Shown here: piece by piece, positions 1-58,137 of the stretch
Layout: the number at the start of each line of letters is the position of its first letter
Numbering within the stretch: the stretch's first letter is position 1
NCBI GenBank assembly: GCA_001818695.1
Contig: MHJG01000025.1
Span: forward strand, 8,373 to 66,509
DNA from: Candidatus Harrisonbacteria bacterium RIFCSPHIGHO2_02_FULL_42_16
GTDB taxonomy: Bacteria > Patescibacteriota > Minisyncoccia > UBA6257 > 02-FULL-45-10c
DNA: 58,137 bases
Direction: 5' to 3'
Position numbers and translations under genes: made by a program
Notes under the pieces: model-generated
What the model was told of the DNA's origin: nothing
The model's input: only the letters and a program-made list of their open reading frames with translations
Database searches by the model: none

Positions 1-463
1 ATGCAGCCCTTTTTACTGCCAATGTATTAATCACGATTAAGCTTTCGCTAACATTTAAATCAACGCTTACTTTCTTAAATTTAATAGTTAATGTTAGATC
101 GATATCATGTTCTGTATCTACTAAATTTTTAATCGCCTCATAAAGAGCATCATAATGTTCATTTGAAGCATCAATCACAATTTCCTTTGTTGAGGAATTA
201 AACATATTGTGGATAGTCTTTTGATTTAATCCCGAATTGATCGCAATATCTCTGGCTGGTAAATCTGGATTAAGAAATTCTTTTTTATACCAATCCACTG
301 TTATATCCTTGTTTTTAAGCTTTGCATCAATAACTTTTTTAAAAAAATCAAGGGCAAATTGTAAAAATTCCGTGTTTATTAGCGTTACGACTTCGATTCT
401 ATAATCCTCGCCTTTCAGCAACTTTCTTATTATGTTTTTTGCAACTTGGTCCGTTATTGTCAT
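1..463 (-). CDS. Partial CDS running off the left edge (first 154 codons). Unknown function; candidate partner of the adjacent methyltransferase.
   Basis: Absent from the ORF track because it has no stop in the window. The complement reads ATG (463..461) MTITDQVAKNIIRKLLKGEDYRIEVVTLINTEF... I checked every in-frame triplet down to position 2 and found no stop. Its ATG overlaps the methyltransferase TGA (ATGA at 460..463). Confidence 0.55.
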   Translation of the reverse strand, partial: MTITDQVAKNIIRKLLKGEDYRIEVVTLINTEFLQFALDFFKKVIDAKLKNKDITVDWYKKEFLNPDLPARDIAINSGLNQKTIHNMFNSSTKEIVIDASNEHYDALYEAIKNLVDTEHDIDLTLTIKFKKVSVDLNVSESLIVINTLAVKRAA

Positions 464-1875
464 ATTTTTTCTTCGATTAAATTGATGAAAGATTTTATAT
501 CTACAAATTTCGGCTCAGAGTTTTTTAAGCTAAATAAATTGGCATTTTTCATTAAATCTTCCTTCATGCGATTTACATATTTTGCCTCTTTCTCGGTTAA
601 AAAGAAATGTCGTTTTAGATTAGCTGCCGCCCTTCCCAGAGTCCCGCTTCCGGCAAATGGATCAAATATTAAATCGTCAGCAAATGAATAATATTGAACA
701 ACTCTATTGCATAACTCTATAGGAAAAACTGCACTATGTATTCTGTCAAAAGTCGGGTCAATATGCCAAACATTGGTTGTTTCGTAATTATCTAAAACCT
801 TACTTTTTTTCACTTTTTCCCAACTATATTGATGGATATTCCAATCAATTAATTTATCTGTTTTTTTTCTATAAACCATTAACATCTCGGAAATTGCATT
901 TGGTTTGTACCCCAGCGGTTTTCTGTGTTGTAAAAATCCAGCATTTCTATTTTTAACGCTTGCTTCCGGTTTAACCCATACAATATCGTCAATAAATTGC
1001 CAGCCCATTTTTACCAATAACGGGTGTATGTCGTAGGGAATGGGATATCTTCTACTGGCATGTGCCCGGCTTATTCTTGGAATAATAATCGGCGATGTAT
1101 TAAGTACGAAAAATCTACCTTCTTTTGTTATCCGATGTACTTCTTTAAAAACTTCTTCTAAAAATCTCAAATACTCATCGTAACTTTGGTAAATTGAATA
1201 GTCCCTAGCGTTATAATAAGGTGGTGAAGTAAAAGTTAAATGAATAGAATCGTCGGGAACATGTTTTAATGTTTCAACAACATCTCCTTGTACAATTGTA
1301 TTTTTAAGATAAGCAGGAAATTCGTCATGTTTCCCACTATTGCTTGAACTATAACTTACTCCATTTATCTCTTTCCCAATAACTTCCTTAATCAACTCGT
1401 TTGGATGATCGAGCAGCTTAGATAATTCTTTTTTTACGAGATTATTATTTGAAAAAACAAGTAAACCCCGTATAGCCTGCATTACAACTTTTGGGTCTCT
1501 ATCGGATAATAATTTAATTAAAGTTGGTATTGTTTTTTCATTTCTTAATCTCCCGATTGCGGAAACGGACTCACGCCTAACTTCAGTGCTTTCATCTTGT
1601 TTCGCAAAATTTATAAATGTATCAAGCAAAGAGATATCGCCTATTTTTGCAAGATTTTTTAAAGCAAGTGTTCTAATGGTCTCATTCTCGTTATTTAGTA
1701 GATTTAATAATGGTTGCTTGCTATACTCATTTTCTAATCTACCCAACTTCTCCAGTACATAAACAATGGTGCTGTCATTTTGATCTTGCAAAAATAATAA
1801 GAGAGCTTTCGTATCATTCTTTAAGCTGTCAATCTGTTCTCTATTTATTTGTTTACTCAATACCGATCTATTCAT
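460..1875 (-). CDS. DNA methyltransferase (beta-class N4-cytosine/N6-adenine type) fused to an N-terminal HEAT/PBS-lyase-like repeat domain
   Basis: Motif IV (LTFTSPPYYNARDY) precedes motif I (IFDPFAGSGTLGRAA); the IV->I order indicates beta class, and SPPY favours N4-cytosine. The first ~170 aa are tandem helical repeats (ETIRTLALKNLAKIGD, TEVRRESVSAIGRLRN, DPKVVMQAIRGLL) typical of HEAT repeats. Confidence 0.85.
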   Translation of the reverse strand: MNRSVLSKQINREQIDSLKNDTKALLLFLQDQNDSTIVYVLEKLGRLENEYSKQPLLNLLNNENETIRTLALKNLAKIGDISLLDTFINFAKQDESTEVRRESVSAIGRLRNEKTIPTLIKLLSDRDPKVVMQAIRGLLVFSNNNLVKKELSKLLDHPNELIKEVIGKEINGVSYSSSNSGKHDEFPAYLKNTIVQGDVVETLKHVPDDSIHLTFTSPPYYNARDYSIYQSYDEYLRFLEEVFKEVHRITKEGRFFVLNTSPIIIPRISRAHASRRYPIPYDIHPLLVKMGWQFIDDIVWVKPEASVKNRNAGFLQHRKPLGYKPNAISEMLMVYRKKTDKLIDWNIHQYSWEKVKKSKVLDNYETTNVWHIDPTFDRIHSAVFPIELCNRVVQYYSFADDLIFDPFAGSGTLGRAAANLKRHFFLTEKEAKYVNRMKEDLMKNANLFSLKNSEPKFVDIKSFINLIEEKI

Positions 1876-1895
1876 ATTTTATTTCATTTCCTAAC

Positions 1896-1985
1896 TGGCG
1901 GAGGGTACAGGATTTGAACCTGTGATCCCCTTTCGGAGAAACTTGCTTTCCAAGCAAGCGCACTAGACCGCTATGCGAACCCTCC
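1896..1985 (-). tRNA. tRNA-Ser (anticodon GGA), CCA encoded
   Basis: The complement reads GGAGGGT...CTTGC-TTGGAAA-GCAAG...long variable arm...GGTTCAAATCC...ACCCTCC-G-CCA. It has a 7-bp acceptor stem, a GGA anticodon and the long extra arm typical of tRNA-Ser. Confidence 0.9.
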
Positions 1986-2067
1986 CTAAATAATAAATTT
2001 TATTGTCGGGCGACGGATTATACAAAATCCGTTTAGCCATACATTAGATTAACTTATAACTTTTCTT

Positions 2068-2955
2068 TTAAATTTTCAATCCGCGGAGTGCCTTCACCCT
2101 CTCCTCTACCGGCGGATGAGTCATGAAAAGTTTATGAAAAAATGAAATTTGTTTTTTATTGTCAAACGGGTCATCAAACCATAAATGCGAAGTGGTGTTA
2201 TTAGCAACGTTAAGCGGCGTAGGGTCAGAAGAAATTTTTATCAGCGCGCTCGCCAGCGCGTCCGGATAACGGGTAAGCAAAGCTCCTGAAGCATCCGCTA
2301 AAAATTCCCGTTTTCTGGAAATCGCCAATTGCATCAGCATTCCTCCGATTGGCGCCAAAACAGCCAATAATATGCCGATTAATAAGATTGCCGGATGCAT
2401 TTTATCGTTTCTGCGTCTGCCCCAGAACATAGAACGCATAAAAAAATCGGAAGCGATAGAAATAAAACCTACTAACACTACCGCCATAGTGGAGACCAGC
2501 ATATCCCAATTGCCGATATGCGAAAGTTCGTGCGCGATAACTCCTTCCAATTCTGAACGGTCCAGCCGTTCTAAAAGTCCGGCAGTTACCGCCACTACCG
2601 CGTGTTCCGGATTTCGACCGGTGGCAAAAGCATTTGGCGCCGGTTCATTTATAATATAAATTTTCGGCGTCGGCAGACCGGCGGTGATGGATAAATTTTC
2701 CACGATATTATAAAGTTCTCTGGCGTTTTCTTTGGAAATCGGCCGAGCGTCCGCCATTTTCAAGACAATTTTATCCGAATACCAATAACTGGTTAAACTC
2801 ATTCCAACGCTAAAAAGCGCAACTACATACAAAATTGCCGGGTCGCCGTAAATCTGGGTAAAAGTCCAGCCAATGCCGATCGCCGCAATCAAAAAAAGCG
2901 TGAAAATCAGCCAAGTTTTCCGGATATTGGAATCCTTGTGAGTGTAAAGGTTCAT
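2068..2955 (-). CDS. htpX: M48-family zinc metalloprotease HtpX
   Basis: HEXXH motif (AHELSHIGNWD), several TM segments and 295 aa, all typical of HtpX. Confidence 0.9.
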   Translation of the reverse strand: MNLYTHKDSNIRKTWLIFTLFLIAAIGIGWTFTQIYGDPAILYVVALFSVGMSLTSYWYSDKIVLKMADARPISKENARELYNIVENLSITAGLPTPKIYIINEPAPNAFATGRNPEHAVVAVTAGLLERLDRSELEGVIAHELSHIGNWDMLVSTMAVVLVGFISIASDFFMRSMFWGRRRNDKMHPAILLIGILLAVLAPIGGMLMQLAISRKREFLADASGALLTRYPDALASALIKISSDPTPLNVANNTTSHLWFDDPFDNKKQISFFHKLFMTHPPVEERVKALRGLKI

Positions 2956-2967
2956 AAATTTAAGCGA

Positions 2968-3522
2968 TTAAAATTTTACTTTCACGGGCTGTTTTTCGGA
3001 TTCTGATTCTACTTCAAAAAATTTCTGCTCCGTAAATCCGAACGGCTTGGCAAGAAGATTCACGGGAAATGAATGTACCGCAGTATTCATCGCCATTACC
3101 ATTGCATTATAAAACCGGCGCGATGCCTGAATTTTATTTTCCGTGTCCGCCAGTTCTCTTTGTAAATCCAAAAAATTGGCATTGGCTTTCAAGTCCGGAT
3201 AATTTTCCGACACCGCAAATAAGGTCTTTAAAGTATTGGAAAGCTGATTTTCCGCCGCCTCCCTTTCCAACGGACTGCCGCCTCCGGAGACCGCCGTACG
3301 GGCATTAGTCACATTTTCCAGCACACCCTTTTCATGAGCCATGTATCCTTTTACGGTTTCCACTAAATTAGGGATTAAGTCATATCTTCTTTTAAGCTGG
3401 ACATCCACATCGGAAAGCGACTCTTTGACGCGATAACGCAAGCGCACTAATCGGTTATAGGTAAAAACTGCCCAAAGCGCCACTGCGCCGACGGCAATAT
3501 ATAAAAAAGTTAATAATTCCAT
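2968..3522 (-). CDS. lemA: LemA family membrane protein
   Basis: N-terminal TM helix followed by LemA-like sequence (RRYDLIPNLVETVKGY..., NKIQASRRFYN). Sits immediately upstream of htpX, a common pairing. Confidence 0.85.
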   Translation of the reverse strand: MELLTFLYIAVGAVALWAVFTYNRLVRLRYRVKESLSDVDVQLKRRYDLIPNLVETVKGYMAHEKGVLENVTNARTAVSGGGSPLEREAAENQLSNTLKTLFAVSENYPDLKANANFLDLQRELADTENKIQASRRFYNAMVMAMNTAVHSFPVNLLAKPFGFTEQKFFEVESESEKQPVKVKF

Positions 3523-3579
3523 AGTAAATACAGTATACCAAAAAACTAATAAATAAAAAAGGGCTTCTTAAGAAGCCCT

Positions 3580-4371
3580 TTACACTTTTTTATTTTTTGT
3601 TTTATACCAAGGAAGTCCGCCCACCATTTCCACTTCGTAATCTTGAAATAAATTCGGGTAACGCGCTTTTACTTTTTCCGCGATTTTTCCGAAAACCAGT
3701 CGGATTTCTTCTTCCGTGCCCGGAGCGGTGCGCATTTCAATTACGTGACGCAAGGTACGGGCATTCACTGACCAACCAATAGTCGTAGCGAGTCCAATTG
3801 GCGCTAGTCGGCGCATCGCTGAAGTTAATTCTTTCTTTTCATCAAATTTTTTAAGATTATCCAAGTCTAGCAATTCAGAAAGCTCTGTCTGACGGCGTTC
3901 TAAATATTCTATCGTTTCCACAACTAATTGCTTAATTCGTTCACTTTTAGAATGAGATTTAAAACAAGAAGGCATCCAAAATTTCAGCGCAGTAAGACGG
4001 ACAAAACGCAGACTCTCTTGAGAAATAGCCACACCAACCCTATGTCGAACTAATTCGTGAGTAAAAACCCTGCTGACATTTGCTAAAATGAAATTAAACA
4101 TGCCGTGTTCCAGAACCGAGCCATGGCCAACTTCCAAAATGTGTCCCAAATATTTGTCGTTGCCTTCTCTTACTTTAGTAATGTTAGGGTTTAACCCCGG
4201 TTTCCAACTACGGTAACATAAACGCCCCATTACTTCGGCAATTGCTTCCATATCACTATAGCTATCCGTGCTCCATTCCGAAGCCCCGACATCATTTAAA
4301 TAAAGAGAGAGTTCATCTTTTTTAATAACCGTTTCACCAATCAAATATATTTTTGGTTCAGTAAATTTCAT
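3580..4371 (-). CDS. thyX: FAD-dependent thymidylate synthase ThyX
   Basis: ThyX signature RHRVGVAISQES. I prefer the ATG at 4371, preceded by GGAGG (complement of 4376..4380), over the TTG at 4437 used by the track. Confidence 0.9.
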   Translation of the reverse strand: MKFTEPKIYLIGETVIKKDELSLYLNDVGASEWSTDSYSDMEAIAEVMGRLCYRSWKPGLNPNITKVREGNDKYLGHILEVGHGSVLEHGMFNFILANVSRVFTHELVRHRVGVAISQESLRFVRLTALKFWMPSCFKSHSKSERIKQLVVETIEYLERRQTELSELLDLDNLKKFDEKKELTSAMRRLAPIGLATTIGWSVNARTLRHVIEMRTAPGTEEEIRLVFGKIAEKVKARYPNLFQDYEVEMVGGLPWYKTKNKKV

Positions 4372-4461
4372 TGTTCCTCCTATATTATTTTTTTCAAGAA
4401 CCACTTTTAGCTTATTCTTTTTAAAATAAAAAATCAAATGCCGGTAAATTAAATTCGGGCA

Positions 4462-4497
4462 CCCCAGTTATATTTGCCATAGCAAATATAACTGGGG
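4462..4497. repeat. Perfect 16-bp-stem hairpin (ccccagttatatttgc / gcaaatataactgggg, 4-nt loop) between the caspase-like gene and thyX
   Basis: Read directly: 4462..4477 is the reverse complement of 4482..4497. No clear T-run follows on the minus strand. Confidence 0.7.
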
Positions 4498-4519
4498 TTA
4501 GATTATTTTTATATTTTAA

Positions 4520-4549
4520 ATAGCTCCGCGAAACACGGAGCTATTTTTT
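4520..4549. terminator. Terminator-like hairpin (atagctccg-cgaaaca-cggagctat) flanked by A/T runs
   Basis: 9-bp stem. The T-run is on the plus strand and an A/T-rich tail on the minus strand. It lies 85 nt downstream of the caspase-like gene. Confidence 0.5.
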
Positions 4550-4634
4550 AGGATAACAAAGATAATCTATGTCATCGCCGCTACGGAGTGAAAAGGCGTC
4601 GGAAAATGAAGTATTGCCGTAAACATATTTTGGA

Positions 4635-5117
4635 TTAGCCGGTTGGCAATTTCGCCACGCGCTTAAGACCCGTCTCAATACCGAACCCCAGCCGTCCAGA
4701 TTTTCCGGAGCCAAACCAATAAATTAAGCTCTTATTCTTAAGCAATTTTTGATATCTGGCCGCCGCCATCGCGTAACAGCAATCATTAAGAAAAATAATC
4801 TCTTTCCGATGTTCCGCCAAGATTTTAAAAATTCTATCGTAAAAAATGTATAAGCAATCATCGGGGCTCCAGCCATATTTAAGGCCATGACCGGTATAAT
4901 AAAGCACAAACGGTTCTACGCCACTGCCCGTTAATATCTTTTCCAACATTTCATAAATATTTCCCGCGCCAAAACCTTGATAGCGCTGATGATAGCGATA
5001 CATCTTATGATATGTTATTTGACTGTCCGCCAATCCCACTTGCCCACGCAGGTAGCTTTGAAATTCCAAACCTAATTGCTGAGCGTCATCCGTACCGCTT
5101 ATAATCAATGCTCGCAT
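4635..5117 (-). CDS. Minimal caspase-fold (clan CD, C14-like) protein, about 160 aa
   Basis: The order is beta-strand ALIISG, then VLYYTGHG (His-Gly), then IIFLNDCCYA (Asp-x-Cys) 36 residues later. This matches the His/Cys dyad layout of metacaspase/CHAT-type proteases. The preferred ATG at 5117 overlaps the TAA of the upstream deaminase (TAATG) and follows GGGGGG. Confidence 0.55.
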   Translation of the reverse strand: MRALIISGTDDAQQLGLEFQSYLRGQVGLADSQITYHKMYRYHQRYQGFGAGNIYEMLEKILTGSGVEPFVLYYTGHGLKYGWSPDDCLYIFYDRIFKILAEHRKEIIFLNDCCYAMAAARYQKLLKNKSLIYWFGSGKSGRLGFGIETGLKRVAKLPTG

Positions 5118-5683
5118 TATTCCCCCCAATCCGTTGGAAATTGCTCTTTAATTCCCAAAGGACAATATCTGGTAAAAACCCCTCCGGGCTTTTGTTGTCT
5201 TTTAAGAATTTTATTCTTTACTACAAGAATTTCAGAAGAAAACTTTTCTAAAGTAATTCCTTTTTTTCTGCAGAGGTCTTTCATAAATTCTTTTTCCTGC
5301 TCTGTATTATTGCCATATTCAACTAAATAACCTACATAAGATATTTTTAAACGAACTAAATCTCTAAAACAATCTATGCATGGCTCATGAGTTGAAAGGC
5401 AATGGCCGCCGGGTATTTCTCTAACACCGGCATAATGTTTAGCATTATGTTCGGCATGATCGCAACGCTTACAATGACCATTGATAAGTAAGCATCCTAC
5501 TCCGGTGTCTTCACAGTGAGGTTCTCCCGGCAATGATCCGTTATGAGCCATTGCGATTAAAGATTTATCTGCTCGCCACAATCCGGCGCCAACCTGAATT
5601 CTGCAAGTGGATCGCGATGATTCTTCACAGATCTGGCTAAAGGCAACTTCTAAAAAACTGGGGCGGCTAATTTCTTGTTCCAT
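5117..5683 (-). CDS. dCMP/cytidine deaminase-family zinc enzyme (ComEB/dCMP deaminase-like) with a ~60-aa C-terminal extension
   Basis: Contains the HAEHNA and PCIDC zinc-binding motifs. The ATG at 5683 is preceded by GGAGAG (complement of 5688..5693). Confidence 0.8.
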   Translation of the reverse strand: MEQEISRPSFLEVAFSQICEESSRSTCRIQVGAGLWRADKSLIAMAHNGSLPGEPHCEDTGVGCLLINGHCKRCDHAEHNAKHYAGVREIPGGHCLSTHEPCIDCFRDLVRLKISYVGYLVEYGNNTEQEKEFMKDLCRKKGITLEKFSSEILVVKNKILKRQQKPGGVFTRYCPLGIKEQFPTDWGE

Positions 5684-5773
5684 TTTTCTCTCCTTTTTCA
5701 TTGAACTGATTACAATATACAATAAAAAATACCGGTTGTAAATCCCCAGACCTGCTGTTTAAGCGGTTTTTTA

Positions 5774-7420
<1,647 letters not shown>

Positions 7421-7509
7421 GTTTGCTTTATAAACTATCAACAAATAGCGAATCCATGCGAATATATGAATTTACAAATTCGTTTATTCGTAAATTCGTA
7501 AAAAATTCG

Positions 7510-7800
7510 TTATTCGATGATGGCTAAAATATCCGCTTCCTCCCCGACTAAATATTTTTTGCCGTCGACTTCCAGCTCGTCAGGGCCGTATTTTTTAAAT
7601 AAAACTAAGTCCCCGATTTTTACGGACATAGGAACCCGTTTGCCGTGTTCGTCCAGTTTTCCCGGGCCAACCGCCACTACTTTACCCCTGATTGGTTTTT
7701 CTTTTTCTGCCGTATCCGGAAGCACGATGCCAAATTTAGTGGTCTTTTCCTCGTCCAGCGGTTCAAGAAAAACTCGGTCATTTAATGGTTTTAGATTCAT
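7510..7800 (-). CDS. groS: Co-chaperonin GroES
   Basis: [14 protein letters not shown]...GKVVAVGPG... The ATG at 7800 is preferred over the upstream TTG. Confidence 0.95.
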
Positions 7801-7909
7801 GCATATCAACGGATAACGAATCAATACGGATAAACTAATATACGAATTCGTTTATTCGGATATTCGTAATTTATTCGCTATTCGATGGTTTATTACGACC
7901 TTACTGTAT

Positions 7910-7936
7910 TTATCAGTCTACGCCAAAGAGTGATAA
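7910..7936. promoter_or_regulatory. CIRCE-like inverted repeat upstream of groES
   Basis: TTATCAGTC-N9-GAGTGATAA compared with the canonical TTAGCACTC-N9-GAGTGCTAA. The arms are 8/9 self-complementary. It lies 110 nt upstream of the groES ATG. Confidence 0.7.
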
Positions 7937-8001
7937 TTTGTCAAATGATATAACTGCCGCAAGAAGTGGTGGGTAACAAAAAATCCCCGTGTTAACAAGG
8001 A

Positions 8002-8658
8002 TTATTTTTGGGTGTTAAGAACGGCAGACATTACATCCGGTATTTCTTTTGATAATTTATCAAGAGCTGTCTTTTCCCCGCTAATTAAATCCGCGATTAA
8101 AAGAACTTTAACATCTGGATATTTGTCTTTATGCAAAAGCGCTTTTTCAAAAATCGCGATATACGGTTCAATTTTTGAAAAAATGTCCAGTAATTTCTGA
8201 TAATCGTCTTCCCGCCGGAGAATTTCGTATAAATTATGCTCTCGCGCAATGGCCTTAAACCCATTTCTAATTTCTTTATCATTAATAAACAGCCGAATAT
8301 TTTTATAGCGTTTCAAAATAGAATAAAGATGCCGTTTCAAGCTTTCGCTGTCAGGTAAATAATGGTCTCTATATTTGGGCTTTTTTGATTTCCACCGCAA
8401 TCTTTTTAATCTTGCTTCCAGCGTTACCTCGTCTAAAATCCTGAATTTCTTTACCTGAATCAATATCTTTCTGCCGGTTTGTTCGTCTATAACCGTAATA
8501 TCAATGCCGGCGGCATCGCGTTTTTTGCTCGGAATAGAGTGCATTACGGAAAATTTACGGCTATGGACTTCCGCCCATGTAATTACTCCCCGATGAGCTA
8601 TAATTTCCGCCACTCTATCGGGATATTCTTCACAAACGGGACAAAGATGCTTTATCAA
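8002..8658 (-). CDS. Hypothetical protein with an Mrr-type restriction-endonuclease-like core
   Basis: AAGIDITVIDEQTGRKILIQVKK resembles the GID...(V/I)QxK catalytic motif of Mrr-cat/PD-(D/E)XK nucleases. The C-terminal half is helical and of unknown function. Confidence 0.45.
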   Translation of the reverse strand: MIKHLCPVCEEYPDRVAEIIAHRGVITWAEVHSRKFSVMHSIPSKKRDAAGIDITVIDEQTGRKILIQVKKFRILDEVTLEARLKRLRWKSKKPKYRDHYLPDSESLKRHLYSILKRYKNIRLFINDKEIRNGFKAIAREHNLYEILRREDDYQKLLDIFSKIEPYIAIFEKALLHKDKYPDVKVLLIADLISGEKTALDKLSKEIPDVMSAVLNTQK

Positions 8659-8695
8659 TTAAATCTCCTGTGTCAAATATACTATAACTAAGATA

Positions 8696-9367
8696 CTATA
8701 ATTTATTTTTTATGTATAGCTCTATCCGTTTAGTATCAGAGTGAAACTCTAATTCATTATCGTTATAAATAATGCGCGGCTTGTAACCGGATTGTTTTTT
8801 AATGCTATTTTCAATCCGCATTGTTTGAACAGCTTTTAATAATTTTTCCGTCCAGTCCGCCCAAATGCCAAACCATCGCCACTCCCAAAATCGTTTTAAG
8901 AATCCTTTCTTTTTATATACATGTCTCTTATCAGTTATATACATTCTTCTTTCTTGAAGCCAATCCGCATTGGCGTCAAAAAATTTTTGGATAACTTCCG
9001 GCTCGCCATAAACCGGAACTAAGTTTTGATAAAGATTTTTCCAATACTCATTATGTGGCGGTGATAAACGGTAAGCCGCCGGCGTCACAAAATGATTAAA
9101 GCAAATTTTATCCCGCCACTTTTTAGAATTATTTCCTTTATGAACAGCGCGCCAGCCGAACATTCCAAAAATTAACCAGCAAAAAAATCTGACGGTGAAA
9201 ATTCTTCCCTGCCGTACGCCGACAATCACGTCAAAATCCGAATTTTCATTTACGTTTCCAGTTGCCAACGACCCGGCCGCTAAAACAAAATCCACAAACG
9301 GAATAAGTTTAAACGGCCAAACTTTGCCTAAAAACTTCTGCCATTTTTGATTATATAAATTATCCAT
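8696..9367 (-). CDS. Pol-beta-superfamily nucleotidyltransferase domain protein
   Basis: GS-x10-DxD signature: AAGSLATGNVNENSDFDVIVG. Confidence 0.7.
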   Translation of the reverse strand: MDNLYNQKWQKFLGKVWPFKLIPFVDFVLAAGSLATGNVNENSDFDVIVGVRQGRIFTVRFFCWLIFGMFGWRAVHKGNNSKKWRDKICFNHFVTPAAYRLSPPHNEYWKNLYQNLVPVYGEPEVIQKFFDANADWLQERRMYITDKRHVYKKKGFLKRFWEWRWFGIWADWTEKLLKAVQTMRIENSIKKQSGYKPRIIYNDNELEFHSDTKRIELYIKNKL

Positions 9368-9421
9368 TCTTATAAATTATAAAATAAAAGCGGCTCATTT
9401 GCATTAAGCCGCTGTTTAAAT

Positions 9422-9610
9422 TTATTTATATCCGGTAACGCCGTTTGAATCATCGGAGTCAAATTTAGTTTTTTCCAGTTCTTTTTTCCGCAAGATATTC
9501 AGCATTTGCGACAAAAGATACAGCACGGCAATTGGAAAAACAATGTAATTGAATACCAATAATAAGAACATTAAAAACTCTATAACCGAATTTGCTGGCT
9601 GGACAGACAT
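9422..9610 (-). CDS. Small membrane protein (62 aa)
   Basis: One long hydrophobic segment. The ATG is preceded by AGGGGGG. Confidence 0.55.
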   Translation of the reverse strand: MSVQPANSVIEFLMFLLLVFNYIVFPIAVLYLLSQMLNILRKKELEKTKFDSDDSNGVTGYK

Positions 9611-9745
9611 CTAACCCCCCCTATTTATTTCTTTATGCGCTAAAAATAGCATAACATTTGATGTTTTTAGATACAACTCTTATCTTATCAAAAAATTTTT
9701 TAAAACAGTTAAAATCCGCATAACTAACGGTAATATTATTATCTC

Positions 9746-9771
9746 CCGTACTATCCTATAGGATAGTACGG
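9746..9771. repeat. Perfect 26-bp palindrome CCGTACTATCCTA|TAGGATAGTACGG
   Basis: Read directly; it is intergenic. It could be an operator or a hairpin. Confidence 0.85.
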
Positions 9772-9803
9772 CGGAATAACGGAAAGATTTTAAATCTTTT
9801 TTC

Positions 9804-9830
9804 AAAAAAAAGTCGACGCGGGGTCGACTT
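9804..9830 (-). terminator. Rho-independent terminator of the 9829..10407 gene
   Basis: The complement gives AAGTCGAC-CCCGC-GTCGACTT followed by TTTTTTT. The stem includes the stop codon. Confidence 0.8.
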
Positions 9831-10407
9831 AATTTTTATTCCCATCTAAAACAACTTCAAATTTCAGATGATGATTGTCACAATATTTTTCTAAATCAGT
9901 TAACTTATGAAATGGCAATCGTACAAACATTTTTTTTCCGTCAAAACCTAAAATATCTCCTCCTAACTGCAGCCCAAGCCAATTTTCTTTATCATCATAA
10001 TTTAAAAGCTTTTCAACCCCACCATTGTAGTTAAGCTTCAAAGAAGGTGTATTTTCAGTAATTGCCACAATTTCAACAATAACGCCCCTTCTTGCTTCCA
10101 TTTCAAGCAAAGGGTCGTAATATTGCAAAGGCCATTTTTGACAAAGCTTACCTAATTTACAAATAACTTCGTTCCGGTTTTCGCCTTCCTTTGAATTTAC
10201 ATCCCACTGTAACCCGCACATGGAGTAACCAATAGTTCCAAACTGCCATACCTGGTGAACCAAACCACATTGAGACAAATCATTCCAAAGTTTTTTGCTC
10301 ATTTCCCGTTTCCATGAAAAAAAAGAATTTGTGGATTTTAAATACCTCTCTTCATCTTCGGTAGCAATAAAATAAACTCTAATACATATTCTATTATTTT
10401 TCTCCAT
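9829..10407 (-). CDS. Orphan hypothetical protein (192 aa)
   Basis: Has its own consensus promoter, an SD (GGAGAAG) and a terminator. I recognised no motif. Confidence 0.7.
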   Translation of the reverse strand: MEKNNRICIRVYFIATEDEERYLKSTNSFFSWKREMSKKLWNDLSQCGLVHQVWQFGTIGYSMCGLQWDVNSKEGENRNEVICKLGKLCQKWPLQYYDPLLEMEARRGVIVEIVAITENTPSLKLNYNGGVEKLLNYDDKENWLGLQLGGDILGFDGKKMFVRLPFHKLTDLEKYCDNHHLKFEVVLDGNKN

Positions 10408-10447
10408 CTTAACGCTTCTCCTTTTTACTTTTCAAGGTTATGGATAG

Positions 10448-10476
10448 AGTATAAGACAACTACGGATTGATGTCAA
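10448..10476 (-). promoter_or_regulatory. Sigma-70 consensus promoter TTGACA-N17-TATACT
   Basis: The complement of 10471..10476 is TTGACA and of 10448..10453 is TATACT. It is part of the 60-nt cassette shared with 32049..32108. Confidence 0.7.
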
Positions 10477-10484
10477 TAAGATTT

Positions 10485-11531
10485 CTATTCTTCTTGCGCT
10501 GCTTCCGGCCGTTCCAAAAGCTCCGGTTCAATTTCCATTGCCTCACCGGTTATTTTTAAGACATCCTTGTCAATTTTTCCCAGTTCTTTATAAGCGCTGT
10601 TATACATACTGACTGAAGTGCCAAGATGCGTTCCTAATTTCTGCATATAGGTTTCGTAACTGGATAAGTGCTTGCCGAGCATTTCCACCCGTTTACGGAT
10701 TTCTTTGGCGGATTCTTCAATCTGCAAAGCTTTCAAGCCCTGCAAAACTGTCTGTAAATACGCCAAAAAAGAAGTCGGCGAAACAATAATCACATGCCGA
10801 TCTCTAAAAGCGTATTGAATCAAATCCTGCGTGTCGGATTTCACCGTCCCGACTTTATTTATCAGCAAATCGTAATAAATCGCTTCCGCCGGAATAAACA
10901 TAAAAGCAAAGTCCATTGTCCCCTCTTCCGGTTTCACATATTTTGAGGTCTCATCAATTCGGTTTTTTAAATCCTGCTTAAATGATTTTTCCAGTTCTAT
11001 TTTTGAATCCTCGTCGCGAGCATCCAAAATCCGGTTATAATTTTCCAAACTGAATTTGGAATCAATCGGAATGACTTTGTCCTGAACAAAAATCACCGCA
11101 TCCACGATGGTACCGTCTTTAAATGGATACTGCATCTGATACCGTCCCGGCGGCAAAACATTTTTCAAAAGCGTTTCCAAATAATATTCACCAAGCACGC
11201 CTCGCTGTTTGGGATTTTTCAAAATATCTTGCAAACTCTGCAATTGGTCCGCGAAACTCACTACCTGCTTATTGGTCTCATCCAATTTAGTAAGCTGTTG
11301 GGTAACATCCCTGATAATTTTCGCGCTTTCGCTGAATTGCCTCTGCATTATTCGGCTGGATTCTCCAAGCTTCGCGTCCACCGCCCGCGCTACTTCGCTA
11401 ACCTGATTTTGAAGCATTAAAAAAGAACGGTCATCAATTTTATGCTCCGTTCTTTGATTTTTTAAATACAAAAAAAGCAAAAAAAATCCGGCAATTATCG
11501 CTCCTAAAATAATTATTGAAGACAAATCCAT
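10485..11531 (-). CDS. rmuC: DNA recombination protein RmuC
   Basis: N-terminal TM and coiled coil, then the RmuC nuclease-like core (DAVIFVQDKVIPIDSKFSLENY). Confidence 0.85.
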   Translation of the reverse strand: MDLSSIIILGAIIAGFFLLFLYLKNQRTEHKIDDRSFLMLQNQVSEVARAVDAKLGESSRIMQRQFSESAKIIRDVTQQLTKLDETNKQVVSFADQLQSLQDILKNPKQRGVLGEYYLETLLKNVLPPGRYQMQYPFKDGTIVDAVIFVQDKVIPIDSKFSLENYNRILDARDEDSKIELEKSFKQDLKNRIDETSKYVKPEEGTMDFAFMFIPAEAIYYDLLINKVGTVKSDTQDLIQYAFRDRHVIIVSPTSFLAYLQTVLQGLKALQIEESAKEIRKRVEMLGKHLSSYETYMQKLGTHLGTSVSMYNSAYKELGKIDKDVLKITGEAMEIEPELLERPEAAQEE

Positions 11532-11547
11532 CCCGTTATTATAACAT

Positions 11548-11577
11548 AAAAACTGTCCGCAACGCGGGACAGTTTTT
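11548..11577. terminator. Bidirectional terminator hairpin (aaaaactgtcc-N8-ggacagttttt)
   Basis: A-run, stem, T-run. Located downstream of the 48-aa ORF and just before rmuC. Confidence 0.75.
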
Positions 11578-11587
11578 AAAATTAAAC

Positions 11588-11734
11588 TTATCTTAAATTC
11601 ATTAATCTCATCAGTTCAACCGTCAAGCGAGTAACCCAATCAACTGTCTGCCAATACTGCGGAGCAATTACGATAAAAAATAATATAAGAAATCCCGCGA
11701 GAACAAATACCGCAACTACTTTTTTAAATTTCAT
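11588..11734 (-). CDS. Unannotated 48-aa membrane micro-protein
   Basis: Below the track cutoff. The complement reads MKFKKVVAVFVLAGFLILFFIVIAPQYWQTVDWVTRLTVELMRLMNLR* (49 codons, counted). Its ATG overlaps the TGA of the receiver-domain gene (ATGA at 11731..11734). Confidence 0.5.
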   Translation of the reverse strand: MKFKKVVAVFVLAGFLILFFIVIAPQYWQTVDWVTRLTVELMRLMNLR

Positions 11735-12123
11735 ATTCCATTTTTCAACCGGGCAAAAAATAATTTTATGTACCGCGGATCTTTGTCCAAATTACGGATG
11801 CCCAATCGCTTTTCCAGTTCTTCAAAAGGCATTCCGGAGTTAAAAGCGATTTCCACATTGCGATTTTTGCTCCATACCCATTGAGCAACATCCTGCTCTA
11901 TTGCCCTGCCGTCCGAAACCCCGTTATCAAGAATTACCGCCTTATATTTTCCTTTTTGAAAAGAACTTTTAAATTCCGCTATAGACCCGACAAATTCACA
12001 GCAGAAATTTTCACCAACCCTATCTGCTATCAGTTGTATAATATTCTGAATTTCTTTATCATCTTCTAAAACCAGTACCGAAATATCCGAACCTTGTCCG
12101 CCGCGATTCCGATTACCGCTCAT
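11731..12123 (-). CDS. Stand-alone CheY-like receiver (REC) domain protein
   Basis: SVLVLEDD acidic pair and AVILDNGVSDG (putative phospho-acceptor Asp). No output domain and no kinase nearby. Confidence 0.65.
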   Translation of the reverse strand: MSGNRNRGGQGSDISVLVLEDDKEIQNIIQLIADRVGENFCCEFVGSIAEFKSSFQKGKYKAVILDNGVSDGRAIEQDVAQWVWSKNRNVEIAFNSGMPFEELEKRLGIRNLDKDPRYIKLFFARLKNGI

Positions 12124-12159
12124 TATCCACCTCCCTAACTGCTGAAAATAACTGTATCT

Positions 12160-12188
12160 ATTATATAACTAATTTTAAAAACTGTCAA
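12160..12188 (-). promoter_or_regulatory. Sigma-70 consensus promoter TTGACA-N17-TATAAT for the REC gene
   Basis: The complement of 12183..12188 is TTGACA and of 12160..12165 is TATAAT. Confidence 0.7.
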
Positions 12189-12190
12189 AT

Positions 12191-12748
12191 TTAAATCACC
12201 GCCAAACCGGCGCTAACCAAAAGAAATATGCCTATAGCGTCAAGCAAAAACGTTATAGCAATAAATTTCTTCGTGCTCAAACGGTAAATTCCAAGAATTC
12301 CCACACCTAATTCGTCCGGCAAAGGCGAAGCAATAATTAACGCCCCAATAACCGGCCCCAACCAAGCGAAATATTTAGTATGCGCAATATAATGCGCCCG
12401 GAAAATGGAATCGCCGCCTATTTTTTGAAAAATTTGCCTTAATTCATCTGTTAAACCGTCTTTAAAAAACTTAAAAATCAAGTAATCCCCTATTATGGAC
12501 CCTAAAGCCCCGAATAATGTTACTAAAAATATATTATGACTGTCGGCAAATAATACCAATACCGTCCCGGCTGGCACCACCGTAAAGGTAGAAACAAAAA
12601 ATATTCCGGCAATAAACGCTCCAAAATATCCGAATTGACTTAAAACATCAATAAACTGCCGTAAAACGCCGGTATAAAAAAAGAAAAAAGTAACGGATAA
12701 AATACCGATAAATACAGCCAAATTGGAATATTTTAAATGATGATTCAT
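12191..12748 (-). CDS. Polytopic membrane protein (possibly DedA/VTT-like)
   Basis: Five to six hydrophobic segments. The family assignment is weak. Confidence 0.55.
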   Translation of the reverse strand: MNHHLKYSNLAVFIGILSVTFFFFYTGVLRQFIDVLSQFGYFGAFIAGIFFVSTFTVVPAGTVLVLFADSHNIFLVTLFGALGSIIGDYLIFKFFKDGLTDELRQIFQKIGGDSIFRAHYIAHTKYFAWLGPVIGALIIASPLPDELGVGILGIYRLSTKKFIAITFLLDAIGIFLLVSAGLAVI

Positions 12749-13926
12749 AAATTATTTAATTCTTTTTGATATTTCTTTTTAACCGCTTCAAACGCGGCTT
12801 TATCTTTTTCATTGACTGGCTCGCCGGGCGGAATTTTTTCTTTAAACGGATTGATTAATGCCCCGAATTTATGCATTTCGTAATGAAGGTGCGGACCGGT
12901 GGAAAGTCCGGTGGAACCGACATAGCCGACAATTTGTCCTTGCGCCACTTTGGTTCCAACCCGAATGCCTTTTGCTAAAGAAGAAAAATGGCCGTAAACC
13001 GTCGTATACATTTCATTGTGGCGGACCTTGACGGAAATTCCATAATAGCCGTTCCAGCCGGCCTGGACTACCGTGCCGCCACCAACGCTGACTGCCGGCG
13101 TGCCGGCTGGAGCCGCATAATCAATGCCCCGATGAGGGGAAACCTGATTGGTAATAGGATTCAGCCGGGCGTAAGAAAATCCGGAACTGATATATTTATA
13201 TTGAAGCGGGGCTTTTAGAAATACTTTTTGCACCGAATTGCTATTTTCATCATAATAACCCGCTTTGGTATTTTCGCTTTCGTAATAGAATCCCTGAAAT
13301 TTCTCGCCGTAATTATTGAATTCCGCCGCCAGAATCTTGCCGGGATGGCTATAAACGCCGTCACGGTATTTTTTTTCATAAATAACTTTAAAACTGTCGC
13401 CTTTTTGGATTTGGGCCGCGAAATCAATCTGCCAGGCAAAGGTCTCCGCCAAAGCCAACGCTAGCCGTTCATCTAAATTCTGTTCCACGATAGTTTGGTA
13501 AAGCGAATTCTCAATTACCCCTTTGGCGCTGTCAATTTTAACCGAGTACTCAATCGGAGTTTTTTCCGCCTGCCAATATTCCGCAGTGGTAGTGGATAAA
13601 TTTTTAACCGACAATTTTTCATCACGGTCTATTTCATAAACTAATTCTTTAAGCGCGCCATTTTTATCGTAAACAAATTCCAATTTTTTTCCAGCGGCAA
13701 TGCTCGCCAAATTATAAACTTTCTTGGCGCCGTCTAAAATCGCGTTCGCGGTATCGGTCGCCACGCCGGTCTCGCTCGCCATAACGCTAAAAGTCGCCCC
13801 TTGAAGAATTTCTTTTTTTACTACCAAATCGGCGTCTTTTTTAAATAAAAATTTATCGCCATTGCTAAGAAAATATGAAAGCCCAAGCACTCCGATTGCC
13901 AGAAATATTTTAAATAAGATATTCAT
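12745..13926 (-). CDS. M23-family metallopeptidase (peptidoglycan DD-endopeptidase type)
   Basis: HRGIDYAAPAGTPV and GSTGLSTGPHLHYEM motifs, plus an N-terminal anchor. Confidence 0.9.
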   Translation of the reverse strand: MNILFKIFLAIGVLGLSYFLSNGDKFLFKKDADLVVKKEILQGATFSVMASETGVATDTANAILDGAKKVYNLASIAAGKKLEFVYDKNGALKELVYEIDRDEKLSVKNLSTTTAEYWQAEKTPIEYSVKIDSAKGVIENSLYQTIVEQNLDERLALALAETFAWQIDFAAQIQKGDSFKVIYEKKYRDGVYSHPGKILAAEFNNYGEKFQGFYYESENTKAGYYDENSNSVQKVFLKAPLQYKYISSGFSYARLNPITNQVSPHRGIDYAAPAGTPAVSVGGGTVVQAGWNGYYGISVKVRHNEMYTTVYGHFSSLAKGIRVGTKVAQGQIVGYVGSTGLSTGPHLHYEMHKFGALINPFKEKIPPGEPVNEKDKAAFEAVKKKYQKELNNL

Positions 13927-13929
13927 AAA

Positions 13930-15594
13930 TTATGATTTAACCAGATGCTCAAGCGCATAACTTAAATTCGCTCCCACTTTTTTCCCGGGATTAAAAATGT
14001 TTTGCAGGTCAAAAATCCGCTTAGTTTCCTCAAATAATTTATAAACCTCTCCTCCATACATTTTTTTCAAATATGGACTGCGAATTAATCCGTCGTTATG
14101 CTCGGCGGTAATGGAACCGCCGAATTCTAAAACTAAATCATAAACTTTATCGGACAATTCTTTAATAATCTCGCGATTTTTGGAGTCGGCCAAATCCATC
14201 AGCGGAATAATATGAAAATTGCCGTTTCCGATATGGCCGGCAATAGTATAAGTAAAATTGCCGTAAGAATCCAGAATTTTATTCAATTTCGGAAAAAATT
14301 CCGGCAATTTTTCCACTTGAACGATAAAATCGTCAATAAAAGGCGCGGTTCGCTTGCCTTTAATGCTTTTTCTTAACAAATTAAAACTTTCTCTCCTGAT
14401 AGTCCAATATTTTTTTGCTTCCGCCTCATTTTTGGCAATATGAAATTTAATCGGAAACGGCTTAAGTTCTTTCCGCAAATCATCTAAACGGGAAATGATT
14501 TCCTTTTCATCATCGCCGGTAAATTCCGCCAAAAGCGCCAACTCCGGCATTCCGCCGGTAAGAAACATCCAAAATTCCGGCAGAAATTGCCAAACCAGTT
14601 TAAGGATATTTTGTTTTAACGATTTGATGAAGCTCGGCAAAAACTTCAAAGCCAATTTTAAAGTATGGCTATCAAACGATTCAAAACTTTCCGGCTTAAA
14701 TCTCATAACGGTTTCTGCCACGCCGACTAACGGCTTTAAGTCCTTTAAAAAAAGCACCGCTAAACGGGAGTATTTTTTAGGCGTAATAAGACGAAAAGTA
14801 ATCTCGGTAATAATTCCCAGCGTACCCTGTGAACCGGCAAATAATTTAGTTAAATCAAATTTATTTCCGTCCCAAACATTCCAAAGATAATAGCCGGCGG
14901 AATTTTTTGATACTTTCGGCTTAGCTTTTTGTAATAGCTCCTGATTGTCAAAAACCAGTTTGGATATTTTTCTATAAATCTCTCCTTCAAAATTTGTTTC
15001 TTTTAACTTTTTCTCTAATTCTTCCCGGTTAAGCGGTTTCAAAATATATTCATTGCCATCGCTTAATACCGCTTTCAATTCCAAAATATAATCTTCCGTT
15101 TTCCCGTACGCAAGAGTTTTTTCTCCTCCGGCATTATTGGCAACCATCCCGCCAACCGCGCAAATTTCTCTAGACGCCGGATAACTCGGCAATAATAAGT
15201 TTTTTTTCAATGTTTCTTTTTCAAAATCGCGGTAAAAAACACCCGGCTGTGCCCGCGCGTAACCGCCTCCGTCCCCGTAAGAATCTACTTCGTAAATTTT
15301 ATTAAAATGTTTGGTAAAATCAATCACGATTGATTCTCCTAAATCACCGCCGGTCATATCCGTGCCGCCGCACCTTGCTGTTATAGACAGCAACGCAAAT
15401 TCAGGCAGACCAAGAGCGGATTTACGCCGACTGATAAATTGCACGAGTTTTTTAATGTCTTCAGAATCTTTTGGAAAAACTACTGTTTCCGGCTTTACTT
15501 CAAATAAACTGGCGTCACGGCTGTATTTTTGCAAAGTTTTTTCGTCATTCGCAATTTCTCCCTTGATAAATTCTTTAAGCTGATTAGTTAGCAT
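13930..15594 (-). CDS. FAD-linked oxidase (GlcD/D-lactate dehydrogenase-like)
   Basis: N-terminal FAD-binding PCMH-type domain (ARCGGTDMTGG, AVGGMVANNAGG) and a C-terminal FAD-oxidase domain. Confidence 0.75.
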   Translation of the reverse strand: MLTNQLKEFIKGEIANDEKTLQKYSRDASLFEVKPETVVFPKDSEDIKKLVQFISRRKSALGLPEFALLSITARCGGTDMTGGDLGESIVIDFTKHFNKIYEVDSYGDGGGYARAQPGVFYRDFEKETLKKNLLLPSYPASREICAVGGMVANNAGGEKTLAYGKTEDYILELKAVLSDGNEYILKPLNREELEKKLKETNFEGEIYRKISKLVFDNQELLQKAKPKVSKNSAGYYLWNVWDGNKFDLTKLFAGSQGTLGIITEITFRLITPKKYSRLAVLFLKDLKPLVGVAETVMRFKPESFESFDSHTLKLALKFLPSFIKSLKQNILKLVWQFLPEFWMFLTGGMPELALLAEFTGDDEKEIISRLDDLRKELKPFPIKFHIAKNEAEAKKYWTIRRESFNLLRKSIKGKRTAPFIDDFIVQVEKLPEFFPKLNKILDSYGNFTYTIAGHIGNGNFHIIPLMDLADSKNREIIKELSDKVYDLVLEFGGSITAEHNDGLIRSPYLKKMYGGEVYKLFEETKRIFDLQNIFNPGKKVGANLSYALEHLVKS

Positions 15595-15635
15595 ATCTTT
15601 TTATTATAATCTAAAAATTTTTATATAAAAATACG

Positions 15636-15663
15636 AACGCCTGCATGTTACCATGCAGGCGTT
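15636..15663 (-). terminator. Terminator hairpin downstream of the GC-rich orphan gene
   Basis: aacgcctgcatg-ttac-catgcaggcgtt forms a 12-bp stem, with a T-rich tail on the minus strand. Confidence 0.75.
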
Positions 15664-15700
15664 TTACTTAGATACCCAAATGCTTAAGAGCCCAAGTATC

Positions 15701-16324
15701 CTAAGAATTACAGGAGAAGACCTGGTCGCCCCCACCCCACTCACGCAGATCCTCGACCGAGATGGCGCCGACGAACCAGCCAGCGCCGTGCCAGCGGACG
15801 CTCACCGCCCAGGGCACTCCTTTGACATTGTAGACATAGAAGATGTTCGCGGAGCCATTGGTCAGGAGCTTTCCGAACTCGACATTGGGTTGCTTTTTGA
15901 GGAGCTCCCAGATGCTGGCGAGAGTCGTATCGTACTTGCTTCCCAGTTCGTCCAGGATCGGCTTGTCCAAGGAGTTCTTCTTGAGCTTGCTAATGCGGAG
16001 GGTGATTTTTCTTTGTGGGTCTTCCACCTTACACAGGAAGTTCTCTTTGAAGTTGTCTCCGATCGCGGTGATCTTTACCTCTTTGCTGTTCGTGGTGAAG
16101 TGTTGATTGGCTAAGAACTTGCCGGTGGATGAAACTTGGACAGTGCCAAGTGAATCCAGGAGCGCGGAGACTGCCGCGTTTCCGAACTTTCCCCTAATCA
16201 CGTTCTGAAGCGCAGCCATCACTACATCAAACAACAACGTTCCTTCATCAGTTCTGCGGACAAGCTCATCCACTCGTCTCCGCAGTTGTCCATATTGTTC
16301 GTCGGTGACACATTTTTGCGTCAT
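15701..16324 (-). CDS. Orphan hypothetical protein (207 aa) in a visibly GC-rich gene
   Basis: The ATG is preceded by AGGAGG, and the gene has its own promoter and terminator. Codon choice (GAC, CTG, GCC, CGC) is unlike the neighbours. The antisense 153-aa ORF is rejected. Confidence 0.7.
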   Translation of the reverse strand: MTQKCVTDEQYGQLRRRVDELVRRTDEGTLLFDVVMAALQNVIRGKFGNAAVSALLDSLGTVQVSSTGKFLANQHFTTNSKEVKITAIGDNFKENFLCKVEDPQRKITLRISKLKKNSLDKPILDELGSKYDTTLASIWELLKKQPNVEFGKLLTNGSANIFYVYNVKGVPWAVSVRWHGAGWFVGAISVEDLREWGGGDQVFSCNS

Positions 16325-16367
16325 AACGATACCTCCTGTTTTTTATTTGCCTGACGGAACTTCTGAC

Positions 16368-16397
16368 AGTATAGCATGATTAGAGTTATTTTGTCAA
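16368..16397 (-). promoter_or_regulatory. Promoter TTGACA-N18-TATACT for the GC-rich gene
   Basis: The complement of 16392..16397 is TTGACA (inside the 3' end of the DsbA-like gene) and of 16368..16373 is TATACT. Confidence 0.6.
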
Positions 16398-17117
16398 AAG
16401 AAACGCATCAAGAATTTGCTTAACCGCGGAATAGGGCTGGGCGCCGTTAATGACTAATTTTTGCCCGCTTTTGGCAACAACAATGCTGTAAGGAGTGCCA
16501 CTTCCTCCGGAAGCAACCGCGTTTTGATAATCCTTTTCCACTTTTTCCGCGTATTTTCCGCTATTAACACAGCTGTCAAATTTCTGGCGGTTTAATCCGA
16601 CATATTCCGCGATATTGGATAATTCTGAAAAAGCCAAACCATTATTAGACGGCGTAACTTCAAAAAGCCGGTCTAAGTACGCCCAAAACGTCTCGTTGCC
16701 GCCTAATTCCGCGGCGCACTCGGTCGCTTCCGCTTCTTTGCGAGCTTTTGGATGCAAAGAATCCAAGGGAAAATGGCGATACACCCAAGCGACATTATTG
16801 CTATATTCATCGGTTACTTGCCGCATCGTATCGTGAAATCTTTTGCAAAATGGGCATTCAGTATCAGAATATTCCACCACGACCGCCTTTGCGCCTAAAT
16901 TGCCGCGAATATGGTCAGAACTGCCAACAAGACGCAAATTTTCTGTCGGCGCTCCGGAAGGAGCGGAATCGCCCAGCGCCTCTCCGACATTGGCCGGCTG
17001 AACAGAATTTCTGCCGGTCGCGTAAATAACCGCCAAGGAAATCATCGAGCCGGCGATTAAAATCGCCGCCGGCACTGTTAAAAAATTTTTACTTTCGGGC
17101 AAAGAACCGTTTTCCAT
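16386..17117 (-). CDS. Membrane-anchored DsbA-family thiol:disulfide oxidoreductase
   Basis: N-terminal TM and a thioredoxin fold with CPFC. Confidence 0.85.
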   Translation of the reverse strand: MENGSLPESKNFLTVPAAILIAGSMISLAVIYATGRNSVQPANVGEALGDSAPSGAPTENLRLVGSSDHIRGNLGAKAVVVEYSDTECPFCKRFHDTMRQVTDEYSNNVAWVYRHFPLDSLHPKARKEAEATECAAELGGNETFWAYLDRLFEVTPSNNGLAFSELSNIAEYVGLNRQKFDSCVNSGKYAEKVEKDYQNAVASGGSGTPYSIVVAKSGQKLVINGAQPYSAVKQILDAFLLTK

Positions 17118-17182
17118 ATTAAAATAAATTATACAAAACTTTTTTTATTTATGCAAGGCAATTACGATAAAGAAAAAACCGC

Positions 17183-17563
17183 TTATTTAAGCGGTTTTAA
17201 CCTGCCTTCTTTAATATTTATTTCAAACTGTTCCATAACACCTTGCGCCATTTTTTTAATTTCTGGAGGTATCTCCTGTTTTTGTAATTTTAACACAGTT
17301 GCATTGGCTATCGGCTCAACTAAACGATCTGGGTCTAACCTTTTTATTTCTTTAAGTACGACATCACTTCCTACTCCAATTTTGCTACAAATATATTTTG
17401 CATTTACAAAATGACATTCTCGTAATAATTGATAAAAATAAACTCCACGATGTCCCTCGACAAGTCCGCCACACGATTCCTGAAGTTTTCTATATACTCT
17501 TTCAAGTTTAAGAACTACCCAGAATAACGTTTCGGCATCTTTTTTATGGTCTTGTTTTGCCAC
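17183..17563 (-). CDS. Orphan hypothetical protein (126 aa), possible HTH
   Basis: GTG start preceded by AGGAGAA. AKYICSKIGVGSDVVLKEIKRL looks like a helix-turn-helix. Has its own promoter. Confidence 0.6.
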   Translation of the reverse strand: MAKQDHKKDAETLFWVVLKLERVYRKLQESCGGLVEGHRGVYFYQLLRECHFVNAKYICSKIGVGSDVVLKEIKRLDPDRLVEPIANATVLKLQKQEIPPEIKKMAQGVMEQFEINIKEGRLKPLK

Positions 17564-17593
17564 CTTATTCTCCTTTCAAAGTTATCTGATTCT

Positions 17594-17621
17594 ATTATAT
17601 ACCTCATTAAATAGGTGTCAA
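17594..17621 (-). promoter_or_regulatory. Promoter TTGACA-N16-TATAAT
   Basis: The complement of 17616..17621 is TTGACA and of 17594..17599 is TATAAT. The leader contains ATAACTTTGAAAGGAGAA, resembling the shared cassette. Confidence 0.6.
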
Positions 17622-17639
17622 TGCTATCCGTTAAATCTA

Positions 17640-17849
17640 TTACTTGCCGTCAACCGCCAATGCTTTTCTTTTGCTGAATACGAAAATATATAAAATATCA
17701 AGAATGGCTAAAGTGTTCAAAAGCAAAATTACGATAAACCACCATTTATCGTTTTTCTGCGCCGCAGTCCACAAAGCAACGCCTTTCCAGGGAATAGTCC
17801 AAAGAACAATCAACGCCAATAATAAATTGTTTTGCAATATGGTTTCCAT
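17640..17849 (-). CDS. Small two-TM membrane protein (69 aa)
   Basis: LWTIPWKGVALWTAAQKNDKWWFIVILLLNTLAILDILYIF gives two hydrophobic helices with a Trp-rich loop. Confidence 0.6.
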   Translation of the reverse strand: METILQNNLLLALIVLWTIPWKGVALWTAAQKNDKWWFIVILLLNTLAILDILYIFVFSKRKALAVDGK

Positions 17850-17925
17850 CTTGTAGTGAGTACTTCAATTTTACTCAGTATAAACTTGTTGAACTATCTT
17901 GTAGTGAGCTTGTCGAACTATAAAA

Positions 17926-18909
17926 CTAGCCGGAAACTTGCGGCAATCCTAATTTACTTTTAATTTCTTTCATTTTGGCAACGACCTGTTTTTTTGCTTT
18001 TTTAAAACCGGAATTTAAAATAGCATTTAGGATTGAGGGTTGATGGTTGAGGATATGGAACGATTTTAACGAATTAACGACAACTTTTGCCAAATCCGTC
18101 TTAAACTCCCCATATCCCTTGCCGTAATATTTTTTCTCCAATTCCATCACGGGTCTTTCGGATAGCTCCGAATAAATACTTAAAAGATTGGATAAGCCCG
18201 GCTTATTTTTTTCGTCATATTTAATTTCACTGCCGGAATCAGTTACCGCGCTTTTTATTTTTTGCATTATTTCTTTTTCTGAATCGTCTAAAAATAAACA
18301 CCCGCTCGGCAATGTTTTGGACATTTTCTTCTGTGGGTTATCCAAGCTCATAACCCGAGCCGTTTTGGCAAGAATTGCCTGCGGTTCAATAAAGGTCTTG
18401 CCGAATTTATTATTAAATTTCCGCGCTAAAGTCCTTGCCAGTTCCAGATGCTGAAGCTGGTCGTCGCCAACCGGAACGAATTTAGCATCATATAATAATA
18501 TGTCCGCCGCCATCAAAAGCGGATAAGTAACTAACCCCATATTAATATTATTGGGGTCGTTTTGAGCTTTATCTTTAAATTGGGTCATTCGGTTTAGTTC
18601 GCCAGGCGGAGTTATAGTACTTAAAATCCAAGTTAGTTCGGTTGATTCCGGCGCTTGCGACTGAACAAAAATAACCGATTTTTTTGGGTCAATACCGGCA
18701 GCTAAATATGACTGCGCCACGGCTAAAATCTCCTTTTCTTTTTGTTTTGGAGAAAAATCAATCGTCAAAGAATGATAATCGGCAATGAAAAAATAACACT
18801 GATATTTCCCGCTATTCTGCAATTCCACAAAATTTTTAAGCGCGCCCAAATAATTACCGAGATGCAGACGGCCGGTGGGCTGAATACCGCTTATGAGAAT
18901 AGGTTTCAT
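17926..18909 (-). CDS. trpS: Tryptophanyl-tRNA synthetase
   Basis: HIGH-type motif (HLGNYLG), KMSKT, 327 aa. Confidence 0.93.
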   Translation of the reverse strand: MKPILISGIQPTGRLHLGNYLGALKNFVELQNSGKYQCYFFIADYHSLTIDFSPKQKEKEILAVAQSYLAAGIDPKKSVIFVQSQAPESTELTWILSTITPPGELNRMTQFKDKAQNDPNNINMGLVTYPLLMAADILLYDAKFVPVGDDQLQHLELARTLARKFNNKFGKTFIEPQAILAKTARVMSLDNPQKKMSKTLPSGCLFLDDSEKEIMQKIKSAVTDSGSEIKYDEKNKPGLSNLLSIYSELSERPVMELEKKYYGKGYGEFKTDLAKVVVNSLKSFHILNHQPSILNAILNSGFKKAKKQVVAKMKEIKSKLGLPQVSG

Positions 18910-18975
18910 TTTTATTAAATGGTGAATGAGACATGGAGCATGAATATTTTAACATGTCGCTTGTCGCTTTTACCA

Positions 18976-20727
18976 TTACACTTCTATTAATACCGGCAAA
19001 ATCATCGGCCGGCGTTTAGTTTTATTATACAGCAGTTGCCCTATTTGGTCGCGCACCAATGTCTTCACATAATCCGGGTCAGGATGCTGATGTCTCGGAA
19101 TCCGGGAAAGCAATGACTTAAGTTTTATCCTAACGTCATTTATTAATTCCTTATTTTCTTTAAGATAAATAAAACCGCGGGAAATAATATCCGGAGTTTT
19201 AAGAAGCTGGCCGTTTTCCCTGTCAATGGTGGCAATCACCACCACCATTCCCTCTTCAGACAAGTGGAGACGGTCACGAAGCACCACCTCTTCCACATCG
19301 CCGATGCCAAGCCCGTCCACCATTACATAATTGGTAGGAACCTGTTCTTTAGTGACAGTAAACGAGTCCTCGCGCAGTTCAACGACTTGGCCGTTATCCA
19401 AAATAACGGCATTTTCTTTCGGGATGCCGACGCTTTGGGCGATTTTTACGCAGGCCTTAAGTTTAAAATAGTAAGCATGCACCGGCACCAAAAATTTCGG
19501 CTTTACCCAGCGGATTACTTTTTCAACATCATCATGAAAAGCGTGGCCGCTGGAATGAATGTCCAGCAATTTGGAATTGTACACCTCGTCCACTTGCCGG
19601 GAAATATTATCCTGGAGAAGCTGGACGCTCCGTTCGTTGCCGGGCACTACCGATGACGAAAAAATTACTTCATCACTTTTTTTGAATTGAATATGCTTAT
19701 GCTCGCCGTTAGCCATGCGGGTAAGCCCGGCATTCGGTTCGCCTTGTCCACCAGTGGAAAGAATAAGAATTTTTTCATCCGGATATTGATGGACTTCTTC
19801 AATGGCAATAAAAGTGTCTTTTTTGACCTTAATGAAGCCAAGCGACTGGGCGATGGAGATATTGGTCTTCATACTGCGCCCGTTTAGAGCAATCTTTTTG
19901 CCAAGTTTTTCCGCGATTTCAATAATTTCCCCAAGCCGGGTAAGTAAAGAAGCAAAAGTGGTGATAATCAGCCGCCCCTTCGCGTTTTTCATAAGTTTCT
20001 CCAATTCCTCAACTACAATTTCTTCCGACAGCGAATGGCCGGGAAGGTCGGCATTAGTGCTGTCAATGAAAGCGGTATGGATATTCATAGAGCCGAGCCG
20101 TTCAAAGACATCAGTATTAACAGTTTTTTCCGAACGATCGTATTCAACGCGGAAGTCCCCGAAATGAACCATTTTTCCAACCGGGGTTTCCAAAATAAAT
20201 CCCACCGCGTCCGGAATTGTATGGTCAACATAAAAGAATTCCGCGGTAAAATTCTCCGATAAGACCAATCTATTCCCGCCCTTAACTATTTGAAATTTCG
20301 GCTTAGGAAGATTAGGAAATTCCTGAAACCGCTTTTCAATAAGCATTTTGGTGATTTCCACGCAATAAATAATCGGATTTCCCAATTTTTCTATCAAGTA
20401 AGGAAGAGCGTGAATATGGTCGTAATGCCCGTGAGTCAAAATAATTCCCTTGATATTCTTCCTCTTCGGCTCTAAACAAGTAATGTTCGGAATAATGTAA
20501 TCAATTCCCGGAGTTTTTTCTTCCGGAAATTGGATGCCGACATCAACCATTATAATTTCGTTTCCATACTCAAAAAAAGAACAGTTGCGCCCAATTTCTT
20601 CCAAGCCGCCCAAAGCGGAAAAACGCACTACCTTGCCGTCCTTGCTGCTTTCGGCTGTTTTTATCCGCAAAGGCGGCGGAGACACCCGCGCCCGCTTACT
20701 TGCCGATTTTTTAATAGTTTTAATCAT
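18976..20727 (-). CDS. rnj: Ribonuclease J
   Basis: Metallo-beta-lactamase motif HGHYDHIHALP, a beta-CASP region and the RNase J C-terminal domain; 583 aa. Confidence 0.9.
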   Translation of the reverse strand: MIKTIKKSASKRARVSPPPLRIKTAESSKDGKVVRFSALGGLEEIGRNCSFFEYGNEIIMVDVGIQFPEEKTPGIDYIIPNITCLEPKRKNIKGIILTHGHYDHIHALPYLIEKLGNPIIYCVEITKMLIEKRFQEFPNLPKPKFQIVKGGNRLVLSENFTAEFFYVDHTIPDAVGFILETPVGKMVHFGDFRVEYDRSEKTVNTDVFERLGSMNIHTAFIDSTNADLPGHSLSEEIVVEELEKLMKNAKGRLIITTFASLLTRLGEIIEIAEKLGKKIALNGRSMKTNISIAQSLGFIKVKKDTFIAIEEVHQYPDEKILILSTGGQGEPNAGLTRMANGEHKHIQFKKSDEVIFSSSVVPGNERSVQLLQDNISRQVDEVYNSKLLDIHSSGHAFHDDVEKVIRWVKPKFLVPVHAYYFKLKACVKIAQSVGIPKENAVILDNGQVVELREDSFTVTKEQVPTNYVMVDGLGIGDVEEVVLRDRLHLSEEGMVVVIATIDRENGQLLKTPDIISRGFIYLKENKELINDVRIKLKSLLSRIPRHQHPDPDYVKTLVRDQIGQLLYNKTKRRPMILPVLIEV

Positions 20728-20765
20728 AAATTTATTTAATGTAATTTTTGTTAATTGTGATTAAG

Positions 20766-20849
20766 TGCCGGGGGTGGGATTCGAACCCACATGGTCTTGC
20801 GACCGCTGACTCCTGAAGCCAGTGCGTCTGCCAGTTCCGCCACCTCGGC
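20766..20849 (-). tRNA. tRNA-Leu (anticodon CAG), no encoded CCA
   Basis: The complement reads GCCGAGGTGGCGGAACTGGCAGAC...CTGGC-TTCAGGA-GTCAG...long variable arm...GGGTTCGAATCCCAC-CCCCGGC-A. There is one A/C mismatch in the acceptor stem. Confidence 0.85.
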
Positions 20850-20851
20850 AT

Positions 20852-22510
20852 TTACTTGAACACTCTCTTTGTGTCTAAATACCATTTCTCCACGCCGCTA
20901 AAACGGCGCGCCGGAGTGTTGATTGTTTCTTTTTCAAGCCCACCGAAATTTTTCGGAGCGGCATATAAATACTTTGGAGAATACAAAAAGAGCGCCGGGC
21001 TGTCTTCGGCTATAATTCTCTGCAATTGCGCCAATTCCGTTTTTCTGGACTCCGCGTCCGTATTTCTGCGGATTGACTCTAACAAAGAATCGACCTTTTT
21101 ATTTTCATAAAGCGCCAAATTAAAACCGGGATAAAACCGTTCCGACGAATGCCAAAAAGAGAAAATATCCGGATTGCTGTTTAGGATATTGCCGAAAATC
21201 AGCATTTGGTAATTTCTGGTTTTTATCACTTCATTGACAACGTCGGCTGGGTCAAGAATAATCGGAGTCAGCTTCACTCCTATCTGCCCCCAGTCCTCTT
21301 TTAAAATATCCACGGTCTTTATTAAAAACGGTATATTTGGAACTACGATGGAAAAATCCAATACTTCCTTTTGTTTGCCGATATTTTTCTCCCTAAATTT
21401 AGTTTCTTCATTAACAACCCATTTATCTTTACTTAAAACCTCTGACGCCATACTGACAGAAAATTTTAAGGACGAAGAAGTAATTTCCTCGCTGTATTCT
21501 TCCATCAGCGGAAGAATGGGCGAATTTACCGGAAACGCTTTTCCCCTCAGGGCTTCCCGGACTAATTTTTGCTTGTCAGTCGCCAAATTAAGGGCGGCTA
21601 AAACGCTTTTAAATCCTAAGCTCGGCTTAGCGCTTTTATTGATAAAAACCGCGTAATACTGGGGAACGCTCTTCTCCAAAACTTGGTGGCTTAGAGTTAA
21701 CTTGCCGGCATCATCGGGATTTAAGCCGCCGAAACCGTCTATCCGCTTCGCGTTAAAAGCGCGGATAAGGCCTTCGCTATTTTCATAAAACTTCACCTGG
21801 AAATTTTTGATAAACGGCTGCTGGCCGGAAAAATTTTCATTGGCTTCCAAATAATAATCCGTTATAAATCCGTCTTTTCTCTTTTTGAAAGACGCGAATC
21901 TATACGGCCCGCTTCCTATCGGCTCTAAATTAAAATCGGAAAGATAAAGATTGGCGGCCGGAAGGGCGCCGAAAATGTGCCGAGGAATTACTTTAAATTC
22001 TTTAAGATTATCCAAGAAAAAAACATACGGAGTTCTCAGGGTAAACTCTATTTCCAATTCGCTGATTCGGTTGGCGATTACTCCCTGCCAGGTTAAAAAC
22101 AGCGGAGAACGGCTTTCGGTATTTTGAATGGCGTCTATGGTAAAAATAACATCGTCGCTGGTAAGCGGCTTGCCGTCACTCCATTTAAGGTCGGTCTTCA
22201 AAACTACATTCCAAGTTTTTCCGTCATCACTGACTTTATGATTTTCGGATAATTCCAATAAATTTCCGAATAGCAATTCAACCAAATCGCGGTCCGCATC
22301 CGCACTGGCTATAATCGGATTCACCTTGATTGGCTGGCCAACAATTCCCTCGCGGTACAAACTGCTTTTCACCGGAACTTCAACGGTTTTCACGTTAAAA
22401 GCCGAAAGAGCGAGCAAAAATCCGGATACAGCAAACATAAACAGAGCCACCAGAAAAATCCGGCGTTCCTTTTCGGTAAAATTAAAATAAATTTGATATA
22501 AAATATTCAT
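20852..22510 (-). CDS. Family-5 extracellular solute-binding protein (peptide/nickel ABC-type SBP), membrane anchored
   Basis: SBP_bac_5-like sequence throughout. I start it at the ATG 22510 (MNILYQIYF...), because the track extension overlaps secG. Confidence 0.7.
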   Translation of the reverse strand: MNILYQIYFNFTEKERRIFLVALFMFAVSGFLLALSAFNVKTVEVPVKSSLYREGIVGQPIKVNPIIASADADRDLVELLFGNLLELSENHKVSDDGKTWNVVLKTDLKWSDGKPLTSDDVIFTIDAIQNTESRSPLFLTWQGVIANRISELEIEFTLRTPYVFFLDNLKEFKVIPRHIFGALPAANLYLSDFNLEPIGSGPYRFASFKKRKDGFITDYYLEANENFSGQQPFIKNFQVKFYENSEGLIRAFNAKRIDGFGGLNPDDAGKLTLSHQVLEKSVPQYYAVFINKSAKPSLGFKSVLAALNLATDKQKLVREALRGKAFPVNSPILPLMEEYSEEITSSSLKFSVSMASEVLSKDKWVVNEETKFREKNIGKQKEVLDFSIVVPNIPFLIKTVDILKEDWGQIGVKLTPIILDPADVVNEVIKTRNYQMLIFGNILNSNPDIFSFWHSSERFYPGFNLALYENKKVDSLLESIRRNTDAESRKTELAQLQRIIAEDSPALFLYSPKYLYAAPKNFGGLEKETINTPARRFSGVEKWYLDTKRVFK

Positions 22511-22592
22511 CAGTATGCTCCTGGTCTCCTGCCAAACAGCAATTATGCTAAATGCCAAAATTAAAGCGAAAAATAATGTTGCTAAATATATA

Positions 22593-22805
22593 TTAAAGAA
22601 GCAGGTCTGCGAGCGCGAGTAAGGCAAAAACAACGGCAGACGCGATAGTTGCCCAAAAAACGAATTTTTCCAGTCCTCGGCGGGTCTGATAAAAACTGCC
22701 TTCACCCCCACCCCCAAGAATTCCGGACAAACCCGAAGTCCGCTCCTGCAATAAAATCAGCGCTATTAATATGATTGAAACAACTATTTGGGCAATGGCT
22801 AACAT
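22593..22805 (-). CDS. secG: Preprotein translocase subunit SecG
   Basis: 70 aa with two TM helices and the LLQERTSGLSGILGGGG loop typical of SecG. Confidence 0.8.
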   Translation of the reverse strand: MLAIAQIVVSIILIALILLQERTSGLSGILGGGGEGSFYQTRRGLEKFVFWATIASAVVFALLALADLLL

Positions 22806-22809
22806 AAAA

Positions 22810-23181
22810 TTAAATTCTTTGTTTATACAATGATCGCGCTGAAAAACTCAATACTATATTAACAAAAGTAATAAGAAGCGTTGCATATATTAAGGGTTCT
22901 GTTCCTGTAATTGTAACATTTACAATGAGGATGTCAAGCAGATAAAGCATTCCGGCGTTTATCACCAGAGTAAACAGACCGAGCGTAAGAAAAATTATCG
23001 GAGACAAAATCATCTTTACTAACGGTCGTAGGTATAAATTAATCAGGGTAAAAACACCGGCGACAATCAGCAAATTAATGAAATTATCGGAAATTTCAAA
23101 TCCGACGATAAAATTGCCCGCCAAGATAATCGCCACCAAATTGGAAAAAAAGGAAAACACAATTCTTGATAAAAACCTCAT
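22810..23181 (-). CDS. Four-TM membrane protein of the phage-holin-4_2/DUF360 family
   Basis: LRPLVKMILSPIIFLTLGLFTLVINAGMLYLL matches the family core. The start is placed at the ATG 23181. Confidence 0.7.
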   Translation of the reverse strand: MRFLSRIVFSFFSNLVAIILAGNFIVGFEISDNFINLLIVAGVFTLINLYLRPLVKMILSPIIFLTLGLFTLVINAGMLYLLDILIVNVTITGTEPLIYATLLITFVNIVLSFSARSLYKQRI

Positions 23182-23275
23182 ATTTTTAATTATAACATAA
23201 AAAGCCAGCTGGACTTTTTTAATAATATTTGATAACATAGTTCCAGTTCCCAAAAAGTAAAACTTTGGAGGAATA

Positions 23276-23944
23276 ATGCCAAGAAAGGGGCGGTGCGATT
23301 GCGGGAGCGAATGTTTTCCTTATTTCGGCATAAACAAAGAAATTATAAGAGCCGAGCTTAAAAAACAATACGGAGAAAATGCGCCTTATAAGCCGGGAAT
23401 GTATGAACTTTATGAACACTTAGCGATAGAAAACAGAGTTAATAAACTTTTTAGTGACGCCGGTATAAATCCCTTTCCGTCAGTTGATGCCGAAACCGCG
23501 CTGAAGATACTTGATTGTCCGCTGGAAAAACTCCAGCGGACAATAAACGCTAAAAAACTTAGTGCGAGAATAACTTCCAGCGGCCAGATATTTATCAGAA
23601 TTAATGATCTCTGGCATTATGCCGTTAAAAAAGAAAGAAACCGTTTGCTAAAAATAAAGCCCGACCCGTATCCATATAATAAAAGCTGGGTTAAGGCCGA
23701 AAATACAATCGCGGCTAAATTCACAAAAACGCGAGTGGCGGTTTTTCAAGAAGTTACCGCGTATCGCGCCGCGCAAATTATCGGTTGCCACACCAGCACG
23801 ATTACCCGAGCGGGACGTACTTGGAGAATTCGGTCGCGGAGAGTCGAAAATGAACATCGTATTCCGATTATAGAACTCTGGCATTATGCTAAAAATCTTG
23901 AAGTTCGCCGGTTAAAAAAACTCTCTAACAAAAACCGCCTTTAA
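23276..23944 (+). CDS. Protein with an N-terminal Cys cluster and two tandem excisionase/MerR-like HTH repeats
   Basis: Internal duplication: ...ALKILDCPLEKLQRTINAKKLSARITSSGQIFIRINDLWHYA... and ...AAQIIGCHTSTITRAGRTWRIRSRRVENEHRIPIIELWHYA... Confidence 0.6.
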   Translation: MPRKGRCDCGSECFPYFGINKEIIRAELKKQYGENAPYKPGMYELYEHLAIENRVNKLFSDAGINPFPSVDAETALKILDCPLEKLQRTINAKKLSARITSSGQIFIRINDLWHYAVKKERNRLLKIKPDPYPYNKSWVKAENTIAAKFTKTRVAVFQEVTAYRAAQIIGCHTSTITRAGRTWRIRSRRVENEHRIPIIELWHYAKNLEVRRLKKLSNKNRL

Positions 23945-23957
23945 TCAGGCGGATTTT

Positions 23958-25517
23958 TTATTTCAGCTTTTTCAATAAACTCTCCCCCGTCATTTCCGGC
24001 GGTTTGAGAATTCCCATTATTTCCAAAATAGTCGGCGCCACATCGGCTTGAGTGCCGGCAATTTCTTTTTCTGCCCTATCAATTTCCTCCGGCGGCTTTT
24101 TCTTTTCTAATCCCTTGCCCGCGATATAAATAGGCACCGCTGAAATGTCGTGCGTGGTGGTTGTTTCTCCTGTTTCCGAATTTCTCATGGATTCAATGTT
24201 GCCGTGGTCCGAAGTTATGATTAAAACCGCGCCTTTGCTAAGAGCTATTTTTGTTAGTTTGCCCATCTCTTCGTCAATCGCCTTAACCGCTCTTTTTGCC
24301 GCTTCAAAATCGCCGGTATGGGCAACCATATCGCCATTGGGATAATTCACCAAAATAAAATCAAAAGAACGGTCTTCTATCGCCTGCGCCGCCCTCGCGG
24401 TAAGCTCCCGCGCGTGCATCTCCGGATTTTCCGCGTAACTCAAAACGCTCGGCGACGGAATCAAAACCCGAAATTCATTCTTAAACGGCTCCTGCCGGAA
24501 ACCGTTGAAATAATAAGTAATATGGGCGTATTTTTCCGTCTCGCCGATGCGAATCTGAATTTTCCCGTTATCGGCCAGCGCTTCGCCTAAAGAATTATTG
24601 AATTTTTCCGGCGGAAAAGCGGCCGGAACTTCAATAAACTCTTCCGAATACTGCGTCATCGCGCCGACATACAGATTACCGAATTTTTTAACCGGAAAAG
24701 CGGCAAAGTTATCCAGAACAAACGGCGCAACGAGCTGGCGCATACTGTCCTCTCGGAAATTAAAAAATAAAATGGCGTCATTGCTTTTAACCGTCCGGTC
24801 CTGGTTGATGACGCTCGGCTCAATATAAAAATCATCCGAGCCGTTCTGGTACTGCGCCTGAATGATATCTTCCAATTTTCCGGATGGCGCGGCTTCCGAA
24901 CCGCCGATTGCTTCATAAACCTTTTGAACGCGATCCCAGTGCTGTTCTCTGTCCATCGCGAAATATCTTCCGGCAATACTCCCGATTTTCACCGAATCAT
25001 CTCCGCCGATTTCATAAATCAAACTGCCGAAAAGCCGGAGAGCCGATTGCGAAGCGCTGTCTTTGCCGTCAGTAAAAAGATGCAGGTTTATTTTTTGGAC
25101 GCCATTTTGTTTTGCTAATTTTATCAATTCAATCAAGTGCCGGATAGAAGCGTGGATGTTGCCTTCGGTAAGCAAACCGGCGAGATTCAGGGCGCTGTTG
25201 TACTCTTTTACATGCTCAAAAGCGTTAAGAAACACCCGATTCTTCGCGAAACTGCCGTCCCGGATTGAAAGCATAATGCGCGGATAGTGCTGATAAATAA
25301 TCCTTCCGGCGGCAATGGTCTGATGCCCTTCGCTATTGCCTTCAATTCCGGACGGCAGTCCGATAGAAATGCCGGATGTCTGCAAAGCGCCTATTAAAAA
25401 ATTACCCTTTAAATAATCAATATTGGGCGTGCCCTGGACGAAAATAGGATTGGAATCATTTTTCAAGCCAATCCCCCATCCGTCTAAAATTGCCAAAACT
25501 ACTTGACTTTTAGCCAT
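23958..25517 (-). CDS. gpmI: 2,3-bisphosphoglycerate-independent phosphoglycerate mutase
   Basis: N-terminal ILDGWG, iPGM/metalloenzyme domains, C-terminal SDHGN; 519 aa. Confidence 0.9.
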   Translation of the reverse strand: MAKSQVVLAILDGWGIGLKNDSNPIFVQGTPNIDYLKGNFLIGALQTSGISIGLPSGIEGNSEGHQTIAAGRIIYQHYPRIMLSIRDGSFAKNRVFLNAFEHVKEYNSALNLAGLLTEGNIHASIRHLIELIKLAKQNGVQKINLHLFTDGKDSASQSALRLFGSLIYEIGGDDSVKIGSIAGRYFAMDREQHWDRVQKVYEAIGGSEAAPSGKLEDIIQAQYQNGSDDFYIEPSVINQDRTVKSNDAILFFNFREDSMRQLVAPFVLDNFAAFPVKKFGNLYVGAMTQYSEEFIEVPAAFPPEKFNNSLGEALADNGKIQIRIGETEKYAHITYYFNGFRQEPFKNEFRVLIPSPSVLSYAENPEMHARELTARAAQAIEDRSFDFILVNYPNGDMVAHTGDFEAAKRAVKAIDEEMGKLTKIALSKGAVLIITSDHGNIESMRNSETGETTTTHDISAVPIYIAGKGLEKKKPPEEIDRAEKEIAGTQADVAPTILEIMGILKPPEMTGESLLKKLK

Positions 25518-25617
25518 GTTATAAATTATAATATATAATATAATTAAGTGATAATAATTAAATAAATTTGTAAGTTCGCGTCAGTCACCATGAAAGGTTT
25601 AGCGAACAATAAAATAT

Positions 25618-27147
25618 ATGAATTTAACAAGCCCACTTTTACTGGCTGGTTTGGGATTAGCATTAGGAATAGCGGCGGGATACTTTATCCGGCAATACTT
25701 TGCCCAAAAACAAGCTGATTCGGCGGAAAATAAAATTAAGTCCTGGATAGACGAAGCGAAAACGCGCGCCAAAGAAACCGTTTTGGAAGCGAAAGACCGC
25801 GCCGCCAATCTTTTAGAAGAAGTCAAAAGCGAAGAAAAATCCCGCCAGCTTCACCTGGATAAGCTGGAAGAACGGATTCTTAAAAAAGAAGAGACGCTGG
25901 AAAAACAGTTTTCCGATATTGCTTCGCAAAAAAAATCTTTTGAAGAAAAGGAAAAAGAAATAGAATCGGAAAGATTGGCAATCAACGAACTAAAATCAAA
26001 AATCCACCAAGAATTAGAAAAGGTGGCGAACTTGTCGCTAAAAGAAGCCAAAGAACAAATTTTAAATAAGGCGAAAGAAGAGCACAAAGGCGAACTGGCC
26101 TTAGCTTTTAATAAATTGGAAAAAGAAGGGCAGGAAGAAATTGAAAAACGCAGTTTGAATATTATCACTACTGCCATCCAAAGATACGCCCGTTCTCACA
26201 TCACTGAACTGACCACCAGCGTTTTTCAATTGCCGGATGAAGACCTAAAAGGAAAAATTATCGGGCGGGAAGGCCGGAATATTCGAACTTTGGAACGGCT
26301 GACCGGCGTGGAAATTATAGTTGATGAAACGCCGGATACCATCGTATTTTCTTCCTATGACCCCCTGCGCCGGGAAATCGCGCGGTTGGCGCTGGAAAAA
26401 CTGATTAAAGACGGGCGAATTCAACCGGCAAAAATTGAAGAGAAAGTGGAAGAAGCGCAACAGGAATTGAACAAGCGCATGCAGGAAATCGGAGAAAACG
26501 CGGTTTTAGAAGTGGGCGTGGTGGGACTGCCAAAAGAAATAATAATGCTTTTAGGCCGGCTGTATTTCCGAACCAGTTTCGGCCAGAATGTTTTAACCCA
26601 TTCTGTGGAAATGGCGCACATTTCTGCCATGCTGGCATCGGAACTCGGCGCCAACCCGGAAATCGCCAAAAAGGGTGCGCTTCTGCATGATATCGGCAAA
26701 GCCATTGACCACGAAGTACAAGGCACGCATGTGGAAATCGGCCGGAAACTTCTGCAAAAATACGGCATTAGTGAAGAAGTGATTCAGGCGATGCAATCGC
26801 ACCATGAAGAATATCCTTATTCTACGCCGGAATCCTATATAGTAACGGCCGCCGATGTGCTTTCCGCGGCCCGGCCGGGCGCGCGACGCGGCACAGTGGA
26901 AAACTATATTAAACGGCTTACTGACTTGGAAAAAATCGCTACAGGTTTTGCCGGAGTAAAAAACGCTTACGCGCTTTCCGCCGGACGGGAAATCCGGGTC
27001 TTTGTCGTGCCGGAAAAAATTGACGATTTCGGCGCGCTCCAGCTTGCTAAAGATATCGCTCACAAAATCCAGACCGATATGCAATATCCGGGCGAAATAA
27101 AAGTGAATGTAATCAGAGAAATGCGCGCCGTGGAAGTGGCTCGGTAG
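25618..27147 (+). CDS. rny: Ribonuclease Y
   Basis: N-terminal TM, coiled coil, KH motif (GREGRNIRTLE) and HD motif (LLHDIGKA). Confidence 0.95.
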   Translation: MNLTSPLLLAGLGLALGIAAGYFIRQYFAQKQADSAENKIKSWIDEAKTRAKETVLEAKDRAANLLEEVKSEEKSRQLHLDKLEERILKKEETLEKQFSDIASQKKSFEEKEKEIESERLAINELKSKIHQELEKVANLSLKEAKEQILNKAKEEHKGELALAFNKLEKEGQEEIEKRSLNIITTAIQRYARSHITELTTSVFQLPDEDLKGKIIGREGRNIRTLERLTGVEIIVDETPDTIVFSSYDPLRREIARLALEKLIKDGRIQPAKIEEKVEEAQQELNKRMQEIGENAVLEVGVVGLPKEIIMLLGRLYFRTSFGQNVLTHSVEMAHISAMLASELGANPEIAKKGALLHDIGKAIDHEVQGTHVEIGRKLLQKYGISEEVIQAMQSHHEEYPYSTPESYIVTAADVLSAARPGARRGTVENYIKRLTDLEKIATGFAGVKNAYALSAGREIRVFVVPEKIDDFGALQLAKDIAHKIQTDMQYPGEIKVNVIREMRAVEVAR

Positions 27148-27420
27148 TTTTGGATTACAAAATTTCGTTTCCCCTCAACCCGTTTCACTCATCCAGCGAC
27201 TCGTTCACTTGTGCTCGCCGCGTTGCCCCGCATAGCGGGAACCCTGCCAACGCGACTGCGCGGGTTTCGGATAAAACAAAATTCTATAACCCCAAAATTC
27301 AACGTCGTTTAATTGTTAAATTAAAGTACTCAACCTACAACCAAGAATTTAAATTTGACACTAATTTTTTTATAGTATAAGCTATTTATTAATCACCAAA
27401 GTTCTTTAAAAAGAGGTAAA

Positions 27421-27705
27421 ATGAAAGATTGGTTATCCCCTAAAACGCCGGAAGAAGCAGAAAAATATCATCGCTGGCTTGAGGTGAATGATCCAGAGCT
27501 TTATAAAGCGATACAAAGACACAAAAAAAGTAAGTGTGGAAGATTCTTGGGGGGGCATTTAAATACAAATGATTATTTAAGTTTAAATAATGAGTCAACA
27601 CTTCCATTCATTGCAGTAATCCATTTAGCTTTTTGCAGGCATTGCCAATTTTCTGTACGACGACTGTTCAGAAATCAAAGATGGGGTAGAAATAAAGGAC
27701 TGTAA
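27421..27705 (+). CDS. Hypothetical protein (94 aa)
   Basis: The ATG is preceded by AAGAGG and a terminator follows at 27738. The C-terminal half looks low-quality, so the call is uncertain. Confidence 0.4.
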   Translation: MKDWLSPKTPEEAEKYHRWLEVNDPELYKAIQRHKKSKCGRFLGGHLNTNDYLSLNNESTLPFIAVIHLAFCRHCQFSVRRLFRNQRWGRNKGL

Positions 27706-27737
27706 TATATAAGCGGATTAGATAATTAAATTTTTTT

Positions 27738-27766
27738 ATCGCCTGGTTTGCCAGGCGATTTTTTTA
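27738..27766 (+). terminator. Rho-independent terminator
   Basis: atcgcctgg-tttg-ccaggcgat followed by TTTTTTT. Confidence 0.85.
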
Positions 27767-28122
27767 TTCCTTATCTTCTCTAATTATATCGAATAGTTGA
27801 ATGGTTAAAATAAACTCTGCTACCGTCCATAATTAATTTGGTTCTAATATTAGAACCAAGCATGGATTGACCAATAAATGACCTAGACAATAAACCGCAA
27901 AATTGAATTTTATTTTTCAAAGCCACCAAATCGTACTCGGTGGTTTTTTATTTGTCCGGTATTTTGATATAATAAATTTAACCGGTCGAAAAATAATAAC
28001 TGTCCAAACCCACAAATAACATCTGAATCTACAAACAGTATGCGAATGGCTTACAAATAGCCACATTCAAACTAATTTTGTAGATTTGGATAATAATTTG
28101 TAGGTTAGAATCGGCTAATCAC

Positions 28123-28398
28123 ATGACCAAAGAGTCCTTAATTCAAACTGTATTAAAACAAGCGAAATTAGAGTCAAAAAATCAGGCGAAAGCGGCAGTG
28201 GAAGCGGTATTTGGCGCGATTACCAAATCGCTAGCGCGCGGCGAAGAAGTAACCGTTACCGGATTTGGCACTTTCCGCGCCGCTAAAACCGCGGCACGCT
28301 CCGGAGTCAATCCTAAAACCGGCGAACGCATTCAAATTCCAGCTGGGATAAAACCAAAGTTTAAAGCCGGAAAAGCCCTAAAAGAAGCAGTAAAATAG
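28123..28398 (+). CDS. hup: HU-family DNA-binding protein
   Basis: 91 aa; GFGTFRAAKTAARSGVNPKTGERIQIPA arm signature. Confidence 0.93.
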   Translation: MTKESLIQTVLKQAKLESKNQAKAAVEAVFGAITKSLARGEEVTVTGFGTFRAAKTAARSGVNPKTGERIQIPAGIKPKFKAGKALKEAVK

Positions 28399-28400
28399 AA

Positions 28401-29450
28401 CTACTCCAAACCAACTTTTTCTTTCACAATTTTGCTGATTTCGCTAAAAATCTTATAGGTCTCTTTAACTTGCTTAAGGGACTCCTGAACTAATGATTTT
28501 ACCGTCGGCGGTTGTTTTTTGCCGACTGCGTCCTTATTAACAGGGATTTTAAATTCCGGTTTTTTTTCAGCAGTATTTTCATCATTAACCGGCACAGCGA
28601 CAGTGGCGGTGGCAGTGGCATTATCCGCGCCAACGCCGATTAACTTAGCTTTAAGAGCGGAAACCCACCCAAAAAATCCGCTTGGCGTTGAAGTGGCGGC
28701 CAAAACCGCTTCGGTCGAAGTTGCCGAATCAAGAGCGTTCATCGGAAAAAGTTTGACAGTTATATTTTCCATAACCAATATCCTGGCCTCTTCATTCAAA
28801 CTTTCGGCTTTTTTCAATCTGGCGACAGCTTCAGCAAACAAAACTTGAGTATCCTCATTTTTAATAAGATTGGCATTTTCCAGTTTTTCTAAATCTAACT
28901 TAATTTTTTCCAACCGATTGCCGGTTAAATTTAAAATTGTTTTTTCCTGAAAAACCAGCGTAAAAGCCACGATATTTTCGGTTTTCGGAATATAAACCAA
29001 AGTATGCCAATCTTTAAAATCTTTGGCCAATTCCTTAACTTCCGAGGGCGTTATATCGTCCACCAATCTATCTCTGATGGTGCCGTAAACATTTTTATTT
29101 TCTTCCAACAACCCCAGCAAAGCGTCTCTGGTTTTTTCATTCTCCGCATTAAGGTCTTTTAAATTATTCAGTTTATTTTTAAGGTCTTCATCTTCTAACA
29201 GCGTCAAACTCAATACCTTATTAAGCGCCTCCGCCCTTGCTTGGATTTCTTTTTGCTCTTTTTCTTGTTCAGTCAAATCCGCGTCCTTTTTAACTTCCGC
29301 CAGCTTATTTATTTTTCCCGCCACATCTTTTAAGGCAGATTTCAATTCCTCCTGCGCGTAAACGTTTAAAGCATTGAAAAATAACCCGCCGGCAATAAGG
29401 CAAAGAAACAAATAATTAAAAAATAAATTTCCGATTAAAAATTTTTTCAT
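28401..29450 (-). CDS. Secreted coiled-coil protein, unknown function
   Basis: Signal-peptide-like N-terminus ending AQEE, then long heptad-like K/E/L-rich sequence. Sits downstream of the sigma/anti-sigma pair. Confidence 0.65.
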   Translation of the reverse strand: MKKFLIGNLFFNYLFLCLIAGGLFFNALNVYAQEELKSALKDVAGKINKLAEVKKDADLTEQEKEQKEIQARAEALNKVLSLTLLEDEDLKNKLNNLKDLNAENEKTRDALLGLLEENKNVYGTIRDRLVDDITPSEVKELAKDFKDWHTLVYIPKTENIVAFTLVFQEKTILNLTGNRLEKIKLDLEKLENANLIKNEDTQVLFAEAVARLKKAESLNEEARILVMENITVKLFPMNALDSATSTEAVLAATSTPSGFFGWVSALKAKLIGVGADNATATATVAVPVNDENTAEKKPEFKIPVNKDAVGKKQPPTVKSLVQESLKQVKETYKIFSEISKIVKEKVGLE

Positions 29451-29475
29451 ACGAACAACGGCTAAAAACCGGTTC

Positions 29476-29919
29476 CTATAAAGTCAGTCCGTCTAATAAT
29501 TTATTGATTTCTTGATTACGATTCTCCGCTTTATCCAATTCGCCCGAAGCCGCTTTCAAAGCTACTTCCACCGCTTCGGCGGAATCTTCATAATACTGAG
29601 CTTGCGACAGTTGAATCTGAATATCCAGATTTTTCACTTCTTTTTCCAAATTTTGCGAATCAAGGCCGGAAAGAAGAGACGGGGAAATAAGTTTTTTATT
29701 TATAAAGGATAGTCCTCCTAATATAAGAAAGATAAAAATCGCCACCAAGCCGAAAGCGGCGCTGAATTGCGCGATATTAAAAAATTGGCGAAATGCTCCG
29801 GCGGGCAAATCACCTTTTTGCGGAGAATTCAAAATAAAGGAACGGGAGCGTTCTTTAAAACCCCTATTGGGTTCAAGAGTATTAAACTTCTTTAATAATT
29901 GTTCCATTTGTGTTTCCAT
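29476..29919 (-). CDS. Single-pass membrane protein, anti-sigma-factor-like by position
   Basis: Overlaps the 3' end of the ECF sigma gene. One central TM helix. Confidence 0.55.
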   Translation of the reverse strand: METQMEQLLKKFNTLEPNRGFKERSRSFILNSPQKGDLPAGAFRQFFNIAQFSAAFGLVAIFIFLILGGLSFINKKLISPSLLSGLDSQNLEKEVKNLDIQIQLSQAQYYEDSAEAVEVALKAASGELDKAENRNQEINKLLDGLTL

Positions 29920-30451
29920 TTTCGTATAAATCTTTTAACTCTTTTAGCGCCCGATGCTGGATTAAACGGATTGCGCCTTCGCTTTTCCCCATTGAACCGG
30001 CAATTTCTTCATGCGATAAATCCTCAACAAAACGCATAATAATTACATCCTGATAATCCTGTCTGAGCAAAGGAATGGTTTTCTTTATTTTTTCCAATTG
30101 AAAATCTATGTCTAAATTTTCGCCGCTTCTGTCTATTACCTTAAAATCATCCTCGCCTGTCTTGCTTAAAGAGATATTATTTTTAGCGGTTCGGTAAGAA
30201 TCTATAACGGCATTCTTAGCAATTCTGTAAAGCCAGCTGGAAAAAGGAAATCCCTCGTCTTTATAGCCGCGCATATTCCGCCAGGCGCTAAAAAACACTT
30301 CATGAGTCAAGTCCTCCGCCTCTTGTTCATTGCTTACTTTAAGAAAAATATAACGGTATATTTTGGGAAGATAATAATCATAAAGCAGGCCAAAGGCCTC
30401 TTTATTCCCCTTTTTCGCTTTCTTTATATGTAATTTTTCACCTTCTATCAT
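29882..30451 (-). CDS. ECF-type RNA polymerase sigma-70 family factor
   Basis: Region 2 (YDYYLPKIYRYIF...DLTHEVF) and the region 4 HTH (LSHEEIAGSMGKSEGAIRLIQHRALKEL). Confidence 0.88.
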   Translation of the reverse strand: MIEGEKLHIKKAKKGNKEAFGLLYDYYLPKIYRYIFLKVSNEQEAEDLTHEVFFSAWRNMRGYKDEGFPFSSWLYRIAKNAVIDSYRTAKNNISLSKTGEDDFKVIDRSGENLDIDFQLEKIKKTIPLLRQDYQDVIIMRFVEDLSHEEIAGSMGKSEGAIRLIQHRALKELKDLYENGNTNGTIIKEV

Positions 30452-30508
30452 ATATAACGAATAACTTATGAATCTATTTCATAATTGATTATTCATCCTT
30501 ATTATACC

Positions 30509-30535
30509 AAAAAATCCGTACCAAAACCGTACGGA
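30509..30535 (-). terminator. Rho-independent terminator of the 30561..30881 gene
   Basis: The complement gives TCCGTAC-GGTTTTG-GTACGGA followed by TTTTTT. Confidence 0.7.
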
Positions 30536-30560
30536 CTTCTTAATATAAGCGCATTTTAAC

Positions 30561-30881
30561 TTACTCTCCCAACTCTTTCAATAGAGCGTCTAAGGAATCC
30601 TTTTCCGGACTGGAATTATCGGAATTGTCCATTATCGCGGCGGCTTCTTCCGATAAATTATTAAAACCGGGCAAGTCCAAATTTTGAGGTTCGGTCGCTT
30701 TCATTACAGGTTCTTCCTGTTCCTGATTTAACACATTAGCAAGCTCACTCCCGCCCGTTCCTGTTAATTTTAACGGTTCGATTTCCTTAACAAAATTTTC
30801 GGAGCTAAAAAACAAAGCAACGCCGAACACAGCCGCAATAAAAACTAAAACAATAAATTTTCTGGATAATGGGTCGCTCAT
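30561..30881 (-). CDS. Membrane-anchored acidic protein (106 aa)
   Basis: N-terminal TM and an acidic tail. No motif recognised. Confidence 0.55.
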   Translation of the reverse strand: MSDPLSRKFIVLVFIAAVFGVALFFSSENFVKEIEPLKLTGTGGSELANVLNQEQEEPVMKATEPQNLDLPGFNNLSEEAAAIMDNSDNSSPEKDSLDALLKELGE

Positions 30882-30918
30882 GATTCTATTATAATCGTTT
30901 TAATCAAAAAAATCAAAT

Positions 30919-31401
30919 TTATAAATTAGAACGCGGCCGCGGAGGATGCGGCGGGCGATTTTGAGAACCCATTCTTTGAAGATAATCATTAGCTTGTTTT
31001 AGCATAACCTTACTATTCTTATGTTTTAACAATTTTTGGGCGTCATTATGTAAAAACCAACCATACCCTTCATGCTCATAGGAAAGACGCACTTGCGGCT
31101 TATCCGTACGCGCCAGAAAAAATAGCACAATTTTAAAAATTTTCTGCCCGTCGCGCTGATAAATATATTTGTCGGTTACTTTAAAATTCCTTTCCAAACG
31201 CAAAGAATTGGCCGAAATTCCGGTCTCTTCCGCGGTTTCTCGCAATGCCGTTTGGTAACTGCGTTCGTCTTTTTCAATCTTGCCTTTGGGGAAATTCCAA
31301 TATCCCCTTCCGTGGTACATCAGAAGATATTTGGTATCCACTTTTCCGTCCCGGTCTTTTTCCCGTTTATATATGATTATTCCGGCTGAAATCTCACGCA
31401 T
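30919..31401 (-). CDS. Nudix hydrolase
   Basis: Nudix box GKIEKDERSYQTALRETAEETGI. Confidence 0.9.
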   Translation of the reverse strand: MREISAGIIIYKREKDRDGKVDTKYLLMYHGRGYWNFPKGKIEKDERSYQTALRETAEETGISANSLRLERNFKVTDKYIYQRDGQKIFKIVLFFLARTDKPQVRLSYEHEGYGWFLHNDAQKLLKHKNSKVMLKQANDYLQRMGSQNRPPHPPRPRSNL

Positions 31402-31479
31402 AAATACTACACGATACTAATATACGAATACATACTAATAATACGAATCATACTAATCTTACCACCTATTTCAATTTTA

Positions 31480-31507
31480 AAAAAGAAAACCGCTTAAATG
31501 CGGTTTT
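31480..31507 (-). terminator. Terminator hairpin (aaaaccgc-ttaaat-gcggtttt) with a T-run on the minus strand
   Basis: Read directly. Lies between the 31599 gene and the Nudix gene. Confidence 0.7.
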
Positions 31508-31598
31508 AAAAATATAAATAATTATTCATTTTCACCTCTTTCTCCGAATAAAACTACAAGCCGTTCGCGATATTTTTCAAAAGAAAAACCACTCATAC

Positions 31599-32039
31599 TT
31601 AAGTGGTTTCTTTAATTTCTTGTTCACGAAGATATTGATCGCAATCTTGGCAATATTCTGCTTTTACTTTCCAAAACCAACTGGAATAACCGCAATCGCT
31701 TTTGCTCCGCTCTTCAACTTTAAAATATTTATTGATATGCGAACATTTTTTACGAAGCGCCGCCAATCTTTCTTTGGATTGCTCCAAAATATCAAATAAT
31801 TTTCTGTTCTGTTTTTTGTTTTCAATTTCAACTTCTAATTTAGAAATTTCTAAGTCGTTTAATACTCTAAATCTTTCTTTGCCGGGTATTAAATCATTAA
31901 AAAAAATAGCACGTTTATCTTCTTTAAATTTTTTTTGCCTCTTCTGATAATCTTCAGAAAGCTTTGAACGTTCAGATTCTTTTTTCTTAATTTCAGCAAG
32001 CAATTTTTGACATTCACGCGCTTCCTCTATATTCAGCAT
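31599..32039 (-). CDS. Orphan coiled-coil protein with a C-terminal Cys cluster
   Basis: The preferred ATG at 32039 is preceded by GGAGAAAAAG. The body is K/E-rich coiled coil, followed by C-x16-C-x14-C-x2-C. Confidence 0.65.
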   Translation of the reverse strand: MLNIEEARECQKLLAEIKKKESERSKLSEDYQKRQKKFKEDKRAIFFNDLIPGKERFRVLNDLEISKLEVEIENKKQNRKLFDILEQSKERLAALRKKCSHINKYFKVEERSKSDCGYSSWFWKVKAEYCQDCDQYLREQEIKETT

Positions 32040-32078
32040 TTTCTTTTTCTCCTTTTCACTTTTCAAGGTTATGAATAG

Positions 32079-32107
32079 AGTATAGGGCAACAATAGATTA
32101 ATGTCAA
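32079..32107 (-). promoter_or_regulatory. Sigma-70 consensus promoter TTGACA-N17-TATACT
   Basis: The complement of 32102..32107 is TTGACA (overlapping the polX stop) and of 32079..32084 is TATACT. Part of the shared 60-nt cassette. Confidence 0.7.
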
Positions 32108-33876
32108 TCCTTTAAAAATTTCAACATCTTCTCCAATGGCCAAGCATTGATTATATCTCCGCGTTCCACCCAGCCGCGACGCGCCTGCGCAATCCCATAT
32201 TCCAACCATTCAAAATGAAAAATAGAATGGGCATCGGAATCAATAGACATTTTTACTCCTTGCCCAACGCATTTTCTGATATACTCGTCTTTTAAATCAG
32301 CGCGGTCGGAAGCGTTGATTTCCAAAACTGTTTTGGTTTTTTTAGCGTGGCGAACCAATTCCTCCACATCAACATCATACGGCTCCCGTTTATTCAATAT
32401 CCTGCCGGTAGGATGGAAAATAATATCCACATTCGGATTAGACATCGCCCGCTTAATCCGTTCGGTCTGGTCTTTGCGCGACAAATTAAAAACCGAATGA
32501 ACCGACGCGCCCGCTATCTCGCATTTAGATAAAATACTGTCCGGCAAATCCATGGTGCCGTCTTTTAAAATATCACACTCAGTACCCTTAAGAACTTTGA
32601 ATTTTAAACCTTTAACTTTTAACTTGCGGTTGACTTCGTCAATCTCCTGCCATTGCTTTTTAATCCGTTTTTCATCCAGCCCGTTCGTTATGGTTAAACG
32701 CTTGGTATGGTCGGTAATGGCAATATATTCCAAACCGCGCTCCATTGCCGCTCTTGCCATTTCCTCAATGGAATTCGCGCCGTCTGTCCAATTGGTCTGA
32801 ATCTGTAAATCGCCTTTTAAGTCATCGTAACCAACTAAATTTGGAAGTTTTCCGACAATAGACGCTTCAATTTCTCCTGTCATTTCCCGCAATTCCGGCT
32901 CTATATACTGAAGCCCCAGTTTTTCATACAATTCCTCTTCAGTACGCCCGGCAATAAACTTGTCTCTTATCGCTTGTCGCTTGTCGCTTTTAAAAAGTCC
33001 GTACTCGTTTAGCTTCCATCCTTTTTTAATCGCTATTTCCCGCAAAGCAATATTATGCTCCTTAGAACCGGTAAAATAATTCAAAGCGGCGCCGTAGGAT
33101 TCCGCCGGTACCACCCGCACATCCACATCCAAACCGTTTTTTAATTTTACCGCCGATTTAGTTTCTCCACGCGCGAAAACCCTCGCCACTTCCGGCATAT
33201 TTACAAAATAGTCCATTATTTTACCAGCAGTAGCTTTAGCGGAGGCGGGCTGGTTTTCTTTAATAATCACTAAAATATCCGCGTCGCCGATAGTTTCTTT
33301 CCGCCGCCTCACCGAACCGGCGGCTACGGCTTTTTCCACGCCCTTAATGGCGCGAAACCGCGATTCAATTTCCCGAATCTTGGGCATTGCCAGCCCCAAA
33401 ATAAACCGGCCACCGGATTTTTTTAAAAATTCAATTCCCTTTAAGATATTTTCTTCGCTTTTAACTCCAAATCCTTTAAGATTACGGATTCGACCGGAAG
33501 CAATGGCCTTTTCCAAATCCCTTAATCCGCGAATTCCCAATTTTTCATAAAGCGTTTTAAGGGTCTTAGAACCCAACCCCTCAATACCCTGAAAATCCCC
33601 GAGCCGTATCGGAGTTTTTTTTCTTAGGCCATCGTAATAGCGCGAATGTCCGGTCTTAAGCAATTCTTCAACTTTTTCCGCGATAGACGCGCCAACGCCC
33701 GGAATCGCTTCCAGCGCTTTTAGCCCGCCTTTCGTATATATATCTTTTACTTCCTCGCTTAATTCCGATACCGTTTCCGCCACTTTTTCATAAGCTCTTG
33801 GCTTAAAAGGCACAGCATCCATATCCAAATAAATGCTGATTTCATTTAAAATTTTGGCGATTTCTTGATTGTCCAT
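32104..33876 (-). CDS. polX: Family X DNA polymerase with a C-terminal PHP domain (PolX)
   Basis: HhH motifs, the Pol-beta nucleotidyltransferase motif GSVRRRKETIGDADILV and a PHP domain (IAITDHTKRL, SIDSDAH). Confidence 0.9.
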   Translation of the reverse strand: MDNQEIAKILNEISIYLDMDAVPFKPRAYEKVAETVSELSEEVKDIYTKGGLKALEAIPGVGASIAEKVEELLKTGHSRYYDGLRKKTPIRLGDFQGIEGLGSKTLKTLYEKLGIRGLRDLEKAIASGRIRNLKGFGVKSEENILKGIEFLKKSGGRFILGLAMPKIREIESRFRAIKGVEKAVAAGSVRRRKETIGDADILVIIKENQPASAKATAGKIMDYFVNMPEVARVFARGETKSAVKLKNGLDVDVRVVPAESYGAALNYFTGSKEHNIALREIAIKKGWKLNEYGLFKSDKRQAIRDKFIAGRTEEELYEKLGLQYIEPELREMTGEIEASIVGKLPNLVGYDDLKGDLQIQTNWTDGANSIEEMARAAMERGLEYIAITDHTKRLTITNGLDEKRIKKQWQEIDEVNRKLKVKGLKFKVLKGTECDILKDGTMDLPDSILSKCEIAGASVHSVFNLSRKDQTERIKRAMSNPNVDIIFHPTGRILNKREPYDVDVEELVRHAKKTKTVLEINASDRADLKDEYIRKCVGQGVKMSIDSDAHSIFHFEWLEYGIAQARRGWVERGDIINAWPLEKMLKFLKD

Positions 33877-34025
33877 CCCTCACCCTTAAAGGATTGCGAA
33901 AGCAAATACAATGCTCCGCTGATTAATACTTCGACTGATTTTCATACACTCACTATAAATACACATAAATTTTTATAAATATCTATCCTTTAAGGGTGAG
34001 GGATCAATGCTTCAAGGGTGAGGGA
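33876..34025. repeat. Inverted-repeat element: 19-nt arms at 33876..33894 and 33985..34003 (19/19 complementary, 90-nt loop), plus a third partial arm at 34011..34025
   Basis: tccctcacccttaaaggat / atcctttaagggtgaggga, read directly. The left arm includes the first base of the polX ATG. Confidence 0.9.
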
Positions 34026-34685
34026 CTATTTTAGCCCTGCCCGTATATGGTCCACCAATTGAGGGGCGGAAACGGTTTTCTTGGGCAAAATAAGGTCCGG
34101 AACAAATAAAAGCAGTCCGGCGCTGGAGAGCGCCAATAATCCCACTGATAAAAAAACCAATTTGAATCCGAACATACTGGCTAAAGAAGCGCCCAGAAAA
34201 CCGGCCAAACCGATGCCAAAGCTCACAGAACTGCTGGAAATCGCCCAATCAAAAGCAGTGTGTTTTTTATCCAAATGCCTGGAAAAAATCGCCGACCATG
34301 CCGGAATATAAAACGAAAAACCAATGGCTTTCAAAAATTGGATAATATAAACATGCCAGATAGCCGTCGCCAGCATCAAACTGAAAGCGGAAACGCCGAT
34401 TATCATTAAGCCGAAAATCAAAGCGTAAAAATCGTCCCGCTCCCCGTGCGTTTTATCCAAAAACAAAGAAATCGGAATTTGCAGGAACCCCTTAACAAAC
34501 CAATAAATCGTGGCTAAAAATCCGATAGTAATCAGATTCGCCCCCGCCACATTATTTATCAAAAATACCGCAAAAATCGGGTCCAATAATCCCCAGCCGG
34601 ACCACATAATCAAATCACCGATGATAAAATACCGGACAATCTTATTGAGCGGAGGAATAAAATCCAGATTGAATTTAATAATCAT
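34026..34685 (-). CDS. Six-TM, half-size MFS-like membrane protein (possibly truncated)
   Basis: Six hydrophobic helices with an MFS motif-A-like loop (LDKTHGERDD). At 219 aa it is about half a normal MFS transporter. Its stop abuts the repeat element. Confidence 0.55.
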   Translation of the reverse strand: MIIKFNLDFIPPLNKIVRYFIIGDLIMWSGWGLLDPIFAVFLINNVAGANLITIGFLATIYWFVKGFLQIPISLFLDKTHGERDDFYALIFGLMIIGVSAFSLMLATAIWHVYIIQFLKAIGFSFYIPAWSAIFSRHLDKKHTAFDWAISSSSVSFGIGLAGFLGASLASMFGFKLVFLSVGLLALSSAGLLLFVPDLILPKKTVSAPQLVDHIRAGLK

Positions 34686-37206
34686 AAGTTAATTCATCGC
34701 CTTTAATGCCTATTTTAACCGCGCCGCCGCGGCTGATTTCCTTTTTTAAAATTTTTTCCGCAAGCACGCTTTTAATTCTATCAGAAATCACTCCGCGCAA
34801 CGGCCGGGCTCCAAAAACCGGGTCATATCCCCACTCCGCGATTTTTTTGACCGCTTCCGGCGAAAAAACCATTTCCATGCCTTGATTCTTTTTCAAATCA
34901 TCGGATAATTCTTTAAGCAAAATTCCGGCGATGGCAACAATGTCTTCCGGCGATAAACTCTTAAACACAATAATGCTGGAAAAGCGGTTAATTAGCTCCG
35001 GCCGGAAATATTCGGTTAATTTTTTCTTGAGCGCCTCGCTGATTTCCGCCATATTCTTTCCGGATTCCAATTCTGATTTTATAAAATTGGAATGGGCGTT
35101 AGAAGTGGCGATAATAACAGTATTGGAAAAATCCGCCACTTTGCCTAAATTATCCGTCAGCCGACCATCGTCAAAAACCTGCAAAAATAAGTTTAAAATA
35201 TCCGGGTGCGCTTTCTCAAATTCATCCAGAAGAATCAAGCTATAAGGTTTCCGCAATACCGCATCCGTCATCGCTCCGCTTATTAAGCCGTCCGGCGAAC
35301 CGATAAAACGGGCGATGCTTTCTTTGGTCTGGTATTCCGACATATCAAAACGAAGCATTGATTCTTTGGAACCAAACTGGATGCTGGCCAAAATTTTGGA
35401 AAGCTCGGTTTTCCCGACTCCGGTCGGACCAACGAAAAGAAAGGCGGCAATCGGACCGCCCTGCCTGGAAAGCCCACTCCGATATTCCCGCAAAGAACGG
35501 GAAACCGCTTTTACCGCTTCTTCCTGGTCAACCAGCCGCCGATGAATCAATGCTTCCATATTCAAAAGATCCTGCGCCTCGGTTTCTTTTGCCTGGCGAA
35601 GAGGGATATTCACGCGACGCTGGGCAATATCAGTAACATCATCGGCATTAAGCACTTTGTCGCCCTTATCTTTAGCGTCCGAAAGAGTTTCTTTTAGCAA
35701 TTCCTCCGCGCTGGAAGGTAAAAGCTTATCCCGAAAATACTTTGAAGCCAATGTTACGGCTTGCTTGACGGCGGCAAAAGTCACAAAAACCTTGAATTGC
35801 TTTTCTAAAATAATGCTATCGTAAACTAGCAAGCGGGTGGCATCGGAAACGGATATTTCCTCCACCCGAACGGTCTCAAACGCTTTAACAAAATCGCTAT
35901 AATGCTCGGTAAGCTGTTTATATTCTTTCGGATAAGTTACTCCAATAACGGAAAAGGCGCTGGATTTGATTGCCGGCAACAGAATATCCGCGGCATTGAT
36001 ATTTTCCCGGCCGGAAGTCCGAACTAAATTATGGATGTCCGGAATATATAAAATAATATTATTGGCCTGCGTTATTTCCTCAAGCATTTTTGTAAGCCGG
36101 GCCTGCAATTCTCCGTGAGTGGCACCGGCGACTAAACTGCCTATTTCCAGCATCACCAAACGCTTGTCAAAAAGCTCCGAAGGAACTTTGTCTTTGATAA
36201 TATTAAAAGCCAAATGAGCGACTATTGTTTCTTTTCCCGAACCCGGGTCTCCGACCAATAAAACATTCGGCTTGGCGGGACGGGACAGCACATCCGCCAA
36301 ACGGTCATATTCTTCCTCGTGACCTATTAAAAAACCAATTCTTTCCAGCCGCGCGTAATCAGTCAGGTCCTGGCTGTATTTATCCAAAACCGGAGTAGGC
36401 CGGGCGCTCCAGGCGCGATTCATAATCCGATGGCGGATTTTATACGGTTTATAAGCAAATCCTCCCAAACTTGACGGAAGATATTTCAACCACCTAAATT
36501 TTCTGTGATAACGGCTAAAAATCAGAGCGTTTTCCAAATCGCCCGGGTCAATGTTAAAAAGCTGAAGAATCCGCAAAACAGCGCTGCTTTCACAATGGCT
36601 TAAAGCGGCAAATAAATCCTTCGGCTCTATAAACCGGTTATCCGCCGCCATTGCCTGTTCCATCGCCAATTTCAGAATTTTTTCAATTTCGGCCAGCATT
36701 TTTTCCTTTTGCTCTTTTTTATCCAAAACGTACTTTTTCTCTTCCAAGCTATTTTTCAGCGCTTCGTCAATTTTTTCGTCCACCTCTTCAGGATTCAAAT
36801 CCATCCTTGTTAATCCGCTCCGAATATCTTTCTTGTCAATCAGCCGCTTTAAAATAAATAAATAAAAATTTCCGTCAAAAATTGATACCCGTTCAAAAGC
36901 GTATTCCAAAACAGCAAAAGTAGCCGGCGTAACATATTGCGCTAAATTAACTTTACCGTGTAATTCTCGATTCAATGCCCGCTCGGCCTGGCCAAAATGC
37001 TTAGCCCTATCCAATAAAATTAAAAGCAACAAAATACCCGTCCAGCGGATTTTTGGAATATCCGAAAGCAAAAATGTGGCGCAGGCGGCAATCAATATTC
37101 CGTAAGCGGAATAAAAAATTAATCTTACCAACAGCCGGCCGGCAGAAGTCATCCGCAGGCGCGGGTCATAAAAATATAAATTTATATTTTTAAAATCGGG
37201 CTTCAT
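34675..37206 (-). CDS. ClpA/B/C-family double-AAA+ protein with an N-terminal membrane anchor and a degenerate first ATPase module
   Basis: NBD2 is canonical (GPTGVGKTE; LILLDEFEKAH). NBD1 has GDPGSGKET (Glu where Thr/Ser is expected) and ILYIPDIH instead of ILFIDELH. Two N-terminal hydrophobic helices precede the Clp_N-like repeats. Confidence 0.85.
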   Translation of the reverse strand: MKPDFKNINLYFYDPRLRMTSAGRLLVRLIFYSAYGILIAACATFLLSDIPKIRWTGILLLLILLDRAKHFGQAERALNRELHGKVNLAQYVTPATFAVLEYAFERVSIFDGNFYLFILKRLIDKKDIRSGLTRMDLNPEEVDEKIDEALKNSLEEKKYVLDKKEQKEKMLAEIEKILKLAMEQAMAADNRFIEPKDLFAALSHCESSAVLRILQLFNIDPGDLENALIFSRYHRKFRWLKYLPSSLGGFAYKPYKIRHRIMNRAWSARPTPVLDKYSQDLTDYARLERIGFLIGHEEEYDRLADVLSRPAKPNVLLVGDPGSGKETIVAHLAFNIIKDKVPSELFDKRLVMLEIGSLVAGATHGELQARLTKMLEEITQANNIILYIPDIHNLVRTSGRENINAADILLPAIKSSAFSVIGVTYPKEYKQLTEHYSDFVKAFETVRVEEISVSDATRLLVYDSIILEKQFKVFVTFAAVKQAVTLASKYFRDKLLPSSAEELLKETLSDAKDKGDKVLNADDVTDIAQRRVNIPLRQAKETEAQDLLNMEALIHRRLVDQEEAVKAVSRSLREYRSGLSRQGGPIAAFLFVGPTGVGKTELSKILASIQFGSKESMLRFDMSEYQTKESIARFIGSPDGLISGAMTDAVLRKPYSLILLDEFEKAHPDILNLFLQVFDDGRLTDNLGKVADFSNTVIIATSNAHSNFIKSELESGKNMAEISEALKKKLTEYFRPELINRFSSIIVFKSLSPEDIVAIAGILLKELSDDLKKNQGMEMVFSPEAVKKIAEWGYDPVFGARPLRGVISDRIKSVLAEKILKKEISRGGAVKIGIKGDELTYDY

Positions 37207-37571
37207 AAATCAATTACAATCCTATAAATCGCGTATAACGGCAAAAAAGCCCAAAGAAAAAATGACGCCGACGATAGAAAAATTACCGTAAAATAAACGG
37301 CTATGGCGGCAAAAATTCTAACAGTACGGAATAAAAATCCCCATAAATAGCCGATTAAACTGTAATCCTGATAAAGCGGCTGGAACCAATTTTTAAAAGT
37401 AACTCTAAGCGCGAATACCCTGTCTAAACGTTCCAGAAAATTCAAGGTCCAATAAACTGCCCGAAAAAAACCATTAAAATACCAATGTCTAAAAAAATCA
37501 GCAATCCGAATCCTAAAATGATTTAAAACGTATAATAGCGAAACCTCCATCTTATTTTTATTATACAACAC
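37203..37571 (-). CDS. Membrane protein (122 aa) translationally coupled to the Clp gene
   Basis: 4-nt overlap with the Clp ATG. Three hydrophobic segments. Confidence 0.6.
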   Translation of the reverse strand: MLYNKNKMEVSLLYVLNHFRIRIADFFRHWYFNGFFRAVYWTLNFLERLDRVFALRVTFKNWFQPLYQDYSLIGYLWGFLFRTVRIFAAIAVYFTVIFLSSASFFLWAFLPLYAIYRIVIDL

Positions 37572-37612
37572 ATTGAACCGTTATTAAAAAATCCCTCTAA
37601 TCAAGGGGGATT

Positions 37613-38062
37613 TTAATGCAGGTATTGATAAACTTCTTCCGAACTATTAAATATCCTGCCTTCTTTCAAAATAAATAATTGTTCCGTCCTGCCGGGAGCG
37701 ACTTTCAACTTCAAGAAAACGCCTATAAATTTATTCCCATTCTTCAAATCGCCGAAAACTATGCCCTCGTTCTTCATTCCCCAAATCCATCGCCCATCTT
37801 TAAGCAATTGGCTGTATTTAACTTTTTTAAAAAACTTTCCGTCTCTTTCCTCTCCTAGGAACCAAGCTCTGAAAAAAATGCCTAAATTAAAGAAATTTAC
37901 CTCCAAAATCCGTTCGGCCGGGCCATATTTGAGAATTTTTCTGTGTTCAATTTTTGGACCGATATTTTTCTGAACGCCGTTAGGAAGCCGTAACCAAAAA
38001 AACTTCTCGTCTGCGTCAACAATTTCCCAAACTCTTCTGTTCCAGATCTTAGGAAATTCCAT
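37613..38062 (-). CDS. Orphan hypothetical protein (149 aa)
   Basis: Long ORF on the gene-sense strand. No motif recognised. Confidence 0.55.
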   Translation of the reverse strand: MEFPKIWNRRVWEIVDADEKFFWLRLPNGVQKNIGPKIEHRKILKYGPAERILEVNFFNLGIFFRAWFLGEERDGKFFKKVKYSQLLKDGRWIWGMKNEGIVFGDLKNGNKFIGVFLKLKVAPGRTEQLFILKEGRIFNSSEEVYQYLH

Positions 38063-38121
38063 AGCTATCCCCGTTTCAAAAAATAATCTATTAAAATCTT
38101 AACAAGTAAATGGGGGGTTGT

Positions 38122-38424
38122 CTATGCAGGGGAAGGGTCGCCCGGCAAAGGATTATTCCGGTCTTCAAAAACTTCTCCCAAATCTTTCCAGTCATCAAAA
38201 TTTTTATTAGGTTTAACAAAACACTGATTTTCATCCACAATATGCAAAACAACTAATTCTCCTTCTTCAAAAAAGTTGTCCTTTTTATTTTTAGTCATAA
38301 ACAGCAACCCGTCATAACTGGAGCCCAAACAGGACTTAAAAAGGTCTTTCATTTTTGTTTCTTCTCCTGATTCATCAACCAAAATATAATGCGACCAGCC
38401 AAAACGAAGATTGTCATCAGTCAT
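38122..38424 (-). CDS. Orphan acidic hypothetical protein (100 aa)
   Basis: Long ORF on the gene-sense strand. No motif recognised. Confidence 0.5.
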   Translation of the reverse strand: MTDDNLRFGWSHYILVDESGEETKMKDLFKSCLGSSYDGLLFMTKNKKDNFFEEGELVVLHIVDENQCFVKPNKNFDDWKDLGEVFEDRNNPLPGDPSPA

Positions 38425-38512
38425 TTTGATTTCCTATATCCAATTTTGAATTTTTAGAATACTGGTTAAAGGATAAGACAAAATAAGAATTTAGTCAAAT
38501 GAAACGCTCCTA

Positions 38513-39172
38513 TCATACTATTGCCGATTCGCTCTTCGTAAATTCGCCCACCCGAGTCCTTTCCAAATCCGACAAATACGCGCCGACCTCCAAAATCTTG
38601 CCAATATCCCGAGCTAACGCCCGGATATAAACGCCCGGACCGGTAACCACGCGAATTTTAAGGTTTGGCCATTTATATTCCAAAAGTTCAATCTCTTTAA
38701 TTTCCACGGCGCGAGATTTCAATGCTACTTTTTCACCCCTACGCACGCGCTTGTATGCTTCTTTGCCTCTTATTTTCACTGCGCTGTAAACCGGCGGCAC
38801 TTGCTCAATTTTTCCGACAAATTTTTGAATTGCTTTTTCAATATCAGATTTCTTGATTCTATCCGCCGATTCAAATTGATTTATTATTATCTGATACTTC
38901 TCTCCCTCCTCATCATCTGTCGCGCTTTCCACCCCTAATTTTATTTCAGCGATATATTCTTTTTCTTTTTTAACCGCTTCGGAAAGTTTTTTCGTGGCTT
39001 CCCGGCCAACGCCAATCACTAAAACTCCGCTGGCAAGAGGGTCCAGAGTTCCGGCATGCCCAACCCGTTTTTCTCCGGTCAGCTTCCTGATTTTTTCCAC
39101 CATATCATGCGAAGTAGGGCCTTTGGGCTTATAAACGGCAAAAATTCCGCTCTTGGGAATTTTCAAATTCAT
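38513..39172 (-). CDS. truB: tRNA pseudouridine-55 synthase TruB
   Basis: GHAGTLDPLASGVL catalytic motif. The ATG at 39172 lies just after the tgt stop. Confidence 0.9.
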   Translation of the reverse strand: MNLKIPKSGIFAVYKPKGPTSHDMVEKIRKLTGEKRVGHAGTLDPLASGVLVIGVGREATKKLSEAVKKEKEYIAEIKLGVESATDDEEGEKYQIIINQFESADRIKKSDIEKAIQKFVGKIEQVPPVYSAVKIRGKEAYKRVRRGEKVALKSRAVEIKEIELLEYKWPNLKIRVVTGPGVYIRALARDIGKILEVGAYLSDLERTRVGEFTKSESAIV

Positions 39173-39173
39173 A

Positions 39174-40322
39174 TTAAAGTTTTCCGTTTTTAATTTTCTC
39201 CCGGATTTTTGCGACAAAATTATTGAAAAAATAAAGATTATGAAAAGTAAGCAAACGCATTCCGGTTATTTCATTGGCGCGGAATAAGTGGCTGAGATAT
39301 TGCCTTGTGTAAGAACCGCACGTTTCGCAGGCGCATTTTTTATCCAAAGGATTTTTATCTTTCAAAAAAACCGCCCGCCGCAAATTCAATTTTCCAAAAT
39401 TAGTAAAGGCAATTCCCCGCCTCGCGTAATGGGTCGGAACAGTGCAATCAAAAGTATCAATGCCATTTTTTATAATTCTTTCCATATCTTCCAAATAGCC
39501 GATTCCGAGCAAATGGCGCGGCTTATTCTTATCCAAATAAGGAACAGTCCACTTTAAAATTTTTTCCGTCATTGCTTTGGACGAACCAAGGTCGCCGCCT
39601 ATGCCAAACCCGGCGAAATCCAGTCGATTGATAAATTTCGCGCTTTTCTTGCGTAAATCCTGATAATGCGAACCCTGAACAATGCCGAATAACGCCTGAC
39701 TGCCCTGATTGAAGGAACGGCAAATTTTTGCCCATCGATGGGTGCGCTCCAACGATTCTTCAATATATTCCCGGCTGGCAAAAGGCGGGGTGCATTCGTC
39801 AAAGGCGAAAACAATATCGGCGCCAAGAGCTCTTTGGATTAGCATTGATTCTTTCGGGCCGATAAAAAGCTTCCGGCCGTCCAGCGGCGATTGAAAATAA
39901 ACGCCCTCATCGGTAATTTTCACCTTTTTCGGCTGCCGGCCACGAACAATCAATTCTTTCCGCTGATTGCCCGGAAAATACTTAATTATTTTTCCAACAC
40001 CTAAATCGTGCCCAAATCCCAAACTAAAAACCTGAAAGCCGCCGGAATCGGTCATCATCGGCCTATTCCAATTCATAAATTTATGCAGTCCGCCGGCGGA
40101 TTTAACGATTTTTTCTCCCGGCTTTAAATGCAGATGAAAGGTATTGGCAATTAAAATCAGGCTTTTAGTTTTCTCCGCCTCTTCGCTGGTAAGCGTTTTA
40201 ACCGTTGCCTGCGTGGCTACCGGCACTAATGTAGGCGTTTCCACTTCTCCGTGAGGCGTCTTTAACATGCCTAAACGAGCGCGGCTTTTTTGGGATTTTT
40301 TTAAAACTTTAAATTCAATCAT
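39174..40322 (-). CDS. tgt: Queuine/guanine tRNA-ribosyltransferase
   Basis: DSGGFQV motif and zinc site CACETC...H; 382 aa. Confidence 0.92.
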   Translation of the reverse strand: MIEFKVLKKSQKSRARLGMLKTPHGEVETPTLVPVATQATVKTLTSEEAEKTKSLILIANTFHLHLKPGEKIVKSAGGLHKFMNWNRPMMTDSGGFQVFSLGFGHDLGVGKIIKYFPGNQRKELIVRGRQPKKVKITDEGVYFQSPLDGRKLFIGPKESMLIQRALGADIVFAFDECTPPFASREYIEESLERTHRWAKICRSFNQGSQALFGIVQGSHYQDLRKKSAKFINRLDFAGFGIGGDLGSSKAMTEKILKWTVPYLDKNKPRHLLGIGYLEDMERIIKNGIDTFDCTVPTHYARRGIAFTNFGKLNLRRAVFLKDKNPLDKKCACETCGSYTRQYLSHLFRANEITGMRLLTFHNLYFFNNFVAKIREKIKNGKL

Positions 40323-40361
40323 AATATTTTACGCCGTATAAGCATACCAAAATATAACATT

Positions 40362-40386
40362 TAAAAAAACCGCCGATTGGCGGTTT
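40362..40386 (-). terminator. Rho-independent terminator (aaaccgcc-gatt-ggcggttt plus T-run on minus)
   Basis: Read directly. The stem includes the stop of the 64-aa ORF. Confidence 0.75.
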
Positions 40387-40579
40387 ATTCCGGTTTTTTA
40401 CGCTGATAAAAAATAACTCTTAAAGGAGAATCGGAATCTAAATGCTCCATTCTATAACCATATACTTGCTTTAAAAAAAATCCAGTCATTACAAAAAAGA
40501 CACAACCGCGAAAAGTGACTCCGCGCACGCTGACTAACACCTCATAACCACTGGCTTCATCTATAACCACTGGCTTCAT
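40385..40579 (-). CDS. Small hypothetical ORF (64 aa) whose frame depends on a 19-bp tandem duplication
   Basis: The ORF is followed by a terminator, but its 5' end consists of two copies of ataaccactggcttcatct. Confidence 0.35.
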   Translation of the reverse strand: MKPVVIDEASGYEVLVSVRGVTFRGCVFFVMTGFFLKQVYGYRMEHLDSDSPLRVIFYQRKKPE

Positions 40580-40737
40580 CTTCTGATAATTTGTATATTC
40601 TCTTTAAACTAAAATGCCCGTAATCATCCGGGCCGCATATCAGTTTCGACCTGCGCTTTTTTCCCATATCTCAACCTGATTCAATGAGCGCTATTTTCAA
40701 TATACAAACTTAATCTAATTGAAGTCAAATAATGCTC

Positions 40738-41706
40738 TTACTTAATCAAATTTTTAAACTCTTCCACCATCGGCACCTGTTCGGCTTCCACGCCATATTC
40801 CTGCGCGGTGTAATAAGCAGTCCAATCGGCAAATAGCAACGAAGAAAATATCTTATGAAAGAGGGTTTCACCTTTTATAATAACAATTTCCACCGGCAAT
40901 TTTTTTTCCCGATACAACCTTTCGGTTATATTCATCCGTTTGGTAATTTTAGGATTATCCAAAGCGTCTTTTAAAAATAAAAAACAAAATAACTTGGAAA
41001 GGGCGCGGGTGGAGTCCTTTACGTCAAATCCAGTCATTTCATTATGGTTAAGTTCGGAAAAAGCATTGAGATAAGCGGGTATTTTACCGGTTTCATTAAA
41101 TTTAATTTTCCAGTTGTAAGCAATTGGCTTATTACGAAGCGAAGAATAAATTACCGGCACATGCCCTTTTAATTTTTTTGCCAGCGCCTTTCCCGCTCTT
41201 TCCAATTCATATGACTTTAATAATTGCGGCAATTCGGTTAATTCCTTAACTAATTGTTTTTCTTTCATAAGTTCCGCCAATCCCTTAGTGGCGTAACCGG
41301 TAGCGGAACGCGGTTGTATTCCGGTTGACGGCATCTGTACATAGGGAATTTTTAATTTTTTTGCTAATTCCAATAATTTCCCGCCCGTAGCGATAACCAC
41401 CAATGGAAACTTCTTTTTTAGCGCCACCTTAAATCCGTCAATGACTTCCTCGGTATTTCCGGAATACGAACTGGCAATAATTAAGCTGTTTTTTAAGACA
41501 TTCTGCCCAAAGACAGGCAAACTATAATCTCGGTGCGAATAAATATCTATGTTAGGATTTCGGATTTTGAATAATTCCGGCGCTAAATTAGAACCGCCCA
41601 TTCCCAAAACAACATACTTCCTGTATTTTTTTAATTTTTTCCCGTTTTCCACGAACGGCTTATATTCAAACTGCTTTGGAAAATTTTTAATAGCGTCGTA
41701 CATCAT
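40738..41706 (-). CDS. Bifunctional phosphoglucose/phosphomannose isomerase (SIS-domain, archaeal-type PGI/PMI)
   Basis: GMGGSNLAPE; two SIS-like halves; 322 aa. Confidence 0.75.
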   Translation of the reverse strand: MMYDAIKNFPKQFEYKPFVENGKKLKKYRKYVVLGMGGSNLAPELFKIRNPNIDIYSHRDYSLPVFGQNVLKNSLIIASSYSGNTEEVIDGFKVALKKKFPLVVIATGGKLLELAKKLKIPYVQMPSTGIQPRSATGYATKGLAELMKEKQLVKELTELPQLLKSYELERAGKALAKKLKGHVPVIYSSLRNKPIAYNWKIKFNETGKIPAYLNAFSELNHNEMTGFDVKDSTRALSKLFCFLFLKDALDNPKITKRMNITERLYREKKLPVEIVIIKGETLFHKIFSSLLFADWTAYYTAQEYGVEAEQVPMVEEFKNLIK

Positions 41707-41756
41707 AATATTATTTTATAGTAATTTTATTCAATAATACTCTTTCTATTATCTTA

Positions 41757-42881
41757 TCATCCAAAAGTAAAAGCGAAAGCGCGCAAACCAGGAGAATCCA
41801 AATCAAGCTCTAAAGTATGCCAACCATAATCATCTCCGGTATTAGAAAAATTATAAAGTTGGGAAAATTGGATAACAGAAACCGATTTGCCATTTTCTAT
41901 AATAACATTTTTTCCTTTATTATTTTCAGTTAAATAAACGCCGTCCAATTTAACAATAACTTTCACCGGCTTATCGTCTTTCGCGCTTAACACGATATTT
42001 ACTTTGTTGGCTTTATACCGGATAATCAGCTTCCCCTTATCGCCGACAAATTCAGAAAACTCCGGCTGAATGTTCCAAGTTCCGGAAAAATAAAACCGGT
42101 TATCTTCAATATTTTCCGGTTCATAGAAATTAAACGGCTTATTGGGAAGCGCGTTTTTATCCATATTGCCTATATTGCTAAGACGCTTGTAACCAAGGTA
42201 TATTTCCGGAGTGCCGATTCTGGAAAAATCCGCGTCCGGCGGCGGCTCTTTAATTTCGGCAAATTTATCAATAGAAAGTTGTCCGGATTCCAATAAAAGC
42301 TGTTGAATGGCGCTTTCAGTTTCCGCGTAACTTCCTTCGCCAAAATGTTTATAACGGATATAACCGTCTTTATCTATCAGGTAATGGGCCGGCCAATAAC
42401 GGTTGGCAAAAGCATTCCAGGTTCTATAATCATTATCCAGCGCCACCGGATAAGTAAGATGATATTTTTTTATCGCCTCCGCCACATTCTCTTTCTTTTT
42501 CTCAAAATCAAATTCCGGCGTATGAACGCCTATCAAAACAAAATCATTGCCTTTATATTTTTCATGCCAGCCCTCCACGTGTGGCAAAGTCCGGATGCAA
42601 TTTATACAGCTATAAGTCCAAAAATCAATCAACACCACCCTACCCCGCAGTTCTTTTAAAATTAACGGTTCGGAATTAAGCCAATCTTGAATGCCAACCA
42701 AATCCGGCGCCCGGCTTTCTTTGGGCAATGACGGCAGTTTAGATAAAAAATTTTTAATTTCTTCCGGCATATTTCTTTCTTTAAACGCGATAATTCCGCC
42801 TAATCCATTAATGTATGCGTAAACGCCGACAACGGCAATTAATAAACCGACAATTATTAAAAATAATCTTATGGGATTCAC
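41757..42881 (-). CDS. Membrane-anchored thioredoxin-fold protein with a DipZ-like C-terminal domain
   Basis: N-terminal TM, WTYSCINCIRTLP (CxxC) and a beta-rich C-terminal domain. Adjacent to ccdA. Confidence 0.75.
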   Translation of the reverse strand: MNPIRLFLIIVGLLIAVVGVYAYINGLGGIIAFKERNMPEEIKNFLSKLPSLPKESRAPDLVGIQDWLNSEPLILKELRGRVVLIDFWTYSCINCIRTLPHVEGWHEKYKGNDFVLIGVHTPEFDFEKKKENVAEAIKKYHLTYPVALDNDYRTWNAFANRYWPAHYLIDKDGYIRYKHFGEGSYAETESAIQQLLLESGQLSIDKFAEIKEPPPDADFSRIGTPEIYLGYKRLSNIGNMDKNALPNKPFNFYEPENIEDNRFYFSGTWNIQPEFSEFVGDKGKLIIRYKANKVNIVLSAKDDKPVKVIVKLDGVYLTENNKGKNVIIENGKSVSVIQFSQLYNFSNTGDDYGWHTLELDLDSPGLRAFAFTFG

Positions 42882-42883
42882 TT

Positions 42884-43648
42884 TTATAAATAATCTAATA
42901 AACGGTCATAATTTATGAACTTAAACAACTGGTAGCCGTAGGCAAGCAACAGTCCGGTTCGGTTCATTATCACTAAAACTCCCAATGATATCAAAAAAAT
43001 TCCGCCGATAACCGAAGTCGCGTTTAAATATCTTGAATACCGGAAAAGATAATTTGAAGCCGAACCGATTCCGGTCGCTATTAATAAAAATGGCACGGCC
43101 AACCCCATTGAAAAAATAGTTAGGAGAACCGCGCCCTGAAATGCCGTAGCCGAAACTGACGCCAAAAGCAGAACCGAACCGAGAATCGGCCCGACGCACG
43201 GCGTCCATCCGACCCCGAACGCAGAACCAAGAATAAAGGAATTAAGCGGATTACCTCTCTTAAAAATGGGCGGAACCCTGATCTGTCTTTCCGCTTGCAA
43301 AAATGGAATTTTTATCACATTCAGCATAAAAAATCCAAAAATAATAATGAAAGCGCCCCCGATACGGGCAAGCCACAAACGATATTGCGCCAACGCCCCG
43401 CCAAAAAATCCGGCCAAAGTTCCAAAAATTATAAACATCGCGCTGAATCCGGCGATGAAAAATAATCCGTTTAAAAATATCTTAATCCTGGTATTCTTTT
43501 CTTTAGCCGGATTTTTAAGGTCTTCCAAGGATACGCCGCTGATAAATCCTAAATATCCCGGCACCATAGGCAGAGTGCAGGGAGCAAGAAAAGTAAGCAC
43601 TCCGGCAATAAATGCCGGAATTATAAGCGCTGATACCGATAAATCCAT
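42884..43648 (-). CDS. ccdA: CcdA/DsbD-family thiol-disulfide electron transporter
   Basis: Six TM helices with conserved Cys in LAPCTLPMVP and WTPCVGPILG. Confidence 0.85.
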   Translation of the reverse strand: MDLSVSALIIPAFIAGVLTFLAPCTLPMVPGYLGFISGVSLEDLKNPAKEKNTRIKIFLNGLFFIAGFSAMFIIFGTLAGFFGGALAQYRLWLARIGGAFIIIFGFFMLNVIKIPFLQAERQIRVPPIFKRGNPLNSFILGSAFGVGWTPCVGPILGSVLLLASVSATAFQGAVLLTIFSMGLAVPFLLIATGIGSASNYLFRYSRYLNATSVIGGIFLISLGVLVIMNRTGLLLAYGYQLFKFINYDRLLDYL

Positions 43649-43658
43649 ATCAAAAAAA

Positions 43659-44027
43659 TTAAGCGCCGCCTCCGGTAAATAAAATAGCGAGGTTGGCGGC
43701 TAACAAAATTAAATCAAATTCCCAGCCGGTTTTGTCAGGCGCGGAAAATGGAATGCCCCACTTAAATTTCTTATAATAAATTGCTCCGACCATTACGGCA
43801 GAAAGTAAAAATGCCGACGCCTGAACCTGCGCGCCAAAAATCAATCCGAGCGCCGCTAACGACTCTGCCGCTCCTAATCCCAAAACCATCGGGGCCGGCA
43901 TTCCAGTTCCGGCCGACATTGCTTTATATTTTTTCAATTTCGGCGCTCCGTGGTATAAAAATACCGCCGCTACCGCTAATCGCAATAAAAATAATCCGAA
44001 ATCCCAGTATAATAAATTTTCAAACAT
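43659..44027 (-). CDS. DoxX family membrane protein
   Basis: FLLRLAVAAVFLYHGAPKL and four TM helices. Confidence 0.75.
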   Translation of the reverse strand: MFENLLYWDFGLFLLRLAVAAVFLYHGAPKLKKYKAMSAGTGMPAPMVLGLGAAESLAALGLIFGAQVQASAFLLSAVMVGAIYYKKFKWGIPFSAPDKTGWEFDLILLAANLAILFTGGGA

Positions 44028-44071
44028 AACGGTAAATTTTAAAATAATTAAATTTTCGACCCAAAACCGGT

Positions 44072-44584
44072 TTACATCCGAACTTTTTCCGGCCCTTGAT
44101 TCTGATAACGCAAAATAAAATCATTAATCCTTTGAAGATAATTCGGAACTTCATCAATATTAAATTTATCCAATCTGCCCCAGGCGGCAACCGCAATATC
44201 TTTATCGTTCGCTTCCCGCTTAGTGACTATCGCGAAACCGCCCGCCAATTTTTCCAATTCCTTAACTGTCTCTGCCGGTACCCGGGAATGATAAGAAACC
44301 CAGATTTCCCCGTGTTCCAAATTATGGATTAATTGCTCATCCGGCAAACCATTCGGATAAAATCCTATTGCCGCCGGGTCTTTATAATGCCAGCCGGAAG
44401 TCGGCGGATTGGAATTATAAACCGGATGCGCGCTTCCAACCTCAATGTGGTTAGCGCCCTGGATCGGAATTGTCTGGCTATAATCCGGTCCTTTCGGTCC
44501 CTGATTAATAAACCAGCGAACCGCTAAAACCAAAAATCCAAAAACAGCCGCCCAGATAATGATTTTTTTAAAAACTCTTTTCAT
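44072..44584 (-). CDS. DUF3105-like membrane-anchored protein
   Basis: NPPTSGWHY and HNLEHGEIWVSYH blocks. Confidence 0.7.
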   Translation of the reverse strand: MKRVFKKIIIWAAVFGFLVLAVRWFINQGPKGPDYSQTIPIQGANHIEVGSAHPVYNSNPPTSGWHYKDPAAIGFYPNGLPDEQLIHNLEHGEIWVSYHSRVPAETVKELEKLAGGFAIVTKREANDKDIAVAAWGRLDKFNIDEVPNYLQRINDFILRYQNQGPEKVRM

Positions 44585-44614
44585 TGTATTTATTATAACA
44601 TCCTTCGCTCTTCT

Positions 44615-45499
44615 CTATTTACGCTTACTTAATGTTAAAAGCGGACTGGCAATAAAGATAGACGAATAAGCGCCGGTAATAGTGCCGACAAGTATCAACA
44701 AAGTGAAGTGCTTCAGTGATTCGGCGCCCAAAAGATAAATCGAGACCAAAACAATCACCAAAGTTAAAGAGGTATTTATAGAACGAGCCATGGTTTGATT
44801 AACGCTGTCGTTGACGATTTCTTCAAGTTTTTCCTTATTTTTAGAATTCATAAGATTTTCCCGAATTCGGTCAAAAACCACAATCGTATCGTGCACGGAA
44901 AAACCCATAATAACCAGCAGAGCCACCAAAAAATTAATATCCGCCTCCACTCCCAGCCACCATCCTAAAAACGAAAGTGTTCCAGCCGGAATCAAAACAT
45001 CATGGAAAAGCGTAACTAAAGTAACCCAGCCGTAAAGCCAAGAACTGACCGGATAAGAGACCTTTCTAAAAGCAAAAGCCACATATAAAGATATGCCGCT
45101 CAACACCATCAAAAAGGCGGTTACCGCTTTATTGCGCAATTCCTTGCCGACTGCCGGTCCGATGCTGGCAAAACTCAATTCTTCAAATTCGCCTAATTGT
45201 TCCCCGAATTGCCTGCCCAATTGCTGATGCTTCTCTTCGGTAATTTCTTTTAAACTGATAAAGAATTCGTTGTCGGTACTGCCGTTCCTGATAAGCGGGT
45301 TTTCAAAATTTTCTTTCCGCAAGATTTCTTGAAGAGCGCCGATACTGGCGCTTTTTGACTGGAATTTTATTTGCCATAAAGTCCCGCCGGAAAAATCAAT
45401 GCCGGAACGGAATCCAAAAACAGCCATACTGATAATACTGGCCGCAATTAATAAACCGGAAAACGCGAAGTAATAATTTTTATATTTTAATATATTCAT
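44615..45499 (-). CDS. secF: Protein-export membrane protein SecF
   Basis: GIDFSGGTLWQ motif and six TM helices. Confidence 0.9.
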   Translation of the reverse strand: MNILKYKNYYFAFSGLLIAASIISMAVFGFRSGIDFSGGTLWQIKFQSKSASIGALQEILRKENFENPLIRNGSTDNEFFISLKEITEEKHQQLGRQFGEQLGEFEELSFASIGPAVGKELRNKAVTAFLMVLSGISLYVAFAFRKVSYPVSSWLYGWVTLVTLFHDVLIPAGTLSFLGWWLGVEADINFLVALLVIMGFSVHDTIVVFDRIRENLMNSKNKEKLEEIVNDSVNQTMARSINTSLTLVIVLVSIYLLGAESLKHFTLLILVGTITGAYSSIFIASPLLTLSKRK

Positions 45500-45634
45500 C
45501 CCTCACCATTCAAAGATAAATTCGCTTCGCGACTGAGAAGCGTTGTTATTGGCTGTATTTGATATCTTGTTTGAATTCATATTTTTTTAATTTATTCTTA
45601 AATCCTATTTAATCAATCTTTGAAGGGTGAGGGA
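45499..45634. repeat. Second copy of the inverted-repeat element: arms at 45499..45517 and 45616..45634 (18/19 complementary, 98-nt loop)
   Basis: tccctcaccattcaaagat / atctttgaagggtgaggga. The left arm starts at the A of the secF ATG. The right arm is the last 19 coding nt of secD. Confidence 0.9.
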
Positions 45635-46857
45635 TTAATAAAAGTATTCAACAATATCCTGGTAACCGTAATGGCGCTAAACATGCTGACTACCACTCCG
45701 ATAAATAGGGTCAGCGCAAATCCCTTTACAAAACTGGTGGTAAAATAAAACAAAATAAAAGTGGTAAGCATTGTGGTAAAATTAGAGTCCCTGATTGATG
45801 TCCAAGCCCGGTTAAAACCATTTTCCAAAGCGGAAACTCTGGAAGCGCCTTGTTTTAATTCTTCTTTAATTCTTTCAAAAATAAGGATATTGGCGTCCAC
45901 TGCCATGCCGATGGATAAAATAAATCCGGCGATTCCGGCCAAAGTCATCGTAACCGTAAAAAGCTTAAACATCGCCAAAGTTAAAATCACATAAATAAAT
46001 AAAGCTATCGCGGAAAAAACTCCAAAATTGCGGTAATACAAAATCATAAACAGCATCAACGCCAATGTTCCCCAAATGCCGGCCCAAACGGTTTTTTGGA
46101 GAGAATCGCGTCCAAGAGAAGCGCCGACGGTTTGCTGATGTATCAATTTAATCGGAGCAGGCAGGGCGCCGGCATTAAGCCGTTCCACCAATTTTTTCGC
46201 GTCTTTAGGGTTGTTAATTCCGCTAATTTGGGCGCGGCCTCCGGAAATTTTTTCATTCACGCGGGCTATTTCTACCACTTCGCCGTCTAAAATTACCGCC
46301 AATTCCTTGCCGACATTTCTTTCGGTTATTGACTCAAATATTGCCGCTCCTTCGCTGTTAAATTCTAAATTAACAACCGTCGGCAAATTAACCTGATTAA
46401 ATCCCAAACTTGCTCCTTTAATATACCGGCCGGTTAATTCCGTACTCTTAAAGAGCGGTTCTTTATCTTTGGATTCCGGCAATTCCACTTCGGCAAAATA
46501 TAATAACGGCGTCTCTCCGATTTGCTTAATGGCCGCCGACACATCGTTAACGCCGGCCAGTTCAACATTTAAACGATTTGATTCGCCGGATTGCGATATA
46601 GTTACCCGCGGTTCGCTGACGCCGAAAAGATTAACCCGTTTTTCAATAACATCTCTCAACCCGTTCATTACAAAACTGCGGTCTTGTATACCGGCCAGAT
46701 TCACTTCATAAATCAAATAACTGCCGCCAACCAAATCCAATCCTAATTTCCAAGGCAAAACGTTTGAAAACGGGCTTTGCGGATAAATAAAAAACCCCGC
46801 CAAAGCAGTTATCAGCAAAATAACTAAAAGCAATAAAGATGATTTAGCGCGAGACAT
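45613..46857 (-). CDS. secD: Protein-export membrane protein SecD
   Basis: LGLDLVGGSYL motif, a periplasmic domain and the C-terminal six-TM SecD/F fold. Confidence 0.9.
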   Translation of the reverse strand: MSRAKSSLLLLVILLITALAGFFIYPQSPFSNVLPWKLGLDLVGGSYLIYEVNLAGIQDRSFVMNGLRDVIEKRVNLFGVSEPRVTISQSGESNRLNVELAGVNDVSAAIKQIGETPLLYFAEVELPESKDKEPLFKSTELTGRYIKGASLGFNQVNLPTVVNLEFNSEGAAIFESITERNVGKELAVILDGEVVEIARVNEKISGGRAQISGINNPKDAKKLVERLNAGALPAPIKLIHQQTVGASLGRDSLQKTVWAGIWGTLALMLFMILYYRNFGVFSAIALFIYVILTLAMFKLFTVTMTLAGIAGFILSIGMAVDANILIFERIKEELKQGASRVSALENGFNRAWTSIRDSNFTTMLTTFILFYFTTSFVKGFALTLFIGVVVSMFSAITVTRILLNTFINPSPFKD

Positions 46858-46937
46858 TGTAAGTGATTATATTACAAAACAAATAAAAATCAAAATTGAC
46901 TGGTATTTTTTCAATTATTACATATTACAATAGCTAA

Positions 46938-46964
46938 GAAAAAAACGCCACTGTCGGCGTTTTT
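46938..46964 (-). terminator. Rho-independent terminator of the 46965 gene
   Basis: The complement gives AACGCC-GACAGT-GGCGTT followed by TTTTTT. Confidence 0.75.
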
Positions 46965-47276
46965 CTATAAATTATCTTTCTTAAAATTCCGCCAAGACCT
47001 CATTTGTTTCAATACTTTGGCTACCGGCCATCTCATCCACTGAAAAAACCAGAGGTGCTTCCATGTCCTGATTTTCTTTTTAAAATAAATTGTGCTTGGA
47101 GCTGTTATTGCGGAAACCCATTTAGTTAAAAAAGGGATTTTAGCAACTTTCAAAAATGTTACAAATAATAAAAGTTTATATAATTCTGCCGGAGAAGGCG
47201 TAAGCAATCCAATAAGAAATAATCCGAACATTATAAAAGCAAGAATTCCGGCCACTATTCTAATTAGCAATCTCAT
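46965..47276 (-). CDS. Membrane protein (103 aa)
   Basis: Two hydrophobic helices and a basic tail. Confidence 0.5.
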   Translation of the reverse strand: MRLLIRIVAGILAFIMFGLFLIGLLTPSPAELYKLLLFVTFLKVAKIPFLTKWVSAITAPSTIYFKKKIRTWKHLWFFQWMRWPVAKVLKQMRSWRNFKKDNL

Positions 47277-47372
47277 ATCTTTTATTTTTAACTTTTCAAT
47301 CTCTGCTTATATTATCACAAAATTTTCGCTTTGGCAAATTCCAAAAGTCAGATTTTGGTACCCTTCCACGGT

Positions 47373-47606
47373 CTAAGAATTGCCGTATGTAAGCAGTATA
47401 ATGCTTTTTTGGGGCTCATTCCAGATATGAGTTGAGGCACCCCGGTCAGGGTCATTGAGGCCGGTTTCGTCCATCAGCTCTTTTACTTCTTCCGCCTCAT
47501 CTTGATCTAAATCATGATTTTCCATTAGTTCTTTAACTTCTTCCTCGGGCTCTTCTTTTTCTTTATCGCCCGCTTCATTTGTATCGTCAAATAATGGTTT
47601 ATTCAT
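47373..47606 (-). CDS. Highly acidic small protein (77 aa) with an internal EEVKELM repeat
   Basis: The sequence EEVKELMENHDLDQDEAEEVKELMDETGL contains both copies of EEVKELM. Function unknown. Confidence 0.5.
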   Translation of the reverse strand: MNKPLFDDTNEAGDKEKEEPEEEVKELMENHDLDQDEAEEVKELMDETGLNDPDRGASTHIWNEPQKSIILLTYGNS

Positions 47607-47621
47607 AAATTTATTTTTTTC

Positions 47622-47645
47622 AATACGTCACTCGGGTGGCGTATT
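47622..47645. repeat. 24-nt hairpin AATACGTCAC-TCGG-GTGGCGTATT (left copy)
   Basis: 10-bp stem with one G-U pair. 21/24 identical to the reverse complement of 53768..53791. Confidence 0.85.
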
Positions 47646-47713
47646 CAGGATATTCCAACATTCTCCATCCGGGGGCGGGAGATAGATTTTAAGTTATCCA
47701 CCACCCGCGCTTC

Positions 47714-47825
47714 TTGACTTATACCGACTACTTGCTGTACTATTTTATTAATAAGTCGTCATTTAGTTGACGGCTTGTACCAAAAGAGCGTGTCCTAGGT
47801 CTAGGGCCCGCTCTTTTGGTTTTTA
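47714..47825 (+). ncRNA. Candidate small RNA: promoter-like TTGACT-N18-TACTAT, then two hairpins, the second with a T-run
   Basis: TTGACT at 47714..47719 and TACTAT at 47738..47743. Hairpin aagtcgtca/tgacggctt. Terminator-like hairpin accaaaagagcg (47779..47790) / cgctcttttggt (47809..47820) followed by TTTT. No plus-strand ORF. Confidence 0.3.
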
Positions 47826-48497
47826 CCATATTTTGTAGAGGTAATTTTTATCAATCACCCTTCTCAAATCCTTATTCTTGCCGGTAAAATAATCTTTAAT
47901 TGCTCCGCTTACAAGGTCTGATAATTGCATAGCGTTTACATATTCCGAATTAACATGCGTGATGTGTTTTATTCGCTTAATCGTTTTAGTATTAACACGC
48001 CCGAATAAGTATTCATCAAAACTACTGAAGTAATCTCCGTTATACATTCTCCTGTCGGCTCGATCGATTACGACTTCCGACTCGGTTAGTTTCTGTTTCT
48101 GCGTGGTAAATAAAACGAGTTTGGATAAATTATAGTCATCAAAAATATTATGTAGTTTTACATGACCAGCTGTCGCAAATTTACCTTTGTAGGTTTGCTT
48201 GTCCACTAAGCGGTAATAAACCGGAATGCCGATTTTATTTATAATCGCAAGTAAATCCATGTACATCGGAAGTGGAATAATGGTAGATTTTATCTCGCTT
48301 CTAAAACCATATTTCTGGCGAATCTCCATAATCTCGTTTTCCAGCGCAAATAATTTTACAGAATCAAGATAAATTGCAGTGAGAATATAAAACAAACTTG
48401 CTCCGGTCGGGATTTTATTTCCATCCGCATTAGTTTCAAACGGCTTCCCCGGATCGCCCGACTCGTCCACAAAAATGTAATGCTGAATGTTGGCCAT
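47823..48497 (-). CDS. DUF3800-family protein
   Basis: N-terminal YIFVDESGDPG hallmark; 224 aa. Confidence 0.75.
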   Translation of the reverse strand: MANIQHYIFVDESGDPGKPFETNADGNKIPTGASLFYILTAIYLDSVKLFALENEIMEIRQKYGFRSEIKSTIIPLPMYMDLLAIINKIGIPVYYRLVDKQTYKGKFATAGHVKLHNIFDDYNLSKLVLFTTQKQKLTESEVVIDRADRRMYNGDYFSSFDEYLFGRVNTKTIKRIKHITHVNSEYVNAMQLSDLVSGAIKDYFTGKNKDLRRVIDKNYLYKIW

Positions 48498-48612
48498 ATT
48501 TATATTTTACCGCCTTTCAATTTTTAAGCCAAATTCTCGCTTGATTATTCTAAAATTTAGATATATTATTTATCATGGTCTGAAATGACATTTTTTAATT
48601 TTCAAAATAAAG

Positions 48613-49518
48613 ATGATAAGTATGTATAAAAAAATTGTCTTGTGGTTATCTCAATTATTAACTACCAGGAATAGAAGCATAAATATGCCGAAATATGACC
48701 AAGAATACATGACACTAGGTTTAGTTATGGAATCTAAAGATGAATTAGATACGGAAATAATTAATTCAACTATAACTATGATTTTGGGGCTAAATTTAAA
48801 TAATATTGTTTTTAAAGATAAAAAAACATGGGAAGATTATTTTAAAAAAGTATTAAATCTTACTAAGAATCTTCTAAAAGCAAACGAACATTATAGAAAA
48901 TATTATAAAGAAGAAGAAATTTTTCTTAGAGAATATAAGAAAAAATGTTTAAAAAATTCAAATACTAATGTATTTTTAACGACAGATCCTGTAAGCTTGA
49001 ATACAGAAATAGATGGATTTTTATCTCAAATAAAATCGGCATTAGATACCCTAGCTACAACCATGAATCCCTTACTGGGATTTAATTTAAATGGTTGGCA
49101 TAAAAATAAAGATAAGGATGGTATCAAAAAAAGTGGAACAAGAATTGTTAATTCTATAGAGAATTTGCCGGAATTTTTAAAAAATAAAGCTAAGGGCCTC
49201 AAAAAACATATTGAAAATAATGTAGACGGGATTACTTACATAGTTAATTTAAGAGACAAAGTTCACCATAGTGGTGGATTAAAAAGTATTACTGATATTA
49301 CCTATGATTTTAGGAATAAAGAGGTCATATCCCAATATATTATTCATTCCGAAGGTAAAGAATTAGTTAAGAATTTTTTATTAAGAACCTTAAAAGATAT
49401 AGTATTATTTTTTAATGACACACTTATTTTATCTATATTAATTAAAACTCCAAGTGGTATGTGCATACGGAAAAATAATAAAAAGGATTTTCCTCCATAT
49501 AATTGGTTTGCATACTGA
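48613..49518 (+). CDS. Hypothetical protein (up to 301 aa) encoded by a very AT-rich gene
   Basis: Divergent from the DUF3800 gene. K/N/I-rich with no recognisable motif. The true start may be the internal MPKYDQEY. Confidence 0.6.
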   Translation: MISMYKKIVLWLSQLLTTRNRSINMPKYDQEYMTLGLVMESKDELDTEIINSTITMILGLNLNNIVFKDKKTWEDYFKKVLNLTKNLLKANEHYRKYYKEEEIFLREYKKKCLKNSNTNVFLTTDPVSLNTEIDGFLSQIKSALDTLATTMNPLLGFNLNGWHKNKDKDGIKKSGTRIVNSIENLPEFLKNKAKGLKKHIENNVDGITYIVNLRDKVHHSGGLKSITDITYDFRNKEVISQYIIHSEGKELVKNFLLRTLKDIVLFFNDTLILSILIKTPSGMCIRKNNKKDFPPYNWFAY

Positions 49519-49851
49519 TTAAAAAATTAGTTATTTAAAGATTTTAAATTAGTTTCGGCTGCATACCACTTAGTCAATAAATAACTTATAAAAAGAGGCG
49601 AATTTTATTTATCGCTGTAACAGTATAGTCCTCAATTCGTTTTAATATTTAGGCAATCCAAAAAGTTTTTGGGTTATCTATCCAAAATAGAATATTTACG
49701 CTTTTGAAAGAATACTTTTTCTTATAAAATAGTTAGATTGCTACCAATCACTATAAAAAATTAAAATAAAGATAGTCTATTCTCTAAAAAGTGGCCATAT
49801 TTTGGTCGTTTTTTGGATTACAAAAATTAATCAATATAACCTTAAATTAAT

Positions 49852-50076
49852 ATGGCAGGAAAACAAGTTTGGGTTAGCCCATCTAATGAGGGGTGGAAAG
49901 TACAGAGTGCTAAAGCAGAAAGAGCCGCCGCAATTGTTGCAACAAAAGTAGAAGCAGTTGAATTAGCTAGAGAAATAGCAATAAATAAAAAGGCTGAGCT
50001 CATAGTTCAAAATCTCGATGGCGAAATTGCTTGGAGAAATTCTTATGGCAATGATTCATTTCCACCAAGGGGATAA
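49852..50076 (+). CDS. DUF2188-like small protein
   Basis: VSPSNEGWKVQSAKAERAAAIVATKVEAVELAREIA matches the DUF2188 pattern. Confidence 0.65.
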   Translation: MAGKQVWVSPSNEGWKVQSAKAERAAAIVATKVEAVELAREIAINKKAELIVQNLDGEIAWRNSYGNDSFPPRG

Positions 50077-50160
50077 AAAGGTGCTTAGAAAACGTGCCTA
50101 GTAGGACGCGATTGCGGAGATAAATTTTCTCCAATTTCGGCCGAAGAGCACACCATCTAT

Positions 50161-50186
50161 AAAAATTAGCCATTAGGCTAATTTTT
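50161..50186. terminator. Bidirectional terminator (aaaaattagcc-atta-ggctaattttt)
   Basis: Read directly. Lies between the convergent DUF2188 gene and the S-subunit gene. Confidence 0.8.
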
Positions 50187-50235
50187 ATTTTAAATCTCCA
50201 ACAATTTTAATCTCCTCCGGGGTGAGGGCGTAGAG

Positions 50236-51195
50236 TTATATTGATGCTGAATAGGGTAGGGACTTTATATAATCTTCCATGAATTTCAAATCGGGATTCC
50301 CAATTTTATCTACTGGAAGTTTAATTTTTTCAAAAGGCAACCTCATTAGCCGAACCTGCCTACCATAGGCATATTTGTGTTTTAATTTGCTTAATATGGC
50401 CACTAAAAATAAAGAGTTGAGTTTATTTAATTCAAAATTAATTGGGACAAGGGTATGGATATTATCATCGCTAAAGTATTTATCGTTATGATAAAAAACA
50501 TTAAAAAACATATCTATCGTTATTTTATTTTCAAATAATTTCTTTTTGTCCTTAAAGTCCTCAAAAGAGATATGCTCTGATACGCCATTATTGTTTTCTC
50601 CGGCAGTTATAAGCGGAACATCGCCCCCTATTCTATCTAACTTCGTCAATCTTTCTCCTTTTTCAAAAGTAAATAAATCGCCCAAACTAAACCATCCCCA
50701 CTTTCGATCAAAAAGAGGGGGTTTTTTATTTGACGCTGATTTTATATTTAATTCATCAATTCTTAATTTTTGAAATCTATCAGGTACTTTCGCAGGTATA
50801 AATAAATCTCTAATGGTCTTATTAGCTTGTCTATTGTAACTATAGCGATACCTGTTTCTTTTTATACAAATTGTATAATAAATCATTTCTCGTTCTGTCA
50901 TTTTTCTTTTGGGCGTAAGATAAAATAAGTCTCGGCCACTGTAATATTCATATGGCTGTAAAAATGTCGCCAAAACCGACCCGCCACCCGCAACAGTTAG
51001 CGTTCCAGAAGAAATCGGTTTTACATCGTTATTTTTTTCTACAAAAGCGGAAACTCCGTTATTATTTTCGGTCCGCGACACAAAGCAAATAGCCTCTTTT
51101 GATCTTTGAGGAACTTCATTTAAATTTATGAGTTCGAGATTCACGCCATATTTAACCTCAAATAAATCTGAAACTTTTACAAGATTCATATTCAT
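50236..51195 (-). CDS. Restriction-modification specificity (S) subunit-like protein with two target-recognition halves
   Basis: Two repeats of the TRD-leading pattern (VKVSDLFEVKYGVN... and WFSLGDLFTFEKGERL...). 4-nt overlap with the upstream RM gene. Confidence 0.7.
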   Translation of the reverse strand: MNMNLVKVSDLFEVKYGVNLELINLNEVPQRSKEAICFVSRTENNNGVSAFVEKNNDVKPISSGTLTVAGGGSVLATFLQPYEYYSGRDLFYLTPKRKMTEREMIYYTICIKRNRYRYSYNRQANKTIRDLFIPAKVPDRFQKLRIDELNIKSASNKKPPLFDRKWGWFSLGDLFTFEKGERLTKLDRIGGDVPLITAGENNNGVSEHISFEDFKDKKKLFENKITIDMFFNVFYHNDKYFSDDNIHTLVPINFELNKLNSLFLVAILSKLKHKYAYGRQVRLMRLPFEKIKLPVDKIGNPDLKFMEDYIKSLPYSASI

Positions 51196-53033
51196 TCATT
51201 TAAAATTTTAAATACCCAATATTTTTTTAACTCTTTTTCAAATTCTTTTTCAGTAATATCAGAGTAGTCGGTTTCGAGATATGCTTCCGCGCACCACTCG
51301 TCATTTATGCCAACTTTTTTTCTTATACTAATTCCCGGCGCAACTTTTCTATTAGTAAAATCAGTAAGCCATTTTTCTTTAATTTTGGGCCACTTATCAG
51401 TCGAAATTCTTCCTTGAATTTTATCTTTTCTAAATCCATCATCTTTCCAATATCCGAACCAGCTCTCGTGATGCGGGTCGCTGTCATGCGGAACATGGGC
51501 AGTAAAAACCATAATACAAGGAACTACGCCAACCGGATAAAATAAATCATTTGGCATGCTCATCACCGCTTCAAGACGATGTTCTTTCAAAAGTTGTTCG
51601 CGCAATGGATGCGGCGCGATAGCAAGCGACATCGGCACAATTACAATTCCCGTGGCATTTTTTTGCAACGCATTAAGTATTTGAATGACAAAGTTCCATT
51701 CATGCAAATCCTCGCCTTTTTGCGAATAGGGCGGGTTAATAAATCCAGCCGTTGCTTTATTTTTAATTTGATTAAAAATTTCTTCATCAAAACAGGAGCC
51801 CTGATACAGGTTTGTTTTGCCATCTCCGCGCAAAATCATATTAGACACCGCCAAGGCGAACATGGACGGTTCTTGCTCAACTCCAATAAGAGAATTTTCC
51901 AAAATTTTCATTCTTTCTTGCTCGCTCACGCCAGTGACCATTTTTTTCATAGCTGAAATAAGAAAACCGGCCGTACCGCAACAAGTATCTAAAACTACGG
52001 AATTTTTATTCAACTTCGCCAAATCGGCGAAAAGTTCGGTGATATGTTTAGGAGTAAGCACAATACCCAGCCCCTGCGCATCGCCGCCGGTATAACGGAT
52101 AAATTCGCCGTAAAAATTGCCAATTATGTCAAAATCAAAATGGTCTTGAGTAAAAGGCTCCATTTTTGAATTTATCTCGCGAACAATATGCGCTAAAGGC
52201 GATTCGTTCCTTTTTTTATCTTTCTTTTGCAATTCCGGATGATATTCAATAAAACTGAAGGCATTTATAATCGCCTGTTTCTTTTCTTCCTGATTTACGC
52301 CGAGCCGAGCTTTATTTATAATATCTTTCAGCGCTTGAAAGGTTTTCTTTGCCAGCTCCCCCTCCTCATATTTCGGATAGGCAACCTTAAAACCTTTTTC
52401 CATAAGGGCAATAAGCACGCCGCTCACGAGAAGAGGCATCTGCGCCACTGTAATTTTTCCGTAATCACGCAAATAATTGTGAAGATCTCTGGAAAAACGG
52501 CTTAAATCGTTTTTTCTCGCGGCCGCTAAATTTTCATCGTATTGCGCGTAACGGATATAATCTTTCCAGACGACAATTTCTTTTACTAAAGCCGGCTTTT
52601 CTGATGTATCCTTGAGCCGTGCCGCGGCTTGAGCGCCCTTAGGATGTAAAAAGGTGTCAATTTTTAATTCTTTTTCAGTTTGACCGCTAACCGCGATGGC
52701 GATTACATTGTATTCTTTGGATAAGCAGGAGGCATATAGTAAAACTCCGTCCACCGCGCGGCTTGCGTATTGATTTTGTTTTAACGATTCATGATATTTT
52801 ATATCCGCCTTGCACTCAATAACAATTAAATATTCCCTGTCTTCTGAATTAGAAATTAAAAATTCCGGCTTGCCCCTGCCTTTTCCGAGTTTACTTTTAC
52901 TTAATAAAAGTTTTTTTATGAAAGGATTTTGAATTATTTGTTCCTCGACTAAGATATTACTATTTTTGTAGTAACCAAAAGATTCTAATTTCTTTCTTAC
53001 TAAAGATTCGGTTATTTTTTCATTTTTACTCAT
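51192..53033 (-). CDS. Fused restriction endonuclease-like N-terminal domain plus gamma-class N6-adenine DNA methyltransferase (BcgI-A-like / Type IIB-IIG architecture)
   Basis: The N-terminus has GKPEFLISNSEDREYLIVIECKAD (E...ExK nuclease-core-like, HSDR_N-like). The centre has motif I (VLDTCCGTAGFL) and motif IV (FINPPYS). 613 aa. Confidence 0.75.
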   Translation of the reverse strand: MSKNEKITESLVRKKLESFGYYKNSNILVEEQIIQNPFIKKLLLSKSKLGKGRGKPEFLISNSEDREYLIVIECKADIKYHESLKQNQYASRAVDGVLLYASCLSKEYNVIAIAVSGQTEKELKIDTFLHPKGAQAAARLKDTSEKPALVKEIVVWKDYIRYAQYDENLAAARKNDLSRFSRDLHNYLRDYGKITVAQMPLLVSGVLIALMEKGFKVAYPKYEEGELAKKTFQALKDIINKARLGVNQEEKKQAIINAFSFIEYHPELQKKDKKRNESPLAHIVREINSKMEPFTQDHFDFDIIGNFYGEFIRYTGGDAQGLGIVLTPKHITELFADLAKLNKNSVVLDTCCGTAGFLISAMKKMVTGVSEQERMKILENSLIGVEQEPSMFALAVSNMILRGDGKTNLYQGSCFDEEIFNQIKNKATAGFINPPYSQKGEDLHEWNFVIQILNALQKNATGIVIVPMSLAIAPHPLREQLLKEHRLEAVMSMPNDLFYPVGVVPCIMVFTAHVPHDSDPHHESWFGYWKDDGFRKDKIQGRISTDKWPKIKEKWLTDFTNRKVAPGISIRKKVGINDEWCAEAYLETDYSDITEKEFEKELKKYWVFKILNE

Positions 53034-53051
53034 AAGAATATTCTAACATTT

Positions 53052-53690
53052 TTATCTAATCTTGCTTAAATTCAAAATTACTTGACCATCAAAATTTATT
53101 TCGCCTGGGATTATGGGGATATTTTTATGAGCCGGATTTTCCGGTTTTAAATATCTTTTGCCTCCCTCCGCCATGAATCTTTTCACAGTGGTGCCATCTT
53201 CGCTTCTTGCGACAACAATATCGCCGCTTTTGAATTCTTTGGATTTTTTAACCAAAAGCATGTCTCCGTCATCAATGCCGGCGTTTATCATTGAATCGCC
53301 GGACACATATACAATAAACACATCGTCAGATTGTCTCACTTTTTCATTTGGAATTATTCCGGATGGAAGATCTACCCATTTAAAACTTGTTTCCGAAAAT
53401 GATTCAATGTATGGACCGGCAGCAACCATTCCCACGATAGGAGCCAGTCTTTGTTTACCCAAAACCCTTAATCCCAAAGGGGTTATTTTAATTCCCCTTG
53501 CTTGTCCTTCTTCTCTTTTGATAAATCCCTGATTTTCAAGAGAATTTAAATAGTTAAGAATAGCTTGATTAGAAGCTAAATCCAGTAATTCTTTTAAATC
53601 AGCAAGTGTGGGAGGAAAACCGGAATCTTTAATGCTTTCATAAATAGATTCCAAAACCCTTTTTTGTTTTTCAGTAATAGCAGTTTTCAT
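53052..53690 (-). CDS. lexA: LexA repressor (S24 self-cleaving)
   Basis: LexA winged-helix N-terminus (KQKRVLESIYESIKDSGFPPTLADL), cleavage site VAAG, and the Ser/Lys dyad in GDSM and VKRF. Confidence 0.92.
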   Translation of the reverse strand: MKTAITEKQKRVLESIYESIKDSGFPPTLADLKELLDLASNQAILNYLNSLENQGFIKREEGQARGIKITPLGLRVLGKQRLAPIVGMVAAGPYIESFSETSFKWVDLPSGIIPNEKVRQSDDVFIVYVSGDSMINAGIDDGDMLLVKKSKEFKSGDIVVARSEDGTTVKRFMAEGGKRYLKPENPAHKNIPIIPGEINFDGQVILNLSKIR

Positions 53691-53703
53691 TACTAATAAG
53701 TAT

Positions 53704-53723
53704 GTATGACTATTTAGTCATAC
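53704..53723. promoter_or_regulatory. Palindrome GTATGAC-N6-GTCATAC 14 nt upstream of the lexA ATG; candidate LexA operator
   Basis: Perfect 7-bp arms, read directly. It sits between a possible TTGCAG and TACATA promoter pair on the minus strand. Confidence 0.5.
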
Positions 53724-53767
53724 TGCAATATGGAGCTGTGGATAACCCCGACGTCCAATTTTCACCC

Positions 53768-53791
53768 AATACGCCATGCGGGTGACGTATT
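53768..53791. repeat. 24-nt hairpin (right copy); the complement reads AATACGTCAC-CCGC-ATGGCGTATT
   Basis: 21/24 identical to 47622..47645 in inverted orientation. Folds better on the minus strand. Confidence 0.85.
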
Positions 53792-53999
53792 AGCTTTTCA
53801 TTTATAATCCTTGAATTTTTTCTTGGAAATTAATGATATCTTCCTTTCTATATATAATAGCTTAAAATATGGTTCAAAAAAAGCCGGAAAAAGTTATGTT
53901 TGTCGGTCGCGTTGGCAGGTCAAGAATCACGGTCCCTAGAACCTAGCCTTGCGTATTTATTTGATTTTAAACAAAAAATCTTTTAAAATTAAACTTATC

Positions 54000-54073
54000 G
54001 CCCCCATAGCTCAATGGTAGAGCAGCTGCCTTTTAAGCAGTTGATCTTGGTTCGATTCCAAGTGGGGGCACCA
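54000..54073 (+). tRNA. tRNA-Lys (anticodon UUU), CCA encoded
   Basis: GCCCCCA-TA-GCTC-AATGGTA-GAGC-A-GCTGC-CTTTTAA-GCAGT-TGAT-CTTGG-TTCGATT-CCAAG-TGGGGGC-A-CCA. Preceded by TTGATT-N17-TAAAAT. Confidence 0.92.
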
Positions 54074-54079
54074 AAACTT

Positions 54080-54715
54080 TTATTCATCTAAACTTCTCAA
54101 TACTCTTTCTAGAACGGGTAAAATGCGCTCCGCCATAATTTTATGCCCGCGCTCATTGGGATGAACTCCATCAAACCGCAAATCCTTGCGGAGCAAAATT
54201 CCGCCGAGGATATTCGGGACATAGCCGTCCACGCCTTCGTCAAAAGCCAGCCGTTCAAAAGTCAATTCAAAATTAGGAAGCAATTGCTTACTCCCGCCTA
54301 TCAAAATTACTTTGGCGCCGGTTTTTTTAATCCGCCGGATTATCGTCCTTAAATTCGCTTTCACCACTTCTTCGCTGTATCCCTCAAAAAAATCATTGCC
54401 GCCGAGAAGAACCGTTACCACATCCGGATTTTTATCCAGAACATCCTCTTTCAGCCGCACCAGCGCGTCCGAAGTGTTGTCTCCGGTAACGCCGGCATTA
54501 ATAACAGGAATCTTAAGCATTTCCGAAAGAAAAACCACATAATTTTTCCCGGGCGATACCACGCCATAACCGGCCGTTAAACTGTCCCCAAAGGCAATAA
54601 TAATTTTATCTTTGCCGTAATCTTTAGTGGCGCCATTGCCTAAAAATGCTATAAGCGCGGTCAAAAAAAGCAGAATTACGGCCGCCACTTCAATAAAAGT
54701 AACTTTTTGGCGCAT
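54080..54715 (-). CDS. SGNH/GDSL-family hydrolase, membrane anchored
   Basis: FGDSLTAGYG (block I), GGNDF (block III) and DGVHPN (block V). Confidence 0.85.
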   Translation of the reverse strand: MRQKVTFIEVAAVILLFLTALIAFLGNGATKDYGKDKIIIAFGDSLTAGYGVVSPGKNYVVFLSEMLKIPVINAGVTGDNTSDALVRLKEDVLDKNPDVVTVLLGGNDFFEGYSEEVVKANLRTIIRRIKKTGAKVILIGGSKQLLPNFELTFERLAFDEGVDGYVPNILGGILLRKDLRFDGVHPNERGHKIMAERILPVLERVLRSLDE

Positions 54716-54721
54716 GTAAAT

Positions 54722-55801
54722 TTAATCCCCTAAGGCCTTGCGAATTTTTGAGTCAATTTTCGGAACTTTAATGTCAAACTCCGCGTATAAGTCCCCCCTG
54801 CCGTATCCGCCCAGTTTTGGCATGCCTTCATTCGCTATCTTCAGAGGATTCCGCAAATTAAAACCGGCGGGAATCTCCGCTTTTATTTTATTTCCGGAAA
54901 TAACCGGCAATTCAATTTTTCTTCCCAGCAAAACGTCAATCATATTCAGGTCTTTTTTAATTGTTAAATCATCGCCGTTCCGCTTAAAAACCGCATGGGG
55001 TTTAACGCGGACGCGGACATACAAATCCCCGCTTCCCGCGCCGCGCTCGCCGGCTTGTCCGGCGCCGGAAATTTTAATCAGCTGGCCATCGGAAATTCCC
55101 GGAGCAATCCGGACTTGAATTTCTTTCTGCGCCTTAACCCGGCCGCTGCCGCCGCACTGCCCGCAGATTTTATTGGGAATCTGGCCTTGTCCGCGACATT
55201 TCCCGCACTGCCTGACTTGAGAAAATTGCCCGAAAAAACTCTGGTGCGTTTCCCTAATTTCTCCCTTGCCTTCGCAAGTCGCGCATTTAGTAAATCCTTC
55301 TTTCGGCTCATGGCCGGCGCCCCCGCATCCGGCGCACTGCGCCGAGGTCTCAAATTTAATTGCCGACGAAGCTCCCCGGAAAGCGTCTTCCAAAGTAATT
55401 TCCTTGGCTAATTCCAAATCCGCGCCCCGTTGATAGGTCTTTCTTCTTTTTACGCCCAATCCCTCAAAAAACGCGTCAAAAATATCGCCCAAATTACCCA
55501 TATCCTCCATCTGGGACGGGTCAAATCCAAATCCAAAATCAAAGCCGTTCTGGCCCTGCGAAAAATCAAATCCGCCGAACCCGCCCGCGCCGTCAAATGC
55601 CTTGCCAAACCGGTCGTACTGCGCCCGTTTTTTGCTGTCGGATAAAATCTGATACGCTTCGTTAATTTCCTTGAATTTCTTTTCATCGCCGCCGGCTTTA
55701 TCCGGATGATGCTTATGCGCCATCCGGCGATAGGCCTTTTTTATTTCATCTTCGGAAGCGTTTTTGGATATTCCCAATAAATTGTAATAATCTTTTGCCA
55801 T
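54722..55801 (-). CDS. dnaJ: Molecular chaperone DnaJ
   Basis: J domain with HPD, a G/F-rich linker and four CxxCxGxG repeats ([32 protein letters not shown]). Confidence 0.95.
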
Positions 55802-55807
55802 ATAATT

Positions 55808-56743
55808 TTATAAAATAATCATTTCTCGTTCGCCGGCGCTTTCCAGCTTTACAAATCCGCTGGATAACGCCAATTTATATAATAGGTAAGCCAATCCGGC
55901 GCTTAACCATCTGATTATAAATGTAAATCCTTTTACAGTTAAAAATACCAGCAATGCCGCGCTGATTGGAAGAATCAGGCGCACCGGTTCTGGAATCTTT
56001 TCCAGCCAGGACACGATATAATTATAAATCACATCATTAAAAGAATCATTGAAATTAAACTTAAATCCGTATTTTTCCTTTAATTGATTAAGCGCCTGTT
56101 CAACGGCTATGGTTTTCATTTTCTGCGGCAAAGCCGAAAGTCCGGCGCCCAGCCGGCTTTCCAACGATAATTCCGCAAACTTGGCAATGCTCATATTAAA
56201 AGTAAAATTCTGCGAAAGCAATCCCTGAATAATCGGCTGAGCCGGCTGAATTAACTGCAAAAACCGTTCTTTAGTAAGAGTAGCGCCATTCACCCAAACA
56301 ACTAAAATGCTGATAAATAAAGCAAAAGCGTTAAAGGCATAAGGCAGAACATAGCGTTCAATCCGGAAAAATTTCACTTTTAACTGATTATCCAATTCCT
56401 CTCTGCCGCGACGCGCCGCTAACAGCCAAAAACCGGCTAACGCCAGCCAAGCCGCCAGTAAACTAAAGGATAATTTTCCCAGAAACGGCGTAATCATCCC
56501 AAAACTGTCAATTAACGTTACGGCATAAACAGTCCGGCGATTTTCAATAAAAAGGACTTGCAGAAACAAAACGGCAAAAAAAATTAAAACGGTGAGTAGT
56601 AAAGGAGTCAAGTTAGCCACTCCGGCGATTACCGTTTCCAACAAATATCCGGCTGTTCCGGCTGAAACCGCGCCAGCCGCCCCGAGCAAAAAAATTTTCG
56701 GAGAAACATAAGAAGATATGCTGTCCACTGATTCCGTATTCAT
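55808..56743 (-). CDS. Polytopic membrane protein (311 aa), first gene of the apparent CIRCE-dnaJ operon
   Basis: About eight hydrophobic segments. 6-nt gap to dnaJ. No motif recognised. Confidence 0.65.
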   Translation of the reverse strand: MNTESVDSISSYVSPKIFLLGAAGAVSAGTAGYLLETVIAGVANLTPLLLTVLIFFAVLFLQVLFIENRRTVYAVTLIDSFGMITPFLGKLSFSLLAAWLALAGFWLLAARRGREELDNQLKVKFFRIERYVLPYAFNAFALFISILVVWVNGATLTKERFLQLIQPAQPIIQGLLSQNFTFNMSIAKFAELSLESRLGAGLSALPQKMKTIAVEQALNQLKEKYGFKFNFNDSFNDVIYNYIVSWLEKIPEPVRLILPISAALLVFLTVKGFTFIIRWLSAGLAYLLYKLALSSGFVKLESAGEREMIIL

Positions 56744-56780
56744 ATTTTTATTCTATCATATCTGCCGTAAGCATACCTTC

Positions 56781-56807
56781 TTATCACTCTCAAGTCAAGA
56801 GTGCTAA
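56781..56807. promoter_or_regulatory. CIRCE element TTATCACTC-N9-GAGTGCTAA
   Basis: The right arm is identical to the canonical CIRCE half-site. The left arm differs at one base (T for G). It lies 38 nt upstream of the 56743 start. Confidence 0.8.
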
Positions 56808-56962
56808 TTTTCTTTCTTATCGGCGGCGTTATGCTTCCTGTCGGCGCAACCACATTCTTTAAACGGCTTATTTCTGTCCGGACAGGCCTCGGACTTGCAA
56901 ACACCCGGCTCGTCCGCTTCCCCGCCGCACCCGCCGGCGCAAATGTAATGTTGATTATCCAT
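56804..56962 (-). CDS. Unannotated 52-aa Cys-rich mini-protein
   Basis: The complement reads MDNQHYICAGGCGGEADEPGVCKSEACPDRNKPFKECGCADRKHNAADKKEN* (53 codons, counted). It has 6 Cys in CxxxC / C-x4-C / CxC spacing. It is on the same strand as its neighbours and preferred over the plus-strand 61-aa ORF. TATAAT lies 7 nt before the ATG. Confidence 0.5.
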   Translation of the reverse strand: MDNQHYICAGGCGGEADEPGVCKSEACPDRNKPFKECGCADRKHNAADKKEN

Positions 56963-57021
56963 AATAAAATTATAACATTATTTTAATTATAAAATCTAAA
57001 TAATGGCATCAATTACTCGGC

Positions 57022-58047
57022 CTATTTTATGATTTCTGCTCTTTGTAAAACTTGTCTCACGGAATATCGGTAATTATGAACTTTAGCCAAAGCTTTTCTG
57101 GCTTGTTGTTTAGTAATAAAACCAACAGTTACCTCTCTCGATAATCTGGTGGAATCGGGATGAAATCCTAATAATTTATCGGCTTTAGATTCAGATGCTC
57201 GGGCCAAAAGACACGAGTTAGCATTGGTTTCAATTAATCTTTCGCCCCGAGGTTTTTTCCAACCCAATGTTTTAAGAATTTCATTTACATCGCTTATTCT
57301 TCTCTGTAATAAAAATGGTAAATGAACGATATAAAGTGGCGGCTTATCAGAAAATAGTTTAATTTTCCTTATGCCTGAAAAAATAAATCGGTTCGATTTT
57401 TTATCTTGGCTCAAGCCAGTCCATTCATTGATGCCTAAAACAATTAATTTGATGCCCCGCCTTGCCGCCTCTCTATAATATGAGGGCACTACCGTGTGCC
57501 GGCACAAAATACATACCCTAACAAAAGCGTGAGATTTTTTAGATTTTATAGAATAATATTTTTTGCCTTGAACATAGTTCCTTAGAAATTCCCGCTTCAA
57601 GGATGGCGTGATTTTCTTAGAATACAATTCGGCTGTTTTTTGATAAGAAACGAGGTCGTGTTTTTGGATATATTTTTTAATATCAATTCTTACGTAATCA
57701 ATCCCCAATTTTCTGGCTACTTGAGCTGCTCGACTGAAAATATGCTGAGGATAATAACCCAAATCAAAAGTAAACGCTAATGGCGTAAAGCCTATTTTCA
57801 AAACAGTATATAAAATAGCAGTGCTGTCTTTCCCTCCGGAAATCCCGACCATGACATCATATTTTTTATTTTTACTATCGCCAATAAAAGTTTTTAAAAA
57901 TTCCAGTTCTTTTTTTAATAACTTGCCGTCAAAATTATTTTTATATAATTCGCATAAACGACATAGGCCGTTACGGCCTATAGATATGGTTGGATTTAAA
58001 GTATTGTTTAAACAAATTTTACATTCGCGCAATTTAACAATTATCAT
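57022..58047 (-). CDS. PP-loop ATP-pyrophosphatase family protein (N-acetyl-sugar amidotransferase-like)
   Basis: SGGKDS PP-loop and an N-terminal CKIC...CRLC zinc ribbon. Confidence 0.65.
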   Translation of the reverse strand: MIIVKLRECKICLNNTLNPTISIGRNGLCRLCELYKNNFDGKLLKKELEFLKTFIGDSKNKKYDVMVGISGGKDSTAILYTVLKIGFTPLAFTFDLGYYPQHIFSRAAQVARKLGIDYVRIDIKKYIQKHDLVSYQKTAELYSKKITPSLKREFLRNYVQGKKYYSIKSKKSHAFVRVCILCRHTVVPSYYREAARRGIKLIVLGINEWTGLSQDKKSNRFIFSGIRKIKLFSDKPPLYIVHLPFLLQRRISDVNEILKTLGWKKPRGERLIETNANSCLLARASESKADKLLGFHPDSTRLSREVTVGFITKQQARKALAKVHNYRYSVRQVLQRAEIIK

Positions 58048-58137
58048 TTGACTTTGAATTTATTTTTTAAGTATTTAATTATAGCCCGGTCATAAGCGCC
58101 AACATATTCAAAGGCCTTGAGGGCCAATTTTTCATTA
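58044..58137 (-). CDS. Partial CDS (C-terminal 30 codons) resembling the end of the IMP-cyclohydrolase (MGS-like) domain of PurH
   Basis: The complement reads ...NEKLALKAFEYVGAYDRAIIKYLKNKFKVK*; compare E. coli PurH [21 protein letters not shown]. Its TGA overlaps the next ATG (ATGA). Confidence 0.4.
   Translation of the reverse strand, partial: NEKLALKAFEYVGAYDRAIIKYLKNKFKVK

Follow-up and report, generated by a model that had tools for sequence, protein, structure and literature searches.

The Correia elements (NEMIS) of Neisseria and the ERIC (IRU) sequences of enterobacteria are non-autonomous elements of ~100–160 bp that carry terminal inverted repeats (TIRs), occur in many intergenic copies, are co-transcribed and form long hairpins. 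Both are found anywhere in intergenic DNA and duplicate TA. We analyzed a stretch of 58,137 nucleotides (the window) from Candidatus Harrisonbacteria bacterium RIFCSPHIGHO2_02_FULL_42_16, which contains two hairpin-forming elements, one ahead of polX and one between secD and secF. These elements resemble the Correia and ERIC sequences in size, TIRs, copy number, intergenic site and hairpin potential. However, sequence and hosts are unrelated, and neither the Correia TIR sequence nor the TA duplication is found, the arms, host and flanks being different. The ends of the Patescibacteria element coincide with stop and start codons, any duplication that is retained is ATGRR, and the ORF-bearing partner encodes a GIY-YIG nuclease instead of a DDE transposase.

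REPIN-RAYT systems are similar in that dispersed doublets of hairpin-forming inverted repeats accompany a small nuclease gene flanked by the same repeats, and each repeat family goes with its own enzyme lineage. In contrast, the nuclease here is of the GIY-YIG and not the HUH/Y1 (RAYT) type, and no HUH protein was seen; its cassette is multi-copy and lies between a stop and a start codon, and target duplications occur. Unlike REP palindromes, single arms (TCCCTCACCCTTNNNNNNN) are not self-complementary, and the stem needs the arm pair. IS200/IS605 and PATE elements share the very small size, hairpin ends, specific orientation, many copies without duplication and short non-autonomous derivatives, but TnpA (HUH) and TnpB are absent here, the ends are mutual inverted repeats, and a subset of the copies, as well as two sister arm families, duplicate 5–6 bp. 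The T4-like seg genes (and mobE) also place a GIY-YIG gene among conserved genes, with variable presence at homologous junctions; however, Seg proteins are 200–250 aa long with DNA-binding domains and have no TIRs, ORF-less derivatives or target duplication, compared to a bare 85-aa catalytic domain at many non-homologous junctions per genome. The best sequence and structure matches of this domain are to Slx1/UPF0213 (COG2827), with the catalytic Tyr, Arg, His and Glu conserved. Slx1 cuts branched and stem-loop DNA, although we know of no inverted-repeat flanks or mobility for cellular Slx1 and UPF0213 proteins. On balance, we think it fairly probable that the two elements in the window are ORF-less members of a GIY-YIG-associated family that is spread across Patescibacteria and inserts at start codons, and that they are near-neutral selfish insertions and not a regulator of polX.

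The polX and secF copies

The genes of the polX locus are all on the minus strand (Table 1). A preliminary description had proposed a hairpin that buries the polX start region. This hairpin is real and extends to a perfect inverted repeat of 20/20 bp (33875–33894 and 33985–34004, enclosing 90 nt), the twentieth pair being added by A34004 and U33875. The helix takes in the first two bases of the ATG, such that the A and U of the AUG (33876–33874) are paired. The arm sequence TCCCTCACCCTTAAAGGAT is found at 33876–33894 (+) and 33985–34003 (−) with 0 mismatches each, and a third time at 34007–34025 (−) with 2 mismatches; the polX and secD/secF loci together hold 5 matches, compared to 0.01 expected. 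A match to the core with 1 mismatch at 50221 is not an element.

In the mRNA sense, the 3′ arm of the polX copy ends in ...AAGGGUGAGGGAU, its last base being the A of the polX AUG, and the native ATG is flush with the element. The arm carries the in-frame stops UAA and UGA (..CUU UAA GGG UGA GGG AUG) and an SD-like AAGGGUGA, which is, as previously noted, the only SD-like stretch ahead of polX. This point carries little weight, since 38 of the 54 long ORFs in the window are without any SD-like motif. A small ORF within the element terminates at the UAA of this arm; it shares the frame of the polX AUG, from which three codons (GGG UGA GGG) separate it. A promoter-like match inside the loop is not above chance.

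A third arm abutting the upstream stop had also been described correctly: this solo arm adjoins the native TAG (34028–34026) of a half-size MFS-like ORF, has no partner of its own and is followed by a UGA (34006–34004). As it has the same sequence as the left arm of the GIY-YIG cassette in L238, it is probably the remnant of an earlier cassette. The suggestion that the MFS-like ORF was truncated by the element is refuted, because relatives without the element are equally long (209, 219 and 223 aa) and share the C-terminus (..GLK or ..GIK before the stop), and the stop is native.

Table 1. Features of the polX and secD/secF loci (positions in the window)
Feature	Position	Strand	Remarks
polX	32104..33876	-	590 aa; polymerase beta-like domains and PHP
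polX copy, 3′ (start-proximal) arm	33876..33894	-	mRNA sense AUCCUUUAAGGGUGAGGGA; 100% complementary over 20 nt
polX copy, small ORF	33886..33966	-	MCIYSECMKISRSINQRSIVFAFAIL, then stop; second in-frame AUG at 33945
polX copy, loop	33895..33984	-	90 nt, A+T-rich
polX copy, 5′ arm	33985..34003	-	UCCCUCACCCUUAAAGGAU; perfect complement of 3′ arm
Solo outer 5′ arm	34007..34025	-	UCCCUCACCCUUGAAGCAU; 21 nt, 90% complementary to polX 3′ arm
MFS-like ORF, half-size	34026..34685	-	219 aa; Pfam MFS_1
secF	44615..45499	-	294 aa; downstream of second copy
secF copy, 3′ arm	45499..45517	-	AUCUUUGAAUGGUGAGGGA; last base is A of secF AUG
secF copy, small ORF	45503..45580	-	MNSNKISNTANNNASQSRSEFIFEW, then stop; ends at arm UGA
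secF copy, subterminal hairpin	45523..45542	-	CGCUUC-UCAGUCGC-GAAGCG; just 5′ of 3′ arm
secF copy, 5′ arm	45616..45634	-	translated as SecD end (..NPSPFKD)
secD	45613..46857	-	414 aa; upstream of second copy; C-terminal tail and stop from element

The same arms recur at secD/secF, as the preliminary description had stated, and its claim of an equal layout holds in part: the arms are paired (87% complementary over 30 nt) and the 3′ arm ends at the secF ATG, but secD stops past the 5′ arm and not before it. SecD is read through this arm (..TFINPSPFKD), with the stop TGA (45615–45613) directly after it; the relative L129 ends in ..TFMKSN, with a spacer of 21 nt. The flanks of the copy, ATTAA and ATGAA, are alike at 4 of 5 positions, and its small ORF ends 3 nt ahead of the secF AUG. 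The subterminal hairpin motif (CGCTTC..GTCGCGAAGCG) is found again in many copies of other lineages; in the window it is flagged only as a weak terminator-like site, and promoter and terminator scans of both copies are at chance level. The short blocks reported to be shared by the loops can be assigned: TATGAA is the start of the small ORF, and TCAGTCG..GAAG is part of the subterminal hairpin motif.

RNA folding of the units gives stable stems for the polX copy (−63.7 kcal/mol, z = −7.9) and the secF copy (−41.8 kcal/mol, z = −6.3), and folding with DNA parameters gives the same stem (z = −6.9). The two copies are 128 and 136 bp long with sole ORFs of 25–26 codons, short and without a transposase gene as in MITEs.

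A family at stop/start junctions in Patescibacteria

The search for further copies found >130, with the outer 12 nt TCCCTCACCCTT / AAGGGTGAGGGA, in many classes of Patescibacteria, rather than two loci. In two genome scans, paired arms are almost exclusive to this group. Paired matches in Arthrobacter and Brevibacterium (G+C-rich, flanked by CGC..GCG) and in Bdellovibrionales MAGs (TCCCTCACCATTTTT) are without the stop/start geometry and were left out of the family. IMG/VR viral contigs contain no paired arms, and there is thus no sign of phage carriage. Literature searches by arm sequence, for GIY-YIG with MITE, TIR or TSD, and for Patescibacteria repeats returned no account of the element; a match to AAGGGTGAGGGA in a paper on E. 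coli Sib RNA is a primer coincidence.

Family copies are 120–170 bp long and are strongly tied to gene boundaries. Among 118 copies, 70 lie between a stop and an ATG, 24 have the ATG with another sequence on the opposite side and 11 have the stop with another sequence, compared to a chance level of ~6–7% per side. An ATG is formed at one end in 97 of the 118, and an ORF of at least 60 aa opens at the terminal A plus TG in 89 of 131. The downstream genes include those for L2, S19, L18, S11, S4, L17, L13, ATP-synthase subunits, MraY and GlyRS.

The arms comprise 12 invariant outer nucleotides and 7 variable, co-varying inner nucleotides, giving 19–20 bp. As expected for the TIRs of a MITE, the family stem is exactly 19 bp, with Watson-Crick pairing of 85–93% at the variable positions 13–19 and of 17–24% beyond. 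There are 71 distinct inner 7-mers, whose pairing drops from 6.8 of 10 to 4.4 of 10 when partners are shuffled. Since stem mismatches are symmetric in the mRNA sense (22 of G.U type versus 23 of A.C type, no G.U excess), the conservation of the stem looks like a DNA-level (TIR) constraint and not like selection on the mRNA.

Presence of the element varies among relatives. Three polX orthologues (72–77% identical) are without it, with spacers of 1 nt, 260 nt and ~690 nt, the last of which contains a gene on the opposite strand as well as, at the polX ATG, an element from a different arm family. Besides polX, five more pairs of filled and empty orthologous junctions were found, so copies are dispersed and variably present at orthologous sites, as MITEs are. 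On one contig, the copies at three junctions are identical at 131 of 132 positions. In a metagenome, arm depth is ~7x that of the flanks, and contigs at the polX locus show breaks and extra depth at the arms, as well as junctions with other elements; none of them represents an empty polX allele.

Target duplications are present in part of the copies. Duplications of 5 bp, ATGRR, flank 17 of the 21 copies of family 3, one of the two other arm families. In family 1, which has the polX/secF arms, duplications of 4–5 bp flank 13 of 97 copies versus 5.6 in shuffles, and include ATGGG, ATGGA and ATGAG, each agreeing with its own partner. Most family-1 copies, including that at polX, have no duplication, and the whole native spacer is lost; simple cut-and-paste does not explain these. 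A scheme in which flush copies are old and trimmed and duplication-bearing ones young is weakened by the three near-identical copies on one contig described above, all of which are flush. The filled sites are compatible with a 2-bp AT duplication or with TAATG as the target, yet spacers of 1–690 nt are seen at their empty orthologous counterparts.

These observations support the earlier proposal that the hairpin belongs to a MITE-like element landing at the starts of genes. The accompanying claim that it brings its own SD and ATG is half right: the arm supplies the SD-like AAGGGTGA and an in-frame TGA, but the ATG is the target gene's own, as shown by the ATGRR duplications.

The GIY-YIG nuclease and the origin of the elements

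A full-length form of about 290 bp (287–301 bp) consists of the arms and a single gene, encoding a GIY-YIG nuclease of 85–88 aa, whose stop falls in the right arm. The protein matches PF01541 with E = 1e-14 to 1e-16, over the curated cut-off. Y16, R26 and E62 are invariant, and Y5, H30 and E50 nearly so. The predicted structure (pLDDT 95.5) is most similar to UPF0213 and the Slx1 nuclease domain (rmsd 1.4–2.3 Å) and also matches UvrC and I-TevI. As in homing endonucleases, the catalytic domain has conserved active-site residues; unlike them, the protein has only one additional C-terminal helix and no separate DNA-binding domain. An 85-aa hydrolytic nuclease of this kind is not an obvious transposase, and the many non-homologous junctions that are occupied argue that homing alone is insufficient. 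We nevertheless take the nuclease to be the putative mobility enzyme of the family, as all 11 of its 11 closest homologues (65–100% identical, from several classes) lie inside the same arms. By analogy with Slx1, it might plausibly cut the 20-bp palindrome of the element. We envisage the window copies as non-autonomous members of a new GIY-YIG-associated transposon/MITE superfamily that would target start codons. Where a target duplication is kept, it is 5 bp of ATGRR, its right-hand copy being the start of the downstream gene, and most copies span exactly the interval from upstream stop to downstream ATG within operons of essential genes.

The chief alternative, which we regard as unlikely though deserving of attention, is a plain MITE moved in trans by a conventional transposase, with the GIY-YIG gene a passenger or an independent selfish gene, the hairpin without a role in expression, and copies surviving at harmless sites. 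TIRs with duplications of 5–6 bp are a hallmark of DDE-type transposition, and the symmetric stem mismatches are those predicted for TIRs. Moreover, nhmmer finds no interior homology between the GIY-YIG cassettes and the short copies, so the autonomous/non-autonomous relation is based on arms, position and polarity; and the window, with its two copies, contains no GIY-YIG gene. An origin of the short copies by internal deletion of the cassette was considered from a few look-alike 5′ ends and set aside, as nhmmer gave no match; it is at most conceivable. However, no longer element with the same arms and a different ORF is present among the loci compared. That this GIY-YIG subfamily was found solely inside the arms (11 of 11) also speaks against a passenger. 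Each of the two other arm families comes with a GIY-YIG relative of its own (L239; L240 and L249), so all three families have one, as would be expected if enzyme and ends belong together. A conserved interior polarity and a frame-specific small ORF (see below) are not expected of a neutral, randomly oriented MITE either.

We find it improbable that the element is an ancient, vertically inherited intergenic module used by the host in mRNA processing or stability or in translational control of operons, as in REP/ERIC-like schemes, with the GIY-YIG nuclease acting only as the driver of a gene conversion that homogenizes copies. Distant lineages do have the same junctions of ribosomal operons filled, with differing inner arm sequences, compensatory variation maintains pairing of the stem, the polarity of the interior is conserved, and flush junctions even among near-identical copies are what conversion of old copies predicts. 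Yet relatives with flanks of 92–95% identity differ in presence, occupancy is patchy and unlike between genomes, the 5-bp duplications prove de novo insertion, and the G.U excess expected in the mRNA sense is missing.

A dedicated riboregulator of polX, whether a thermosensor, an RNase III site or a device for start-site sequestration, was part of the preliminary description and is very improbable. The helix over the SD-like stretch and the first two AUG bases is very stable, but the element is absent from the three orthologues, the same architecture precedes >90 unrelated genes, and the mismatch pattern is that noted above. No Rfam family or other named match was identified: at the gathering threshold, the whole window gives nothing but three tRNAs, and a permissive search of the locus returns chance-level miRNA and snRNA matches alone. 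Finally, attC-like sites of an integron-type cassette array can be dismissed almost with certainty, as any likeness of the imperfect ~130-bp palindromes between ORFs to VCR/attC is superficial, the genes on either side are housekeeping genes in syntenic order (ribosomal, ATP synthase, secDF) and not cassettes, an integrase is missing, as is the attC core GTTRRRY at the ends, and the copies are scattered over the genome with target duplications.

Proposed translation across the stem

The right arm of the family invariably reads GGG TGA GGG ATG. In 47 of 88 copies, a small ORF with 15 or more codons terminates in this frame; the corresponding counts are 5 and 1 for the remaining frames and 5 for the antisense frame. 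These internal ORFs have no obvious SD. As the genes downstream include ribosomal and ATP-synthase genes, their expression must be preserved. No RNA-seq run matched the window or two related operons. The element would be co-transcribed with its neighbors and its arms would fold, placing the stop codon at the 5′ base of the stem and the AUG at its 3′ base. Expression of the downstream genes is probably maintained by termination-reinitiation over the stem, with the small ORF helping as a relay: the ribosome that finishes the upstream ORF would melt the 5′ arm, and at secD/secF would translate this arm entirely. Alternatively, a ribosome on the small ORF may enter the 3′ arm and stop at the UAA or UGA 3–9 nt ahead of the AUG. 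At polX, the stem is set apart from the upstream stop by the solo arm and UGA (22 nt); ribosomes that terminate at this stop would miss the paired arm, and the relay route must be invoked and would be the likely one. Translational coupling remains the most plausible consequence of the insertion. The free-standing endonuclease genes of phage T4 make similar use of hairpins that sequester the ribosome-binding site and of stop/start overlap (PMC2988022).

A more far-reaching reading, which we put forward tentatively, is that the unit of arm, GIY-YIG gene and arm (266–301 bp) would be the smallest autonomous transposon known, with an 85-aa Slx1-like nuclease acting on its own palindromic ends, probably as hairpin or cruciform, and inserting at ATGRR. 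The element and its ORF-less derivatives would have evolved stops, an SD-like motif and a relay ORF in register, such that ribosomes cross the stem and the element can colonize essential operons in the streamlined genomes of Patescibacteria; the GIY-YIG nucleases would then form a new class of prokaryotic transposases.

If the GIY-YIG protein is the mobility enzyme, its nuclease class would be added to those of known prokaryotic transposases (DDE, HUH, serine, tyrosine, DEDD and Cas1), and the smallest autonomous element would measure ~290 bp. In practical terms, the arms break metagenome assemblies, the elements may confuse gene prediction and searches for motifs or riboswitches in Patescibacteria, and the invariant 12-mer is a handy marker for the group. 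The element can append encoded tails to proteins, as to SecD here, and it provides stop and restart signals and an SD-like motif, all precisely in register. Whether bacterial ribosomes reinitiate or undergo "shunting" past a stable stem is a directly testable question. The family shows mobile DNA living in the essential operons of the smallest genomes of the free-living type.

The inverted repeats at polX and secD/secF

The preliminary description reported a long hairpin at the start of polX that recurs at secD/secF, and both observations are borne out. The 19-mer TCCCTCACCCTTAAAGGAT has five matches in the window against 0.01 expected, and a repeat finder pairs the polX arms at 20/20 bp with 90 nt between them. 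No further copies were found in the 58-kb window by arm and repeat searches; the genes around both copies are all on the − strand. The 3′ arm reads AUCCUUUAAGGGUGAGGGA-UG in the mRNA sense, so that the A and U of the polX AUG lie within the helix. RNA folding of the two ~130-nt units, which had been called for, recovers the stem (−63.7 kcal/mol, z = −7.9 for polX; −41.8 kcal/mol, z = −6.3 for secF), and folding as single-stranded DNA gives the same stem (z = −6.9).

Features of the window and of related loci (L-numbers denote loci retrieved from other genomes or metagenomes; other coordinates are window positions)
Feature	Location	Detail
polX element, 19-mer arm	33876-33894 (+)	TCCCTCACCCTTAAAGGAT
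polX element, partner arm	33985-34003	perfect reverse complement
Solo arm beside the MFS-like ORF stop	34007-34025	copy of TCCCTCACCCTTAAAGGAT with two mismatches
secD/secF junction arms	45499-45517 and 45616-45634	two copies of TCCCTCACCCTTAAAGGAT
SecD tail in the 5′ arm	45613-45634	NPSPFKD and stop
Small ORF, polX copy	33966-33886	MCIYSECMKISRSINQRSIVFAFAIL, stop
Small ORF, secF copy	45580-45503	MNSNKISNTANNNASQSRSEFIFEW, stop
Metagenome contig ends at polX-locus arms	33872-33901, 33985-34032	Logan; runs X6, X9, X13, X16
Element before polX in a relative	L246 2896-3001	106 bp; arms TCCCGTTAGAAAATT..AATTTTCTAAACGGGA
Family-2 GIY-YIG cassette	L239 1463-1772	arms CCCCACACCTTT..AAAGGTGTGGGG
Family-3 GIY-YIG cassettes	L240 1488-1761; L249 164-443	arms TCCCGTTAGAG..CTCTAACGGGA (also given as TCCCGTTAG..CTAACGGGA)
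Family-3 copies, examples	L100 2439-2544; L140 1140-1244	among 21 in retrieved loci
Copies in MAG H41-bin049	L139 7249-7385; L217 713-849; L203 290-426; L129 6641-6779	right arm abuts TTGAC/TTGAT, not ATG
Nested mini-hairpins, Saccharibacteria	L058 2010-2045; L215 3233-3262, 5125-5155; L069 2240-2285	arm-like, e.g. CCCCTCACCCTTTAAAATTAAAGGGTGAGGGG
Type I restriction-modification pair	50236-53033 and neighbours	methylase, specificity subunit
tRNA genes (three)	1899-1985, 20766-20849, 54000-54070
ORFs illustrating missing SD-like motifs and TATAAT-like boxes (− strand)	11531, 15594, 17117, 25517, 30881, 44584, 46857, 53033, 56743

The window matches contigs of the Rifle groundwater MAG GCA_001817975.1, and its polX is closest to one from Candidatus Harrisonbacteria (77% identity). 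Three relatives keep a ClpB-like gene, a half-size MFS gene and polX in this order. Their MFS proteins (209, 219 and 223 aa) end in ..GIK or ..GLK, as the window protein does (..AGLK), and the MFS gene was therefore not truncated by the element, as had been suspected. At the MFS/polX junction, one relative (L247) has AAATAA-T-ATG and no element, and another (L243) has a 260-nt spacer without arms. The third (L246, polX 76% identical) carries an opposite-strand gene in the spacer; directly against its polX ATG stands an element from another arm family, with the 5-bp duplication ATGGA. Because the hairpin is absent or of another arm family in these relatives, it is judged not to be a conserved part of polX leaders; the polX start codon has been struck twice independently, in two lineages.

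In metagenome assemblies, contigs start or stop at the polX-locus arms, where depth in run X9 is 75 versus about 8–10 in the flanks, and other Logan contigs lead from these arms into interiors of 94 or 249 nt. Assemblies break at the arm repeat, which is abundant across the community.

A Patescibacteria family at gene junctions

A scan with a degenerate single arm over one genome per species found arms paired 130–170 nt apart in Patescibacteria only, and a second scan for paired arms returned at least 111 stretches; combined, they give at least 135 elements. Lineages among the matches listed are Saccharibacteria, Jorgensen-, Lipton-, Brenner-, Wolfe-, Doudna- and Berkelbacteria, Paceibacterota and Minisyncoccia. 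A few G+C-rich matches from Actinobacteria and Bdellovibrionales without family features were set aside. The Arthrobacter/Brevibacterium repeats (L135, L137, L142, L157, L178, L187, L206) are G+C-rich palindromes with the core TCCCTCACC..GGTGAGGGA in common; they have CGC..GCG flanks and lack stop/start geometry, and probably form an unrelated repeat family.

The outer 12 nt of the arms are invariant, partly by the search pattern, which left the next 7 nt free. Among the 131 elements listed, these inner 7 nt take 71 forms and pair in 85–93%, pairing from position 20 onward is 17–24%, and an A before and a T after lengthen the palindrome in 100. Stem mismatches in the mRNA sense are nearly equal in type (22 G.U versus 23 A.C), and nothing here points to selection acting on the RNA helix of the sense strand; the conserved pairing looks as expected of terminal inverted repeats, or of a DNA hairpin or cruciform. 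With this and the variable polX leaders, the suggestion of a dedicated polX start-site regulator finds no support. Some Saccharibacteria copies contain nested mini-hairpins, one of them followed by an antisense-strand T-run and terminator-like.

The alternative offered in the preliminary description, a MITE-like element landing at gene starts, is supported by the placement of the family and considerably extended. Among the 118 Patescibacteria-type copies listed, 70 stand exactly between a stop codon and an ATG, 24 abut an ATG only, 11 a stop only, three lie between divergent ATGs and one between two stops; chance would give a stop or ATG at about 6–7% per side. In 89 of the 131 copies listed, an ORF of 60 aa or more begins at the terminal A joined to TG. 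Essential, operon-internal genes lie downstream, among them L2, S19, L18, S11, S4, L17, L13, ATP-synthase a, delta and gamma, MraZ, MraY, GlyRS, UvrC and a secretion ATPase. At orthologous junctions, filled and empty, the element takes the place of the whole native spacer from native stop to native ATG, as in ACATAA-AAAT-ATGAAA versus ACATAA[element]ATGAAG (flanking identity 92–95%). The window features are very probably copies of this mobile family. In H41-bin049, the TTGAC/TTGAT beside the right arms is a -35-like hexamer, and the L129 element has an intrinsic terminator on one side and the secD promoter region on the other.

The arms are symmetric, but two features show that the element interior keeps one orientation with respect to the downstream gene. 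When copies are aligned by their ATG end, the right arm invariably reads GGG TGA GGG ATG, and 47 of 88 copies listed have an ATG-started ORF of at least 15 codons ending there in the GGG-TGA frame (5 and 1 in the other sense frames; 5, 2 and 1 in the antisense frames). A small hairpin, CGCTTC..GTCGCGAAGCG, lies just 5′ of the right arm in many copies. Of the loop blocks noticed earlier as shared, TCAGTCG and GAAG belong to this hairpin and TATGAA is the small-ORF start.

Insertion and the GIY-YIG nuclease

Target duplications, which had been sought, are present in part of the material. In family 3, a perfect 5-bp duplication (ATGAA, ATGAG, ATGGA) flanks 17 of 21 copies, its right-hand copy being the start codon of the downstream gene. 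Family 1, that of the window copies, keeps a 4–5-bp duplication in 13 of 97 copies listed versus 5.6 in shuffles, including ATGGG twice, ATGGA and ATGAG, each identical to its own partner. For family 3 and part of family 1, these duplications establish ATGRR as the insertion target and 5 bp as the stagger. Most family-1 copies listed, however, have neither duplication nor spacer. Copies also stand before ATGCT, ATGTT, ATGCC and others, and one contig holds three copies identical at 131/132 positions, all flush. Flush junctions could possibly arise in one of three ways: deletion, through microhomology, of the DNA between the stop codon and the left-hand duplication, gene conversion among old copies, or another mode of insertion.

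The secD/secF copy hints at such a deletion. The SecD frame (..TFINPSPFKD) runs through the 5′ arm, which encodes the final seven residues and stop; the element is thus now part of a protein. The copy is flanked by ATTAA and ATGAA, and a relative SecD (L129) ends ..TFMKSN (codons TTT ATG AAA ..) before a 21-nt spacer; losing the stretch between two ATGAA 5-mers would produce the window arrangement. Also within a few kb of secD are a type I restriction-modification pair (methylase and specificity subunit), a DUF3800 gene and a LexA-like repressor.

Three elements of ~290 bp contain an ORF of 85–88 aa, with relatives at 15 loci. The 11 closest (65–100% identical, several classes) all lie between family-1 arms, mostly in stop–ATG placement; the ORF begins no more than about 19 nt (mostly 1–8) beyond the left arm, and its stop codon falls within or at the right one. 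Family 2 has one cassette (53% identical protein) and short copies of ~130 bp in 31 further stretches (L248–L278), several with 6-bp duplications such as GTTTGC, GTAAAC and GTTATC; these short copies lack stop/start geometry. Family 3, which coexists with family 1 within the same genomes, has two cassettes (48% identical in L240). That each of three arm families has a GIY-YIG lineage of its own is what would be expected of an enzyme and the ends on which it acts. The protein matches Pfam GIY-YIG over the curated cut-off, conserves the catalytic residues, has a confident predicted fold (pLDDT 95.5) and more than 100 close metagenome clusters, many on very short contigs. By sequence and predicted structure it is nearer to UPF0213 and to the structure-specific endonuclease Slx1 (nuclease domain) than to UvrC or I-TevI. 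The window has no GIY-YIG gene; the left arm of a cassette in L238 matches the solo arm (..GAAGCAT) exactly, which suggests a former cassette at the polX junction.

Proposed expression across the element and relation to known systems

No SD-like motif precedes 38 of 54 long window ORFs, and many have a TATAAT-like box 6–9 nt before the ATG. This suggests that leaderless mRNAs are widespread in the host organism, and operon-internal cistrons such as polX and secF probably depend on translational coupling. The arm motif AAGGGUGA resembles the SD consensus, AAGGAGGUGA, minus two bases. In the proposed mechanism, the upstream stop codon would lie at the 5′ foot of the stem, the AUG at its 3′ foot, and in-frame stops within the 3′ arm. 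At secD/secF, the ribosome would read through the entire 5′ arm and terminate directly after it, so that the 3′ arm must come free. At polX, where the solo arm parts the MFS stop from the stem, the small ORF is the likely route, entering the 3′ arm and terminating 9 nt ahead of the AUG. Comparable hairpins and stop/start overlaps occur at phage T4 endonuclease genes (PMC2988022).

The element resembles MITEs and REPINs in its inverted-repeat ends, many copies and small nuclease gene between the same ends; sequence, enzyme or flanks set it apart from Correia, ERIC, REP, PATE and attC. GIY-YIG homing endonucleases have a DNA-binding domain, whereas the element nuclease, of the same superfamily, has none. 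Full-text literature searches found no published description of the element. Our confidence in the full account, in which the GIY-YIG protein and translational coupling both have a part, is moderate. If it is true that the 85-aa nuclease is the transposase, the family would represent a new transposon class.

What the first reader, a model, noticed from the sequence alone, without database searches (positions are those of the whole stretch)
50236..53723. lexA appears to be the first cistron of a BcgI-like fused nuclease-methylase plus S-subunit operon
Three same-strand genes are packed with no intervening hairpin or promoter that I can see.
- lexA (53690->53052) has all LexA hallmarks: a winged-helix N-terminus, the VAAG cleavage site, and the GDSM/VKRF dyad.
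- An 18-nt gap follows, containing the palindrome AGAATATTCT.
- Next is a 613-aa protein. Its N-terminus carries a restriction-endonuclease-like core (PEFLIS...YLIVIECK), followed by gamma-class N6A methylase motifs (VLDTCCGTAGFL, NPPYS).
- A 319-aa two-TRD specificity-like protein then overlaps it by ATGA.

The RM+S layout matches the Type IIB BcgI A/B arrangement. R-M systems are normally controlled by small C-proteins. A self-cleaving SOS repressor heading the operon would instead couple restriction/modification expression to DNA damage. Alternatively, lexA may have been captured by a mobile defence block.
Basis: partly seen in the sequence, partly recalled or inferred. Interest (0 to 1): 0.7.

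Follow-up and report, generated by a model that had tools for sequence, protein, structure and literature searches.

The report
LexA gene heading a restriction-modification locus
In this candidate-phyla-radiation (Patescibacteria) bacterium a self-cleaving LexA repressor gene sits directly in front of a BcgI-like restriction-modification gene pair, and the same pairing with many kinds of restriction systems recurs throughout this bacterial group, which suggests that DNA-damage sensing is wired to anti-phage defence; in this window, however, the restriction gene also carries a promoter of its own.

Summary
lexA (53690-53052) is a canonical LexA. The 613-aa protein is a BcgIA-like nuclease-methylase fusion. 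The 319-aa protein is a two-TRD specificity subunit that overlaps it by ATGA.

Two points change the picture.

1. The 18-nt gap is not promoter-free. It holds TGtTAGAAT-N6-ATG, an extended -10 element. The same element lies in front of this RM gene in 21 of 41 relatives, most of which lack lexA, against 12 of 241 other genes.

2. The lexA-RM link is not a local accident. Of 72 close LexA relatives with a downstream ORF, at least 65 have a DNA methylase or RM gene next or next-but-one, usually 0-7 nt away.
- Types I, II and IIB all occur.
- Swaps are scattered over the LexA tree.
- Upstream synteny is absent.

A second LexA paralog, about 7 kb beyond the window, is fused in frame to a CcrM-like methylase.

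lexA has a conserved promoter with a GACT-N4-AGTC palindrome between -35 and -10. No terminator precedes the hairpin after S.

This is a new variant of regulated RM/defence loci. Co-transcription and damage induction remain untested.

The parts
53737..53745 (-). TTATCCACA, identical to the DnaA-box consensus, upstream of the lexA -35
   Evidence: It is the only copy in the window. It is exact in 34 of 75 distinct lexA upstream regions and has at most 1 mismatch in 48 of 75, against 157 of 3443 background windows. Its function is unknown.
53723..53728 (-). Putative lexA -35 (TTGCAG)
   Evidence: It is positionally equivalent to the conserved TTGACA in about 70 relatives. It lies 18 nt from the -10. 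This is inferred.
53705..53722 (-). Putative LexA operator TATGACTAAATAGTCATA (core GACT-N4-AGTC)
   Evidence: It is a perfect 9+2+9 inverted repeat and unique in the window. It is conserved between -35 and -10 of lexA in 69 of 75 relatives, consensus CCTGACTAAATAGTCGGG. One relative carries GAAC-N4-GTTC. Binding is inferred.
53699..53704 (-). Putative lexA -10 (CATACT), 8 nt before the ATG, implying a leaderless or near-leaderless mRNA
   Evidence: It aligns with TATAAT of relatives, which lies 6-8 nt before the lexA start.
53052..53690 (-). lexA, 212 aa: winged-helix DNA-binding domain plus S24 autopeptidase (A91-G92, S133, K170)
   Evidence: The catalytic and cleavage residues are invariant in alignment A2.
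53034..53051 (-). lexA-RM spacer carrying an extended -10 (TG 53048-53047, TAGAAT 53045-53040), then 6 nt, then the RM ATG.
   Evidence: TGnTAnnnT lies 5-8 nt before the start in 21 of 41 distinct homologous RM upstream regions, against 12 of 241 other ORFs. The spacer has no SD-like motif and no stable fold.
51192..53033 (-). BcgIA-like fused endonuclease-methyltransferase, 613 aa
   Evidence: PADLOC REase_MTase_IIG matches over the full length, E=2e-110, plus a 637-position profile at E=2e-68. Pfam N6_Mtase. More than 6000 homologs, mostly Patescibacteria.
52539..53033 (-). N-terminal nuclease-like domain (residues 1-165) with invariant P56-E57...E73-C74-K75
   Evidence: The motif is invariant in alignments A1, A3 and A5. 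AF2 gives pLDDT 89.3 and an alpha-beta-beta-beta-alpha-beta topology. The top Foldseek hits are restriction endonucleases, but E is 0.02 or worse. BcgIA E53 lies in a PD..EXK motif (PMC3592470).
51216..52130 (-). Gamma-class N6-adenine methyltransferase domain (motif I VLDTCCGTAGFL, motif IV NPPY)
   Evidence: Pfam PF02384 covers residues 302-606. PDB HsdM hits.
50236..51195 (-). BcgIB-like specificity subunit, 319 aa, two TRDs; its start overlaps the RM stop (ATGA)
   Evidence: Pfam Methylase_S in two stretches. PADLOC Specificity_II profiles, including a 341-position one.
50159..50188 (.). 13-bp perfect hairpin flanked by A and U runs, between the convergent S and DUF2188 genes: a likely bidirectional terminator that closes the unit
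   Evidence: Fold. It is the first strong hairpin downstream of the lexA promoter.

Best explanation
The locus is a LexA-headed Type IIB (BcgI-like) restriction-modification unit in a Patescibacteria genome.

Proposed mechanism:
1. lexA is transcribed from its own promoter. A GACT-N4-AGTC palindrome lies between -35 and -10 and is inferred to be the LexA autoregulatory operator.
2. With no terminator until the hairpin after the S gene, this transcript should run on through the nuclease-methylase and S genes.
3. The RM gene also keeps its own extended -10 promoter in the 18-nt spacer. RM expression would therefore be a constitutive basal level plus a LexA-controlled component. That component rises when RecA-stimulated self-cleavage at A91-G92 removes LexA.
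4. The arrangement derives from an ancestral, clade-wide lexA-RM operon. That operon is mostly lexA-hsdM of Type I systems with translationally coupled junctions. Its RM cassette has been exchanged repeatedly.

Shown here: the gene identities, the conserved promoter and operator architecture, the clade-wide linkage, the cassette swapping, and the fused paralog.

Inferred: LexA binding to the palindrome, read-through, damage induction, and nuclease activity.
For: Identities.

No terminator-like fold at the junction (z=0.00). A strong hairpin follows S.

lexA promoter and operator:
- They are conserved in about 70 relatives.
- High-scoring operator sites occur only at lexA promoters in about 1.1 Mb of loci.

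Linkage:
- Of 72 LexA-relative loci with a downstream ORF, 54 have an HSDR_N_2+N6_Mtase gene, 3 have the BcgI-like gene, 5 have other DNA methylases, and 3 have a small ORF followed by the methylase.
- Spacing is mostly -32 to +25 nt.
- S subunits and Abi-type genes follow.
- Relatives at 73-79% identity head Type I (with HsdR), Type II HinfI-like (with AIPR) and Type I loci.
- BcgI-like partners are scattered across the LexA tree, implying at least 8 independent swaps.
- Upstream neighbours are unrelated: 88 of 102 are singletons.
- Other S24/LexA-like regulators flank the same RM family, either co-oriented or divergent.
- A 495-aa LexA-CcrM-like fusion sits about 7 kb away in the same contig. 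All 120 of its best homologs share the architecture.
- The arrangement is identical in at least 5 contigs from different samples.
Against: - The RM gene has its own conserved extended -10, positioned for a leaderless mRNA exactly as in lexA-less relatives. It may be expressed independently of lexA.
- The spacer has no Shine-Dalgarno motif. Translation of RM from a read-through transcript is therefore uncertain.
- No LexA-type operator lies near the RM promoter.
- The window's lexA -10 (CATACT) is weaker than in relatives.
- Most BcgI-like cassettes occur without lexA, so LexA control is not required for this RM family.
- No expression data are available.
- Downstream-of-lexA may be a recombination hot spot rather than a selected regulatory position.
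Confidence: 0.55

Rival explanations
1. Adjacency without regulation. The region downstream of lexA is a defence-island or RM integration hot spot. In this window the BcgI-like cassette arrived with its own promoter and is expressed independently of LexA.
For: - An extended -10 lies in the gap, identical in kind to that of lexA-less relatives.
- Cassette swapping is frequent.
- Variable Abi-type passengers occur: AIPR, OLD, Schlafen, RnlA-like and Fic.
- PADLOC candidate defence genes lie next door.
Against: - In most relatives the methylase start is 0-7 nt from, or overlaps, the lexA stop. That leaves no room for a separate promoter.
- The pairing survives complete loss of other synteny.
- In-frame LexA-methylase fusions are widespread.
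- No terminator separates the genes here.
Confidence: 0.25
2. This LexA is not the global SOS regulator. It is a paralog dedicated to the RM/defence locus, playing the role that C proteins play in Type II systems. The fused LexA-CcrM-like paralog, or neither, governs repair genes.
For: - Two LexA paralogs lie within about 8 kb and share 31% identity. The fused one scores higher on TIGR00498: 175.9 against 140.3 bits.
- The operator was found only at lexA promoters in the sequence examined.
- RM association is universal.
Against: - Only about 80 kb of this genome and short flanks of the others were searched, so recA, uvr or polymerase promoters were not sampled.
- All autocleavage residues are conserved, so the protein should still respond to RecA*.
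- This reading is compatible with the main explanation. It differs only in the scope of the regulon.
Confidence: 0.3
3. lexA was captured by a mobile BcgI-like defence block and travels with it.
For: lexA + BcgI-like + S recurs in different flanks, in L005/L006, L008, L010 and L033.
Against: - Each of these LexAs is closest to a LexA paired with a different RM type. For example, the window's LexA is 79% identical to L087's, which has a Type I-like methylase.
- About 90% of BcgI-like cassettes in representative genomes lack lexA.
- No close relatives occur on viral contigs: the best is 37% identical.
Confidence: 0.05
4. The 613-aa protein is only a Type I-like methylase with a non-catalytic N-terminal domain, giving an orphan M+S pair with no restriction.
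For: - Pfam sees only N6_Mtase.
- The profile comparison with the HSDR_N_2 domain is not significant.
- Foldseek E-values are 0.02 or worse.
Against: - P-E...E-x-K is invariant across homologs at 44-83% identity.
- The model is confident and has a nuclease-like topology. All the top fold hits are restriction endonucleases.
- The match to REBASE-derived Type IIG/IIB profiles covers the full length.
- The motif has the same layout and position as the BcgIA motif containing E53.
Confidence: 0.1

Closest known systems
BcgI and other two-subunit Type IIB restriction-modification enzymes (BcgIA/BcgIB; BsaXI)
   Same: - The A-type protein has an N-terminal PD/E...EXK nuclease motif followed by a gamma-class N6A methylase.
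- A separate specificity protein of about 320-340 aa carries two TRDs.
- The genes are adjacent and overlapping.
- There is no HsdR.
   Different: - The proteins are not close in sequence to any solved structure.
- The recognition site and cleavage pattern are unknown.
- The pair is preceded by lexA, which is not described for BcgI in the papers read.
- About a third of homologs carry a fused half-S domain.
C-protein-controlled Type II RM systems (e.g. C.PvuII, C.AhdI; from general knowledge)
   Same: A small autoregulated DNA-binding protein is encoded just upstream of, and co-oriented with, RM genes. Its operator lies in its own promoter.
   Different: - The regulator here is a LexA-family wHTH + S24 self-cleaving repressor, not an XRE-type activator/repressor.
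- No C-box is present.
- The predicted input is DNA damage rather than the timing of establishment.
- The enzyme is a single R-M polypeptide, so delaying R relative to M is not the issue.
Canonical LexA/SOS autoregulation (lexA with its operator in its own promoter; Gram-positive GAAC-N4-GTTC box)
   Same: - Domain architecture, cleavage site and catalytic dyad.
- A palindromic operator overlaps the core promoter. Its half-site spacing matches the Cheo box, and one relative carries exactly GAAC-N4-GTTC.
   Different: - The downstream genes are RM/defence genes rather than repair genes.
- A second, methylase-fused paralog is present.
- A DnaA-box-like element is added upstream.
DNA-damage-responsive regulators of defence systems (CapH/CapP of CBASS, WYL-domain BrxR/CapW; from general knowledge, not tested here)
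   Same: The concept is the same: a dedicated repressor next to a defence operon links immune gene expression to DNA damage or infection signals.
   Different: The protein families and mechanisms differ. Here the repressor would be cleaved by its own S24 domain under RecA*.
S24 repressors of mobile elements (lambda CI, SetR of SXT; from general knowledge)
   Same: They are LexA-like self-cleaving repressors that control accessory gene sets.
   Different: No phage or ICE genes are present. Relatives are absent from viral contigs above 37% identity.

Membership tests
LexA (TIGR00498) | N-terminal LexA-type winged-helix DNA-binding domain | tested here: met
   PF01726 covers residues 4-66, E=9e-15. 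TIGR00498 scores 140.3 bits against a cutoff of 110.95.
LexA (TIGR00498) | C-terminal S24 peptidase domain with Ser/Lys dyad and Ala-Gly cleavage site | tested here: met
   PF00717 covers residues 84-204, E=2e-26. A91-G92, S133 and K170 are invariant in alignment A2.
LexA (TIGR00498) | Palindromic operator in its own promoter (autoregulation) | tested here: met
   The palindrome at 53705-53722 lies between the putative -35 and -10 and is conserved in 69 of 75 relatives. Binding itself was not tested.
LexA (TIGR00498) | RecA*-stimulated self-cleavage and control of DNA repair genes | not testable with these tools
   No operator was found at other genes in the window. recA and uvr genes are not in the sequence held.
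Type IIB RM, BcgI-like (A + B subunits) | One polypeptide with both an endonuclease motif and a gamma-class N6A methylase | tested here: met
   Methylase. Nuclease: invariant PE...ECK, a confident nuclease-like model, and a full-length match to the REase_MTase_IIG profile. The structural match is weak, E=0.02.
Type IIB RM, BcgI-like (A + B subunits) | Separate specificity subunit with two TRDs encoded next to the A gene | tested here: met
   The 319-aa protein has PF01420 in two stretches and matches PADLOC Specificity_II. Its start overlaps the A stop by ATGA.
Type IIB RM, BcgI-like (A + B subunits) | Cleavage on both sides of a bipartite site; A2B assembly | not testable with these tools
   This needs biochemistry or methylome data.
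Type I RM (HsdR/M/S) | HsdR helicase-nuclease subunit encoded in the locus | tested here: not met
   No ResIII/helicase gene appears in the window. The only ORF above 750 aa is a ClpB-like AAA protein. By contrast, relative L258 has HsdR downstream of its lexA-hsdM.
C-protein-controlled RM | Small XRE-type C protein and C-box operators | tested here: not met
   The upstream regulator is LexA-family. No other small HTH ORF is in the unit.
lexA-RM operon (single transcription unit) | No promoter or terminator between the cistrons | tested here: inconclusive
   No terminator is present. A conserved extended -10 does sit in the spacer. Transcript mapping is needed.

The most novel reading that the evidence does not exclude
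In a large part of the Patescibacteria, LexA-family repressors have been repurposed as damage-cleavable master switches of DNA-methylation and defence loci. They head Type I, II and IIB RM operons and their Abi passengers, and in another paralog they are fused directly to a CcrM-like methylase. Restriction and methylation levels would then be set by RecA-sensed DNA damage, and perhaps also by DnaA through the conserved TTATCCACA box. The window would be one instance of a general and so far undescribed LexA-immunity circuit.
Probability: 0.35. Interest if true: 0.8.

Novelty: new variant of a known kind. Interest (0 to 1): 0.62.

Why it matters
RM systems are thought to be regulated by C proteins, antisense RNAs or proteolysis. 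Defence systems that listen to DNA damage (CBASS CapH/CapP, BrxR/CapW) are recent discoveries.

A clade-wide operon, and in a paralog a fusion, linking the classical SOS repressor to RM systems of three types would have three consequences:
- It would give CPR bacteria, which have tiny genomes and few regulators, a simple way to raise restriction and methylation when DNA is damaged or invaded.
- It would redefine what 'LexA regulon' means in this superphylum.
- It would offer a directly testable case, because the operator, the promoter and the cleavage residues are all identified.

It also has a practical use for annotation: the position downstream of lexA is a predictable place to find defence cassettes in these genomes.

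Tried and rejected
- Pfam on the N-terminal 300 residues alone found nothing relevant.
- A profile search of the N-terminal domain against PDB sequences found nothing.
- hhalign of the N-terminal domain against the HSDR_N_2 domain of the Type I-like partner was not significant, 3% probability.
- The full-length AF2 model was poor outside the N-terminal domain, pLDDT 51.6. It was not used for fold search.
- The generic sigma-70 scan found no promoter in the gap or upstream of lexA. It requires both hexamers, so it misses extended -10 promoters. Comparative alignment was used instead.
- The second-best operator-like site in the window (32783) lies inside the PolX gene and was dismissed.
- A search for further operator sites in about 1.1 Mb of fetched loci found none outside lexA promoters.
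- Viral contigs hold no close LexA relatives, so a phage origin was rejected.
- Rfam found only three tRNAs.
- The 2017 paper on the Patescibacteria SOS network (Sanchez-Osuna, Barbe, Erill, Environ Microbiol 19:3465) is not held. Five searches of the held full-text library for LexA together with Patescibacteria, Parcubacteria or CPR found no description of this link, so prior description cannot be excluded.


Full report
**Observation**

- lexA, 53690..53052, 212 aa.
- An 18-nt spacer, AAATGTTAGAATATTCTT, 53051..53034.
- A 613-aa ORF, 53033..51192.
- A 319-aa ORF, 51195..50236, whose ATG overlaps the preceding stop (ATGA).

LexA is canonical. Pfam finds LexA_DNA_bind and Peptidase_S24. TIGR00498 scores 140 bits against a cutoff of 111. 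The cleavage site and catalytic residues are A91-G92, S133 and K170.

The 613-aa protein has N6_Mtase over residues 302-606. It matches HsdM structures only in that part. It matches the PADLOC Type IIG REase-MTase profile end to end (E=2e-110), and a 637-position profile at E=2e-68.

The 319-aa protein has two Methylase_S stretches and matches 'Type II specificity subunit' profiles.

A divergent tRNA-Lys lies upstream at 54000-54073.

**The nuclease domain**

Residues 1-165 carry P56-E57...E73-C74-K75. This motif is invariant across homologs down to 44% identity.

The domain alone models with pLDDT 89.3 and an alpha-beta-beta-beta-alpha-beta core. Its best PDB fold matches are all restriction endonucleases: a putative REase domain protein, EcoRV and PfoI. 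They are weak, with E of 0.02 or worse and TM about 0.45.

Sequence-profile routes to known nuclease families failed.

[quoted passage not shown] The motif here sits at the same place.

No HsdR-sized gene is present in the window.

I therefore accept a BcgI-like Type IIB reading. Catalytic competence is inferred, not shown.

**The spacer is a promoter, not an empty gap**

I fetched 80 loci with homologs of the RM gene from representative genomes and several metagenome contigs. Aligning the 60 nt before the RM start showed a recurrent TGnTATAAT followed by 6 nt and the ATG.

Counted strictly, TGnTAnnnT lies 5-8 nt before the start in 21 of 41 distinct Patescibacteria-clade upstream regions. The figure for other ORFs of the same loci is 12 of 241. 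Most of these RM genes have no lexA upstream.

The window's spacer fits exactly: TG-t-TAGAAT-attctt-ATG. Ten-nt palindromes are common here, 85 in the window.

The RM gene therefore very probably has its own promoter producing a leaderless mRNA.

There is no terminator at the junction (fold z-score 0.00). The first strong hairpin is after the S gene, at about 50159-50188. Read-through from lexA remains likely.

**The lexA promoter**

Upstream of lexA the window has the following elements:
- TTATCCACA, 53745-53737.
- TTGCAG, 53728-53723.
- The perfect palindrome TATGACTAAATAGTCATA, 53722-53705.
- CATACT, 53704-53699.
- 8 nt, then the ATG.

The same layout recurs in about 70 related lexA loci: TTATCCACA, a gap, TTGACA, the palindrome CCGACTAAATAGTCGGG, TATAAT, then 6-8 nt and the ATG.

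The palindrome core GACT-N4-AGTC has the geometry of the Gram-positive GAAC-N4-GTTC box, and one relative carries exactly that box. I read it as the LexA autoregulatory operator (inferred).

It is unique in the window. In about 1.1 Mb of fetched loci it occurs only at lexA promoters. None lies near the RM promoter.

**Is the lexA-RM adjacency meaningful?**

From the RM side:
- Canonical LexA genes sit directly upstream and co-oriented in the window, L005/L006, L008, L010 and L033.
- Two other S24/LexA-like types sit upstream in L032 and L024.
- Divergent S24 regulators occur in L003/L004 and L053.
- Most cassettes have no such neighbour.

From the LexA side the picture is much stronger.
- Among the 80 closest LexA relatives in JGI metagenomes, 72 have a downstream ORF.
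  - 54 have a protein of about 650 aa with HSDR_N_2 + N6_Mtase/Eco57I.
  - 3 have the BcgI-like protein.
  - 5 have other DNA methylases (beta- or gamma-class).
  - 3 have a small membrane ORF followed by the 650-aa methylase.
  - Spacing is mostly between -32 and +25 nt.
- S subunits and variable passengers follow: DUF4145, Schlafen/AlbA_2 and an OLD-type ATPase.
- Three relatives with 73-79% identical LexA gave longer contexts:
  - lexA-hsdM-RnlA-like...Fic-RadC-HsdR, a complete Type I system.
  - lexA-N6_N4 methylase-AIPR-R.HinfI, a Type II system.
  - lexA-hsdM...hsdS.
- Upstream neighbours of lexA share nothing: 88 of 102 are singletons.
- On a neighbour-joining LexA tree the BcgI-like partners are scattered. 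Each is nearest to a LexA with a different partner. The window's LexA is sister to L087, which has the Type I-like methylase.
- lexA is therefore the constant partner and the RM cassette is exchanged, at least eight times for the BcgI-like type.
- In some swaps the cassette is translationally coupled (L010, L112). In others, including the window, it kept its own promoter.

**A second LexA**

The window comes from a groundwater contig of 85.8 kb. The same arrangement is seen in at least five contigs from different samples.

About 6.5-8 kb beyond the window's right end, the contig encodes a 495-aa in-frame fusion of LexA (wHTH, AAG site, Ser/Lys) with a CcrM-like beta-class methylase. Its upstream region again has TTATCCACA.

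All 120 best homologs (61-99% identity, 475-610 aa) share the three-domain architecture. Sources name them only 'modification methylase'.

The two paralogs are 31% identical. The fused one scores higher on the LexA model, 175.9 against 140.3 bits. The unfused version of this pair also exists (L110).

It is an independent, Rosetta-stone-type argument that LexA and DNA methylation are functionally tied in this lineage.

**Mechanism proposed**

LexA represses its own promoter through the palindrome. The transcript continues into the RM and S genes. DNA damage (RecA*) cleaves LexA and raises this component. A constitutive RM-proximal promoter supplies a basal level.

Which of the two inputs dominates in this window is unknown. 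The lack of an SD motif in the spacer leaves the translatability of read-through RNA open.

Rivals:
- Hot-spot adjacency without regulation.
- A paralog dedicated to the defence locus rather than a global SOS regulator. This is compatible with the main model.
- Capture of lexA by a mobile RM block. This is disfavoured by the tree.
- A non-catalytic N-terminal domain.

**Novelty**

I found no description of LexA-headed RM operons or LexA-methylase fusions in the searchable literature. The one directly relevant paper, on the Patescibacteria SOS network (2017), is not held. Prior mention therefore cannot be excluded.

Conceptually this is a new variant of regulated RM/defence loci. The regulator is new for RM, and the principle is akin to C proteins and to damage-responsive defence regulators.

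The window's own case is a somewhat diluted example, because the RM gene has its own promoter. The clade-wide pattern it led to is the more interesting result.

Noticed in passing
L247:1971-3458 (about 6.5-8 kb beyond the window's right end, opposite strand to lexA): A 495-aa in-frame fusion of a complete LexA with a CcrM-like beta-class DNA methyltransferase. All 120 best database homologs share the architecture and are annotated only as 'modification methylase'.
   Followed up: partly
window 53737-53745; also L001:5912, L014:3905, L025:2905, L037:3905, L003:5973 and most of L087-L166: The exact DnaA-box consensus TTATCCACA is conserved upstream of the -35 of lexA promoters: 34 of 75 exact and 48 of 75 with at most 1 mismatch, against 4.6% of background windows. 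It also lies about 90 nt upstream of lexA-less BcgI-like RM genes. It occurs in either orientation. Its function is unknown.
   Followed up: partly
window 47823-50076: Just downstream of the RM unit lie DUF2188 (PADLOC candidate PDC-S16, E=6e-26), an unknown ORF of 277-301 aa, and DUF3800 (PDC-M04A). The stretch has low GC (0.28-0.31) and sits before the SecDF core genes. It looks like a small defence islet.
   Followed up: partly
window 460-1875 (-): A 471-aa protein combines HEAT repeats with an N6_N4 DNA methylase domain. It is a third methylase gene within about 60 kb.
   Followed up: no
L087-L166 and L258-L260, downstream of lexA: The usual LexA partner is an HsdM of about 650 aa with an N-terminal HSDR_N_2 domain (invariant D...E-x-K). 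Its best NCBIfam hit is the MADS defence methylase MAD2, below cutoff. Between it and hsdS/hsdR sit variable Abi-type passengers: AIPR, an OLD-type ATPase, Schlafen/AlbA_2, RnlA-like, Fic, RadC, DUF4145 and a conserved membrane ORF of about 130 aa.
   Followed up: partly
Loci L007-L044 and lexA loci L087-L166: First genes of these units typically have a -10 hexamer 6-8 nt before the start codon and no Shine-Dalgarno motif. This suggests that leaderless mRNAs are common in these Patescibacteria. Internal junctions are stop-N(1-7)-ATG, mostly without SD: 11 of 54 have an SD-like 4-mer.
   Followed up: partly
one search hit list; e.g. L008:4001-6358, L033:3538-5922: About a third of the close RM homologs are about 790 aa and carry a C-terminal half-S (one-TRD) domain fused to the nuclease-methylase. 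These are a single-chain variant of the same family.
   Followed up: no
window 32104-33876 (-): A PolX-family DNA polymerase with a PHP domain. An operator-like palindrome (TCTGTCCAATTGGTCTGA, 32783) lies inside its coding region and was judged incidental.
   Followed up: yes
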